Positions 1 to 64,000 of a stretch of 64,000 nt of DNA are shown here, piece by piece. How positions within the stretch are numbered: the stretch's first letter is position 1; every line of letters begins with the position of its first letter. The position numbers and the translations under genes are program-made. The notes below the pieces were generated by a model. The model was given only the letters and a program-made list of their open reading frames with translations. It ran no database searches and was not told where the DNA came from. Origin of the DNA: Oculina patagonica (taxonomy: Eukaryota). The stretch is from contig NC_135758.1 in the NCBI RefSeq assembly GCF_052425735.1, positions 32,860,001-32,924,000 on the forward strand. Direction: 5' to 3'.

Positions 1-194
1 ACTACCGCGGTTACCAAGCTGTGTACGACAGCAAATATCTCTTCGTTCTGGATGGTGGGCCGATCGGAAAATCACCCTTTCCCTATCCTAATGCGAAAGT
101 CGAGTACGACATCTGGCTGAGCATGAACCGTGTGATCAGCGGTTCATACCGGTCTGGGACTGGTCTTTGTAAGGTGGCCATCACCTGGGTTTAA
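1..194 (+). CDS. Last exon (partial) of an uncharacterised secreted-protein gene, tandem paralogue of 8055-9546
   Basis: 1-194 aligns nearly base for base to 9353-9546 (...YRGYQAVYDSKYLFVLDGG...SGTGLCKVAITWV*). Stop TAA at 192-194; AATAAA near 300. Confidence 0.85.
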   Translation, partial: YRGYQAVYDSKYLFVLDGGPIGKSPFPYPNAKVEYDIWLSMNRVISGSYRSGTGLCKVAITWV

Positions 195-1025
195 CAGAGT
201 CCGTTCCAAGCGTTAGGGAGGAGAGGGTGGAGACTCGTTTCTATCAATACTCTCCTTGACTGCAATCAGCCAGATAAATGTAAAAGTGCTGCATAAACCA
301 ATAAATGCATTGTACTTTACATCAATGTTTCGTCTCAGATTGTTTTAATGTACAGTGATTTTTATTCCTGTGTCAGTCAAAAGGCCTTTCGCAACTGAAA
401 ATTTGGAATAACCAACAACTTGCAAAAGGTAAATTCTTCGAAGCGAAACTTGTCATAAGACCAGTACATTTCTCATTCAGTCTGCAAGATAAAACCAAGC
501 ACTTTTCTGACTCGCGGTTATTTGTCGATCAAAGTAAAAATTTAACACTTCAAACCTTACCGTAAAATTGCGAAACTAAGCGCGCGCGCGAATGATTACG
601 CGTTCATGCTCGCGTGGAAAGTTTGTGGTTTTCCAAAAATTCTGTTTTTTGCCGAGAAACTTCCAGTTGTCAACGTTTTGACAAAGATTGCTCGTCTATA
701 CTGGATCTATTTTTCTTCTAAACCGCTGTATAGTTGCCAAAGACTTTAAATCAAATGTGTTTTACAGTTCCTCGGACGGAGGGCTCACTTGGTATTATCG
801 GAAGGGAGGAATATTGAACTTGCGAGACAGAGTCCTTTTCGTCAGTTTTCTTTGTCTAGCAGGTTATAACACCGAGAGGCCAGTGAAGAATAAGATGTGA
901 TCGCATGCTGCGATCAGTCTGGTGAATTTATTTCTGCCGCTCTAACAATAACCCGTTAAGTTGTCCAAAAAAAAGAAAGAAACACCTTCGTTTTGCTAGC
1001 CTGACTTGTTCCAAGTCGGTCATTA

Positions 1026-1569
1026 CCGTATTTACGCGGCGCTTATTAAATTTTTCGCACCTCAAGTGCGGCGCTTACTCGAATAAGCGCCGCGGCGCTT
1101 ATTAAATTTTTCGCACCTCAAGTGCGGCGCTTATTCGAGGGCGGCGCTAATTTAAAAATTGGACGCCACATACAATCTAATCTACACAAAACATCTACGG
1201 TAACTAAAAGAAGGGTCTTTTGATTGTCAGTATTCGTCTCCTACGGGGTGAGACAGTTGTCGCGTTTGCTGTCCCGACAAAGTTCAACGTTAACGGAACT
1301 ACGTGTTGTAAGGATTTTGGATAGAAAAAAATAATGGGCGAGCGATAAAACATAAAAACTTTGAACCGTAAAACATCGCTTTTTGATGAAAAGGAAAATC
1401 CAAGGGGTGTTTTAGAGTTCCTTTATAGTGCTTTTTAATTTAGACAGAATTCCTCGAATTAGCGCCGCAGTCTCGGGACTGCGGCGCTTATTCGGGGGCG
1501 GCGCTTATTAACTTTTTTGTCCCAAATGCGGCGCTTACTCTAGGGCGGCGCTTATTCGAGTAAATACGG
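1026..1569. mobile_element. MITE, Tc1/mariner-pogo type (CCGTATTTAC termini, TA target-site duplication)
   Basis: ta|ccgtatttac...gtaaatacgg|ta, with repeated subterminal gcggcgcttattcgag motifs. Confidence 0.8.
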
Positions 1570-2025
1570 TATTCTAGGATTAGATAAGGGCGCGTGGGAT
1601 TTGCGTGTGAGAACAGCTAATTTAACCAACCCAGTCCACCAATTGCTTTGCTTTAATAAACCATTGTACTTAGTTAGAGAGAACCAGAAGGACTATCATA
1701 AAAATAAAACGAACAACTCAGACCTGATAACTTGGAGCAAGTCTACAGTTTTGTATGCATTTCAACTGGTTTATTGATCATTTCGACTTAGATGGTTGAA
1801 ACTTCATAAGAGACTCAGCATATCACTATCTAGTGCATTACGGTAAAAACCCGCGAGTAATAACCTAGCATTTAAGGTATCACGGAAGGAAAATTGGCAT
1901 TTTCGTTCCGCGTGAAATTGTGTGGAAACCATCGATGATAACCCCAATAAAGTATATATTTTCTGAAAGCTTATTGAATAAAGATTGTTATTTTGGATTT
2001 TGTTTTGATTATATAGACCATAATA

Positions 2026-2541
2026 AGCAACGTCAGCATTTTGTTTGTTATTATGATGTTACGCAACATTCAACCTCGTTCCCAGGGCTTTTCCCTTGGT
2101 GATTTGGAACGGGCTGGGAACGAGGTTGCGCAACATTAGGTTTATTTGAGAACACATTAACTTGACTTATTGCCAAAGCCCTAAGTGGGCATAGGGCCGG
2201 AGAAGGAGGGGGGGGGGGGAACACATTAACGTGGGAGCCTAAACTGTGGAATTTGATCTACATATATTGATCTAAAAAACAGTGTCTCAGATTTTTCTTT
2301 TCTTCCTCCATTAATTTTTTATGAATTTTTAATCCTAAAGAAGCCTTAAAAGCGCCATTTTAAAGTTTAAAAATTTATAAAAAATTAATGGAGGAAGAAA
2401 AGAAAAATCTCAGACACCGTTTTTTAGACCAATATATGTAGATCAAATTCCTCATAAAATTTTGGGCTCTCACGTAATTGTTTTCTCAAATGAACCTAAA
2501 GTTGCGCAACATCATAATTGCAAACAAAATGCTGACGTTGC
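2026..2541. mobile_element. Palindromic (foldback) element with a nested mini-MITE
   Basis: gcaacgtcagcattttgtttg (2026) is inverted against caaacaaaatgctgacgttgc (2521), with inner arms symmetric about ~2350. Nested caacctcgttcccagg...ctgggaacgaggttg (2071-2128) is flanked by a 9-bp duplication, cgcaacatt. Confidence 0.65.
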
Positions 2542-5500
2542 GAACAGTAAAGCTAGAAAACAGGATAAGCGCGCGCGGGAATACGTTACATTGATCTCTT
2601 TTCCGTATTATGTAACGTACCGTTAACTAAAAGCCAAATCAGGGTAAATCTCTCTAAAACCACGTTTCAAACTGTGGTACCACAGCTGGCCCTACGTGGC
2701 TGAGCTAACTGTTTACAATCTATACCGATGATACGTTTACAAAAAGTTTAAAACTGGCAAAAGTCTAATGACCTAAGTTAGGAAAGTTCGTTGGATGTGT
2801 TTAACAATTGATGATGAGATTACTTTACTAAAAATTGCCGTAAACTATATAAGCTTTCGCAGTTATGTTTTAAACATTGTTATTAGGATTTAATTTCGGT
2901 AAATTAAATCTCTTAAAAACAAAAATAATTTACTCACCATCGGAAAAAGCTGAGCGCTTGGCACGGAACAAACTCGCTTGGTCGTTTTCATTTGTTAGCT
3001 CGCGACGGTTTGTTGTTCACGCGTACTTTAAATTTGAACGCTCGCATCATGCGTGCGCGCGCAATCTGGGCACCAAAAAGAGTGGGTATTGGCACAGCGC
3101 GCGGCTAAAAATAAGTGAGGGAAAAGTTTTGACGTCTCAGGACAATACCTTGACATTAAAATCCAAGAACTGCACGAAATTCGGCTATGTTACTTGACGA
3201 CTGGCTATTGGGTTTTACTTGGTAGTAACAGGTTGTCTTTACAAAAAAAAAAAAAAAAAAAAAAAAACTGTTTCTTGTTGTTATTATCTAGTTTTAAACT
3301 TTTTGTAAACGTATCATCGGTACAGATTGTAAACAGTTAGCTCAGCCACGTAGGGCCAGCTGTGGTACCACAGTTTGAAACGTGGTTTTAGAGAGATTTA
3401 CCCTGATTTGGCTTTTAGTTAACGGTACGTTACATAATACGGAAAAGAGATCAATGTAACGTATTCCCGCGCGCGCTTATCCTGTTTTCTAGCTTTACTG
3501 TTCGCAAATTAATTATCTCTCTAAAGGGTCTGTCACTGTGCCCCTGACGAGAATGGCAGACTTTCTGAGCTTTCATGACAATCTACTCCGATCAAAGAAA
3601 ACTTACTAGTGAGCTCACTATTATAAATTCCTTAATTAAACTAAAATAGTAATTTATCTAAGCGATAAATTTAAATAAAGACAACAGATCACTACTAAGT
3701 AAACCACCATAGCCAGTCATTGAGTCTGTTACTTACACAAACATAACTATAATATTAGGACTTTTCTTTACCATCTAGTCTGTTAACTCTCTAGTCAGTC
3801 AGTCTTATGGATGGTTTTCTGCACTTTCGACCTTCGTCTGCTCGGTCAGTTTGTTCAGACCTTTCAGGTGCTTATGCACATGTTTGGCTGTTCACTCGGC
3901 AGTTCATTCGAATCGTTGTTTCTGCAGTCTTCATATCCGTTACTTACATGAACAGTAAAAGCCGAAATATTAAAACCTATAGAGTTCCGAAACTTTTTGG
4001 TTTTAATATCATAAATGGCATGCCACAGCGTTGGAACTATTCCTTCGCTTAGGAAAATCAAAATAACAATTTGCTTTAACCATATGCCGGATCTCGATCC
4101 CACCATATGGCGGACCATGTCCAACTCAAGATCCAGTCCTCCGTGGGTCAGTTGTGCTAGACCTCTTTTCGTTTCGAGATAGGCGAAAACGTCTATAAAA
4201 CGACCTTGTTAGTACCCACAAAGAAATGGTTTGTCTATGGCACTCAATTTCTTTGTAAAGACGGTTGGATGTATCCGGGAAGGAGAGCTCATGGCCCGTA
4301 AACTTTCAGTGGATTTTGCCATTTTGTTAGGTATAAAATAATTCAGTTTTAAACCGAAGATAATATAACAAGAAACAGTTTTTTTTTTTTTTTTTTGTAA
4401 AGACAACCTGTTACTACCAAGTAAAACCCAATAGCCAGTCGTCAAGTAACATAGCCGAATTTCGTGCAGTTCTTGGATTTTAATGTCAAGGTATTGTCCT
4501 GAGACGTCAAAACTTTTCCCTCACTTATTTTTAGCCGCGCGCTGTGCCAATACCCACTCTTTTTGGTGCCCAGATTGCGCGCGCACGCATGATGCGAGCG
4601 TTCAAATTTAAAGTACGCGTGTACAACAAACCGTCGCGAGCTAACAAATGAAAACGACCAAGCGAGTTTGTTCCGTGCCAAGCGCTCAGCTTTTTCCGAT
4701 GGTGAGTAAATTATTTTTGTTTTTAAGAGATTTAATTTACCGAAATTAAATCCTAATAACAATGTTTAAAACATAACTGCGAAAGCTTATATAGTTTACG
4801 GCAATTTTTAGTAAAGTAATCTCATCATCAATTGTTAAACACATCCAACGAACTTTCCTAACTTAGGTCATTAGACTTTTGCCAGTTTTAAACTTTTTGT
4901 AAACGTATCATCGGTATAGATTGTAAACAGTTAGCTCAGCCACGTAGGGCCAGCTGTGGTACCACAGTTTGAAACGTGGTTTTAGAGAGATTTACCCTGA
5001 TTTGGCTTTTAGTTAACGGTACGTTACATAATACGGAAAAGAGATCAATGTAACGTATTCCCGCGCGCGCTTATCCTGTTTTCTAGCTTTACTGTTCGCA
5101 AATTAATTATCTCTCTAAAGGGTCTGTCACTGTGCCCCTGACGAGAATGGCAGACTTTCTGAGCTTTCATGACAATCTACTCCGATCAAAGAAAACTTAC
5201 TAGTGAGCTCACTATTATAAATTCCTTAATTAAACTAAAATAGTAATTTATCTAAGCGATAAATTTAAATAAAGACAACAGATCACTACTAAGTAAACCA
5301 CCATAGCCAGTCATTGAGTCTGTTACTTACACAAACATAACTATAACATTAGGACTTTTCTTTACCATCTAGTCTGTAAACTCTCTAGTCAGTCAGTCTT
5401 ATGGATGGTTTTCTGCACTTTCGACCTTCGTCTGCTCGGTCAGTTTGTTCAGACCTTTCAGGTGCTTATGCACATGTTTGGCTGTTCACTCGGCAGTTCA

Positions 5501-5663
5501 TTCGAATCGTTGTTTCTGCAGTCTTCATATCCGTTACTTACATGAACAGTAAAAGCCGAAATATTAAAACCTATAGAGTTCCGAAACTTTTTGGTTTTAA
5601 TATCATAAATGGCATGCCACAGCGTTGGAACTATTCCTTCGCTTAGGAAAATCAAAATAACAA
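2538..5663. repeat. Unclassified repeat family, array 1: inverted partial copy (2538-~3289), forward partial copy (3290-4069), full 1594-bp unit (4070-5663)
   Basis: Identical ORFs at 2877-3197(+) and 4442-4762(-), and at 3807-4052 and 5401-5646 (offset 1594). Confidence 0.9.
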
Positions 5664-5917
5664 AAATCAATTATTATTAAGAAAAGAGAAAATTTGCATA
5701 TCTGAAATCCGCTCGCGCACAAGACAGCTCAGCATACGACAACAGTGCTGTCGTGTCTATCGACTACGCATAAAGAAAAACAACACAGAAAACGAACGAA
5801 ACCACGTGAATAATATTCTTTTATTTATTTATTTAATTTTTTTTACTGTTGTGGTCTCCCTGTGTGGATGTTTGGGTGTGTGACCGTAGTATACAAAGTT
5901 ACAGTTGGTGCGATTGA

Positions 5918-6673
5918 TTGAAAAAATAACATCAAAACACAGTCAGCTAAACAAAACGAGTGAAGTCGGTGTTGCGCGAGAACAACTATCCACCATCTTT
6001 TATTAACAAGTGTGAGAGATCACTGTCAAAACCACCAGCAGATTTACCAACTAATGGCTTCGTGGTACTCCCCTATGTTCAAGGCATTTCCGAAAAGATT
6101 GGCCGCATTTTGAGACAACAAGAGATCAAAGTCGCCTACAAACCGCTAAAAACTGTAAACAGTTTGTTTCCGCGCCCAAAGGCTCAAAATGATGTTGACC
6201 GCCCAAGATCTGGCGTAGTTTACAAAATCAATTGCACCAACTGTAACTTTGTATACTACGGTCAAACGGAGCGACCATTAAAGACCCGGATTGCGGAACA
6301 CAAACGAGCAGTGGCCATATTCGACCATGACTCAAAGATCTCCTGTCATGTACATGAAAATAATCACCACATGGATTTCAATGCCGTCAATGTAGTTGGA
6401 CATGAGCGAAATTACCACAAGCGACTCTTTTTGGAAGCCTGGTTGTCCATAAAGGATACGCACTCTGGGAACGACCATGCTGTCATCCCAGAGGTTTACA
6501 AGTCCTTGTCACGCGCATGAGTTTCGCGCCACGTTTTCTTTTGTTTCAAACTTTTACACGTTAACGTGCTGCTACTTTTTTAAATCGCGTGTGAAAGCTT
6601 TGATTTTTTAACTGATGAAGGCTTAAGCAATAGCCGAAACGTCTTGAAAAAATAACATCAAAACACAGTCAGC
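5918..6673 (+). mobile_element. Penelope-like element fragment: RT C-terminal/linker region plus GIY-YIG endonuclease, with 30-bp terminal direct repeats
   Basis: ORF 5960-6520 has LPYVQGISEKI and GVVYKINCTNCNFVYYGQT...RIAEH...LEAW. ttgaaaaaataacatcaaaacacagtcagc occurs at 5918-5947 and 6644-6673. Confidence 0.9.
6603..6653 (+). ncRNA. Minimal type I hammerhead ribozyme of the Penelope-like element
   Basis: Stem I attttttaa, CTGATGA (6612-6618), stem II GGCT/AGCC, GAAA (6636-6639), C GTC^ (predicted cleavage after 6643), stem I' ttgaaaaaat. Confidence 0.85.
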
Positions 6674-8054
6674 GACAAACCTTCAACAAACTAAACTTAC
6701 TATATTTGGATTAAATTCACAGCGCGCGCTAGCTCGCGCTCGCGCTCGATGGCGTAATCTTGTTTTTGAACAAGCTTGGTTGAATAAAGTTAAATTTGGC
6801 TAAATTCTCGGCTGTTTCATCTTCTTGAAGTAGTCTGGAGAACTTCGCTTCGATACACTTAATGTATTTCTTTAGTTTCTGTAAGAAATTTACGGTATTT
6901 AGGTCGAAATTCAAGCAACTTACCGCAAACCCAAAAATTATGTTGCGTGCGTCATTACGTGTAAAAAGCATTCGCGTACAAATTCTTCGTGTTTCCAAAC
7001 GCCTTGATGCCAGACAAACTAAAAACCATAGCCTGAAGGGTAGATGGTTCTGCGAGAATTCGAAAGTCGCGAAAGCCAGCTTCTACTACTTGCGAGTGTC
7101 AAAGAGCGCATAAGGAGAGAGAGCGGGCAGAAAAATTGGTTTATAGGTTGAAAAACCGTGAATAAAATATTTAACAAATATTCCATGAGCGCCCGTTGGA
7201 TATGAGATTATTCCGAAAATAGCCCTGGGCTTGTTTTGTTCAGTAGGTTTTTTGGCCATGGTGGGCTTATTTTTGGAGGGTTTATATTATCGGAATGAGT
7301 TTCGCAGTCTCACTGAAAATGGTCGAGACATAATTATCGACCACGAGAGGCGCAGCTTTCTACAATCATCACATGAACATGTCCGCCGGCTCTGAAATAT
7401 TTTAAAAGACAAGATAAAAACACACCAACCAGTTGGGCCTTCATAATCGGGAGAAATATTTCTCTTTTAAATGAGCTTAATACCAAATATAAAGCCCATG
7501 GTCTTTATATATCATTTAAAGGATTTTTGCGTTTGAGAATTCTGATAAAAGTTTTCTGATTTCCTACGTAAAAACGTCTGGACGCCACATTAGTATAATA
7601 CCCAAGTACAAGGAAGTGACCTACTGACCTTGAGCACGACGTTATGTAAACAAATTTCTAACACGTTAAAACACCACTTGTTCGAGTTCGATCATTGAAA
7701 CTGTCCTTGCTCACTAGTAGTCAGCGAGGACAGTTTCTAAAATGATATAAAATATGCTTTACAGAGGATTTTCAAGGATAGAAAATCTGTATTTTTTAAT
7801 AGAAAATATCGGCCAAATTATGTTCTAATAATTTTATTTTGGAATATTAAAGCTACTCGTGAAATAGGAAGTTTTAATATCGTCTAGACGATGTTTATAA
7901 ATTTTGACTTTATAATTTGAATTACAATATGCAGTTATCACTCAAGTGTAACGTAAGGTATAAAGCAAAGTGCCACGTAATGTTTTGCGTACTTGAAAAG
8001 ATATCTTTTTGCGAGTGCTTTTGTGTACGCCAACTTGGTCCAACTTCCATCAAG

Positions 8055-9546
8055 ATGAGATTTTGTTTTATACTTGCCATTTTATTCGCCTTAACTATAT
8101 GGCATGTCATTGCAGGTATTACTTTTTTTAAAAAAAAAATTGCGCACTGAAAAGTTTTCAGCCTGTTGGCATGAAAATAGCGTTTTAACTTTTATTTTTT
8201 TTAAGTTGCATTAGTTCTAATATCCTCGCTATACAAGTTTATACTTTTCGCCGTTTTACTGTTTGATTGCATTTCACTAACTTTTCTTGTTTTATATATA
8301 GCCGAGAACTGTTTAAGCTGCCGTAGTCCCAGAGAGCCTCCGAGTCCTTCATTCCAAGTGAATTTACTGAACAAGAAATGGTCTGGGAGCGACAGCAACA
8401 TTGCTTGGGTTGATAATTTGACTGGCGGAAAACCTGGAACTTGCGCTTCCCAAGGTATCTTTGATCACTCGATCTTTCAGGTTGTTTATTGATGAGGAAA
8501 GTGTGGGGTAAATAAAATACACTGGATAGGAGATCGTTGACTCGAGGTTATAAAAGCAAGGGGCCTGAGAAAAGCACCTATTTTTTAAACGGGCCGTTTT
8601 TTCCCAGAAACTTGACTTTCATGCAAAACACATAGAAGTGCAAAACACATAGAAGTATCACTGTGTATTGAACACAAATATGTTTTTACCGACACAAAAC
8701 TGTTGTACAAAAAAATTTGATGAGTGTATCTGATTGTCATTCACAGGTAAGCTTCGCATAAGGTTTGATCCAAGATGCGGCCCCAAACGAACCGCCAGGA
8801 TCGACTTGTGGTTTGCTCGTCAAGTTACAGGATTCTCGTTTGACATCGGTGACTCGCCCACAGTTAATGGATTCGGTAAGAAAAGAGGATGGTTTTGGTT
8901 GCATGCGAACATATAATTACTTAATCATGCGTAACCGAGCAATCAACACCAAATACTAGTATCTCTGTCAACGCCTCATTTTCCCTTCTTTTTCTCCAAA
9001 TTTTTTGTTTTTTGACACGATGGCTTTCCTAATTGTCTTACGGATTCTTTTTTATGAACGTGTTTCAAAATTATGTTTTTTTTTTCACTCGTCGGCTATT
9101 TACCTGTCCAACTTATTTTTTAACTTTGTATCATTTTTTCTCGTTTTCAATTTCTTCTAGGTGGAGATTCAGGAACAACCCCAAACACCGCTGAGGTGCA
9201 TGGAAAAGAGAGACACCTGTTAATATATTCCAACGTACTTACTGGTTACCAGGACTACACAACAAACGGCCACCTGACGGTTGAAGAAAAATGGAAAGCC
9301 CTTAGTGATCACGTGACCTATTATATCAGTCACGAGCGAGTGGAGGTCACCAACTACCGCGGTTACCAAGCTGTGTACGACAGCAGATATCTCTTTGTTC
9401 TGGATGGTGGGCCGATCGGAAAATCACCCTTTTCCTATTCTTATGCAAAGGTCGAGACCGACATCTGGCTGAGCATGAACCGTGTGATCAGCGGTTCATA
9501 CCGGTCTGGGACTGGTCTTTGTAAGGTGGCCATCACCTGGGTTTAG
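8055..9546 (+). CDS. Uncharacterised secreted protein, 242 aa, 4 exons (8055-8115, 8302-8454, 8747-8875, 9161-9546)
   Basis: GT-AG phase-1 introns join into an open 729-nt frame; hydrophobic N-terminal signal MRFCFILAILFALTIWHVIA; paralogous exon at 1-194; AATAAA near 9650. Confidence 0.8.
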
Positions 9547-10178
9547 CAGTCAAGAACTGAGTCTTAGGAGAGGGAGGTCGGAGACACTGTTTCTACCTCA
9601 ACTTTTCCTTGACTGCAGTCAATTGTAACAATGCTGTATTACACTGAACAATAAACGCATTGTACTAAACATCAATGTTTCTTATTTGACTTCTCTGACT
9701 AATACAGTATTTTTTATGTCCTAACATTCCAATTTGAATAATCAGAAACTTGCACAAAAAACAACACAGGATTATGATCCCAGCAGTCTGTCGTGGTTAC
9801 TTGAAGACAAAAGTAAAAACAAAATCGTTTAAAAGTTTAAAGAAAGATCAAATTTGTAACCCATCTTTGACTCCTATTTTTGTATTTGGGAGCTTGAACT
9901 TACAATTACCTTACCACCCTTCTTCCACTATATGCCCCCCACCCATCCACCCAATGGAGGTTACCCTGAACTTCAGCAGTCTTCTCTGGTCACTTTCTCC
10001 TGGGAAAGACCTCTGATGTCTTTCTTGGGAGTAAGAGATGAGAGAACACGGTTGAAACTCAGGCTTCAAACTGGTGGGAACCTCCTTCTCTTTAAAGAAA
10101 ATAGCGTGGCAAACGAACAATACAACTGGTTCTAAAGCAGCATTTTTTTTTATTACATTTGGAAAGTGTTTTTACACA

Positions 10179-11139
10179 TCAGACTTTCATCTCCTTGATC
10201 TTGGCCTTCTCAAGTTTATGTGCAGCTGCCTGGGACTTGTTTCCCATGATGCCACCTCCCCAGTGCTTTCTGATCTCATCAAACCTCTCATTGAAGTTAG
10301 TCTTGACAGCTTCGCAGAGGTTAGCAAAGTTGTTCTTGTCTTCTGGTCGCACAGCAGTGAAGCACAGTACTGTGGCCGTCTTCTTGTGTACTACCTTACC
10401 CAATCTGTAGGCATTACCATACAGCAAGTGTTAACATTTATATCACTCTCTGACTAAACTGGACAAGATTTCTGGAGTCTTCTTCTATACTACAATAAGC
10501 GACAAATGTGTTGACACATTGTCATTTTAAGCCCCATTCTATTGTAACTTGGTCTAATTTCACCTTTTGCCCCTCCTTATACAACATTGGATGGGGGAGA
10601 GGGGGTATTTTGGCAGAGTGTGAAGAAAATTAAAATCTAGCGGTAAATTTGCAATAAATACTGCAAGGTGAAGTCAATGTGTCAACTACTTTTAACTACG
10701 ATTCAGGGCTCGAGACTAACTTTTTTGCTAACTAGCCAAGTGGCTAACTAGCCAAGTGGCTAGTGACAGCTTTGATTACACTAGCCAAAACTTATTTTCT
10801 ACTAGCCACAATTTTTAAGCATAGTTATTCTTTTAGGGGGGGGGGGGGAGGGTGAAAACAATGTGCGATAATGTTTAAACCTTGAGCCATAAAATGTTCC
10901 ATAAATCTTTGTTTTTTTTCTTACAAAATTTGGCTTTGTTCTTCACTATAAAAAATGTACATGTACACGCGTTTTTGTCAACTAGATTGTTTAAAGCTTC
11001 ACATTCTATAATGTCAAGAGTTTACTTAGTTATATTCTCTGAGAGACGATTTTAATACATGCGGTTTCTTGCCAATGCCTGATTTTTTCACTAGCCATTT
11101 TGGCTAGTGAAAGGCCAAAACTGCATTTTTACTAGCCTT

Positions 11140-11172
<33 letters not shown>

Positions 11173-14100
11173 TAAGGTTGTAGCTTGCAGTTATGTCTAA
11201 AGCATGGTTTATACTAGCGACATAACATCAACATAACTACATAAAGAAAAATTAAGTTTTTCTTTATGTCAATGTGCTTATGTCATTAAATTCCTCCTAC
11301 AGCCGAACCTCTATTAATCAGGGTCTCAAAGGGGTTTAGGGCTCCAGGCTAAAAAATGCAGGACTCCAGGGCTCCATATCCTCTGCTTTCGGGCTCCGGG
11401 CTCCACAATGCATGCACTAAAAATTATTTTGCAACACAAAATCGAGTCCGCAAATTAAAACGTCTGCAATTCTGACCAGTTTTCATGAGTTTTTTAAACC
11501 CAAGAAGCCGGTTCTCATGTCTCCAACTATTAAAAGGGAACTTGAATATCACTAGGCCATGGAGCGGATCAGATTTCTATGCTCTATGTGACCGAAACTC
11601 GAGGTATCATCTTGACATCTTTCACGTGGCGTTGATCTTTGGTCAAAGCTAAGATGAATTCTGCCTTGCTGTTGTTTCGTTTAAATCCGAAATGAGTGCA
11701 TCAAGCGGGTGAAAAGAAGCTGATCTGCTTGATGCAACCGTCTGTTTATATAAACTGGGGGCAGACAAGGCCTGCCATTGTTGGAGTGTGATGTTAAAAC
11801 GTGAGCGAACGGCTACATCAAACAAACAAAATGCAGTCATAAAACAAGAAAAATGCAATCTAGGATCGCGAATGATCAAATTTCAAAACGCTGGGTTCTG
11901 GGATCCGCAGAAAATTTCTTTGGGCTTCAGGCTCCACAGGCAAAAAAGGATCAGGGCTCCAGTCAGTAAAATGATCGGGCTCCGGGCTCCAAAGCAGAAA
12001 TTTCAGGGCTCCAGTGACCCCCCCTTTGAGACCCTGAATAATCAGAAACAAGTTTTGGTTCGAGTAATAATCTATGCAATAGACTTGAAAGTGCATTTAA
12101 TATTGATAATATAGAGACAGTACTGACCTGGCTTTGCCCTTCACAATACAGTAAGGCACACCCATTTTCCTGCACAAAGCTGGCAGCCACACAACAAGCT
12201 GAAAAAAAAAGAATTGGTGAAATCATCTCTAAAGATTTCTCTTCACTTTGCTCCAGAATTCACTCCAGAATTCCTCACTCCACTACAACTTACCTCAATA
12301 GGGTCAACATCATGACCGATGACCACAAGTTGTGCTTTCTTGTTTTCCACAAGACTAGTCACATGATTAAGACCATATTTGATCACAACTGGCTTCTTGC
12401 CTGCTGGTTCTTCCTTGCCCTCTGCTTTCTTTTCAGCCTTGGCTGTGAGACGAGCTTTCTTCTCAGCTTTAGTCTCTGGACGATACTTGTGCATTAGCTT
12501 AAAAAGCTGGGTAGCTAAAGTGGTAAAAAGTCAGTTAATTCTCTTTGAAAAATACATCAGCTACACTTGAGCACAGTGTGACTTGAAAAGTGAAGCTGTC
12601 ATATCCTTGTCTCGGTTCTTTTGTCCCTTAAGAATGTTTGCCCCGCTTGTTTGGGTTATGCATCTACAGGCAGTTTACATTGTATGGACAGTGTCATAAC
12701 ACATTACTCAGTATCTTACTGATCAGTTACCAAACAAAAATAATTGACCTAAACCAAGCCAACTGTAAGTAAATAATGTAAGCATCTTTAAAAGACATTA
12801 TTCTAACAGACTACATTTTATTTTGAAATCCTAGCACCACAAACCTAAGATAGCATGAGCAAACAGACAACATTTTGCATGCAACTACCAGTTCACATAG
12901 GCGTACGAGGTGGGGGGGGGGGGGGGGGCGAGGGGGGCTGCAGCCCCCCCAGTGCCAAAATTTTTCGGGCAAAATGCTTAGAATTCGGGCAACAAGCCTA
13001 GAGGAAGAATAGAAAAAAAGCCGACAAATCTCAACATTACGTTCGAAACGAATTACATCTATAGAAAAAAGTATTGAAAATATACTGAATTTTGTAGTTC
13101 AAAAGTCCAAATTTCTCATTCATCTGTTTTCGTTTTCTCTCGCAAATTGCTATAATCATGGTCAATTTTTCGCGCAAATTTTGCATGACCCCTCAGTTTG
13201 ATTTAATTGCAATCACCTTTTCCATAGCTTGCGGACTTTGAGAAAGTCTATTTTTTTTTCGGGCAATAAGGTGTCCGCCCCCCCAGGTCCGAAGGTGCCT
13301 GTATGCCAATGCCAGTTCAGAGAAAACATCCTTTCATGGTGAATTGGTAATGGTACTGCACGCTAACCTCTGATAGGGTTGCAGAAAGTTGTCTGCACTA
13401 AGCGTCATTTTACTGTAAGAAAACTCTATGTAAGACGGACACCTCTCTACGACGGACAACGGACACTATGAAACAGCCAACGGACACGCACAAAAAGTTA
13501 TTTTTAAGTGAATAATACTTCAAAACTTGTTATCGACATATTGCATAGTAGGTCAGTGCCTTTAGAATACCAAAATACCGCTAAAACGCATTACTTCTTT
13601 TCTTAAACTTGTATATGGGCACCAAAAATTTAGTTTTCTATTTACAGTATTAGCGTTTGATATTATTTTTGTTCCACTTTATAGGTTTTGCTTACGTAAG
13701 GGACTAAAAACAGACGTTTATTCATTGTGCATAGCCGTTAAGCTTCATCGTCTCAAAATTTCTGGTGTCACGTTACCTCGACTCTCTATGAGGCGGACAG
13801 TTCGGCCAGTCCCGACAGTGTCCGTCTTAGAGAGAGTTGACTGTAATCATAGCAAAAAAAAGAAGAATTTACTACATACCAGTTTGTTTGTCCAGTGTCT
13901 GTGTAAACTGGTTAATTGAGGGAGGAACCTTTAAACGCTGGTAAAGAACACTCTTTTGCCTTTGAAGCCTGATGTATTTTGGCCATCTGACAAATCTGCT
14001 CAAGTCCCGTTTGGGCTGGATATCCCCACCTAAATGTCAACAAAAAAACACTCTTCTGTGACTTAAAATCTTTACTCAGTTGTGTGATTGGTTAAAAATG

Positions 14101-16060
14101 TTTTGCAAAATTTGCAAATAGCTTGCAACAGCTTTCAGAATGATCAAATGTAAACTCACCCTAACACAGTTAAAATAAATACTATTAAGTATAATCCACA
14201 CAAGTGAATAGTGCTTTTCTCGCACACTGGTTGGTTAACTCTGAGGTGATTAGCAAAGTACTATTCACCTCCGAGCAGCTAAAGAGAAATAAACTGCCTT
14301 TGTGCGTCGTTTTGATTACCCAAAGTGATGTTTTGGTCTGCCAGTTATTCAACTTGTGTGGTATAGAGTAAAACAATTATTCACCTCAGTGCTGATGAAT
14401 GTGGTGGATATTTACCTCCACTTCGGTGAATTGTTGATTATTATTTTTTTTAATAACCATCTTACCAATGCCAAAATTCCTTGGCCTTTTCTCAATGAGA
14501 GGGTTTACAACCTTTTTAGGGGCAGGTTTTGATGCGGTGTAAGGGGCAGGTGCCACCTTCTTGACCCTCTTTACTTTAGGCTGCCAATCAAACAAAAGTG
14601 TGTTAGTGGCTTTCACGAAAATAACAAGATAGGTTCACTTGCATGAACAAAATCGAAAGTAAATAAATTTCAGAGTAGGTAAAAAGGAACTCTGATTAAA
14701 CTCAGACTCCTCAAAAAGACATTCCAAAAGTTAATTATTGGTGTAATATTGTCATCCCATATTGGGACCGCCACTTAGCTGCAGCAAAGTGTACAAGATA
14801 TAATCAAACCAGGCCCAGGTTGTTCAAATGATAGTAAATGCTAACCAAGAGATTAATTATAATCAGATAGATATTAAAGTAGGTTTTGTTAACACTTATC
14901 CACTGGATGGGCTAGTGTTGCAAGAACTTGATTATTTTATATAGACCTTTCCTTTATTTTGTATTTATATTTTGAGAAAGCAATATTTTGGTCACAACAA
15001 ATGTTGAACTGTTTACAATAAAACTGGATGTTATACATATCACAAATGAAAAAGGCTTACGTGTACATGTATAACAATCTCAGTAATGCACCTATCAATG
15101 TTCCCGGGGGGGGGAGGCGGGCAAAGGCACGGGAGACAACAGACGCCCCTCTGTCGGGCTGACGAGTGCGTCCCGGGGGTTGGGACATTGACTTTGACCG
15201 GGAGCGCCTGGATCCCCGACGCGAACCGCCCTCTCGTGGTTGGAATCAATGCTCATGCAAGGACATTCGAGTTTTCATCGCATATCTGCCACTTTTAACG
15301 CCATAGTCAATAGCGAAAGTTACTTCAAGACATGGAGTAGCGGAGCGCGACCGAACCACGGTTGATGACAAATCGTAAGGATGGGACTTGACTGCCCCGG
15401 TGGGCCAGGACGAACCCACCCCGGGAAGACTGCAACGTCACCCCCCGGCCCCCCCCCCCCCCCGCGGATACATTGATAGGTGCATAAATCCAAGTATTAG
15501 GTTTAAAAACCATTCATAAACAAATTGATCAGAGACCATTTTCCGATTTCCTGGATAATATAGATCGGAATCAAAACACACTTAAACACCTGAAAGCTGA
15601 AATATTTCGCATCTGAAAAACTGACACTGAATACTATCGCCAATACAAAAACTCACGTGCAAAATTATATCCTCTTCGATACTTTAATGTGGAGGAAAAC
15701 AAACCAACATAAATATCCAAAAACATATGAACAAAGAAATGCAGAAAAATGTCATACAATTTAGCCTTATTTTGATTTGAGGTAACAAGCCAATTTAATC
15801 AAGATAAAGCTATTTATAAGTAAAATGCTCTTTCTACAACTGAACAAATGTGGACGAAAACGATGAAAAGTCGCGAGACATATATATCGACAACAAAGTC
15901 TAAATTGAAGCTGTATTCACTCGACTGAAGTAAAAATAAGTTGTCAAAAGGGTAGGTCACATATTGGACGTTGGTTTATTAGCTCTCAAGAAGAGAAAAA
16001 ACTTAAGATGGCCCAGATATAACATAGCTTGTATTACTATAAAACCTTGGGACTTACCAT
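10179..16060 (-). CDS. RPL7A: 60S ribosomal protein L7a (eL8/Surf-3), 6 coding exons (16058-16060, 14466-14580, 13880-14029, 12294-12514, 12128-12198, 10179-10404)
   Basis: [63 protein letters not shown]; the spliced frame totals 786 nt. Confidence 0.97.
10703..11172. mobile_element. MITE in RPL7A intron
   Basis: TIRs cagggctcgagactaac / gttagtctcgagccctg; internal ctagcca repeats. Confidence 0.7.
11319..12036. mobile_element. MITE in RPL7A intron
   Basis: TIRs cagggtctcaaagggg / cccctttgagaccctg; subterminal gggctcc repeats. Confidence 0.7.
12896..13311. mobile_element. hAT-type non-autonomous element with 8-bp TSD
   Basis: ccagttca at 12888-12895 and 13312-13319 flanks imperfect TIRs cataggcgtac / gtatgccaatg. 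Confidence 0.7.
15084..15487. mobile_element. MITE in RPL7A intron 1
   Basis: TIRs atgcacctatcaatgt / acattgataggtgcat around a GC-rich core. Confidence 0.7.
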
Positions 16061-16242
16061 CTTTTTCGATGGCGGACGAAGAGGAAGGTTGCAGTGGCTC
16101 TTGGGAATTTCACTCAATACCCACAATACCGCGCGCGGCGTGACAAAAACAAAATGGCTGCCAACTGCTGACAACTTTTTCAAGTAAACTAAAACTTTCT
16201 GCCCTATTTATCCATAGAACGCGAAGTCATCGTATACTTTAG
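16061..16242. promoter_or_regulatory. RPL7A/MED22 bidirectional promoter region
   Basis: 5'TOP/TCT-like pyrimidine tract ccttcctcttc on the minus strand (16078-16088); YY1-like AAAATGGCTGCC at ~16151; probable MED22 non-coding exon donor at ~16242 and acceptor at 16414. Confidence 0.65.
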
Positions 16243-16433
16243 GTAAATATATATATTTAAAACGAGTAATTCTATGGATAAATGATAAAAATTTGCTGTA
16301 AATTCAATTTTAATCCTTTGAAATACTGTATGTATTGTAGTAAGCTTATAAACATAATTCTGGTCTCGTGATGTCGAATTAAAATCTTGATGAGCACTTT
16401 CTTTATTGTTTTAGGCTTGGGGTTTCGCAGGCC

Positions 16434-19400
16434 ATGGCACAACCAAGCAGAATTTTACCCCAAAGTAAAGAGACTCTCCTGAAGTCTTACACTAAACGCC
16501 TGAAGGATGATGTAAAGTCAATACTTGATAACTTCACAGAAATTGTTAAATCTTCCAAGGTACATTTTACACTAGCTGTCATGCGTGTGTTTTTATGTTT
16601 TCTTAATGGTAGTCAACTTACAGGTGTTATTATTAAACCAAATGTTTGTTGTTCAAAGGTTGAAAATGAAACTCAAGTATCTCGGCTAACACAGTCTGCC
16701 CAGGATCAGTATGAAGTAAACGTCAGGGCTGCTAATATTGTAAGTTTGTCAAGTGTGAGGTTGAGCACAACATAGAACCCAGTCTGTAGAGTATAGCAGA
16801 AGTCAATGAGATCCCGCGTGCACCACGAGGGGTGCACATACCGCTGAAGAGGTCTATCTTCACAAAGATAACCCAAGCTCCCTCTGGAAGATTATAAATC
16901 GGGTCATACCATCCAGAGTCAAGGAAAGACCGACCTATTCGAAAGACTTAAAATCTATAGCAGACGACTTTAATATCTTCTTTTCCTCTGTTGGGAAAAC
17001 TGCTGCTATAGCTTCTTCAGAGCTTGCACGTGAAAACAACATCGCTCTTCCGAGATCCTCGCCGGTTAATATAAGACCACACCCACAAGAGCTCTTTAAT
17101 CTTAAGTGTGTCTCACTTGAACACGTGTGCCGTATAGTTCTATCGTTACCATTAAATAAGTTTCCTGGACCAGACAAGGTGAGCATGCGTGTTATCAGAG
17201 ACTGTCTTCCGGTGATTTTGGGTCCTTTGACGGAGATCATTAACTGCTCTCTATCCACCAACACCTTTCCAACAGCATGGAAATCAGCGGAAGTAATACC
17301 ATTACTTAAAGAAGGTGATCATGAAGTGGCGTCTAACAACCGCCCCCTGTCTCTTTTAAGCGTTGTTTCTAAAGTACCGTATTTTCTCAATTAGACGCCC
17401 CCGGCGTTTATTTAAAACTTGGCTCCGTGGATCCGGCGTTTATTTGAATGGTGCAGTTTATTCGAGCAAAATGTTTATTAAACAAGGGTTTTTAATCATT
17501 ATTTATGACATGAATGTATCTTGCCATCATACCTAAAGCATGTTACACCTCAAATAAATGCCTAAAAGGCTTAGGTACCACTCTACCTTGGAGACCCAGC
17601 GTTTATTCGGGGCCCGGCGTTTAATCGAGAAAATACGGTATGCGAGAAAATAGTTTTTGAACAGTTTACCAACTATTTAGTGAGTAACAACCAGCTAACC
17701 TCCCATCAGAGTGGAAACAAGAAATATCATTCTATTGAGACACTTAATGTATTTATTACGGATTCAATATTAGAAAGCATGGACAAGAAGCAGCTCACTG
17801 CGCTAGTATTGCTCGACCTCTCAAAGGCCTTTGACAGTATTAACCATATACGTTTACTACAGAAATTAACAAACATTGGCGCATCGCCTGCAACAGTGGA
17901 ATGGTTCAAGAGCTATGTATCAAGTCGCTCCCAGTCAGTACGCATCCAATCTACACTGTCAGAGCCACTACTGTTAACACATGGTGTACCTCAGGGTGCA
18001 ATCCTTTTGCCACTTCTTTTCTGTATATACCTTAACGACCTACCTGGTCTATCCCTTTCCTGTGGCCTCGAATCGTACGTCGACGATTCAAAACTATACC
18101 TATCCTTTCCTATGCCTGACATTGAAGAAGCAATGCAGAAACTTCAGCAAGATCTACATGAAGTTGCAACGTGGTGCTGTGAGAACGATTTATTAATAAA
18201 TCCGGATAAAACCAAATTTTTACTCATTGGTACCAGGCAGTTGATGGGCAGACTTGATCTACTCCATCAGTCTCTTTTTTCGGCAAGCGCCTTCATCCTG
18301 CAGCATCTGCCATGGATTTGGGTGTGTCCCCAGACCCCAACCTTACTTACAACAACCATATCTCCAGAGTTGTATCTTCATGTTTTTCTAAGCTTTGTCA
18401 GATAAACAGAGTAAGATCAAGCTTCGATGCTAAGACCTTGGAAATGCTCATTAAGTCTTTAGTTTTTAGCAAAATGCTATATTGCTCGACTGTTTGGGCA
18501 AACACGTCATCCTCGAACATAAAAAAACTCCAGCATGTCCAAAACTTTGGTTACAAAATTGTTACCAACTCAAGGAAGTACGACCACGTGACTCCACTTC
18601 TCCGTCAGCTAAACTGGGTGCCTTTAAAAGAACAACTAGCCTTTAGAGATTTAGTATTAATGTACAAATGTCTAAATAATTTAGCACCCAGTAAATTTAA
18701 GCAACAAGTTTTGTAAAAGGTCTGATGTTCATGGACGAAAAACCCGCCAACACCAGAGCTTGCAAATTCCACTGTTCAGGACCGCAGCAGGCCAAAGAAC
18801 ATTTACATACAGAGCGGTAAACCTATGGAACAGCCTTGATATTGAAATCAAAAACGCTAACTCTCTGTACTCTTTTAAATCAAAGCTTAGGAATCATCTT
18901 CTTTTAAACTTTTAATCATTATTTTATTTAGTTTTCAATTTTATTTGTAAATATTAGTGTTAAGTAGATTTATTTTTTATTGTAAATAGTTTCTGAAAAG
19001 CCCTATGGGGAGATTACTATAATAATTAAAGTTCTTATCTTAATTCAGGAACTCGTGTGTGCATGGTTAATGTCTTGATGATGATGTCGCCTGCAATGAG
19101 GGTAGCAAAGGGTTTATGTGTGACACGTGAAAAGGGCAAAAATTAGTCCGTAACGTGTGAAAATAGGGCAAAAATTATACCATGACGCGTGAAAATAGCT
19201 AGAAAAGACGTGTTTCGTGAATTCTGCTGTTTCAAGTATACATGAGGCTTGAATTTGGTTAAAATTTGTACGTGAAACGGGATCACGACACCCCCTTTGC
19301 TACCCTTTGCAATGCTGCAAACTGGTGTGTACAATGAATATTTAGAAAAAAGGCTCGCATATGCACTTACCATACTCTGCAGACTGGCATGAAACTCTTA

Positions 19401-19803
19401 TCAGTAGTTGTAATTGGCTGTCATGACTGGCAACTGCAGTAAACATGACCCACAACAGCATAAAGGAGAGGCCACGCATTTTAAAAATTAATGTTTGGGT
19501 GGGTGGAAATTTATTGGTGGGTTATGAAAAGCTATACCACATACTTTAATGTCTAATAAGATAATATTTTCTATTGCTTTCCAGGTTAGGGCAGGAGAAT
19601 CTCTAATGAAGCTTGTGTCAGACATGAAGGAGTTTCTCATCTTGAATGATTTTCCATCAGTGAACACCAACATCTCTGAACGAAGCAACGCTCTCCAGGA
19701 GTTGACCAATCAAACAGATCAACAACTTTTAAACCTCAAACAAGACTTTGCTCTGAATTTATTTGAACTGGAACAATCATATTTCTCATCTAGTTACAGA
19801 TAA
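16434..19803 (+). CDS. MED22: Mediator subunit 22 (Surf-5), 3 coding exons (16434-16559, 16659-16739, 19585-19803), 141 aa
   Basis: [32 protein letters not shown]...[33 protein letters not shown]. Confidence 0.96.
16855..19040 (+). mobile_element. 5'-truncated, frameshifted CR1/L2-type LINE (RT domain) in MED22 intron 2
   Basis: GPDKV...[11 protein letters not shown]...[47 protein letters not shown]; AT-rich 3' tail; ends approximate. Confidence 0.9.
17377..17638. mobile_element. MITE (CCGTATTTT termini, TA TSD) nested in the LINE
   Basis: Removing the element and one TA restores the RT frame SKV-CEKIV. Confidence 0.85.
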
Positions 19804-20763
19804 CCAGCTCCTATATTTGTGACTACAGCTTTAGTTTAATAGGTAGCAAGTAACTTGTTTCAACGTTTTTGCTGCTATTCTTGCTGATTTTTCCTGTGGA
19901 AGCCTTCATCCAGGAAATGTCAGCAGCATGGGAGGTCAAGTTCTTTTCAAGTTTTGTCCCATTCAAATGTGTTGCAGTTGTCCCGCATTCATGTGTACAA
20001 TTTCTTCGCAGGTAGTGTATATAGGGAAGAAGTATCCAAGAAGTTTGGAAGGCTCCCCTTTTAGGTTAAAATGGAATGAAGGAGGGGAGGGGAGGCCGCA
20101 TGTCACCTACCTTAACTTGTATGATGGATGAAATGGCACTGTGGATACCCTTTGAGTTTCAGAGTAGAGTTTGCGTATTTCACAACTGTCGCAATAAATT
20201 TTTGTGAATTGATACCTTGTGTCTGTTATAAAATTAAGTCACTTAGTTTTCAAGATTTTGCCTGCATAGATTAATGTTTGGAAACAAATAAAGTGCCAAA
20301 GTTATAATGGACTTTTTGTGACAGGGTGATACATGTTTTGTACAGATGATACGTGGTGTAATGGGGTGATAGATGGGTATTACAGGGTTTGAAAATGTAA
20401 AATACATGGTGTTTAACTGTAAAATTTTTGAATGCAGGACAATGCAGTGGCAAATCTTAAGCTTTCATTTTAGATAAGAAAATGTTCTAACTTTATTTTG
20501 TCCTTATAATTCAACTTTATCATAGCAAAGAGCTTTGTTGTCAAGGATTTAATTTGTTCATTTTATAGCCACCAAGGTTTTATTAGCCACTTTCACATAA
20601 AAAGCCACTCTTTTGCATATAACTAGACAAAGGAGATGGGAAAACAATTACTAGTATCAGATAACACTTTAATAAATAAATTCAAAGTTCAATTATTTAT
20701 TTACAGTAATTACAAAATATATCAGTATCCATAACAATAAATAAATAAGTAAACAAATCCTAG

Positions 20764-20886
20764 AAAGCACATGTACATAATTCAAATATCTGATATCTAT
20801 ACTGCCAAAGACCTTTGCTTAATCACTTTTCTTTTCCTGACCCAGTTATGTTTTGCTCTGTACTAAAGCAGAAAAGAGATTAAATT
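20764..20886. repeat. Left copy of a 123-bp direct repeat (putative TSD of array 2)
   Basis: Identical by eye to 24362-24484. Confidence 0.92.
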
Positions 20887-23800
20887 GTCGTTTGATTATT
20901 TCAAGCGAAGGAATAGTCCCAACGCTGTGGGATGCCATTAATGATATTAAAACCAAAAAGTTTCGGAACTCAGCAGGTTTTAATATTTCGGCTTTTAGTG
21001 TTTATGTAAGTTACGGATGAAAAACTGCAACAACGATCAGAATGAACCGCCGAGTGAACAGCCCAACATGTGCATAAGCGCACGAATGGTCTGAACAAAC
21101 AGACTGAGCAGACGAAGGTCGAAAGTGCAGAAAACCATCCATAAGACTGATTGACTAGAGAGTTTACTGACTTGATGGTAAAAAAAATCCTAATAGTTAT
21201 GTTTGTGTAAGAAACAGACGCAATGACTGGCTATGGTGGTTTACTTAGTAGTGATCTGCTGTCCTTATTTAATTTTATCGCTTAGGCAAACTACCATTTT
21301 TATTTTAATCAAGGAATTCATAATAGTGAGCTCACTAAAAGTTTTTCTTGGATCGGAGTAGATTGTCATGAAAGCTCAGAAAGTCTGTCATTCTCGTCAG
21401 GGGCACAGTGACAGACCCGTTAGAGAGATTATTATTTCGCGAAGATTACGCTAGAAAACAGGATAAGCGCGCGCGGGAAGACGTTACATCGATCTTTCTA
21501 TCCGTATTGTAACGTACCGTTAAACTAAAAGCCAAATCAGGGTAAATCTCTCTAAACCACGTTTCAAACTGTGGTACCACAGCTGGCCCTACGTGGCTGA
21601 GCTGACTGTTATCAATCTATACCGATGAAACGTTTACAAAATGTTAAAATAAGGCAAAAATGAATGACATAAGTTTTAAAGTTCGTTGAATGTGTTTCGA
21701 ATTGATGATGAGATTATATCACTTAAAAGTGCCGCAAACTATTAAAATAAGCTTTCGCAGCTGTCTTTAACCATTGTTGTTTGGATTAAAGTGGTAAATT
21801 GTTTTTGATTATTTGAAGCGTGGTTTAGAGAGATTTACCCTGATTTGGCTTTTAGTTTATCGATACGTTACAATACGGATTAAAGATCAATGTAACGTCT
21901 TCCCGCACGCGCTTATCCCCTTTTTTTTTTCTAGCTTACTCTTAGCGAAATAATTATCTCTCTAAGGGGTCTGTCACTGTGCCCCTGACGAGAATGGCAG
22001 ACTTTTTGAGCTTTCATGACAATCTACTCCGATCCAGGAAAACTTATTAGTGAGCTCACTATTATAAATTCTTCAATTTAACTAACAATGGTAATTTACT
22101 TAAGCGATAAAATTAAATAAGAACAACAGATCACTACTAAGTAAACCACCATAGCCACTCATTGCGTCGGTTACTTACACAAACATAACTATTAGGACTT
22201 TTTTCTTTACCATCTATAGCTAGTCAGTAAACCCTCTAGTCAGTCAGTCTTATGGATGGTTTTCTGCACTTTCAACCTTCGTCTGCTCAGTCTGTTTGTT
22301 CAGGCCTTTCAGGTGCTTATGCACATGTCAGGCTGTTCACTCAGCGGTTCATTCGGATCGTTGTTTTTGCAGTCTTCATCCGTTACTTACATAAACAGTA
22401 AAAGCCGAAATATTAAAACCTACTGAGTTACGAAACTTTTTGGTTTTAATATCACAAATGGCATCCCACAGCGTTGGAACTATTCCTTCGCTTCAAATAA
22501 TCAAAAACAATTTTTGGTTTTCCTTTAATCCTAACAACAATGTTCAAAACATAGCTGCGAAAGCTTATTTAGTTTACGGCACTCATTAGTAATATAATCT
22601 CATCATTTATTGAAAACACATTCAACGAATTTTTAAAACTTAGGTCATAACATTTTGCCTTATTTTAACATTTTGTTAACGTTTCATCGGTATAGATTGA
22701 AAACAGTTAGCTCAGCCACGTAGGGCCAGCTGTGGTACCACAGTTTGAAACGTGGTTTAGAGAGATTTACCCTGATTTGGCTTTTAGTTATCGATACGTT
22801 ACAATACGGATAAAAGATCAATGTAACGTCTTCCCGCGCGCGCTTATCCCTTTTTTTCTAGCTTACTCTTCGCGAAATAATTATCTCTCTAAGGGGTCTG
22901 TCACTGTGCCCCTGACGAGAATGGCAGACTTTCTGAGCTTTCATGACAATCTACTCCGATCCAGGAAAACTTATTAGTGAGCTCACTATTATAAATTCTT
23001 CAATTTAACTAACAATGGTAATTTACCTAAACGATAAAATTAAATAAGAACAACAGATCACTACTAAGTAAACCACCATAGCCACTCATTGCGTCGGTTA
23101 CTTACACAAACATAACTATTAGGACTTTTTTCTCTACCATCTATAGCTAGTCAGTAAACCCTCTAGTCAGTCAGTCTTATGGATGGTTTTCTGCACTTTC
23201 AACCTTCGTCTGCTCAGTCTGTTTGTTCAGGCCTTTCAGGTGCTTATGCACATGTCAGGCTGTTCACTCAGCGGTTCATTCGGATCGTTGTTTTTGCAGT
23301 CTTCATCCGTTACTTACATAAACAGTAAAAGCCGAAATATTAAAACCTACTGAGTTACGAAACTTTTTGGTTTTAATATCACAAATGGCATCCCACAGCG
23401 TTGGAACTATTCCTTCGCTTCAAATAATCAAAAACAATTTTAATCCTAACAACAATGTTCAAAACATAGCTGCGAAAGCTTATTTAGTTTACGGCACTCA
23501 TTAGTAATATAATCTCATCATTTATTGAAAACACATTCAACGAATTTTTAAAACTTAGGTCATAACATTTTGCCTTATTTTAACATTTTGTTAACGTTTC
23601 ATCGGTATAGATTGAAAACAGTTAGTTCAGCCACGTAGGGCCAGCTGTGGTACCACAGTTTGAAACGTGGTTTAGAGAGATTTACCCTGATTTGGCTTTT
23701 AGTTATCGATACGTTACAATACGGATAAAAGATCAATGTAACGTCTTCCCGCGCGCGCTTACCCCTTTTTTTTTTTTCTAGCTTACTCTTCGCGAAATAA

Positions 23801-24361
23801 TTATCTCTCTAAGGGGTCTGTCACTGTGCCCCTGACGAGAATGGCAGACTTTCTGAGCTTTCATGGCAATCTACTCCGATCCCGGGAAAACTTATTAGTG
23901 AGCTCACTATTATAAATTCTTCAATTTAACTAACAATGGTAATTTACCTAAGCGATAAAATTAAATAGGGACAACAGATCACTACTTAGTAAACCACCAT
24001 AGCCACTCATTGCGTCGGTTACTTACACAAAGTAACATTAAACTATTAGGACTCTTTTCTTTACCATCTAGACGTCAGTAAACCCTCTAGTCAGTCAGTA
24101 TTATGGATGGTTTTCTGCACTTTCGACCTTCGTCTGCTCAGTCTGTTTGTTCAGACCTTTCACGTGCTTATGCACATGTCAGGCTGTTCACTCGGCAGTT
24201 CATTCGGATCGTTGTTTTTGCAGTCTTCATCCGTTACTTACATAAACAGTAAAAGCCGAAATATTAAAACCTACTGAGTTCCGAAACTTTTTGGTTTTAA
24301 TATCACAAATGGCATCCCACAGCGTTGGAACTATTCCTTCGCTTCAAATAATCAAAAACAA
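20887..24361. mobile_element. Unclassified repeat family, array 2: inverted ~0.93-kb unit (20887-~21819), forward partial unit (~21820-22510), two forward ~925-bp units (~22511-23437, ~23438-24361)
   Basis: Same sequence family as 2538-5663; both ends carry the same terminus (...ctattccttcgctt[c/g]aaataatcaaa) in inverted orientation; flanked by the 123-bp direct repeat. Confidence 0.88.
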
Positions 24362-24484
24362 AAAGCACATGTACATAATTCAAATATCTGATATCTATAC
24401 TGCCAAAGACCTTTGCTTAATCACTTTTCTTTTCCTGACCCAGTTATGTTTTGCTCTGTACTAAAGCAGAAAAGAGATTAAATT
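24362..24484. repeat. Right copy of the 123-bp direct repeat
   Basis: Identical by eye to 20764-20886. Confidence 0.92.
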
Positions 24485-24589
24485 CTGAATTCAATGCCAG
24501 GGAACAACACTCAAAATAATTGACACTGACAAGTAGAAAAGGTTGATGCCATCTGATGGTGTGGCTCATCAAGCAAGAGTCTCCCATCA

Positions 24590-27500
24590 TCATTTTTTTG
24601 TGAAATCAGTTATTTTCCTTGACTTCTTGCTTGGCTGGGACTGTTTGTCACTCTTCCTTTTGACTGGTGAGCTTTTGCTTTCTTTGCGAGGGTCTGAAAA
24701 GTGAATAACGAAAGGTTTGTTACAGGAAACAGTATCCAATAAGGGACATTTCTTAAAGGAAGTAAAAAAAAAAATGAAGACTGTATAACAAGGCAAAATA
24801 TAGCAAATAAAGAACTGAGCTATTCCCTTAAAAAAATAGTTGAGTTTGTTGTCAATTCTTGTTTACTTCAGGGTTGATTATGGTCTTTAAGTCACGTTTA
24901 TGGTCATCTAAGATAAAACCCATTAAGAACATTCATTTGGATAAGAATACTTCATTAAGACTTGGCGTTAAGGATGCGTGCTTATGAATTGGTAAGGCCC
25001 TATGTGCCATGAGGCACGAGGAGGATAGGTGAAAGCTTATGAGTAGGTGCATGAGAATAAAAGATGATTAAGTCACCAATAAAAGGCATGCACTAAGTGC
25101 AGGAACAGGGCCTGAAGTGATAATTCAAATTACAGTAGAACCCCGGTAACTCGAACTGTGAAGGGAAACGAAAAACAGTTCGAGTTAGCAGGGTTTCGAG
25201 TTATCAGGGTAGATTGAATATTTAATTCGCCAAGTTAATAATTGATAGTTTACTGATTTTTCAGCACTTTAGTATACAGCACAGTGTAAGTTAAACTTAT
25301 CTCATCAGAAACTCTTACACGATCATAAATTCTTAGGATAAGAATGGAAAAAGGCTGTCAAATACGTGATCTGTTTTCATTTGTTGCTCTATTCAATAGG
25401 CAACCGTGGCGAGTTGCAAGAACCGAAATTCGAGTTATCGGGGTAAATTTGACCCAAATTTGATAAAGGGAAACAAAATTTAGTTCGAATTAGCGGGGTT
25501 TTTGAGTAATCCGAGTTCGAGTTAACCGAGTAAAAATGACTGAAACGTGAGTTCAAATCCAAAGGAAATGGAAGTTTGTTTGAGTTATCCGAGCCGAGTT
25601 ACCGGGGTTCTACTGTAGTCACCTTCATCTGCACCGCCACCATAATGGTTGGCTCTGGCCTTCTTCATCCGAGCAAGATTGGTATTCACAGCCACCTTGT
25701 GATCCACAATCGGGCGAGGATAGTCTTTACCAATAACACATCCTGCTGTTCTTTGCACACTGAGTGGGGCAGTCCACGGCTCATAGATGTATTTTGGTGG
25801 GTATTTCTTCAAAACTGGTACATATTTCCTGTCAAAAAAATAAATTTCTTGTAAAATAAGCAGTGTAATGCCCATAACCCCAGCCATAATGTTAAACAAT
25901 GGGTAGTTTTAATACTGCATATGTCAATGCTCTGGTTGCCAGACTTGCAAGCACTTCAATGCTATCACCAAGATACGAGGCCCTAAATGTATCTTTGCCA
26001 TCAGTGATCATTTTACAAAAATGACAGAAAATCTTTGTGTACTGCATATCTGGCCATAGATGCTCCCATCTCTATATCAGTGAAACTGGGCGAAGCCTCA
26101 GAAGTTATTTTGGTGAGCATTGCGAAGCATACACAACACCATTTCTGGTTTCCCTGTGGCACAAAATTTTAACTCTAAGGGCCACAGTATCACAGATGTC
26201 CAGGTGCGGGGAATGCATTTGTGTAGTGGAAACAACATCCAGCGCAAAAAACTTGAAATGAGGCTGATTTTTCGCCTGGGAACAGTGCAGCCAAACAGAC
26301 TTAACATCGATTTTAGCTTTATTTAAATTGTGTGTGTGTGCTTTTTTGTGCGCACACGCTCTCAAACTTACGTAGTTACAAACACTGCGTATTATAATGG
26401 ATTTTATAACACTGATAAAGGTTAGTATACCTGAAATGTCTGCTGTAAGTAACTTTTTATGGCACATTTTGATATTTAATGTCTATAATATTAGTAGTAT
26501 ACTTAACCTTTCAAAAACTCGGTAGTTCAAAACCTAACTAACGATTGCATTTTTTGCTACCAACAATCATATGACAAACAAAAAGGATCGAAATCTACCA
26601 ATCACAACTGAACAGTGTGGCCTTTTTACTATGACTATCTGATTCCTTAAAATTGAACAGACTGAACCAATACGCCCAGTCAGCAGAAGGCAGCAATAGC
26701 CTCTTTACATGTTCCTTGTGTAACAGCTACGAAAGTGCCTAGACTATGAGCAGTCGCTATTTTTTGCAGAGTCAGTCAAGTGTGAAGTGAAAAAAATCAC
26801 TTATTTTTTCGCTTCAAGCTTGACGGACTCTTCAAAAAAAAATTTTTCCTTCAAGCTCGACGGACTCTGTGAAAAAATAGGGACTGCTCGTAGTCTAGAA
26901 AGTGCCATGATCAGTTTTCAAATTTATCTCACTTGATGTATTCTCCATTGGGATCAGTTTTCTTGCCAAATGCCACAGGACTGTAAACCCTGAAGTAAGC
27001 ATGAAAAAAGGCACTTGCAGATAACCACAGCCAGTTCCCAGCATTTAAACTCCAGTCGTGGTCAAGAAGATACTTCTCAAAAACCTGAAATGACACAATC
27101 ATATTACTAGCCAGGCTGTTATAGGAGTTTTAGAAAATGTTTGCAAAACCTACTTTTAATTAATGTCATACTGAACAAAGTCAGGCAGATAGCTTGATTG
27201 TATTTGATCAGCTTCGCTACACAGTACTAGACAGAATGGGCAGATTTTGCGAAGATGTTGAAGTGTTCACTTAAGTACTTAGAGCAAGCAAAAAAATCTA
27301 AATTTACTTAGAGATATAACTGTAATAAAATTGTGTTAAACTAGTTACTGAAGTTAAAGAGAGCAGTCTTGCTACCACATTGCTTTTGAAACTTTATGGT
27401 CTCTTACAGAAAAGAGAAACTAGTCTTGTTTGTTCTTGATGCATCTTGAAAGACCTTAATCAAACTCCTATTACAGAGCTTGATTTGACAAGGTATTTGT

Positions 27501-30260
27501 TGTTGTTGTTGTTGTTGTTGAGTATATAGTTTAATGATCTTCACCTTCAAACCTTCCTCCCAGCTGACCCACAAGTCTCCTCTGGTTAAGAAACATGCTA
27601 CAGCATGTCGTGCCAAATGATGTATCCATCCTTCCTTTCTCAGCTGAGTCATGATGGCATCAATGAAAGGATACCCAGTGTTTGCCTATGTTAAAGAAAC
27701 AAAAGACTTATTAATTTTTAAGTTAATATTTCTCTTTTTGATTGACTACCATAGCATCCTTCTTCTTGGAAATCCCCTCGCATGATGACTACCCTTCTTA
27801 AAGGAAATAAAAGTGAATTCGAATTAATTTAAGTTGTGTTTATAATTATTATTTTGTCAAAAAAAAGTCCATGGGCAAGATTTGGTACCAGCTAAAGAGG
27901 GATGCACAGGACAGGAGGCTATGGAGAGAGACTGTTGATGGCCTATGCTCCTGAGAATGGGGTGAAGGGCTAACTGCTAATTTTTGGCTGCATTAATTTC
28001 TGCGACCTTAATTTTCATTAATGTTACCCCAAATTGTGGATCCTGTTCAGGCATAGTTGACTTTCTCTTTTCTGCAAATGTATTAGCTTGTATTTCAATC
28101 TCTTGCAACTGATGTGAAATCCTAGTATGTAGTCTAACAAGTATATTGTTTTCCATATATTCAGTTCATGCCTGCTTTCAGAAGGGCAGCTCGACATCTG
28201 AAACATCAACTTCTCTTATGATTTTAGCCCAAAAAATGCAATGTTGAAATAAAATTTGTTTTTGTAAAAACCATAGCAGGAACAGTCATGTGGTTTACAT
28301 ACCTCAGACCAAGCTTTGAGAAACTCTGGATTGGTGTCCCATGGCACTTGCAAGCAGACAGGGTTACCCTCCATTTTGTTGAAGTTAGGAGTGTCATATG
28401 CTGCAGTGAAGTAGAATTCACGCCATAACAGCTGTCCGTGTAGGGAAACTGGAGGTTTGGAATATTTCTTGGCCTGAAAATAGACAGGTTGTCAGAACTT
28501 GTTAATTGTCATGATCTTAGTATAACAGGACAGATAAAGTAATTGTAACTATTTTCTGAGTTGAAGAAGCATTTGGGCAACCATCTCCAAAAGTTTTAGT
28601 ACTTTAATTTCATTTCTCCTCTATAACTACTGCAAGTATTTCAAAGCTTCAGCTTATATTTAATTATTAGTATTTCTCTGAATAAACAAATAAATAACTT
28701 TATTGAAATTTCAATGAATTTAGCATTGCTGTGCTAATTAGGGACACTGTAAATAAACAAACAAATATTGTAAATGAAACAGAAATTTGTTAAAAAATCC
28801 ATACTGACAGAAGGCTATTACAGTAAAAACCCGCGTGTAAGAACCTACTTTTTTCAGAGTTTGGCAAAATAGGTTCTTGTATTATGGGGTACTTATTGAC
28901 AGTTTAGGCTAAGTAGGTTCTTAATCAGGTTCTTAATTTTTACAGAGTAGACATTGTTGTTGATTATCAGAAAATAGTATAAAATCTGGTCTGTTCTTCA
29001 TTATAAATATTTATTAATGTACCCATGTTTACTAAGATAAATGTACATTAGTTCCCCCAAATTCTTGATACAAAGATCAATCAATTATTGAATGTACAAT
29101 GACTTTTCCTTTCACTCTCTAGTGAAACTGTATGTACATTTAGGCCTAATGTCAACTTACTCGTGAGTACACATCAGACAATCTATGATAAAACAGTCTT
29201 GCTGAGAGGCAGCCAAACATGACATATGGACTAAGAACAGTGGTACTAGGTTCAATGGAGTTGGGTGCTGTGTTTGGCTTTTCAAACTTACATACCCAGT
29301 CCTACAAGAAAATAAGAAAATCAGTTTAAGGTTGAAAACTGGAATGAATGACATACAAATTAAACTAGTAATACTTGACTCGCAGGGCCTCGCGAACCTC
29401 TGGGTTGGGGAGGGAAGGAGTGATAACCGGTTTTAACCGGTGATTTGTTATTGTTGCCTAGTAACGGACATGGCCGCGACACCCTCGTTCCCAGGGTCTA
29501 CTCCTCTTTGAAAATGGCGGCTCTTTCTGGTTCGTAAAGAGGTCTAAAGCGTTGGGAAGCGCAGGCTATTTTCAAAATGATCGACAAATTATTAGATATT
29601 CACATTTTGGACATTTATTTCAGGGCATTAAAAAAAAAGAAGAACGAACGGCAGGAGGATTCGAACCCTCCGCCCGCGCGCCCCTGATGGCCATGAAAGG
29701 TTTATAGCCTGAAAAGGCGTTGAGGGAGTATTATGTGGAAATCAGTGTCATTTTAATCCGAAAAGAAAAACAATAAAAATGAAAGGCTCAGGATTCGAAC
29801 CCACACGTAAACTCCACACGAGATTTCATCCCGCCTGAGCCCTTTGAGGGACAAAATTATACACCCCGCTACGCTCGGCCTTCGGCCTCGCTTCGCAAGG
29901 AACAAATCTGGAATTAAATCCATAATGAAAAACAAAAGTTATTTATCAACTTGTTCACAAAACCATTACGGTGAAGCTCTACCAGCGGGGTTCCCAGGTC
30001 ATTTGTTCAGCTGATTTTTCAACCCTATACTAGACTAGATACCGAAAATCCCTAACCCTATCCCAGACTTGCTTTTTTTAGAACTGTATCACTATTAGTG
30101 TTTTTAATGGAAAACCCTCTGCAACAACATTGCCGCGATAATTTTATTTATGTTTGGTTACACCTCTTTCCCTTCAGAGTTTCTGTTCCTATTCTGAACT
30201 TAATTCTTCATACCACTAATCAGTTTCCAGCAATTGATACCATAATGACATGTATCCTTT

Positions 30261-30291
<31 letters not shown>

Positions 30292-32245
30292 TCATATATG
30301 GGAGTTGTCTCTTCCATATGACAGACCCTCCTGGGCTGACTCATATACCTACCTCTCTCTGCATGTGTTTATCTAGCCGTCTTAAAGCTTCTGTTTCACC
30401 ACCAGAAAAAATGACACCACTAGATTCTTCAGGCGTTTCAATTCCAAGTTCCTCTAGTGTTGGTAACTGGTACTCATTATCGTCAGTCAGTGGAGTAGAG
30501 CAACCATCAAACATTTTCTTGTCCACAACAGGAAATAGCTTTAAAGGTGGCCCCATTGATGACAACACAGAGCAAAACTTCTTGTATGTTAAGGGAGCTT
30601 TTCCACCACTTTTTTTGATGATCCTAAGAATTTTAAAATTAAAAGTAAACCAAGGAATTGAAATAGTGCAGTTTTCATTTTATGTGGTAACCTCAAGAGA
30701 AGGGTAGAGAGAATGAATTTCATGACATGTACCAGCAGCTAATCCAAAATTCATTCTTAATCAAGAAACTATTCCCAGTCAATACATTGACCATGTTATG
30801 TCTATAATATATTTACAGCTCCTGTGCTCACTTTTCGGCTTTCTGTAGACTTTTAACCCTCCTGGATTACTTCATCTTTTCCTGGATTACTTCAAATTTT
30901 CCCCTCCCTGCCCTCTTACCTATAAGCAGGCTAAAGCAAACAAAGTCAGATGTTCAAATTTCTTAGCTCATCACTTACTCATCTAAATCATAAAGTGAAT
31001 GACAGACTCTTGTTTCTACTTCAATTCCAGCTTTTGAAGCAAGTTCACAAATCTTTGAATCTCGCTGTTTTCCTTCTGGTTCATGATCAAATTCAAACGT
31101 CAGTTTTGTAATCTTCCATGCTTTGAACAGTCTTGGTAATTCTAGTTCAGGTTTCCCTTGAATAACGAATAACCTATGATAAGAAAAAGATACATTGCTT
31201 TTAAACAACCAAAAGTGATAAAGGTATGTATGCGGCATACTCGTTTTTAGAGCCACCTGTCATTCTAAGCTGGTGAAGCCTGGGGCACAAGGAACAAATG
31301 GCTCTGGGGACACATGATTTGATTAACTAAAATTTTAATAAAAAGAATTTAAAATCTAGCCAATCAAATCAGCTGTTTGAAAAATCCCTCAGAACAAAGG
31401 AATTCAGCAAAAATCTTGCAGACTTGAAAGTCTTAATAAGACGATACATTTTATAATAAATATATATTTGAAAGTGAAAGAAAATTTCCAAGGTTTTGAT
31501 ATAAATATTAGAAATGCAGCGTAAGATTCCAGGAAAACGGAACAGGTCAACATCTTTCTCAAAATACCTAGAAATGCTATTCTTTAGGGAATCAAAATAT
31601 TAAACTTTTTCCGGGCGAGCATGCCCCCAGACCCCCATAGACTTTATATTGACTCATGCCGTTGAGGTTCTATGATCTATTATTGGAAAAAGGTCGCCAT
31701 TTTTCCTGGACCTACACCTGATTTTAGTCTAAAATAATTTTATATGAATTAAGGGACTTTTCACATTCAATATAATATAACCAATCTGTTAATGTGTATA
31801 TGGTCAGCTTGTAGTGGCCTGTAGAGGCGAGAGGGGGTTGCACTGTACTTTTGGCCGGCCATCTTTTCAATAAGAACATGTGAGAACTGATTTTCATTCC
31901 ATGCAAATGTTTTTGTGACTCGTTCTGCCTTGCCCAAGGAAGTATTCCAGCACATGCAAATAAAATGGCCAAAGTAAGCTAAATATTCAGCAAGAACTCC
32001 CTGTTCTCTCACCTAGACCCCAAGCTCTTCAAACTGTTGTCCAGATCGTTGAGTGATTCGATTAAAAATCGCCAACGATTGAATCCCATGTTTCCATGTT
32101 TAACGTAATCTGGGTCAATAAAGAAAACGGGTCTGAGGGTCAAACTCGTCTCACATGCTTCCTTAAGAGACTGGTTATCGTGTAAGCGGAGGCCTTTACG
32201 AAACCAGTGAATGGTATGATGAACTCTCTGTGACTTCGCCGCCAT
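24590..32245 (-). CDS. (6-4) photolyase of the cryptochrome/photolyase family, 9 exons (32013-32245, 30979-31173, 30353-30623, 29161-29301, 28303-28473, 27545-27685, 26933-27084, 25623-25828, 24590-24693), 537 aa
   Basis: [12 protein letters not shown]; GQLLWREFY; [20 protein letters not shown] with both catalytic His; [23 protein letters not shown], typical of (6-4) photolyases rather than CRY1/2; spliced frame of 1614 nt is open. Confidence 0.9.
25133..25615. mobile_element. MITE (CAGTAG termini, TA TSD) a few nt from a photolyase splice donor; related fragment at ~59885-60115
   Basis: ta|cagtagaaccccggtaactcg ... cgagttaccggggttctactg|ta. Confidence 0.85.
26030..26480 (+). mobile_element. 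Degenerate Penelope-like GIY-YIG fragment with a mutated hammerhead motif
   Basis: [23 protein letters not shown] and [18 protein letters not shown] (frameshifted); CTGATAA-AGGT..ACCT-GAAA-TGTC at 26412-26440. Confidence 0.8.
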
Positions 32246-32344
32246 TTTCCTCTGGGTTACGTAACACGTTCAATTGGTAAAATTTACATGAAGTGCTCAA
32301 TAACCGCTATTCCACTGCGGGCGCCAACAACTCATACAAACAAA
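32246..32344. promoter_or_regulatory. 99-bp bidirectional promoter between the photolyase and DCTN3 start codons, with D-box and E'-box
   Basis: Palindromic GTTACGTAAC at 32256-32265, overlapping CACGTT at 32265-32270, ATTGG (CCAAT) at ~32273, AAAATGGC (YY1-like) at both ATGs. Confidence 0.7.
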
Positions 32345-35300
32345 ATGGCTGCCAAAGAGAAGGGAGCGTCGCTGGATGTTCTTGAGAAACGAATATCAGA
32401 GCTCGAAAGACGAGCACTTACCAGTGAAGAAGATGTCCTAAATTTAAAGGGTTCATCGGTAATTATATTGATTTGTACTGGTCGTAAGATCATGCCAAAA
32501 TAGTGCATTAACTCATAGTAAATAACTGCAAATAATGTTTTGATCTGTACTTTACTTGCAAAATTAAGTTATCCATTTCCTATTTTATTTTTAAAGTACA
32601 ATGTTCTTTGAGGACAGTGGCGAGTTAATATGGGAAATTTGGATGGGAAAGGCTTATATCCTATCCGGGGTGAGGATTACTCATAACCAGAAGATGTTTT
32701 ACATCATAGTTAGTAGACTATGTTACTAACTATGTTTACATAAACAAAAAGATGGGCCTATAACCAGGAGAGTTTAATTTACTTTAAAGTGCCTATGAAG
32801 TGAAAAATGTTTTTGTTTAGTTATAAAAATTACCATAAGAAATACAAGATTCCAAAGTTTGAAACGTGTAGTGGTAAAACTAACGATTTTACAAGCGCTC
32901 AAAGTTGTGCCATTTTCCCTTCAAAAATGGTCAGAGGAATGGGTCCAGTTTATTCCTGAAATGCGAGCCCGTGACGTCACTTGGGTGCCTCACGTTTGTT
33001 TGTGCGGTCAATCACACAGTCAGAGTTTACTGATTTTCTTGTACCGAAGGGATGAAAAGATGTTGAGCCTTTCAGAAATGACCGAAACTTCAGAAATATA
33101 GCAACGTTACCCCGAGGATGAAGAAACCACAACATTCAATAGTAAGATATTTTTACGCCGCAGATCTTGATTCCGCTTACTTGTCTACAAGTATGGCTCG
33201 TACCCGTACAAGTATTGACAAAAATCCGTCCTAGAAAGACGGTGGACTTCGAGTTTAAAAACAATACACTCTGCTGTCCTTTCTAATCAAAGTCTGATCC
33301 TGCGGATCCAAACCAATCCCATTACAAGTGTATGTTTCAACCACATAGTTTATGCAATTTATGTTCACTGGCTTTTTTAAAAATCTTGAGGTTTTCGCAA
33401 ATCTGTACATTAAGTTTGTGTTACAAACACATTTTTGTCCGCCAACGAAGTGACGTTAATTCGACGTGAAATCATTGTCAGTAGCCGTGAAGCCTTCCAT
33501 AAACCGTGAATCACCGTGAAGCTTGCAAATAAATATAAGGCACACAAATCACGCGGCAATAATTATAAACATTTGAGCGTGTCTCTGGTTTGAATTGTTA
33601 TCCCAGCTTTTGAGAAGGGGAAAAAAAATACATATGCATATGCTATAAAGGTAACGTGAAACCTTTTGAATAACGCCAACCACTCATACATGTAGTAAAA
33701 GTATCGCTGCACAAAAGTATCCGATTTAGATTCTTCTTTTCACAGGCAACTGAGTTTTTGAGAAGAGAACTAAGTAAATGAATGAGCTTCAAAGTTTAAT
33801 ATTTGCGTTCTAAATCTTGTCACAACGAACGTGACACAACGTAAGGTTTCCTTTTTGGCCAAATTTACATAAATATCTGTGAGACCCACACCAATTCGAA
33901 CGCTGTTTTTTCAAATTCCCATGACTTCAAGCTAAAACCTACATGTATTACCCTTGGATTTGCTGTTCATTCATTCCATTATCATCATCCGTCTTTCTTA
34001 TTTACTATCGGCTATTTCGAACTCCAAAGTGTGCCTAACCAAACCAAAGTGTGCTAACAGAGTGACTTGTGCTTCCAGGTGGGATCTTTGAAATCACCCA
34101 TAAGGTCTCCTTTCATTTATTTACTATCGGCTATTTCGAACTCCAAAGTGTGCCAAACAGAGCGACATGTGCTTCAAGGAGGGATCTTTGAAATCACGCA
34201 TAAGGTCTCCTTTCATTTATTTACTATTGGCTTTTTCGAACTCCAAAGTATGCCAAACAGAGCGACTTGTACTTCGAGAAAGGATATTTTAAATCGGCAC
34301 GCATAAGGCCTTCCTTCATTTTTCTTCTTAGTATCGCCCCTTTCAAACTCCAGTATCCGAACAGAGCGGCGTGTACTTTGAGGAGGTATCTTTGAAATCG
34401 TGCCAGTGAAAAACTGGCACGATACCTGGCGTGAACAAAGGATTTTTACAACTTTGCTGGTTAGGGGCACCAGCAACGCAAAATCGCTCTCGCTGTTTTC
34501 TTTTTGCTTTCTTTACTTTCGCCATTGAGGCACCCAAGTGACGTCAGCGAATAGTATCACGTGGTATTTTGACCGCGCGATTCAAATGACCATTTATGAG
34601 GGGAAAATGGCACAACTTTTAGCGCTTGTGAAATCGTTAGTTTTACCCCTATGCGTTTCAAACTTTGGAATCATGTATTTCAAGAGGTAAATTTTATAAC
34701 TAAACAAACACATTTTTCATTTCATAGGCACTTTAAAAGAAGGGGTGGGAGGCGAGTTTATGACTGGCATTTTCTTGTAACACTGGTTTTTCCAACTGGC
34801 AACCACAGGGATATCCTAGGCAGAAGAAAACTCAAGACTGGGGTTTGAACCCTCGAACTTGTCACTAGTGAAAATACTTGGAGACTCTTTTATTATTAGG
34901 GTAATTCTTTTTTATCTTTTATGTCAATATATAGTTTTGATACATACACTGTTCATCATACTTTTGTTGCAGTGTTTGGCAACCTTGAACAATGTTCAGA
35001 AAAATCTTGATAAAATTGGTTCCAAATATGGCAGAATAGCAGCAGTATGGAAAAGAGGTATTTATATATGTTGTGGTTTAATTTTATCCTTGGTTTAAAT
35101 TTTTTTAAACCAGCTTGATTTTTATCTTCCTTTGTTTTAGACTATGTTAATGAATATGAGACAATGAAAAATCAAAATCAAACTGGTTTGAAAAATTTTG
35201 AACCAAATATAAAATTGTTTCTGACAAAATGTAATTAACCTTTCTGAGTGGCGGTGTAAGTGGCCATTTTTCTTACTACAAGTGACCAGCTCCCTTCACA

Positions 35301-38300
35301 CATTTGGTAATTAGCTACTGTAGGCAACCGTGGCTAGGGTCATTTTTTTCGTTTTTGTACACCAAGGAGTATAAATGGGTACTGGCAAACTGTCATGGTA
35401 ACCTGACAAAATTTGGGGGGAGGTAACCTGGTGTTGGACTAGTATCCCACTCAGGGGAAATAGCAATACTCCTAACTGCTTCATGCTACCGGAATCCAGT
35501 GTAAGCTCCAAGGGGCTCACGAAGTGGGGGGGGGGGGGTCTACAACAATTATTGTTGTTAGCAATAAAATTCCCCGTGTTCCCCTAAAAGTATTTTGTTG
35601 ATTTTTATGATCCCTGTTCCCTAAAATATCAGAAACACACCTCTTGTTCCCATGTTCCCAGCTTTATTTTCCCTATTGTTTCCCTGTTCCCAATTATTTT
35701 ATGGCCATGTTCCCTTGTTCTTTAAATCCCCTGGGGGTGCCTCAGCTCCAGCTCCAACAAATTGCTCATTGACAACCAACTCTTTTTCTCTTCTTTAGTG
35801 AAAGAGCTGGAGAAATTTTTGTCACCAGAGTTTTTAGAAAATGCTTCACTTACAGATGATGCTAAAGCTGACATAATTATTGCAGGTTAGAGTACAATAA
35901 TCATTTTAATCATAGTATGTTTCTTAGTTCATATATTTTTGTAAATGCTTTTATATTTGCATTCCTGTTTGTTTACAAGTCAAACAGCAAATCTTTCAAC
36001 TTAAAGTGCAGTAGAGTGCCAACCTCTATATAGCCTGTTCCAGGCATTCTGTTAATTGGGGAGCAATGTTAAAAATGGCGAGTGAAAATTAAGGGGAGGG
36101 GTGTGGGAAAGAAGGCGAGAGAACACCTGTGAGCATTTTTAACAAAAGCTCATTCCACCCACAAGCCACGTCTGCAGTTCTCTAGGATTCCGTGAACAAT
36201 TTTAAAGGCCTGGCTGTTTGATTAGAACTGTTGCAAGATAGGTCGATTCAATTCTTATCAAAGATGTTTATTATTGTTTTCATCCAATTTTGCCACACAC
36301 AACTGCACTAGGATATGAAATGAATATATGAAATTCATATATTTGTACTGCGGATATACATTTTAAGCAAATGAAAGATCATCGCAGTAATGTACTCAAC
36401 TTAAGCAGTTGAGAAAAGCAAGCCTGAAAAAAATTCAGGCTTGAACGGGAATCGACCCCATGACCACTGTGAACTAGCAGAGGAAAACACTCCCGCCAGG
36501 GAAGCCAGGCTGAGAGAAAGAAATATTTCTGTTCTTAACAAAAGGAATCAACTTGCAAAAAATCTTTATTCTGAACTCCATGTGACTTTATGACAGATTT
36601 TTGCTCCTCACAGCTTAATAATGCCCGTGAAAAAGATGTAAAATTGACCGATCAGAGGGTATACTAGACTCTGGTATACCAGAACAAGCTTTTGTTAAGA
36701 ATTTCACAGGCATTCCATTGCTCTTTTAACTCAATCCCCTCGCTGTTTTTTCACACTCGTTCTTTGCGTTGCTTCTTAACTAACCAAACGCCTGGCACAG
36801 GCTATCCTCTTTTGGGAAGTAGTAATACACTAGCCACTTATTTCTGCTGAAACCAGCCTAAAAAGCCAGGGGACTACTTACACATGAACAGACATTCCAT
36901 AACAGGTATAATGAATTTTACACATATTGAAATCTAGCCCAACATCCTTAGGTGAAAACCAGCTAAGGACATGTGCAGAACAGCTTCGACAAGTTGAAGA
37001 TTTGAAAAAGGACCTAACCACAGAGCCTCTCAAAGGTTTGTGATGGTTTTGCAACAAATATTTCAAATGACCATATTTAACTAATTTACTGTTCAAAATT
37101 TCTATGTAAATATGCAAGTAAAATATAGTCCGCACCACTGATGCTGAAATACATAGCTACTCTCTGAAATAAATGGACACTCTGGTAGTTCAAATGTTGG
37201 AGATGCAGTAGCCTAATGGTAAGCATACAAGCAGTTAGGGGTTTGGTTAACATCAAGCGGTCTGGGAAAGCCCTCAGCCCTCAGTGGGGAGCAGGGGTGG
37301 CACAGTAGTGAGAGCGCTTGCCTCCCACCAATGTGGCCTGGTTCGATTCCGGCCCGGTGCCATATATGGGTTGAGTTTGTTGTTGGTTCTTGTCCTTGCT
37401 CCGAGGGTTTTTCTCCGGGTTCTTCGGTTTTCCTCCCTCCACAAAAACCAACACTCCAAATTCCAGTTCAATCTTGGATACACGTACAAGTCTTAACGAG
37501 CTCCTGAGCTCTTCCATGTCACATGAGTAAATAAATTACATTTACATTTACATTTTTTTTACAGACTGCTCCGTATTACTGAAGGAGACTGCTGGCTAGC
37601 ATTGTCTCAAGTTGACCTTGCCTAAATTACATTTAGCCCCATTTCATTTACCTTGCACAATCTTAGATTTCTTGTTTTAATTGTCTTGCTTACTTATAAA
37701 CAGATTTACCAACCTGGTCTGCCAAAATACAACCACTGGTAGAACTTCATATCCAGCAAAAGGTAATTATGTCTAATTAACAATAATATTAGACTACGAG
37801 CTCGAGTTTTCTAGGAGCAAATAGTCAACAAGGCACAACCTTAGCTTGTTGACTATTCACTCTAGAAAATAAGGGCGAGTACTCTAATTGTTTTAGTAGA
37901 AACTCTAAAGAACTGCAGTCCAAAACCTACAATTTCAGATACTTTTTAGCCAAAATTCAAGAAAAAGTGCCCCTTAAAAGAGCAACTCGCACGCAATTGT
38001 GTTCTATCAGCAAGTAGAAAACAGTGCGAGAACCAATCAGATTTGTAGATTTCCAATAGAACACGAATGAGTTTATACTAAGAATATTTATCCCATGCCT
38101 TTTAGAATACAGCCAATTAGGAAGCTTGATAGCTGTTGTATATTTTGCAGTATCCCATAGGTCTTATGGACTTTTAATGCATTGAAAGTTTTTACACTGG
38201 TGTCATGATTTGTTTCTATTACAGGAGGAATTTACCAATGCTGATGAGAGGTTACATAACCTTCTAACAGCCTACAACAATATTGTATCCTTTGACATGT

Positions 38301-39274
38301 GACTAAAATCATTTAGTGTAGGGTGCAAAGAAGTTGATGTCTGGTAGCCGACATTAACGGTCGTTATCTTGTGGTCGTGCCTGTGGACTTAATCCTTCAC
38401 TTGCCCAATGGGTAACTGAAGCATCATAAGCATTGTGCTTAGGAGAATGTTTTGGGGGTTAGAAAAACTGACTTTCAGGCTAGTACATCCTGGCAACAGC
38501 TTCTCTTTACACCCTTGTGATGTGTGATGGAGTTATAGTTTACGCCCCATGTATACATACAGATCGCAGCAGTGCCATAGCAAGGGTGAAATAAGTGGGG
38601 GGGGGGGGCACGCGAGTGCCGGAGGCGCTAGCCGCTAGGGGGGGCATGCTCCCCCAGAAAATTTTGAAATCTAGAGGCTTGGAAATGCTATTTCCAGCGT
38701 TCTCAAAGCGCTATTTGTGATTTATGCATATCGCGAATTTGAGACATTTTTGAGACATTTCGACATTTTTGAGACATTTTGAGACATTTTTTCACATTGT
38801 TGTCACGATTTCTGGTTTGTTTTAGTTTTTGGCTGTTTAATATTGTTGTGCATCACCCTACGTAGGTTAAAAATGAAAAGAAGTACAAATGTTATTGTTT
38901 CATACCTCTCGGGAGATAAAATTTTAATTTCAACATTTAATGCAGGTCTGTTTTTACTTTTTGGGAAAAAAAACTGGCCCCTCCCCTTGCTACGGCATTG
39001 CGCAGAGAGAAAAAGAATGAACTTAGGGAAAAACCCACTGTTCATGACATTGAGATGTCCTTAATCTAAACTCAAATTTGAACGGGTTTTTGAGAGCCAC
39101 AGTTTCGATTATTTGTTTATTTATTTTAAACTGTTCTTCTTGTAATCAAGAAGCCTTAGCTATATATTCCTTAATTATTTCTTACAGATAAATCTCCTAT
39201 CCAAACAGTTTGTTCAGTGGGACAATATGCTGACACAAATAGAACAAGCAATGGAAGTTAAACACGCTGATTAG
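32345..39274 (+). CDS. DCTN3: Dynactin subunit 3 (p22/p24), ~7 exons
   Basis: LDVLEKRISELERR, KELEKFLSPEF...DDAKADIIIA, LLTAYNNI-INLLSKQFVQWDNMLTQIE; GT-AG exons at ~32345-32458, 34973-35057, 35799-35885, 36951-37035, 37704-37762, 38226-38284, 39189-39274. Confidence 0.88.
32788..34732 (-). mobile_element. Kolobok-type non-autonomous DNA transposon (TTAA TSD, AG...CT termini) carrying a THAP remnant, in DCTN3 intron 1
   Basis: ttaa|agtgcctatgaagtgaaaaatg ... catttttcatttcataggcact|ttaa, with long imperfect TIRs; minus-strand RFCVAGAPNQQSCKN...LCS THAP-like peptide. Confidence 0.75.
33995..34400. repeat. Internal ~100-bp tandem repeat (3-4 diverged copies) within the Kolobok-type element
   Basis: tttactatcggctatttcgaactccaaagtgtgc recurs at ~34001, ~34120 and ~34220. 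Confidence 0.8.
36310..36470 (-). mobile_element. SINE fragment (tRNA-derived)
   Basis: B-box-like gtcatggggtcgattcccgttcaagcctgaa on the minus strand. Confidence 0.5.
37285..37560 (+). mobile_element. tRNA-derived SINE with (TTTACA)n tail
   Basis: A-box ggtggcacagtagtg, B-box ggttcgattcc, body gggtttttctccggg, simple-repeat tail. Confidence 0.75.
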
Positions 39275-40995
39275 CTTGTAAAACATCTATCAAAACAAAT
39301 GTAGAAAATATTTAAGGGATTGTCAAAACGCCATATGCCATATACGTAATAAAGGTCAATAAAGTAGAATTGGAAAGGTGTCTTCATGTGGTTAAACAGT
39401 GGAGGGGGACAGGAGGGCGGGAGCCTGGGAGAAAAGGGGCAGGGGCGAGAGTCTCAAGGTGACAAATGCGTTCCCATTCCTGTCATTTTTCAGATTCACA
39501 ACCTTAAACGCTCCTTAAACAACCTTAAACGCTCCTTACCGAGAGAACTCTAGCGGCGGTTATTTTAGGTTTTAGCACCTTAGCGGTAAACAAAAAGATG
39601 CGACAAGCACCCCTGTCATTTTTATAGGGGAGACCCCCCGGGGATAAAACGCGTCCAAAACGCGCGCGATTTTGAAAGACCGAGGGCAAAGTCCACTGGT
39701 CCGAGGATTACCTGAAATGAGGTCCTGCCAGGGGGGTTCTCGGGTCGCTTGTCTGAATTTGAAAATGTTCCGTGTCGCTGTTTTATTGCTCTTCATGTCG
39801 CTGTCGGTCACTATCATCATCATCAATTCTCCTCACGCCAGTAGGCGCATAAGGGCATGTCGGTAACTAAATTGAAGGAAAATTCCCTGTCCGTGTCGGA
39901 ATTTAAGTTTTTCCGTAGGCGTTGTCGTTTGTCGCAATTTTATTTTATGTGCTGTCGCTACTTTTTGGGCCGTGTCGCTTGTCGGAATTTACCCTGGCAG
40001 GGCCTCTGAAATGGTACAACGCCTTCAAAACAGGCGAAAATGCCTTTTTTAAAGTTTTGGTGGGATCGAGTTCGATGCCGCCATTTTGTGTTCCCCAATT
40101 TCCCTTCAGTAGAGGATGTTCCTGATGTGGGAAGGGGGAAGGGTTGGAAAATCGACTTTTTTTCTCATCAGTCGATCAATAGCTTTAGTAGTGCCTACAA
40201 GTAAAGTAGATCTATCACTAAGAGCAAGCACTGAAGCACTGAAACATGATTGGTAGCTCCTGCCTGTACAGGCTTACACCTCAGACCAAAGGGTGGAATG
40301 ATCTACAGGTTAAAAACAACTATCATTTTGCTACATGTTCTGTCTTCTAATGGTTATAATTCAACAATTTTTAATAAAGATTTCAACTTTTCCCGCAAAA
40401 TTTGAGTATTGTTATTACCAGAAAAAAAACTGGTTTCATGGATTGATGAGATGGCGGGTAGAAAACCAATAATGACTAATAATATTTCAAAACCATGAAT
40501 GAAACAGATATTTTTGCCCAATTTTGGCATTTATACTTAGTTCATTTTAATACCTGAAGAAAACGTAATACCCTGAGTCAAATAAAAGCAAAACTTTTAT
40601 TAAACAGCGCACGGTTTTGTGCAACCAAACTTTGTTCCTTTCTCGTCTTCTGTCTTACACTGAATAAGAGTCTCAAATCAGGCAAGCTAAAAGAACTGGA
40701 ATTTTATTATTAAAAAAATACATGGCTTTGCATGTGCCTTATAGTTGACTTATTTTAAAAAACTTTATTTGAAATTCTTTGGACTACCGTATGAAGCATT
40801 TGGCGGGAAAAGTGTCGCGCAATTTCGCGCCCTTTTTGGCACTTGGTAGTTTTGGCCTGATGACTGACCGTAACATTGTGGCAAGTTCATTCACTACACA
40901 GTCAAAGTTAAAATAACTTTTCAAAGGGCTAAAATCAGACCGTTAATTCTTCCATAAATCAGATTTCAAGACAATCTTGAAGTAGGATCTAAATC

Positions 40996-43900
40996 ATGTC
41001 CGTGGAAAAGGGATCAACGGTTCTGTCACCAAAGAAGACACCGCTCTGCGCTCGATGCAAGCATCATGGCGTTCGGACCACTTTGAAAGGGCACAAGAGG
41101 TTTTGTAAGTGGAAAGATTGCGAGTGCCAAAAGTGTATTTTGATAAGTCAGAGAAGAAAAATAATGGCTGCCCAAGTTGCTATAAGAAGACAGATGGACG
41201 ATCGGTTGCTGGCGGAGAATAATGAAGATGCTTCAAGCTGCGAGGTGCGGATTCGAGCTACGCAAACGGAGCGACACGGCATTAGTTTTGCTTCAACAGG
41301 TAAGCTAAAGTTGTTTTCTTCAGAAAATGTTTCTTTAGAGAACCGGTTTAACTTGGTAAGAAACTTCTCGATTACATGTGAACCAGATTTGGAATTAATC
41401 CTACAAGGCATGTAAAGGAAAATTTAAGGTTATTGCTGAATTATGAAAAAATAACCAGCAACTCAATTTCAAATCAAAATATTTAATGTTTGTAGTGATT
41501 TTACCAGGATTCAAGGAGACCGAGCTAGTATTCTGGTTTGTACAAGCAATTCAGCTGAGTTACAGAAAAAATATAGAGCTTTTTCAGGTCGCTGAGGACA
41601 AAATTGATGTATAGATCATACATACAGCGCACAGTAGTTCAAAAAACGTGAGGCCGACCGGTGTAGCAAAGTCTTCAATGATTCTCACCGGGATAAAGTG
41701 TTTTGAAAGAGATTTTCTTAAGATCGGCGAAATGACGAAATTCCAGGATTTTTTAAATTTATTACGTCATGATATACGGCGATCAGCCTCTATTCGAGTT
41801 TTGTTTAGGAAACCATTCCATGATCGTGAACAGCTATTTATAGTTCACGTAAATATTGAGTAGACGAGGATGCTAAAACATTAAGGTTTATTATAATCAT
41901 TTCATCGGGCATTGTGGCGTATTTTGCGGGCTAAAATGAAGAATTCAGCGGGCTAAAATATATTTTAGCCCGCTGCGGTGGACCAATCAGAAACAAGAAA
42001 ATAACGGAGCCAGCCAATCAGAACTGAAAACCATTCAACTGTTCGCACCGTTTTCTTGCTGGCTCTTCGTTTAATTTGAGTCAAGACGCTTCCATCTGCA
42101 ATTGCAAACTGTTTTCGAGCTTTAAAACAACAAAATGGTTGAAGGACTGAACGGGAAAGCAAATTCTCAGTCTTCTTAGCTAGATGAAGAGGAATTACAG
42201 AAACTCAAAGAAGAATCCAGGCGGCGAAGTGAATGTAAGTTTGTCTTCGTCGAGTGAAACTCGCTCAGTTGAATTTGAAGCATATTCCAAACTGCCAGTT
42301 CAGTTAACAGCACAATTAATTTTAACACTTCTAAATGACGACTATTTCTTCGCTGCCGATAGAATTTTGTTATTTCCTTTTTAAGCAAAGATTGTTTTGA
42401 GTACTTTGCGGTTTTCTGCCGAGTTTTGTAAACTTTACAATCAGAAATAAACGCCGACTCGCAACGGCAGTGTTCAAGATATCGCTTACTGTTTTTGATT
42501 CCTTAACTAAATGCCCTCTGAAATGATTATAATAGTAATAGAGTTAATGTTCTTGGGCGTAAATATGTTTTTGGCCCTTCTCAGAGCTCATTTTAGCCCT
42601 TGCCTACGGCTCGGGCTAAAATGAGCCTGAGTCGGGCCAAAAACATATTTACGCCCGCGAACATCAACTCTATTGTTATATTAAATTTATTAAGTTACAC
42701 AAATAACAATAAGGCAAAATGTTTGTATTTTTATCTAAAAGCTTACTTTATGGTTTACTACCACGAAAACAGGCAAAGCTCACATCGAATTCGATTTTCA
42801 TAATTTCATTCAGTGGACGATCTTTGACAAACGAAAGTTAAGCAGAGCTTTGTATTTACAGGTGTTTTAGAGACGCTTGGTAGATGGAATTAACTGATGG
42901 CAATAGCGAAATAAATTTTACACTAACAACGATATCTTTTTAGTTGAAAACACACCAACGTCTATTTTTTTCTCGGATTTTTTTTAGATGAAACCGTGAA
43001 CTCAAGTGCGTTTTTGTCACCAATGAATTCCCCAGACCTCCCTGGACCGTCAAGTCATGTCACGGTAAGGCCCCCAGCCGACTCCAGCAGGATTGCCAGA
43101 TGTTTATGGATTCTCACCAGGATCTTCCCTGAAGTCTCTCAAATATTCCTGCATACACTGCTGGAGTCACGTGACTTTGACCTGTTGGCTACCCTTGAAA
43201 CATTGGTTAATATGGCACAGCATGGAAACTTTGTTTCATACCCTGGCATCATTCCATCCATCAGATTTTATCCAGGTACATTAATCTAAGGAAGCTCAAG
43301 TCTACAGAATAGAAAAATACCTCTTTCTTATCCTTGGCTGCAAGCCAATTTCTTGACTCGTAAGGACATGTCTGTCAGTAGATTGCTCGTGGTTTATGTC
43401 AATGTATAGGGTCTTCTTACACATTATTTTACAAGGCCACTGTATTATATGAAGGTTGTCCTAAAAGCGCATAATAGTTAGAGGTAGAGATCTTTAAAAG
43501 TTACTTAGAAAATGAAACAGAAATAACACCACCCCTTCATTGTTGTTGTGAGGTTTTTATTGACTTAAAAACTAAAGGACGAAAAACTGACCAATGTACT
43601 AATTGTTTGTGATTGACTGCCTGACTGACTCTTTTGACTGTCTGGCAGACAGATGGATTGAGGGTCAACCAATCATCTAAATGTTTGACTAATTCACTGG
43701 CTTACTGACTCACTCACTGTCTGTCTGACTAACAAACTGACTCTGACTGTCTAGCAGACAGATGGACTGGGAATCAACGGACCATATAAATGTTTGACTG
43801 ACTCACTGGCTTACTGACTGAGACAGACTGACTGGTGACTCACTGTTTAACTGTCTGAATATCTTCCCAACTTGTAAACAAAGAGATTGACTGGGTGGGC

Positions 43901-44367
43901 TAAACGGACTAACAGTTGACAAAAAAACACTTAAAAAACTCATTAATAATTCATAAAGAAATTACAAAAGAAATTAATGTTTAATGAGTGTCTTTATACC
44001 TGATAAAGACACGGCTAAACTTTATGTCCAATTTTCTAGGCCAAAATATCCCCAAATCTAAATCATTAGTGCAAGAATGAGTTTATCTACATCAGAAGAT
44101 TTTTAAGCCGTTAAATAAATTCCCAGTTCGTGTTTTATCAAGTCTAAAACACTCGGCTGCACCTCGTGTTTTAAACTTGATAAAACACTGCTGCTTATTT
44201 ATTAAACATTACATAAAATTGAAGGACCTGTACAGAGACTAACGATTTGTAATTGTGTTGTTTTCTGCATTGCAGTTGCTCCTGACAAACAGCCTTGGAA
44301 TGATGATGCTGCAGCTCATGCATTAATGTCTCTTTCCAGTCAACAAAACATCAACTCCAGTAAATGA
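40996..44367 (+). CDS. Doublesex/mab-3-related (DMRT) transcription factor with DM and DMA domains; exons 40996-41299, 42184-42234, 42988-43275, 44276-44367
   Basis: [10 protein letters not shown]...[37 protein letters not shown] (DM); [31 protein letters not shown] (DMA-like); phase-1 junctions give an open frame. Exons 2 and 4 are less certain. Confidence 0.88.
42535..42682. repeat. Short palindromic element
   Basis: aatagagttaatgttcttgggcgtaaatatgtttttggccc / gggccaaaaacatatttacgcccgcgaacatcaactctatt. Confidence 0.7.
43600..43860. repeat. Degenerate (CTGA)n repeat with an internal ~110-bp duplication
   Basis: tgactgtctggcagacagatgga...aaatgtttgact occurs twice. Confidence 0.6.
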
Positions 44368-45466
44368 AATATGCTGATATCACACTGAGCAAAAGGCACG
44401 ATTAAAAAGACTTTAGAAATTTGTTCAGTTTTCAAAAAAGATAAAATAGGTATTAGCATTTTTGCTGTCTGTTCCAAGAATGTACAAGAGATTTAGAATG
44501 TACATGGAAGGCAATTGGAAATTCTGTGGTGGTGGGGATCTAAAAAACAAAATGTTTTGAAGTATGAAGCTATAAAACTGGAATTTCCAGAGGTGTGAGC
44601 CTGGAGGAGAGTTCCAACCAAAAAACCTTCCTTGGGGGAGGCATGGATATATTGTGGAACAACACAATAATGAAAAACAAGATATTGATTATTCAGTGAC
44701 ACCAGCTACTGGGAATATTTTTCAATTTTTTCCTAACAGGTGTTGAACTTATGACTTTCTACACAGATCAAAAGTCCTGCTAGGAGAAGTCACAAAATGT
44801 TTTTTCCAAGGTCATGGCATATCTGTGTTACTGATAATTCCAGCCACGCTTAACATAGACCAACATTTCTAATTCCACAATTTAAATTTTATAATGGAAT
44901 TTTTTTTCAAAAATGTCACACTTGGAAAAATTCAAGAGAAAAAAAATTGATAAGAAAATGGTGGTTTATATGATCTTATTTTGCAAATGTTGTGTAATTT
45001 AATGCAAACACCTTGTGCAAAGTGTTTTATTTCAGCGTTTCTGTGAAGCAGGTAAACAAGAGTTGTTGTTCAATATTTTATATTTGACTATCCAAAGATT
45101 ATGTCAGAAATTTCAGATAAGTTGTGTTGTATAAATAGAAATTACTTAATACTTAAAATTCATGCAAATCAGGTTCATGGCTGGTCCTAAAAAATAGCTT
45201 TATTAGTAAATTTTAGTAATTGGACTGAGTGGAAAATCGAGCATAATTACTACTTGATTTGTACAACACAAGGCCCAGGTACCAATTAATCATATCAATA
45301 ACAAAAGTTAAGAAAGATTGTGAACATTATTTAGTCAGAAAGTACGAGACATATTCTATCACTTTCACAGAAAGAAGTGAAGCAGCAAAAAAACTCAAGT
45401 GCAGGTGTCCAATAACAGAATTTAGGTTGCAGACATTATTGGGCTTCCATCAGAAGTTGGTATTGA

Positions 45467-45610
45467 TAGAGTGATTTCAGTTAACCCGTGAAATAGTTAT
45501 TACACTTTTAGATACTATTAGACACAAATTTCATTGTTTTCTTTTGTTTCCGTTCGACTATTACGCACAAACTGCTAGATATTGTTTCACGGGTTAAATG
45601 AAATCACTCT
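45467..45610. repeat. Short inverted-repeat element
   Basis: tagagtgatttcagttaacccgtgaaa / tttcacgggttaaatgaaatcactcta. Confidence 0.65.
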
Positions 45611-46567
45611 AAGATTATAGGTATAATAGCATAATACTGTAATTTTAATGTAGTTACAACTACTGCAAGGCTTTTTGAGTGTAGCTTAGTTAGATTGTTA
45701 ATAGCTTTTACTTGCTGGCAAGTTTATTATAAGCTCACTGAAATTTGAGGCAATTAAATCACTAGCATAGCATAGCGTAACATAGCAGCAGGTTTGAATA
45801 AATTTTTTCATTTATAGTATGTGGTGTTTCTGTTGTTTCACCAGGCATTTAATGCCGGCCTTGCAACTTTTGCTGATGTGGGTAAGTAGATGGGTGAACA
45901 TAACTGATAAGTCAGTTCCTGAATCTTCATTTTGTTGCATGGATTTTATTTTTTGGTCAGTATAGCCTGCAAAACAGGCAGTTTATTTTGTGGGTCGCGC
46001 AAAACGCGAGGGCGAGCACGAAGGCCACTGTATGCTTTTTTATTGATAGTAGAGAACAAGCACCTTTTCCTTTTCCCCTCCTCTCTGAAAACTATGCAAA
46101 ACTGTGTTTTTTGTGTAAATAAGTTATGTATGAACAAAAGCATCACAATGTATAACCTTTGAGACAGACCTTTTTCTGAATCATTAATACAAAGTGGTCA
46201 ATAAACCTCCCCTTCCCCCTGTTGGAGAATCTCTATAGTGGTCTATACGGGGATGCTCCGCCCTAAAAGGGACCTCAGGTCAAGTAGCAAGTCAAAAAAA
46301 AAGATGCCTCTATTACTTGGCCTTGAATTACAGCTTCAGTTGCAGAAAACACTCACTGAATGAAGGATTATAATGTATATTTTATTGAAAAATATTACAT
46401 ATCGGTAGCTTGTATTTTATAGATTGTCTGATAGTAAAACTTGCATTTCAATCTGTTGATTCTTTGTCACTGAACTGTTCGTGCCACCTTTCTAACATAA
46501 AGTTATTGTACTATACATACTGGTAGCTTTCAAAAAATTCACTAAAATCTCAATTGTCAAAATCTAG

Positions 46568-48420
46568 GGCGAAGGTTAAGAATCCGATCCAAACAACGCG
46601 TCGGTCAACACGTCGGTCAACGTGTCGGCCGACGCGTCGGCCGACTGTCGGTCGACTGTCGGTCGACAGTCGACCGACACACGGCCGACAGTCGGCCGAC
46701 GCGTCGGCAAGTATTTTTCAGTACATGAAAACCGAGGATAAATTGTGCGTCGGTGGTGCGTCGGCGGTGCGTTGGCGGTGCGTCGGCGACTTTTTCTCTT
46801 GAAATAAAAGCTTACAATGATTAAGTTTGGTGTTGTCTTTCTCATTATTTAAAATTTCGAAGTCATTTGATTAGTTTTAGCTGCAATAAGTCTGGAAATG
46901 ATCGCGTTTTTTTTTTGTCGACGCCATTTTGTTTTGACATCGACCTAGTCCCCACGCTACTTTAACATGCAGCCTGACTGGGCACTAGACAGGTAAGTCG
47001 ACTTAATACTTGGGTATTATTTAGTTTCGGGATTGATAGGGATTGTATTAACTCTTTATTGGTCATTTTCTTTTGTATTTGTGGTGGCTCCTAAAGGAGC
47101 CGTTGGTTTTGAATAAATATTCTTTTATTGTAGCGGAAACTGCTCAGCAATGTCTTCCAGCAGCTGTTCAAATGCTCTGTCTCCTGCGAAGTTTCTGAAC
47201 CAGACGAACTCATCTAAGTAACTTGGTAAGTGTTCGTAAAGGGTACCAGACATGGACTTCAACTTCTTTTTCACCAAAGCCCACAAGCCTTTGATTGTGT
47301 TGGTGTGTGCACCACTGTCTGGATCGACGAAGTTCTCTGAGTGATTCACCGACAGGTGAATGTATCCGAGCTGGTTCAGTGGGATGTACGGGGAAAATTG
47401 ATCAGAGTAGATGACAGTTCCGGGAAGAATGTGCGTTGTAATTAGACGGTGAACAAGTGTTGCTCTTGTACGATCTGGAACACGGAACAGTAGCGCCTTT
47501 TTAGATCCACGCTCCACGGCTCCAAACACCCACGGACCTTCCGATACTCTCCCTCTCTGGTACTTTCTCTTGGCCCCAAACTTTGACTCGTCTATCTCCA
47601 CGGTCTTTCCCACGCCTCCGATCTTAATTCCAGCATTCAGAATCTTGTTAGAACAGATTGTTCTCAGCTCACTCAGCGCACGGATCACGGTAGGCTTTGA
47701 AAGCCCAGTCAGCCTCGAGATTTGACTTCCAGACAACTTCGTAGACCACAGGAACATCAGATGAAGCCACGTACTCAAGGGGATATTGGAACCTTCGAAG
47801 TATGAGCCTGACCTTATAGACAGCCAGGTTCGACAGCGGCTATTTACACACCGCCACATGTAGCCATCATTTACGCGCGTGGTCTCAGTTAATTCCATAT
47901 CAGAATTACATCGAGAACACTGACGTTGACTCGCTAAGAGTCGATTATTCACTAAAAAGTTAAAAACACTCTGGAAACTTCCTAATAAAACAAGAAGATC
48001 CCGAAACTCCATTTTCAACTTTTGCAGAGCCTAGTTACGAGTTTAAGTTTTAAAGATGGCGTCGGTATTACGTTGTCGTCTTTCTGTGTTTCCCACTCCT
48101 TTCAAAGACTGAAAAGTAAGTAAAAAAATAATAGTCTAACAAACAAGCAACATAACAAAGAATAGTGTTCGTAGCCTTCGTATCTGTAGTGTGTTTGTCG
48201 GCGTTCGTAGCCTTTGCGTCGGCATTGTTTTGGTCGGCGTTCATAGTCTTTGTCTTTCTCTTTGTCGGTGATGTGTCGGCCGACGCGTCGGTAATGAGTC
48301 GGCCGACGCGTCGGTAATGTGTCGGCCGACGCGTCGGTAGTGTGTTGGTGGTGGGTCGGCCGACACGTTGGCCGACGCGTTGACCGACGCGTTGTTTGGA
48401 TCGGATTCTTAACCTTTTCC
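46568..48420 (-). mobile_element. Full-length Merlin (IS1016/ISXO2-like) DNA transposon with 8-bp TSD
   Basis: aaatctag at 46560-46567 and 48421-48428; GG termini; TIR (a)aggttaagaatccgatccaaacaacgcgtcggtcaac; subterminal gtcggccgac repeats. Confidence 0.93.
47125..48018 (-). CDS. Merlin/ISXO2 transposase, 297 aa
   Basis: Zinc-ribbon CSRC...WRC...C; VEIDESKF; IYSD; VNHSENFVDP; HTNTIKGLW; YLDEF. Confidence 0.92.
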   Translation of the reverse strand: MKMEFRDLLVLLGSFQSVFNFLVNNRLLASQRQCSRCNSDMELTETTRVNDGYMWRCVNSRCRTWLSIRSGSYFEGSNIPLSTWLHLMFLWSTKLSGSQISRLTGLSKPTVIRALSELRTICSNKILNAGIKIGGVGKTVEIDESKFGAKRKYQRGRVSEGPWVFGAVERGSKKALLFRVPDRTRATLVHRLITTHILPGTVIYSDQFSPYIPLNQLGYIHLSVNHSENFVDPDSGAHTNTIKGLWALVKKKLKSMSGTLYEHLPSYLDEFVWFRNFAGDRAFEQLLEDIAEQFPLQ

Positions 48421-48826
48421 AAATCTAGTACCACCAGAATGATCCTTGATCTTCTGAGGTACAAGATCACAGAATAAGTTATGAGTATAATTATATCTAT
48501 ATATACACACTGAAGCAAAATGTTTACCAAAAGAAGCAAAATGGCCGTATGCTATGGATCAGTATTCAGTATGATAGCTTTGTCAGTTCAAAATAGTTGA
48601 ATAACCTCAAATTACTTGTGAAGTTCATAAGTGTTGCACATTGTGGGGCTTGCTAATTTTCACGTCTGCATAACACAGTGGCAAGGACGCTGCAAACTCT
48701 GTGATTATGCAGTTTGATTGGATGATTGATGACAAACCGCTTTCCAATAATACGGAGGCGATAGCTCCTCCTTCCCAGGCATACTATGAGTAACCTACAT
48801 GAAGTGTATTCTTTCCTACACATCTC

Positions 48827-51800
48827 CTACACATCTCCAACAATTTCAGGTCCCAGGACTTTCATTGCAGTGCCAACAAGATGCAAACTGCCTCCTATTA
48901 GAACTTGAAGCCTTGACGCCTGCGAAATGAAGTCTGGTAATGGCAGACCACCTGGAGAAAATGCCGGTATACAAGGATCCCTGCCACCAACTAGCCACCG
49001 AATAGCTTGAGATACGCAAGGAAATATCGTAGAATAAGGACCATCGTCATGTCCATTTTTTATCACATGATCATCCTCTGTTGAGTCCTGTGATGGGTTA
49101 GCATGTGCTTGGAAGCCTGCTCCTCTCAGAGCCATCCAAACGCGCTGATTTTCCACACACCATCGCAGCTGGCTATCACGAGTTACAGTAAAGTTGGTTA
49201 AATCTAAGATATGAATGATGACATGGCTGTAAATTAATCTGGGCTAAAATAATATTAGTCAATTATTAATATCTATCACCCAGTTTTAAAGACAAGTACA
49301 AAAAAAAAAACAAAAAAACAAAGTCACCTTTTCAGGTTTAACTTTTTAATCAAATCACAGTGTTAAAAAATCACGGAAATCACCCAACTTAAATGAAGTT
49401 ATGTTGTGATTAACACTTCAGGTTTTACCCTGACATGATTATATAGCAGACTGTGTACTATGCATGTGCCTCTTTGGCTATCTGTTATCTCATATCCAAA
49501 GTGCACTCATTGAATCATTTATTGTTAACTGACATCTACCAGTTCTTGACCAAAACGGGAAAGGAATACAAAAAGCAACAAAAAGGTTTACATATCTACC
49601 TGAATCAGTATCACTGTTTTTCAAGTTCAAATTTACAGTGTTGGGGCAGAAAATTGCGTGATCAATGTTGCATTCCTGGAACAGAATTTTGAGAACATGA
49701 GCCATTCAATTTCATGAGAAAATTTACTTATTATAAATACAACAACTGTAGCTGTATCAAAAAATAAGAGACCAGTCATTATTTTAAGGGGGGAGGGCTG
49801 TTGTAAATAGAGCAAGGTTATGCTCAAATTCTCACGACGCTTCCCTTTTATGAAACACATTTTTCGCTGACCCTCCCCTTCTTACTCACTCACTCCCTTA
49901 AACCTCCCTAGTATGCGAGCATAAATTTATGTGGCCCTGCTTTTTCCCTGTATAAAAATGATTGACCCTCCCCACATTTGCACCAGCCCTCCCAACCCTC
50001 TAAATAATGACCGGTCCCTGAAACAACCTAGCTTATAAACTTGCTTCAGTTTCAGAACTGAAAAAGTATCTTTAAGAACACTATTTAAAAGAATCTATTG
50101 CAGTTGTCTCTTGAACATAGTGGTTGCTTGCAAGTAACATTTTAACTTTGCAAATTGACCACAGTATCAAAACTGCTTTAATGAGCAACAATACAGTATG
50201 TCAGTAGTTTTTTCAGAAACTAACCACTTTTCTTGCTTTACCGTCATTATCAATCTATCCTGGTGAAGGAGTGTGCCTATAGATTAGTGCTTTAAGCATT
50301 TGAGCATCAATGGCAAAAGGGTGTGCCTATCACACCTTTAAATAACTAAGAACATGTGACAAAGGGGTGGACAACCCACCAAAAAACTACTGGTCCTCCA
50401 CTGGGGTTGGGCACGGGGCTAATCACCTCGCTCCGTAAAACATTCACTGATTTGAGGCACTGATTATAATGAACTGCTGCACTTCAGATGATACTTTTAT
50501 TAGCTGGGATGAGAAAGTATTTTGTACTTGCTTCACACCCTAGCCAATAAAAACTTAGTACATACCATAATTGGTTTGAGAAGACTGTTAGGATCCCGAT
50601 CACCAGTCAGGTTGAATAGCAACACACGAGTAACACTGCCACTGTTTGTGATAAAACAATTGACAGCAGTCAAAAACTTTACAAATGATATTGTGAGGTG
50701 AGGTGATTTGAGGTAAGACCTTTGAGGTGGTGTGGAGGTGAAACCTGTGAAGTAAGGTGGGGTGGGGTGAGGTGAGATGAGGTCGGGTGGGGTGAGGTGA
50801 GACCTGTGAGATAGGGTGAGGTGAGACCTGTAAGGTGAGATGAGGTGAGGTGGGGTGGGGGTGGGATTAGGTGAGACATGGGAGGTGGGGTGGGGTGGGA
50901 TTAGGCGAGACATGGGAGGCGGGTTGGGGTGAGATTAGGTGCATTAAGGTAAGACGTGTAGGTGGGGTGGGGTGGGATTAGGTAAGGTGAGACCTGTGAG
51001 GTGGTATGTGGTAGAAAGTAAGGTATGGTGTACATCACCACAAAAAAAATATTCTTCAAAAGCATTACCTTTCATTTTGCTTTTCCTCATCTGCTCTCTT
51101 TTTAAACCACTTTACACAAGCCTGAAAACAAAGATGAAGCAAATGCATTAGACAAATTACAATTCTTCACAGTTTAATTGTAATTCTCTTTTAGGAATAA
51201 AAATTTTAAAAACCAAAGGTTATCTGCCTTGGGAAACTAGGAGTGAATACATTCAAAATACAATAAAATACTATAATATTTTAAGCTGTAACTACTACTG
51301 AAAACATCTGTTCAATATATTTAAAAGAAAAATGTCTCAACTCCAGTCAGGAGCTTCTCATAACATTCATGTACCTCCATACTCTTTGGGGTGTGTGCAC
51401 CATCCAGATAGAATGAGACTCGAGGTCTGACAATGACCTGATTTCGTCCACACCATTTGGTATTCTTCAGACCTTGTAAATTTCAAAAAGTGGGAAACAG
51501 AAAATTAAAAAAATCAAATTTTAATAAATTATATGATAATGATTTGACATGGAATATAATACTGCTATGCCCATAAAACTGGATCGTCACAAAGTGCGAG
51601 GCAGCGAGGTGTATGATTCATTCTGGTTAGCCTAAATATTACATACCTGCCAACTCTCCCGGTTTTCCCAGGAGTCTCCAAGTTTTTCATAAAATATCCC
51701 AGTCTGATTTTTGGAGAGTATTCCGACATTGTTGAAAATAACATTCTTACAATGCAAAGATTTCTAGATGTCTCCAGATTTTTGTACGCTGGTGGTTGGC

Positions 51801-54800
51801 AGGTATCATAGCACTCCGGTGGCATGACTCTCACAACTGGCTGCCTCGCACATTTGTAAGACTTTTTACTTTCTGAGATTCGAATGGAACTAGGTTACTT
51901 GGAAAAAGTATCCTTACCACTTCGTAAAGCTTCAGAAACTTCAAACGTTTTAGCAAGAGGAACCTCAACTTTGGCTTTTTTAGCTGCAGGTTCATCAGCA
52001 AACTGGCCATTACTAGTTGACTCAGTTGCGCTTGTTTGCTTTTCTTCACCTGAAGAATAAAATAGCAAAAGCCAAATTCAATTTCATGGAAAAACTTTTC
52101 CATTTTTCAGACAGAAAATCACAGTTTTTAAGTCTCTTAATAGTTATTAGTGCATGGGCGGGAGGGGGGGGGGTTAACAAGATTGTGTGGGGGTTATTAT
52201 TTTGGGAAGCTAAGTAGGGGGAAGGGAGGGGGGATTACAACAAGTTATGGGCAAAAAATAAAAGAATTCAGGGTGAATTACTGGGGGGATGTTACATTGC
52301 CTACCAACAAGGACGGGGAGGGGGAAGGGGTGGGATGGTAATATTTGGATGCCATTCCAAGTGATTTTCAGTCTTGTCAAGGCTGATTATTTCAAAAGCG
52401 CATGTTGGATATGAGATGGTAGATAGCCAATGAGGCGATCTAATATTCAACAAGAGCGAGTGGAATAATTGTTTTATTGAAAACGCCCTAAGAATTGCAT
52501 TATTTGAGCTCCCCAGCTGTTTTTGTATATGAATTTCGTATATGATGGTATATGATTTCATATACCATTGCCTGTTAATCAATCAAAATGCAGGAATTGC
52601 AATATACCATTGTTAGTTATTTATAATAAATGGTATAACACTTAGGAAGACTTAGGAAGACCTCATGTATTGATCCCTCATTTAACTCCTCGCAGATTCA
52701 AGCCTTATAATAACAGTGCACAATCATGTGAAAAAGAAACAGAATTTAACCTTCAAGAGTTTTGTCTATCTTCTGTGTTCGTTGTAACCAAGTTTGACAA
52801 AGCTGAAGGGCCAGTGATGCATTCAAGAACTGATGCTGTCCTTCCAGGCCAAGATCTGTGAAAGACACATGTACAAAAATAAAGAACATGCAGGCAGAAT
52901 ATACAGTCAGAGTTAAACTGAGCTGTTAGTCTGACCAAAGATTCTTATCACTTTTTCAATAAGCAGTATTTTTCCATGTGAGGCTTTAAGAAACTCCCAG
53001 AGGAGGTACTTGGGATTTTAAGTGACAGGGATGATCAAATGGGGGCAAAAATCAAGACCCCAAAAAATCCCAAGGGCTTCCAACAAAGCCCAAAAAAATC
53101 CCTGGACAAAAAATTAACCCCCAAAACATCCCATGCCAAATTTCTGACCTTTAAATTTCCAGACAGGGGGAATAATATAACACAAAAAAAATCATTACCG
53201 CTAGGCAGCCAAGGCACTAGCACAAATCTTTAGATTGTTTTTAATAACACCCCAAATCCCTTCTTTAATCAAGCCACCCAACAAAATACTTGCCAAATTT
53301 TCCTACCCAAAAAGTCCCAGAATTGAAAATTTTAACCCCCCAAAAAATCCTTCGATCATCCCTGTCGCTTGAAATCCCAAGTACCCCTTCTCCCCCCGGA
53401 AGAAACTACAATAAGGAATTATGGTAAAGGTTGAGTCTGATAAAGCTAGGGCTGAAACTACTGCAAAAAGTGAACTAGTATAATGATGTTGTGAAATTAC
53501 CTGGTAATTTTCCTGGATACTGCTCAAGCGATGGAACAACACAAAGAGGAGCCTGTAAAAAATACAGAGTAACATTCTCTTGTAAAAGACATGACCAACA
53601 ACATAACTTCTTCACGGACTGTTCATTTATTAAATTACCTCTAATTCTTTTGCTCTGTTAGCCACAACAGTCATGGCATTTTCTGGCTGTGGGACAGAAA
53701 AGGCTGGCACCCCTGACTAAAAAAAGAAAAACATCACAATATTTAGTCATCAGTTCCAAAAATTACAAACATATTTTCTCCATATAATGTTTGTGGTAAG
53801 AATTGTTGTTCCACAGTTCTCGTTGTGATGGTGTCTGGTGGTTGCCAATCACAGGGTTGTCATGGTTACCCTATATGCTGGGCTTGTAATCTGGGCCCGG
53901 TTGTTCGAAAGCCGATTAACACTAACCCAAGATTAAAAGTTGATTGAGGGTTCAATTTCTCTTGTATAAAAGTGTTTTTATTGCTTATGTTTTGTGGAGT
54001 TTGAGATAAGTTGACTTCAAAACTGGAAGACAAAAAAATATAAACAGAAAAACCTCACTGAACATTGAAAAACTGAAATCAAAATTCACACTAATCCTGG
54101 ATTAGCTTAATCGTGCTTTGAACAACCCGGCCCTGGACAGTCCTCAGTAACCTTCTAAACTAGGAGGTTGAATCAACTGTTAGTATCAGTTATTTTCTAC
54201 ACCATCATATTGGCTTGTCATAAATCACTACCTTGAATATCCCTGCCTTCTGCCAGGCAATATTCTCCAAAGTCCCACCCAGCGTGCTGACGTGGTCCAT
54301 ACCGAGGGATGTCACTCCACAAACCACAGGTTTCCTTGAGAAACAGATTTCATAAATAGCATTTCAATTTTACAGTACAAAACCCTTGATTTGTCAAATC
54401 TCCCAATAACTCGAAAATAAACAATTCAATTTTACCACCCATTCCCCAAACTCCTGATATGTCCAACCAATCTTTCCCTTGGAGGTTCGAGAAATCAACC
54501 ATCTACACAAAATTAATAATCTTTCTCGTATATCAAATATATTACATAAAAACAAAGAAATATATTAAGGGGGCTCACAATAGTTTTAAGGTTTTCCAGC
54601 ACTTTTACATTTGAGAGATTCAATAAAACAAAATAACATTTATTTTTACAATTTCTTGGGAATAGCTACTAGCTCGATCGTCAGTGAACCGAAATATAAT
54701 CATATGCCGTCATCACCTGTTACCATAGCAACAGGATATGGGTGTAAATAGGAGCCATCATGGAGCTTCTAACCGTAATGGCGCAAAAATTAACTCGGTG

Positions 54801-57800
54801 ACCCCTATTTTTCTGAATCTTATCCAATTCTACATAAAAAGGGGAGCAATTATAAAGAGTTAAAAAAAATTCTCTGGAGCAGATTTTATGTAATAATTAC
54901 TCAAAACCGTAATTTTTGACTGGCTAAAAATCCGGTCCAGAGAATTTTTTTAAATTTCACCTGTAGTTTTCTCTCAGGCCATACTACCTAATTTTGAAAT
55001 AAAAAAGTGGGGTCACCGGACTTGTTTTTCAGTTAAATTACTTCGCGTTTCAAGAAAAGCCACGCGTGATCCACGCGCGTTTAAAAATCTGGCCTTTACA
55101 AGATCCCGTCTTTCGCATGCGTAAACGTTGTCCGCTGGTCAATGCCCTCGATTTGCTTAGAAAAGTCGCTTGCTGGCTTTCATATTTATCAGTCATTAAG
55201 TTGGCCTGTAAATCGAAGTGCCGTCAGACAAAGCCGCTTAAGGAAAGATAGAGAAGTAAACGTGTATTGCATGCTTTAGCTCTCGGGAATTTCGTAGGTT
55301 TGGTTGGAAGTCCACTCCGGGGTCTACACGATCGATCGCAGCGCATACATAAAATTTTCTCCTCGGCACCATGTATGCTGATCGGCAAACATTTTTTTTT
55401 TTCAGCTAATAGTAACAATAAAGACTCTTCGCGGCTAAAAATGTCGTGAAAACGTGATTTTCTCTGAAAACTGGACAAAAATAGACTTCGACAAAAAATT
55501 TACACACCGCCATGTTTGTTTTTCTTTTTCATGGCTGAAAAATCCCGCGAGTGACGCGCGTGATTCGCGAGGTTTGGACCCAGGCCTCAGGCGACCGTAA
55601 AACTATTGTGAGCCTCCTTAATTTATTAAGTTAGTGAGAATATTGGAACTAATCACCAGTAAGAACTGCTAATGATTCAAGTCTTCCAACTAGAACATGT
55701 ATAAAGGTCCTTTTGTACTTCACCAAAGACAAAATTAATGAAAACAGAAACTGAGGATTGTACCTGATAATATTTGTGGAATCATAAGCACCTCCAATAC
55801 CAACTTCAAGAATAACAACATCAACCTTAAAGGCAAGCCAAGAATTTTAAAATAACTTTTCTTAATTAAAATTCAAGAGAAACAGAATATAAAAATTCAC
55901 GATAAGATAAGAATGAGTTTAACACAAACAAACTGCAGCCTGGGTTGCACACTTTCAAGATTCTCCCTCTTCCCCCCCTCCCCCCCCCCCTCCCCCCCCC
56001 TCCTTCCCTCCCTCCTTTCCACTCTCTCCCAGCAGGGCTGTCAGTGGGTTTTTGAGTAGCAGGTTCCATCCAAAACATAGAGGGCTACAAAACACTAAGA
56101 ACTTGATAACACACACTCAGAACTGACCTACTAATATTCCGAGTAGCCGGCACAGTATTTGGAATAGCTGGTGAAATGCATCAGTTGCCGGCTTATTTTG
56201 ACAACCCTGCCCAGCCCCATTCCCTGCCTCCCTCACACCCACCCTCCCTCCCTCAGTCAATTTATACCTTCAGCTTACCTTCTCTTGAAGAAAGACATGA
56301 AAAGACATCAAGGTCAAGAATCTGAAGTACGCTGGCATGCTACTCTTCCCTTCTTCCTACAAAATCAGCAAGCTAACATTTTATCAAGTTATATTGAGGC
56401 TTATTTAGGATAACTGTATTTGTTTATTGATGTTTCCAGTAAGCATCAACCCCAGTTTAATGACAACAGACATGATAGTAATACCGTAAAAATTAATAAT
56501 AATTTTAATAATCATCATGAGCATCATAAGTACCGGTAAATAAAAACCTCTTTAGCTAGAATTTGGAAATAGGTTCTAATTTTCTAAAAGCGATTTGAAA
56601 TATTTACTTTTTAGGGAAACGAGATAAGCAGACATTCTGGATCCTCTAATAGTTTTTTCACATAAATATATAAATGAGTAAATAATAAAGATGGTAGATA
56701 GTATGCAAATTTCATATAAGGGAAAGGCTGAATACCACTAAAAATTCTATTAGAAACAATGTAAATGTTTCTTCAGACGATAAGAATCTATAAAGAACCT
56801 GAATAGCCAAACTTTTTGCTGATTACCATTAATGTAAGAGCTTGTTTAGGCTAACTTAGGAAAACACAGGTTCTTACTCAGGAGTTTTTACTGTAAATAT
56901 TACACAAAAACACTCACTTGATTACTCACATCACCATTATTTAAGAGGTTATCCCAGCAGTCAAAAAAATATTTTGAAAACTTTTCTTTGGATAATGGTT
57001 TCCCATTGATTCTGATCCTCTCTCTGACCTCCATTAAATGTGGTGAGCTAAAAGCATAAGAACAGTACCATTTACGACACCAATTAAAAAAATAAAAACA
57101 TATATATGTCAGTCAACTCTATCAAAGCAGACATCACATCTGCAAGGCAGACATGGGTGACTGTTGGCTTCCAAGACCCATGCACAGGGGCAGATACAGG
57201 ATTTTTATTAGGAGGGGGTGCGCAACAAAAACAAAAAATTCATTATTTATCACCGAGCATAGAATTTACCAACTTTATTATTTACTACACTCTTGATGAT
57301 TTCGACATTGCTGATCCTAGCAGTATGCAAGATGCATGTCACATAAAGAAAATGGCCCAGCTCACCACAAGTCTCTCATAGCACAGTTGGTCGGAGTGCC
57401 CAACCGGTATCTGGGAGGCCATGGGTTTGATTCCCGTCGGGGCCTCAGAATTTTTCTTTGTCCCATGCTCGTGTCATTGTTGAAAAATTCATCTTCATTA
57501 AAAAAACTGCAGTTGTATTAGAAAGCTGCAGGTCATCTAAGGGCAGGGGGGGGGGGTTTGCACGCCCTGAACCCTCCCCCTAGATCTGCCCCTGATGCAC
57601 CAACTAAATTCCACTGCATTGTCTTAAAACTCAGGTACACAAATGGACAGTGGACACTTTTTAAGCAATAAAAATTACTGCAGTTTTCCTGCATTCTGCA
57701 AGCTCCGCAACTTCATTTTTTTAACATTTCCACTCTACAAAGTTATTAAATGACTGCTATGATCAATTTTTAGTGTACCTATAGAATCCTGTCTTGAAGC

Positions 57801-59232
57801 CTTTATGACGAAGCATACTTTCACAGAATGCACAAGTTGAGCCCTTAACAAAAATCGAAAACATCATTAGTTTAATTTCCCAGACCTGGTCAAATAAAAA
57901 AAATACAAAATTAAAGTTGTACCTTTCCCTTTGTGCCACTGATATGGATAATAGATAGATTATCCAGGTCCTCCATCTACAGAAACAAAATTTGTTGTTT
58001 AGTTGTCAGTGTCCCAAAGTGGGGAAGGGGATGTGGTCGGGGCCCTTCCTGCCCTGGAGCCTAAACTTTTCCTCATGTAGTTTTGAGAAGTTGAAGCCCT
58101 TATTTTGCCGCAGAATAAGAAGCCATAAAAATGTATGTCGCACAGCCCAGAGCCTTGTTCTGGATTGAGGACTGGCATATTTCCACATGATATGAGTGTT
58201 TGTATTGGCAGGTCATGCAAACTGTTGTCAGATAATTGGCAAGGAGCACCACTTTTTGCAAAACAATTGTGACAACTCCATGTTTTATCAAAAGCAGTGC
58301 TAGAGTCATATTTTCTAAATTGGTCAAAGTTGCACAATAAAAATGTCACATGACATGATCCCGTTGGTGGGACGTTCATAATATAACCTCCGTAAAACAG
58401 TTCTGTGGCCAACCAAGAGTATGCTCATTTCAAGTTTGGACCCGTCTCGTCAAGTACAAGGCAAGTTGTACAAAATGCAATACATGATGATCATCGTGTT
58501 TTATGTGAGCGGTTGTTTTTGGTACATCGCTTTCAAACAACTGAACCCCATCGGTTCCTGAAAAATATTGATCATGATTGCCGGCAACTAAGCCCTGCAG
58601 TGAAATATTTGTAAACAAAATGACCATAAATTTACGCGCCAAAAATAAATTTGTCACGAAAGTAAAATAACGTCACGTGAAATGAACATGAAAGGTGAAC
58701 AAAACCAATTTCAAGCTGTACTAAGCACAGTAGGTCAATGTTTCTAAGATATAAAGAACACGAAATTAAATGAATTACACTCATTTGAAGTGGTCAATTT
58801 AAAAACAAACAAAACAGCTTTACTTTAACACCAGCTCGTTCTGTGAAGCCCATCATTTCAGGCAGGTTGTTGTGAACAAGTCGGCCTCGACTGCGACGAA
58901 TCTGCTCCAAGACTTGAGCGTTTGTTTGAAGTGAGTTGAGTTTCTTCACTGCGTCCTACAACAAATACACCAAAAGATATCAGTAAAAGCGCAATTTATA
59001 ACTTTAAGGATGGTTTTACAGTAATGAAGTTTCAAACAAGGACTGCGCCATTTGCACGAAAATCGGTATGAGCAATTTGTGTCCCTTGCTTTGCAAGCCG
59101 TTTAAAGAAAAACGCAAACTGCAAAGTAAATGTTTTTCTTACTTCGTAACCCCTCTGTTGCATGATTTCTGCCGATAGTTGAATCGCAGTGGCAAAGCGA
59201 CGAGAAACCATGGATTTCAAAATCGTCACCAT
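48827..59232 (-). CDS. FPGS: Folylpolyglutamate synthase, multi-exon
   Basis: [100 protein letters not shown]. Confidence 0.94.
50693..51030. repeat. (GGTGA/GGTGG)n pentamer low-complexity repeat in an FPGS intron
   Basis: Runs of ggtga, ggtgg and gggtg. Confidence 0.85.
53893..54134. mobile_element. MITE in FPGS intron
   Basis: gggcccggttgttcgaaagccgatta / taatcgtgctttgaacaacccggccc. Confidence 0.65.
54569..55617. mobile_element. Kolobok-type non-autonomous element (TTAA TSD, GG...CC termini) in FPGS intron
   Basis: ttaa|gggggctcacaatagtttta ... taaaactattgtgagcctcc|ttaa. Confidence 0.75.
57240..57500 (+). mobile_element. tRNA-related SINE-like repeat nested in a small TIR element (caggggcagat...atctgcccctg)
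   Basis: tagcacagttgg A-box and gggtttgattccc B-box at ~57379-57435. Confidence 0.55.
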
Positions 59233-59595
59233 GAAAAACAACAAATGTGCCTGACCCTGAACCTTCTCTTCACGTGTTCAAATGTTACGAAAGACAAATG
59301 ACGAGGGCAGCCTGGAACTAGCTTGGTACAAGGTTCACTACACGAGATTTTGCCAGACAGGGGCGGATTGGCGGATTGAAAATTCAGAAAGTGGGGAAAA
59401 CAGTTCATTCACATTTCGGTGAAACAACCACCCAGCCCCATATCCACAACAACCTCTCGAAAGATGATTGAAGTCAAAGCTCAGAGAGCTTATGGGGTCG
59501 TTATACTCTTTTTTTTTACAAATCTAAGGAAGGTGTGTGGGAGGGAGGGGTAATAATAATATAATTATAATTTATATTGGGTATACCGAATATAA

Positions 59596-59752
59596 ATAGC
59601 CCAATTTCGATATTTTAAAATTCAGCCTAAAACAATAGACATCACTATGAGGCTCCGGGGAATAAACCCCACAAAGTCTATAGTTTAGTCCGGAGCCTCG
59701 TCCTGAGGTCTATTGTGTTAGACTGAATTTTAATATGTCGAAATTGGGCTAT
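59596..59752. repeat. Short palindromic element
   Basis: aatagcccaatttcgatatt / aatatgtcgaaattgggctatt. Confidence 0.7.
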
Positions 59753-60658
59753 TCTATTATAGTATTGTGGTATCTTCTAGGGGTAAAAAAAGCTTGAGGC
59801 ACGCTCAGATTGGTCTCTTTTGGGACTTCTTTTGAAAATTTCCGACGAGCTCGCCACATTCATATGGGGAGTCTCCCCGTGTGGGTTTCGAGTTATCGGG
59901 GTCGATTGAATATTTAATTTGCCAAGTTAGTAATTGATAGTTTACTGATTTCTCAGCACTTCAGTATATAGTACACTGCAAATTTAACTTATCTCGTCAG
60001 AAACTCTAACCCAATCATAAATTCTCATGATAAGAGTGGAAAATGGCTGTCAAATACGTGATCTGTTTGTTGCTCCAATCAATGGGCATCCGTAGCAAGT
60101 TGCAAGAACCAGAATTTGTATTATATTTTCTACTTATTTTTGGCAAAATGCAATACAATGGATGTTGTTCTGCTAGATGGCAGGCTACTTTTGTCAAATT
60201 ATAAAAGTTGCTTACAGCAAAAAAATAAAAAATAAACACAAAGATGTTTTACCACCCCACACCCTCATCAACTGGACGCAAAGCTTGGCAAGGAAAAGCG
60301 ATTGTAAAAAGAGAGCAAAGGAAAGCATAGAGTATATGTACATACTAACAATCTCCAATTCCATAGATTCTTAAAACAAGAAAATAAATAAACACTTTGG
60401 TGCAACTTTATTTCACATGATCAGTAAAAAATACACACATTGAAAACAAAATTAAGAACTCAAAAACAACTGGTATGCTTATATAAACAGGTAGGTAAAA
60501 TGTCTTCGCTCCAGCGAGAATGGCGTCTTGAAATTTCTTCTTATAATACGTAAAAATGACTGGAATAATTATAGAGCAGAGAAATATTGTTCCTCTTGAT
60601 GGTCTTTGCTTTTACATGAAGTTTACATGAAACAGTAATTGAAGGTGATCTGCATCAA

Positions 60659-63632
<2,974 letters not shown>

Positions 63633-64000
63633 GTTTTTGGAGAAGAGAAGAGAACAACATTCCTTACCACACAAGAGGGAAAGTAAAAAAAAAAAACAGC
63701 AACAATCATTCTGGACATGAACAAGAAACACAACAAAACTACACTAAATTGAACTGAAATTTAAGAGAATCAGAGTATAAAAACTGAGCTGACAGTAAAC
63801 GAAGCTAAACATCCCAACCCCTTAAATATCTAAGTAGCACACTTGGATATGCACACACCTAGCACGCTAAACAAAAGAAACATAAACAAAAATCCTTTCA
63901 GCTCCAAGTTGAACTAAACTGATGCCAAAATCTGGTCGAAATTAACAAAGCAGTTACAATTCCAGATGGATCAGGGGGAGTTACATTCAATTTCCAGCAG

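Follow-up and report, generated by a model that had tools for sequence, protein, structure and literature searches.

Results

The window analysed here is a stretch of 64,000 nucleotides from Oculina patagonica (contig NC_135758.1, positions 32,860,001 to 32,924,000) that is free of any N. At positions 2538-5663 it holds three copies of one repeat unit: a reverse-complement copy of unit 276-1032 is followed by unit 815-1594 and then by a full unit of 1594 bp. The last of these (4070-5663) served as the reference for all unit coordinates given below, and alignment to it bore out the arrangement read in the initial annotation, namely an inverted copy followed by forward tandem copies of a 1594-bp unit. 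The three copies are 99.6-100% identical to each other, and the repeats at this locus are far beyond chance.

The inverted copy (2538-3289, minus strand; reverse complement of unit ~281-1032) is incomplete at the 5' as well as at the 3' end, and its alignment to the unit runs on to position 3300 (unit 276). Over 723 nt (2538-3260 versus 4379-5101) it is 100% complementary to the full unit, the remainder differing by an A28 versus a T19 run and by two small changes. The A28 run (3243-3270, minus strand) is the reverse complement of the unit's internal T19 run (4379-4397) and represents a slip in length, not a poly(A) tail. At the head-to-head junction (3280-3300), the inverted 5' end (unit ~281) meets the forward 5' end (unit ~814) in an imperfect microhomology of ~10 nt, where the two alignments overlap (3290-3300) and both cover a ...TTTAAAC... 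stretch. The forward partial copy (3290-4069, plus strand; unit 815-1594, 3 mismatches in 780 positions) corresponds to a pseudo-LTR and reaches as far as the family's fixed terminus, from where a seamless tail-to-head junction at 4069/4070 leads into the full-length, non-coding unit (4070-5663, plus strand), hereafter termed the passenger unit. A snap-back origin of the inverted copy was considered and rejected, since this copy contains unit 276-814, which is missing from the neighbouring partial, and is therefore not a snap-back copy of that neighbour.

Both flanks of the locus consist of other repeats. The foldback element to which the left end had been assigned as a neighbour is indeed found at 2030-2537, outside the element itself, and is a member of an abundant MITE/foldback family with at least 985 first-look matches. 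Both ends of the other MITE copies match query 1-51, and these copies continue for 11 bp past the counterpart of position 2537; at the junction, the final 11 bp of the right terminal inverted repeat are missing. The left end of the locus is atypical in that it corresponds to unit 1032 and not to the family terminus, lies 11 bp inside the MITE and shows no visible target-site duplication (TSD); that the inverted copy lacks the terminus and ends in this position calls for the assumption of a deletion or of some irregular event. The absence of a TSD around the entire locus, as noted before, was confirmed, the longest word common to the two flanks being 10 nt long and of low complexity. On the right, a 198-bp repeat in the same orientation (5667-5864, plus strand) represents another abundant family; this family has a fixed end of its own, here at 5864, and nearly all of its at least 161 first-look matches end at query 201. 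It is also found directly upstream of passenger copies at C8:30.44 Mb, and may be part of the same concatemer or stem from a separate event.

The 1594-bp unit contains only ORFs of at most 106 aa without any Pfam family, and antisense frames across the unit junction are broken. No tRNA-like module was identified by ARAGORN in window 1-30000, Rfam gathering and E-value scans of the unit and of both helper elements described below brought up no hammerhead or other ribozyme, and a core-motif scan that detected the hammerhead core at ~6612 as a positive control gave none either. A perfect palindrome of 14 nt (4953-4966, plus strand; unit 884-897), found also in the forward partial (3359-3372) and in the inverted copy, is a hot spot of 5' truncation among the copies of the genome: independent junctions lie at unit 877, 878, 880, 882, 882, 895 and 898, and 7 of 67 fragments start within unit 870-900.

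Close to the 3' end, a conserved module (5555-5647, plus strand; the same module at 3961-4053) is common to both helper families and to other families, with a mean column identity of 74% in an alignment of 13 families (A1). It is predicted to fold into two hairpins (5555-5613 and 5617-5647) with an MFE of -28.2 kcal/mol (z = -4.35; 0 of 200 shuffles as good); covariation for these hairpins is weak, with a compensatory change in 1 of 14 pairs, and does not prove them. The module is followed by an A/C-rich, predicted single-stranded terminus ending in ...ACAA (5648-5663, plus strand), which is the fixed 3' end of the family and the site at which reverse transcription would start. When a 120-nt tail query was used, all 40 scored plus-strand matches ended at 117-120, and the 41st row was a minus-strand partial belonging to a tail-to-tail pair. 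Poly(A) tails are absent from the passenger family, whose tails end in ...ACAA without a telomeric stretch.

A passenger search of the assembly yielded 107 matches and at least 313 first-look candidates, dispersed across the genome, and end points were counted on 67 non-redundant fragments. The resulting distribution is non-random at the 3' side, with 53 of the 67 fragments ending at unit 1587-1594, and variable at the 5' side; first-look matches fell on the 3' tail 233 times versus 64 times on the head. In the second array of the window (array 2, 20891-24361), both outer boundaries fall on the homologous terminus (at unit 1587 and at unit 1588), in agreement with the common end proposed earlier. 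Its units are truncated at unit 674-677 and represent a subfamily that is 89% identical to the 1594-bp unit. The ~670 bp described as extra sequence at 2538-5663 are in fact absent from array 2, but they are not an addition, as they constitute the 5' part of the full-length element and occur in more than 20 other copies. As to the four array ends, three of which were said to stop at one internal site, three do share a terminus, which is not internal but the element's 3' end and the putative start of reverse transcription; the remaining end, at 2538, corresponds to unit 1032.

The inverted-plus-tandem layout recurs in array 2, at C13:28.36 Mb and C1:16.03 Mb, and at two further loci, L010 and L051. 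It is seen at many unlinked loci, where the truncation points differ and the outer terminus is constant. At L051, the two inverted arms derive from different RNAs, one carrying a passenger tail and the other a helper tail. In three cases a composite array as a whole is enclosed by a TSD (15, 29 and 123 bp), and no TSD was found at four solo truncated copies. These data bear on an origin at the DNA level, by local tandem or inverted duplication, satellite-like expansion or fold-back repair without reverse transcription at the site. Such an origin would fit the missing TSD at 2538-5663, the missing terminus of the inverted copy and the higher similarity of the three copies among themselves than to any other, the closest copy elsewhere in the assembly reaching at most 97% identity to the units of the locus among the 107 matches. 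The source copy is therefore unseen, and local gene conversion could have contributed to the identity within the locus. However, we regard a DNA-level origin as highly improbable, because the layout is repeated at many unlinked loci with a constant outer terminus, single TSDs enclose whole arrays, the inverted copy holds unit 276-814 that the adjoining forward partial lacks, and the forward array stops exactly at the family terminus. The shared ends, the excess of tails over heads and the recurring layout support the initial view that programmed copying and not random segmental duplication is at work.

Among 22 units starting at position 1, 21 are directly preceded by the tail of another unit. 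The upstream partials start anywhere from unit 124 to 1547 and are 98.5-100% identical to the adjoining full unit in 13 of 13 such pairs. Tail-to-head junctions are seamless throughout (18/18), which means that the template spans them, either as a multimer or as a circle, whereas tail-to-internal junctions are ragged, with extra bases or lost tail bases, and point to template jumps. Arrays also contain internally truncated units as well as mixed subfamilies and pieces of the helper elements. Both mechanisms suggested initially can be assessed on this basis: template jumping is supported by the ragged junctions and by the arrays mixing passenger and helper, and from the proposal of a circular template the contiguous tail and head can be retained on account of the seamless junctions and near-identical pairs, the circle itself being supported by no ribozyme.

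If a circular RNA of 1594 nt were reverse-transcribed by a rolling-circle route comparable to that of retrozymes, with the fixed end as the start site on the circle, this would account for the seamless junctions, for the near identity of the upstream partials with their full neighbours and for the very variable length of these partials, given that multimeric transcripts alone would only let the partials become shorter with each generation. Coral retrozymes are moreover known to form circRNAs (PMC7229834). Internally truncated units and mixtures of subfamilies with helper sequences are, in contrast, impossible from one circle, and the ribozyme scans of the unit and both helpers were negative despite the positive control. 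We judge this route to be unlikely, and favour a Penelope-like mechanism copying a template in which tail and head adjoin.

With respect to priming, (TTAGGG)3.5 is joined to a reverse-complemented tail at L010, suggesting that synthesis at the tail was primed there by a DNA 3' end. This is the only tail-telomere junction in the genome, and telomeric repeats are not a feature of the family's tails.

Two families of candidate helper elements, 6.3 and 5.6 kb in length, have the passenger head and the 3' module in common with the unit. The first matches unit 1-117 at 86% and unit 1460-1573 at 78% identity, and the head of the second is 93% identical to unit 11-259. The helper copies are likewise 5'-truncated with a fixed tail, and they are not confined to chromosome ends, being located for example at C13:1.88 of 38.3 Mb and C7:27.07 of 33.3 Mb, and in the interior of two further sequences (C11:5.26 of 24.2 Mb, C4:9.27 of 64.4 Mb). 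Each helper encodes, in a single fused ORF, a reverse transcriptase (RT) of 849-854 aa, and this gene is oriented antisense relative to the copied polarity of the elements. Other ORFs above 95 aa were not found in the 6272-bp helper unit. As judged by codon comparison, the helper RTs are under purifying selection (dN/dS between the two ~0.09).

The helper ORF gave no direct hit in Pfam, including RVT_1, or in a PDB sequence search. It resembles proteins combining RVT_1 and GIY-YIG domains (BLASTP versus P0024, E = 9e-18, residues 358-763), and the motifs LPKVHK..GRPI, YADDG and S-HPRHVF can be aligned; on the basis of this similarity and these motifs, the RT is likely of the Penelope-like element (PLE) type. 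The nearest Atlas clusters, to be taken as a lead only, are rotifer and fungal RT clusters with HTH_animal, DUF8422 and RVT_1. A GIY-YIG domain was not detected in the 849-aa ORF by Pfam at E values up to 1. The passenger subfamily at 2538-5663 may be mobilised by the RT of one of these helpers, whose tails are 74-78% identical to that of the subfamily and in neither case fully so.

The passenger could alternatively be a SINE-like partner of a LINE (non-LTR) RT recognising the 3' module, with the PLE-type helper as a bystander. In favour of this, the ~110-nt module occurs in many families, some of which (L045, L048) end in long A runs as LINE-dependent SINEs do. But the passenger family itself carries no poly(A) tail, no LINE with this tail was found, and the sole RT-bearing elements with both head and tail possess a PLE-type RT. 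PLEs are furthermore marked by pseudo-LTRs, by inverted pairs with their tails facing out and by arrays in which helper and passenger are chimeric (PMC8557442), and we regard a LINE-driven origin as highly improbable.

Discussion

We conclude, with a probability of roughly 75%, that the locus at 2538-5663 is one young insertion, or the outcome of very few events, of a 1594-bp non-autonomous retroelement that integrates in a Penelope-like fashion. PLE insertions are characterised by a pseudo-LTR, an inverted upstream copy and 5' truncation (PMC8557442), and by its sequence the passenger family, with a full-length unit of 1594 bp, follows this architecture. The PLE-type RT would be supplied in trans by the 5.6-6.3-kb helper, which shares the first ~260 nt and the ~110-nt 3' module of the passenger. 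It might bind the 3' module of an RNA intermediate and, primed by a free 3'-OH of the genomic DNA, begin the cDNA at the A/C-rich ...ACAA. On a template with contiguous tail and head (a circle or a multimeric transcript produced by read-through), the RT would copy one full unit, cross the junction and stop at unit 815. A second, opposite cDNA, arising either by priming at the other DNA end or through a strand switch, would then meet the first head to head at a short microhomology and thus give rise to the inverted copy. The PAc system, in which reverse transcription starts internally in an AC-rich element and both DNA strands are extended (PMC11167929), is consistent with such a course, and the fixed end of the passenger agrees with an RT that starts internally, at an A/C-rich element within a transcript of several copies.

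With the canonical PLEs (Penelope/Poseidon, Neptune, Nematis, Hydra, Naiad/Chlamys), the passenger shares the partial upstream tandem copy (pseudo-LTR), the constant 3' end combined with frequent loss of 5' sequence, and the adjacent inverted 5'-truncated copy, which at 2538-3289 is also 3'-truncated. PLEs also have TSDs of variable length; in the passenger family, TSDs were found at three arrays, and none at the locus at 2538-5663 or at the four solo copies. The relationship of the helper RT to proteins combining RT and GIY-YIG is a further likeness. Differences concern the non-coding nature of the passenger unit and the orientation of the helper RT gene, antisense to the copied polarity. EN+ PLE clades carry GIY-YIG at the N- or C-terminus, while the likely helper is devoid of it, and the hammerhead that PLEs except Naiad and most Chlamys have in the pseudo-LTR is found in neither passenger nor helpers. 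PLEs may also carry an optional 'tail' extension of 30-40 bp at one end; at a few passenger junctions, extensions into the next head of only 4-6 nt were seen, and none of 30-40 bp. Among non-autonomous PLE derivatives, MRC1 and other Chlamys elements (PMC8557442) differ from the passenger in that the latter has an animal host and another RT lineage, has the 5' ~260 nt in common with its helper in addition, and would depend on a helper without endonuclease.

Metazoan non-LTR retrozymes, which occur in stony corals and for which copying from circular RNA has been proposed, resemble the passenger as non-coding tandem units linked to PLEs (PMC7229834; bioRxiv 10.64898/2026.07.22.740005). Their units, however, measure 150-450 nt and each contain a type I hammerhead, as opposed to 1594 nt without a hammerhead, and they are expressed as circular RNA, while the passenger is known here from genomic sequence.

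Athena/Coprina elements and Terminons (Gladyshev and Arkhipova 2007, via PMC8557442 and PMC6431247) have an RT without endonuclease like the helper, form head-to-tail arrays like the passenger and use exposed DNA 3' ends, for which the (TTAGGG)n-primed synthesis at one insertion, L010, is a counterpart; the rotifer and fungal clusters nearest to the helper RT serve as a lead in the same direction. According to these accounts, Athena/Coprina are restricted to chromosome ends and carry reverse-complement telomeric repeats next to a 3' hammerhead, which is not true of the passenger and helper copies and their tails, and the helper differs from both groups by its single fused antisense ORF.

Twin priming and endonuclease-independent insertion have reportedly been described for L1 elements. 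They resemble the passenger insertions in inverted 5'-truncated segments joined at microhomology and in events at pre-existing breaks, with absent or atypical TSDs. The passenger differs from L1 in its RT class, the absence of poly(A) and concatemers of several units.

Whether the family represents a coral PLE-type lineage of its own is, in our opinion, an evenly balanced question. Such a lineage would possess an RT without endonuclease, reside within chromosomes, keep its RT gene opposite to the copied RNA, mobilise hammerhead-less 1.6-kb passengers and integrate at pre-existing DNA 3' ends, including telomerase-extended ones. Given the orientation of the RT gene, mRNA and transposition template would be different transcripts, and integration at pre-existing 3' ends would explain the long, variable TSDs as well as the insertions devoid of them. 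Should the helper assignment be correct, a PLE without endonuclease is able to spread within chromosomes, and a retroelement is able to carry its RT gene in antisense to the template from which it is copied; no description of either was found in the literature searched.

The integration of PLEs is less well understood than any other major route of retrotransposition, and the passenger family provides a natural record of it, with a fixed putative RT start, junction types that separate read-through from jumps, arms derived from two RNAs and one insertion apparently primed by telomeric repeats. For genome annotation, arrays of this kind would have to be treated as single retro-insertions and not as satellites or segmental duplications. 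In the same window, a neighbouring PLE carries a hammerhead core at ~6612.

Results and discussion

Anatomy of the locus

The locus at window 2538-5663 represents the PLE (Penelope-like element) way of integrating, in a variant that combines a non-coding, non-autonomous passenger with a likely helper. BLAST of the 1594-bp passenger unit against the window, which is metazoan DNA with a GC content of ~38%, resolved it into an inverted arm (2538-3300, minus strand, reverse complement of unit 276-1032), a forward partial copy (3290-4069, plus strand, unit 815-1594) and the full unit used as reference copy (4070-5663, plus strand, 1594 bp). A 723-nt part of the arm is 100% complementary to window 4379-5101, and the full and partial copies show 3 differences in 780 positions. 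The head-to-head junction sits within an imperfect microhomology of ~10 nt, and at 4069/4070 tail and head join seamlessly. This layout agrees with the initial annotation. The "extra 670 bp" reported there, compared with a second locus of the family (array 2, 20891-24361), are a real stretch but need to be reinterpreted as 5' sequence that belongs to the full-length element, array 2 units being 5'-truncated (at unit 665-677 and 899). Array 2 belongs to a subfamily 87-89% identical to the 4070-5663 unit, and its outer ends lie at unit 1587/1588 on both sides.

No ORF with a known family, tRNA or Rfam match was found in the unit, nor was a hammerhead core detected in it by our own motif scan, which does recover the core of a neighbouring PLE at ~window 6612.

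No TSD is visible at the window locus. On the left, the border lies within a MITE, in the right terminal repeat and 11 bp in from its end, and the inverted arm ends at unit 1032 instead of the tail. To explain this stop, one has to assume that sequence was deleted later, that synthesis was primed internally at a 2-nt match, or that a strand switch was followed by end joining. At the right border, AAA is followed by a 198-bp repeat that belongs to another family and has the same orientation. The MITE or foldback element (2030-2537), whose right terminal repeat lacks 11 bp at the array start, is a member of a highly abundant family, with at least 985 first-look matches, and contains a nested, perfect hairpin (2268-2431) that yields spurious sub-threshold matches to plant miRNA models. 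For the 198-bp repeat (5667-5864), which has a fixed end at 5864, first-look matches of 95-100% identity number at least 161. Outside this locus it is often arranged in tail-out inverted pairs, abutting or ~770 bp apart, and passenger copies follow it directly at C8:30.44 Mb.

A fixed 3' end and variable starts

Searching the unit against the 529-Mb assembly gave at least 107 matches, with 40 of at least 313 first-look candidates scored; after overlap removal among 30 fetched loci, 67 fragments were retained. The genome-wide distribution of ends, the check proposed by the initial annotation, proved non-random: 53 of the 67 fragments end at unit 1587-1594, 23 start at position 11 or below and the remaining starts are scattered. 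When the last 120 nt were used as query (233 first-look candidates), the ...ACAA terminus was reached by all 40 scored plus-strand matches, the 41st row being a minus-strand partial that is part of a tail-to-tail pair; the first 301 nt yielded only 64 first-look candidates. Among the matches listed, no unit elsewhere in the assembly is more than 97% identical to the locus units, and the source copy is therefore unseen.

Between unit 875 and 899, fragment starts form a cluster that surrounds a perfect 14-nt palindrome (window 4953-4966). This fits an obstacle to a polymerase coming from the 3' side, although transcription may instead start there. At nucleotide resolution, the junctions of this hot spot are distinct and thus stem from independent events.

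The last ~110 nt of the unit are conserved in 13 families, both helpers included; the predicted fold (z = -4.35) has two hairpins, after which an A/C-rich end is left single-stranded. The stem of hairpin 1 is kept while its loop varies in sequence and length; formal covariation of the hairpins is weak. At L045:142-300 and L048:250-400, both fetched loci, other families that carry this module terminate in long A runs and not in ...ACAA, which means either that several kinds of retroelement use the module or that its end is plastic.

Arrays, junctions and target sites

The same grammar recurs elsewhere, as partial-then-full tandems and as head-to-head pairs or bidirectional arrays with tails as outer ends. 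Another unit's tail lies directly upstream in 21 of the 22 units starting at position 1, and no array beginning with position 1 against the flank was found at the fetched passenger loci. In 13/13 pairs the immediately upstream partial copy is 98.5-100% identical to its full neighbour; the remaining members of those arrays are 82-96% identical. All 18 extractable tail-to-head junctions are seamless (...ACAA directly followed by TTTGC...), whereas tail-to-internal junctions carry 1-6 extra bases or have lost 1-4 tail bases. We read these two classes, from sequence, as two processes. In the first, a junction already present in the template, whether this is a circle or a multimeric transcript, would be copied across. 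The second would consist of true template jumps onto a new 3' module. Such jumps would explain arrays that mix subfamilies, or passenger with helper, and chimeric arrays of joined helper and passenger pieces do occur. In the tail-out pair at locus L051, the arms stem from different RNAs, one with a passenger and one with a helper tail, by which snap-back or DNA-level inversion is ruled out for this pair.

TSDs surround the whole composite array in three cases: array 2 (123 bp), C8:24.46 Mb (15 bp, with a 57-bp filler) and a head-to-head passenger pair at L010 (29 bp; L010:1440-1530 and L010:3300-3360, G000:C13:9272570-9274490). None was found at four solo truncated copies. At L010, the left TSD copy (ending GGGG) and the reverse-complemented tail are separated by ~3.5 TTAGGG repeats, and this telomeric-repeat stretch runs directly into cDNA starting at the element's last base. 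The junction fixes the polarity of the copied strand and points to priming from a free DNA 3' end; it looks like a broken end that was extended by telomerase and then primed reverse transcription. It is the sole telomeric-repeat/tail junction in the genome. A tail-to-tail pair of passenger copies, meeting at a single base, lies at G000:C13:7517879-7518092; this arrangement is not predicted by the two-ended priming model.

Likely helpers

The first 117 nt of the unit were also found beside an 849-aa ORF. This family, helper-1, has a period of 6272 bp and has head, tail and palindrome piece in common with the passenger. Its copies are 99-100% alike and share the passenger's truncation polarity, with head-side starts at 1, 6, 136, 250, 332, 1774, 2687 and others and the tail always present; the ORF lies on the strand opposite to the copied polarity. 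One array-end helper unit (L034:4589, G000:C13:1882131) stops at unit position 529 instead of the tail and breaks the fixed-end rule. Helper-2 (C6:28.40 Mb; period 5570 bp, 854-aa ORF) has the same tail-head-antisense ORF layout, a head 93% identical to unit 11-259 and a protein 56% identical to that of helper-1. A comparison of the two ORFs gave pN = 0.29 and pS = 0.75, hence a dN/dS of ~0.09 with dS saturated; therefore, the gene was kept working in its antisense orientation.

The helper protein has no direct Pfam or PDB match. Its distant relatives carry RVT_1 and GIY-YIG; residues 358-763 align with one of them (E = 9e-18), including the usual RT motifs, and its Atlas neighbours, as a lead only, are rotifer and fungal RT clusters. 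Neither a GIY-YIG domain nor a second ORF above 95 aa was found in the helper, and no Rfam match was obtained at either helper locus. These RT-bearing families are the likely partner of the passenger; we infer the acting RT, since helper tails are only 74-78% identical to the tail of the 4070-5663 subfamily.

Comparison with known elements

PLE insertions are recognised in the literature by pseudo-LTRs, by neighbouring inverted copies that are 5'-truncated and by frequent 5' truncation; non-autonomous derivatives that resemble their partners at the 3' end have also been described (PMC8557442). The RT of the anole PLE PAc initiates internally, at an AC-rich stem-loop within a multi-copy transcript, and extends the DNA on both strands (PMC11167929). 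Three features described here fit this scheme, namely the constant ...ACAA terminus, the seamless junctions and the inverted arm. In published accounts, endonuclease-free PLEs are bound to telomeres and bear a hammerhead plus telomeric complements 3'-terminally (PMC8557442, PMC6431247), all of which are absent here. Coral retrozymes are hammerhead units of 220-240 nt that make circles (PMC7229834), in contrast to a passenger of 1594 nt in which no ribozyme was found. We assign the locus to the PLE way of integrating because of the shared insertion marks, as a variant in both passenger and likely helper.

A small canonical PLE is present at window 5878-6673, with a GIY-YIG C-terminal ORF (5960-6520), a 30-nt direct repeat (5918-5947 and 6644-6673) and its own inverted fragment (5878-5919, reverse complement of 6226-6267). 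Its hammerhead-like core, CTGATGA...GAAAC at ~6612-6640, went unreported by Rfam at thresholds as loose as E = 10; a lack of Rfam matches therefore counts for little as evidence against minimal hammerheads of PLEs. Elsewhere in the window, a histone 3' UTR stem-loop (Rfam RF00032, 40 bits; 47061-47106, minus strand) marks a replication-dependent histone gene, and a 197-nt direct repeat of 95% identity occurs at 1-197 and 9353-9549, 9.35 kb apart.

Follow-up and report, generated by a model that had tools for sequence, protein, structure and literature searches.

Retroelement R9 of bdelloid rotifers, an R2-like site-specific LINE of 28S rDNA, generates a target-site duplication (TSD) of ca. 126 bp and fixed length. 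Penelope-like elements (PLEs) form partial tandems (pseudo-LTRs) with an inverted, 5′-truncated copy upstream, and carry tails (PMC8557442). For one PLE protein, cutting and extension of both DNA strands and internal initiation of synthesis have been reported (PMC11167929). Non-autonomous partners of PLEs are known (PMC9977147), and the idea that PLEs might be copied from an antisense template was raised in 2013 (PMC3846280). Here, a 64,000-nucleotide stretch of contig NC_135758.1 of the coral Oculina patagonica (hereafter the window) was analyzed, in which a non-coding insert lies between two long direct repeats, and this insert was compared with the systems above.

Results

The two direct repeats were identical at 123 of 123 positions, and the insert between them comprised one inverted unit and ca. 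2.75 forward units (Table 1), with forward-unit start-to-start spacings of 927 and 924 bp. This confirmed the original prediction, made from the sequence, of identical 123-bp repeats around a 3475-bp insert with one inverted and ca. 2.7 forward units of ca. 925 bp. Forward unit 1 was 98.7% identical to unit 2, and unit 3 was 97.4% and 96.1% identical to units 2 and 1, respectively. The inverted arm shared 90% identity with the forward units and had its nearest relatives on C4:39.80 Mb. At the 5′ side of the inverted-arm unit, positions 21799–21820 hold 22 nt from the 3′ end of a preceding unit, and the sequence TTTGAAGCG is common to the reverse-complemented 3′ end of the inverted arm and to N 906–914 of forward unit 1 (N being the family described below). 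In a genome comparison, the head-to-head junction and the junction at the 5′ side of forward unit 2 were each found at this locus only, indicating that the insert is not a segmental copy.

The inverted arm abuts the left TSD with its 3′ terminus, and both outward-facing ends of the insert correspond to the fixed 3′ terminus of family N, as expected from the prediction that the same terminus would face outward at both ends. This terminus reads ...AATCAAAAACAA in the forward arm and, as a subfamily variant, ...AATCAAACGAC in the inverted arm. A microhomology aattt had been proposed for the left junction, but it had to be discarded because GTCG... is the complete terminus of the inverted arm's subfamily, present also at C9; microhomology at this junction amounts to 0–2 nt at most. 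The insert contained no ORF longer than 81 aa, in agreement with the predicted lack of a transposase or reverse transcriptase (RT).

Table 1. Coordinates of the insertion and of related arrays (positions in the window unless a contig is given).
Feature	Position	Strand	Description
Left TSD copy	20764..20886	.	100% identical to 24362–24484
Insert	20887–24361		3475 bp between the two 123-bp repeats
Inverted arm	20887..21820 (start and end approximate)	-	One unit, divergent N subfamily, N ~668–1600
Head-to-head microhomology	21812..21820	.	9 nt, TTTGAAGCG, read from sequence
Forward unit 1	21812..22510	+	Partial, 5′-truncated, N 906–1600
Forward unit 2	22511..23437	+	N ~682–1600; 13 extra bases at 5′ junction
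Forward unit 3	23438..24361	+	N ~678–1600; 3′ terminus abuts right TSD
Right TSD copy	24362..24484	.	123 bp, pairs with 20764–20886
Second array in window	2538..5663	+	Divergent N′ subfamily; inverted piece, partial unit, full 1594-bp unit
Other head-to-head and tandem array	C1:16.04 Mb		
Other head-to-head and tandem array	C8:27.02 Mb		
Other head-to-head and tandem array	C8:27.09 Mb		
Other head-to-head and tandem array	C9:3.18 Mb		
Other head-to-head and tandem array	C13:35.89 Mb		
Other head-to-head and tandem array	C13:1.88 Mb		

The 123-bp sequence occurred only at these two places in the whole 529-Mb genome, which excludes a chance repeat. In a contig of a related coral, the flanks were joined with a single 123-bp copy (joint 20761->24360). 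This empty allele, which had been proposed as a check when the long repeat was first read as a TSD, established that the repeat is a true target-site duplication and that the target was single-copy DNA. Since an A at 20763 is seen in related corals, the duplication could be 125 bp instead of 123. In X2 and X5, the contigs are interrupted at the repeat. The insertion is interstitial, the window being located at 32.9 Mb of a 49-Mb chromosome and the target being unique DNA. It is young and, with the empty site kept in a sister species, it constitutes a clean natural example.

The insert was found to be a member of a dispersed non-coding family, N, with a full unit of 1600 bp, of which the units in the insert represent positions 668/682–1600, i.e. 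the 3′ ca. 920 bp. At least 65 scored matches to N, out of 366 candidates, were present in the genome; nearly all of them end at the same position, and their starts range from 14 to 875. The same polarity was apparent in the arrays: the units mapped there all stop at position 1600 or a few bases from it and begin at variable points, so that 5′-truncated units are joined 3′ end to variable start. Tails extending past the start point at position 1600 measured 79 nt at L004 and 529 nt in the C13 array. One array lies within a (TA)n run, several primer ends are ATT or TT, and the junction sequences examined in N-family arrays contained no telomeric repeats. In a survey of ca. nine arrays, TSDs were absent or measured ca. 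5–6, ca. 11 or ca. 165 bp, besides the 123 bp observed here; three double-ended arrays had no detectable TSD, and inspection of the junctions and flanks of the second array in the window revealed none. The 123-bp TSD is one extreme of a spread and not a fixed property of the family. Of the features expected in other copies, the fixed end was observed, but a consistently long TSD was not. A literature search yielded no description of family N.

Scanning with Rfam detected no ribozyme in either the insert or the complete N unit. Because Rfam also missed the hammerhead core of an adjacent canonical PLE mini-element, these scans were replaced by a motif search, which located that core at ca. 6612; the CUGANGA...GAAA core was absent from both strands of N and of the insert. 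Positions 1–255 of N showed a conserved fold with compensatory pairs. Comparison of strands gave alifold energies of −46.2 kcal/mol for the N sense vs −42.9 for the opposite strand, and 7 vs 4 doubly changed pairs, both figures coming from what are effectively two clades and being subject to prediction bias. By analogy with the anole PLE, which shows internal initiation, N 1–255 is probably an RT-binding element.

A longer, RT-encoding partner of the family, along the lines of the search suggested in the original prediction, was found in P, a 6.3-kb element sharing both ends with N (first 255 nt at 93%, last 134 nt at 79%). The 5′ 255 nt of N are 93–95% identical in P and in P2, a relative 58% identical to P, and the 3′ end is also common to them. 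Five intact copies of P were found, with 99–100% identity. Individual arrays contain interleaved P and N units, and a 21-kb P-bearing array has the canonical terminus and a 5-bp TSD. Truncated P copies retain N-terminal codons only (aa 1–62, 1–86 and 1–387). The RT genes of P and P2 both run antisense to the polarity of the fixed end, that is, to the direction of copying; consequently, a simple cis model in which the RT copies its own mRNA cannot apply.

The intact ORF of P comprises 831 aa and contains the motifs YADD, LPKVHK and DKK(G). BLASTP aligned the P RT over 412 aa (E 3e-12) with a PLE ORF of the same genome containing RVT_1 and GIY-YIG domains. The alignment starts at the DKG motif, includes PKxHK and YxDD and reaches the thumb, and the P ORF stops ca. 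90 aa past the thumb, where the relative continues into GIY-YIG. Its Atlas neighbors were RT/HTH_animal/DUF8422 clusters. Pfam searches of P and its homologues gave no RT (RVT_1), HTH or GIY-YIG match, a profile search of PDB sequences returned insignificant matches to retron RTs only, and the 6.3-kb unit contained no other long ORF and no endonuclease. Judged by its sequence, P encodes a PLE-type RT devoid of a GIY-YIG endonuclease.

Discussion

Taken together, the structure, the empty site and the partner element make it likely that the insert is the product of one target-primed retrotransposition event of a non-autonomous PLE family, N, with the enzyme most likely provided by P in trans. 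The strands of the target would have been broken ca. 123 bp apart, and each 3′-OH, both ending in T-rich sequence, would have primed synthesis on single-stranded, N-polarity templates, starting in each case at N position 1600. The tandem would arise as the polymerase left one template and resumed at the 3′ end of another; in tandem transcripts, N 1–255 would immediately follow the start point. The two growing strands would then have been joined at the 9-nt microhomology, and fill-in synthesis would have produced the duplication. That the units differ by 1.3–10%, yet the TSD copies are identical, points to different templates or to the transcript of an old, diverged array. With an RT supplied in trans, most likely by P, and P lacking an endonuclease, the break would stem from a pre-existing lesion or from the endonuclease of one of the many endonuclease-positive (EN+) PLEs of the genome. 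That the two break ends were primed on one and the same terminus of the element, with a trans-acting enzyme, had been part of the original prediction, and this fits these data as well as the reported cleavage and extension of two strands (PMC11167929).

One of the EN+ PLEs could also be the helper itself, its GIY-YIG endonuclease nicking the target and its RT copying N, with P as another passenger that carries an RT gene. Among 860 candidates in the genome, at least 150 were GIY-YIG matches, many of which form head-to-head pairs, and P itself has no endonuclease. Moreover, the array in the (TA)n run and the several ATT or TT primer ends match the reported preference of the PLE endonuclease (PMC11167929, PMC8557442). 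However, the 5′ 255 nt (93–95%) and the 3′ end of N are common to P and P2 and not to any EN+ element examined, the P copies are intact and near-identical, and N lacks the hammerhead core that the neighboring canonical PLE mini-element has, all of which makes an EN+ helper unlikely. That the tandem arose from a circular RNA through rolling-circle reverse transcription, as has been proposed for hammerhead retrozymes, and not by switching between linear templates, is very improbable. A single circle would give identical units, whereas the forward units differ by 1.3–3.9%, and their junctions by a 13-bp insertion, despite identical TSD copies; the CUGANGA...GAAA core is missing from both strands of N, and elsewhere N and P pieces of unequal lengths occur together in arrays. 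These observations stand against the constant period of the forward units (924–927 bp) and the view that retrozymes are non-autonomous PLE derivatives (bioRxiv 10.64898/2026.07.22.740005; PMC7229834).

A rearrangement at the DNA level, through MMBIR/FoSTeS template switching or capture of extrachromosomal repeats at a break, or an assembly artefact has a minimal probability. The same fixed terminus, matching the 3′ end of an RT-bearing element, lies outermost at both ends of this array and of all other double-ended arrays examined, the 5′-truncation of the units is that of reverse transcription, and the empty site of the related coral fits a clean insertion. This is in spite of the microhomology at junctions and of the fact that replication-based repair can produce patterns of duplication plus inverted insertion. 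As for an artefact, the filled allele is seen in the assembly, and run X1, labelled as the same species, gave no read depth over the flanks; against it stand the uniqueness of the junctions and the small size of the array, which fits inside single long reads. A Helitron was rejected because a 123-bp TSD is present and the coding partner of the family is an RT. DIRS and DNA-transposon readings were likewise discarded, given the TSD, a fixed end that is the 3′ end, and the RT-encoding partner.

Target-primed retrotransposition of N thus retained, the original interpretation was partly supported. What had been considered an unclassified element is a dispersed non-autonomous family whose ends match those of a PLE-type, RT-encoding element of the same genome. 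The suggestion of PLE-like inverted/tandem architecture agrees with published descriptions (PMC8557442), but an inverted 5′-truncated copy with a partial tandem is textbook PLE structure, at odds with an undescribed system (PMC8557442). The first observation is explained by known PLE biology, namely priming of both strands and template switching, and involves no new class of mobile element. The insertion does show that a distance of 123 bp between the two primed nicks is possible. Its two arms appear to have been copied from different templates, which supports two independent priming events rather than the folding back of one cDNA.

The more interesting result concerns the helper, an interstitial, putatively endonuclease-less PLE-type RT whose gene is antisense to copying, an orientation kept across two lineages that are 58% identical. 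Plausible, though slightly short of being favored, is the existence of a coral lineage of endonuclease-less PLEs (P and P2 with passengers N and N′) copied from the strand antisense to their own RT gene. The template would be an antisense RNA, or a first-strand cDNA whose 3′ end is complementary to the 5′ end of the mRNA; the RT gene would be carried along in inverted orientation and would act exclusively in trans. If true, such antisense copying would provide natural evidence for the antisense-template idea (PMC3846280). The template-strand question is a long-standing one for PLEs, and it would become directly testable with a defined RT, a cis element of ca. 400 nt and recent genomic insertions.

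Among the known systems close to this locus are the canonical EN+ PLEs (Penelope/Poseidon, Neptune, Hydra, Naiad). It shares with them the PLE-type RT predicted in P and, here and at at least six other loci, N-family partial tandems preceded by an inverted 5′-truncated copy, together with some tails that overrun the usual terminus, primed synthesis at the two break ends and AT-rich/(TA)n targets (PMC8557442, PMC11167929). Unlike them, the helper P has no GIY-YIG domain and family N no hammerhead core. Canonical PLEs are 5′-truncated in the sense of their ORF, whereas the RT gene of P and P2 is antisense to copying; TSDs reach 123–165 bp in family N vs 8–10 bp reported in Adineta vaga (PMC3846280), and tails measure 79 and 529 nt vs 30–40 nt. 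The EN-deficient Athena/Coprina elements are similar in having an RT without an endonuclease that relies on available 3′-OH ends, but they are telomeric, inserting via reverse-complement telomeric repeats, and carry hammerheads (PMC8557442), whereas family N is interstitial in unique DNA. Chlamys-N4_cRei and the non-LTR retrozymes are likewise non-coding tandem arrays thought to be mobilized in trans by PLE RTs (PMC9977147, PMC7229834, bioRxiv 10.64898/2026.07.22.740005). Retrozymes have units of 150–450 bp with a type I hammerhead and circularize, in contrast to the 0.9–1.6-kb units of N, which lack the hammerhead core and are non-identical within an array. Finally, the locus differs from R9 in its unique, non-rDNA target and in a family TSD ranging from 0 to ca. 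165 bp, and resembles it in an exceptionally long target duplication, ca. 120 bp, arising from widely staggered breaks.

Results

A repeat search and the raw sequence of the window confirmed the originally predicted structure of the array as assembled: identical direct repeats of 123 bp (123/123 positions), at 20764-20886 and 24362-24484, enclose an insert of 3475 bp composed of inverted and forward units, with the same terminus at both outward ends. As also predicted, the insert encodes no transposase or RT, and an ORF search of it returned none above 81 aa. The inverted arm joins the first forward unit at a 9-nt microhomology, TTTGAAGCG (21812-21820), and begins at its 5' side with 22 nt from the 3' end of a preceding unit. 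The target 3' ends that acted as primers terminate in ...AAATT and ...GCTTT. Some 2 kb upstream of the insertion site lie two adjoining ORFs (17680-18716; 241 and 134 aa) whose RT motifs (YVDD) are of LINE type, probably a decayed non-LTR retrotransposon.

Flank and repeat are single-copy in the 529-Mb genome, the 123-bp sequence occurring at just these two places. Logan contigs of four public runs were compared with window 20300-24900. In run X8, which comes from a related species of coral, a 2100-bp contig joins 20300-20761 directly to 24360-24900. It omits 3598 bp, equal to the insert together with one copy of the repeat, and on either side of the join it differs from the window by ca. 2%. 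This contig is an empty site with one 123-bp copy, as envisaged in the original prediction, the filled allele being that of the assembly and run X1 showing no depth over the flanks; the duplication is verified as a real target site duplication (TSD). Since related corals have A at 20763, it could measure 125 bp.

Left unclassified in the original prediction, the insert belongs to a dispersed non-coding repeat family, N, whose ends are common with an RT-encoding element, P. The insert unit gave at least 65 scored matches among 366 candidates in the genome; nearly all stop at the same position and their starts vary from 14 to 875, as is characteristic of 5' truncation. At full length the N unit is 1600 bp (L031:3723-5322), and the insert units correspond to N 668/682-1600. 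Junctions in the mapped arrays follow one rule, position 1600 (± a few bases) being joined to a variable start. Head-to-head plus tandem arrays also lie on chromosome-scale contigs C1 (16.04 Mb), C8 (27.02 and 27.09 Mb), C9 (3.18 Mb) and C13 (35.89 and 1.88 Mb). The window holds an array of a divergent subfamily, N', whose left end is at N ca. 1042 and not at the canonical terminus, and around which no TSD was found. Just upstream, at 2219-2485, there is a 270-bp palindrome with spurious plant-miRNA matches in Rfam.

Mapped features and target site duplications of the N/P family
Feature	Position	Description	TSD
Inverted arm of insert	~20887-21820
Forward unit, partial	21812-22510
Forward unit	22511-23437
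Forward unit	23438-24361
Whole insert	20887-24361		123 bp
N' array	2538-5663	~80-90% identical to N; inverted piece, partial unit, full 1594-bp unit
L015 array	231-2422 of G000:C13:35886018-35889939	direct repeats adjoin both termini	~165-171 bp, 87-88% identical
P array on C13			5 bp, TCTGT
L031		with microhomology	~6 bp
C8 array, 27.09 Mb	G000:C8:27088116-27095389 (L017, L018)	7 kb, double-ended, mixed N and P pieces, within (TA)n microsatellite	~11 bp, ambiguous

TSDs were surveyed in about nine arrays. The L015 array is double-ended and older, with a second very long TSD in the family; flank comparison found no TSD in the L032, L033 and C9 arrays. Lengths spread so widely that the stagger is unconstrained, which is the expectation if two nicks are uncoupled or the breaks were already present; the 123-bp TSD lies at an extreme of the spread and is no defining trait.

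The longer RT-encoding member anticipated in the original prediction was found in P (6273 bp; five intact copies, 99-100% identical), matched by the first 255 nt of N at 93% and the last 134 nt at 79%. P has a single long ORF of 831 aa with motifs LPKVHK, FDFKDLYTNI, GLSMG, RYADD and a DKK(G)-type motif, ending ca. 90 aa past the thumb; its Atlas neighbours are RT/HTH_animal/DUF8422 clusters. Neither a domain search nor alignment to an endonuclease-bearing relative found GIY-YIG in P, and an ORF search found no second long ORF. P and N pieces are interleaved within the same arrays under the same junction rule, and in a 21-kb P array on C13 an inverted arm is combined with two and one-third forward units and a canonical right terminus. 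P is rather likely the helper of N. Another locus (L037, G000:C4:47997000-48000600, ORF 121-2820) encodes an 899-aa RT resembling those of Penelope-like elements (PLEs) (TDKNLGW, LPKVHK, RYIDD), 29% identical to that of P and likewise lacking a recognisable GIY-YIG domain. Several PLE-like lineages without an endonuclease seem to be present in this coral.

Rfam reported no ribozyme in N. Rfam was also blind, even in a scan of 1 kb, to a plain hammerhead core (CTGATGA-hairpin-GAAAC, ca. 6612) that a motif search located in a nearby PLE mini-element (window ca. 5918-6673), so Rfam negatives for PLE-type hammerheads are untrustworthy in this genome. The motif search that detects this core found none in N or the insert. 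A 47-nt near-palindromic hairpin, CCACG...CTGTGGTACCACAG...GAAACGTGG, at N 858-904 (e.g. window 22696-22742) is not a hammerhead; its counterpart at P 5242-5288 is 87-91% conserved, in opposite orientation.

N 1-255 is the most conserved segment common to N, N', P and P2, a relative of P on C6. Its predicted fold is a conserved multi-helix with 6-7 doubly changed pairs between two clades, against 0-4 in controls with the pairing partner slid by 1-3 columns; a G-U pair strand test on the two clades slightly favoured N polarity, the sense of the fixed 3' end. In N-polarity tandem transcripts the segment lies directly downstream of position 1600. Two termini continue beyond 1600 into it, for 79 nt in L004 and 529 nt in the C13 array.

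When units are read so that their fixed end is 3', the P ORF falls on the other strand. P2 has the same layout (3' end, 1-255, antisense ORF from stop to start), and since its RT is only 58% identical to that of P (DNA 68-75%), the antisense layout is conserved, not accidental. Truncated P copies retain N-terminal codons only (aa 1-62, 1-86 and 1-387); more distant RT families of the genome (34% identical) leave the usual C-terminal fragments.

Discussion

The element of the insert is a new family of a known type, a non-autonomous PLE array. Its internal junctions were found at no other locus in a genome search, so it was not copied from a parent array. Identities among the forward units are 98.7, 97.4 and 96.1%, and the inverted unit matches them at only ca. 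90%. Divergence after insertion would predict several TSD differences, and the copies are identical; the units were thus already different when copied, from either different RNAs or the transcript of an old array. Both fixed ends face outward in double-ended arrays, which can only be explained if both target 3' ends were primed on a template of N polarity, either antisense RNA or first-strand cDNA of the mRNA. We consider it probable that such arrays arise, in outline, from double target priming combined with template switching. The double priming of the original prediction is supported, and the enzyme it placed in trans now has a candidate in P.

The mixed C8 array lies in (TA)n, which several clades of PLEs are reported to prefer as a target, and the extensions past 1600 resemble the PLE 'tail'. 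The placement of N 1-255 parallels that of the RT-binding region in an anole PLE, where an internal start site lies upstream of the region bound by the RT (PMC11167929). An endonuclease-less helper, interstitial insertion, lack of a hammerhead and very long TSDs in some events are unusual traits of the family. The most unusual is its antisense RT gene. An antisense template for PLEs was raised in 2013 by Arkhipova et al. (PMC3846280). Whereas canonical PLEs are 5'-truncated in the sense of the ORF (PMC8557442, PMC8969392) and begin reverse transcription, in sense orientation, just within the start of the ORF (PMC11167929), the RT genes of P and P2 run antisense to the direction of copying.
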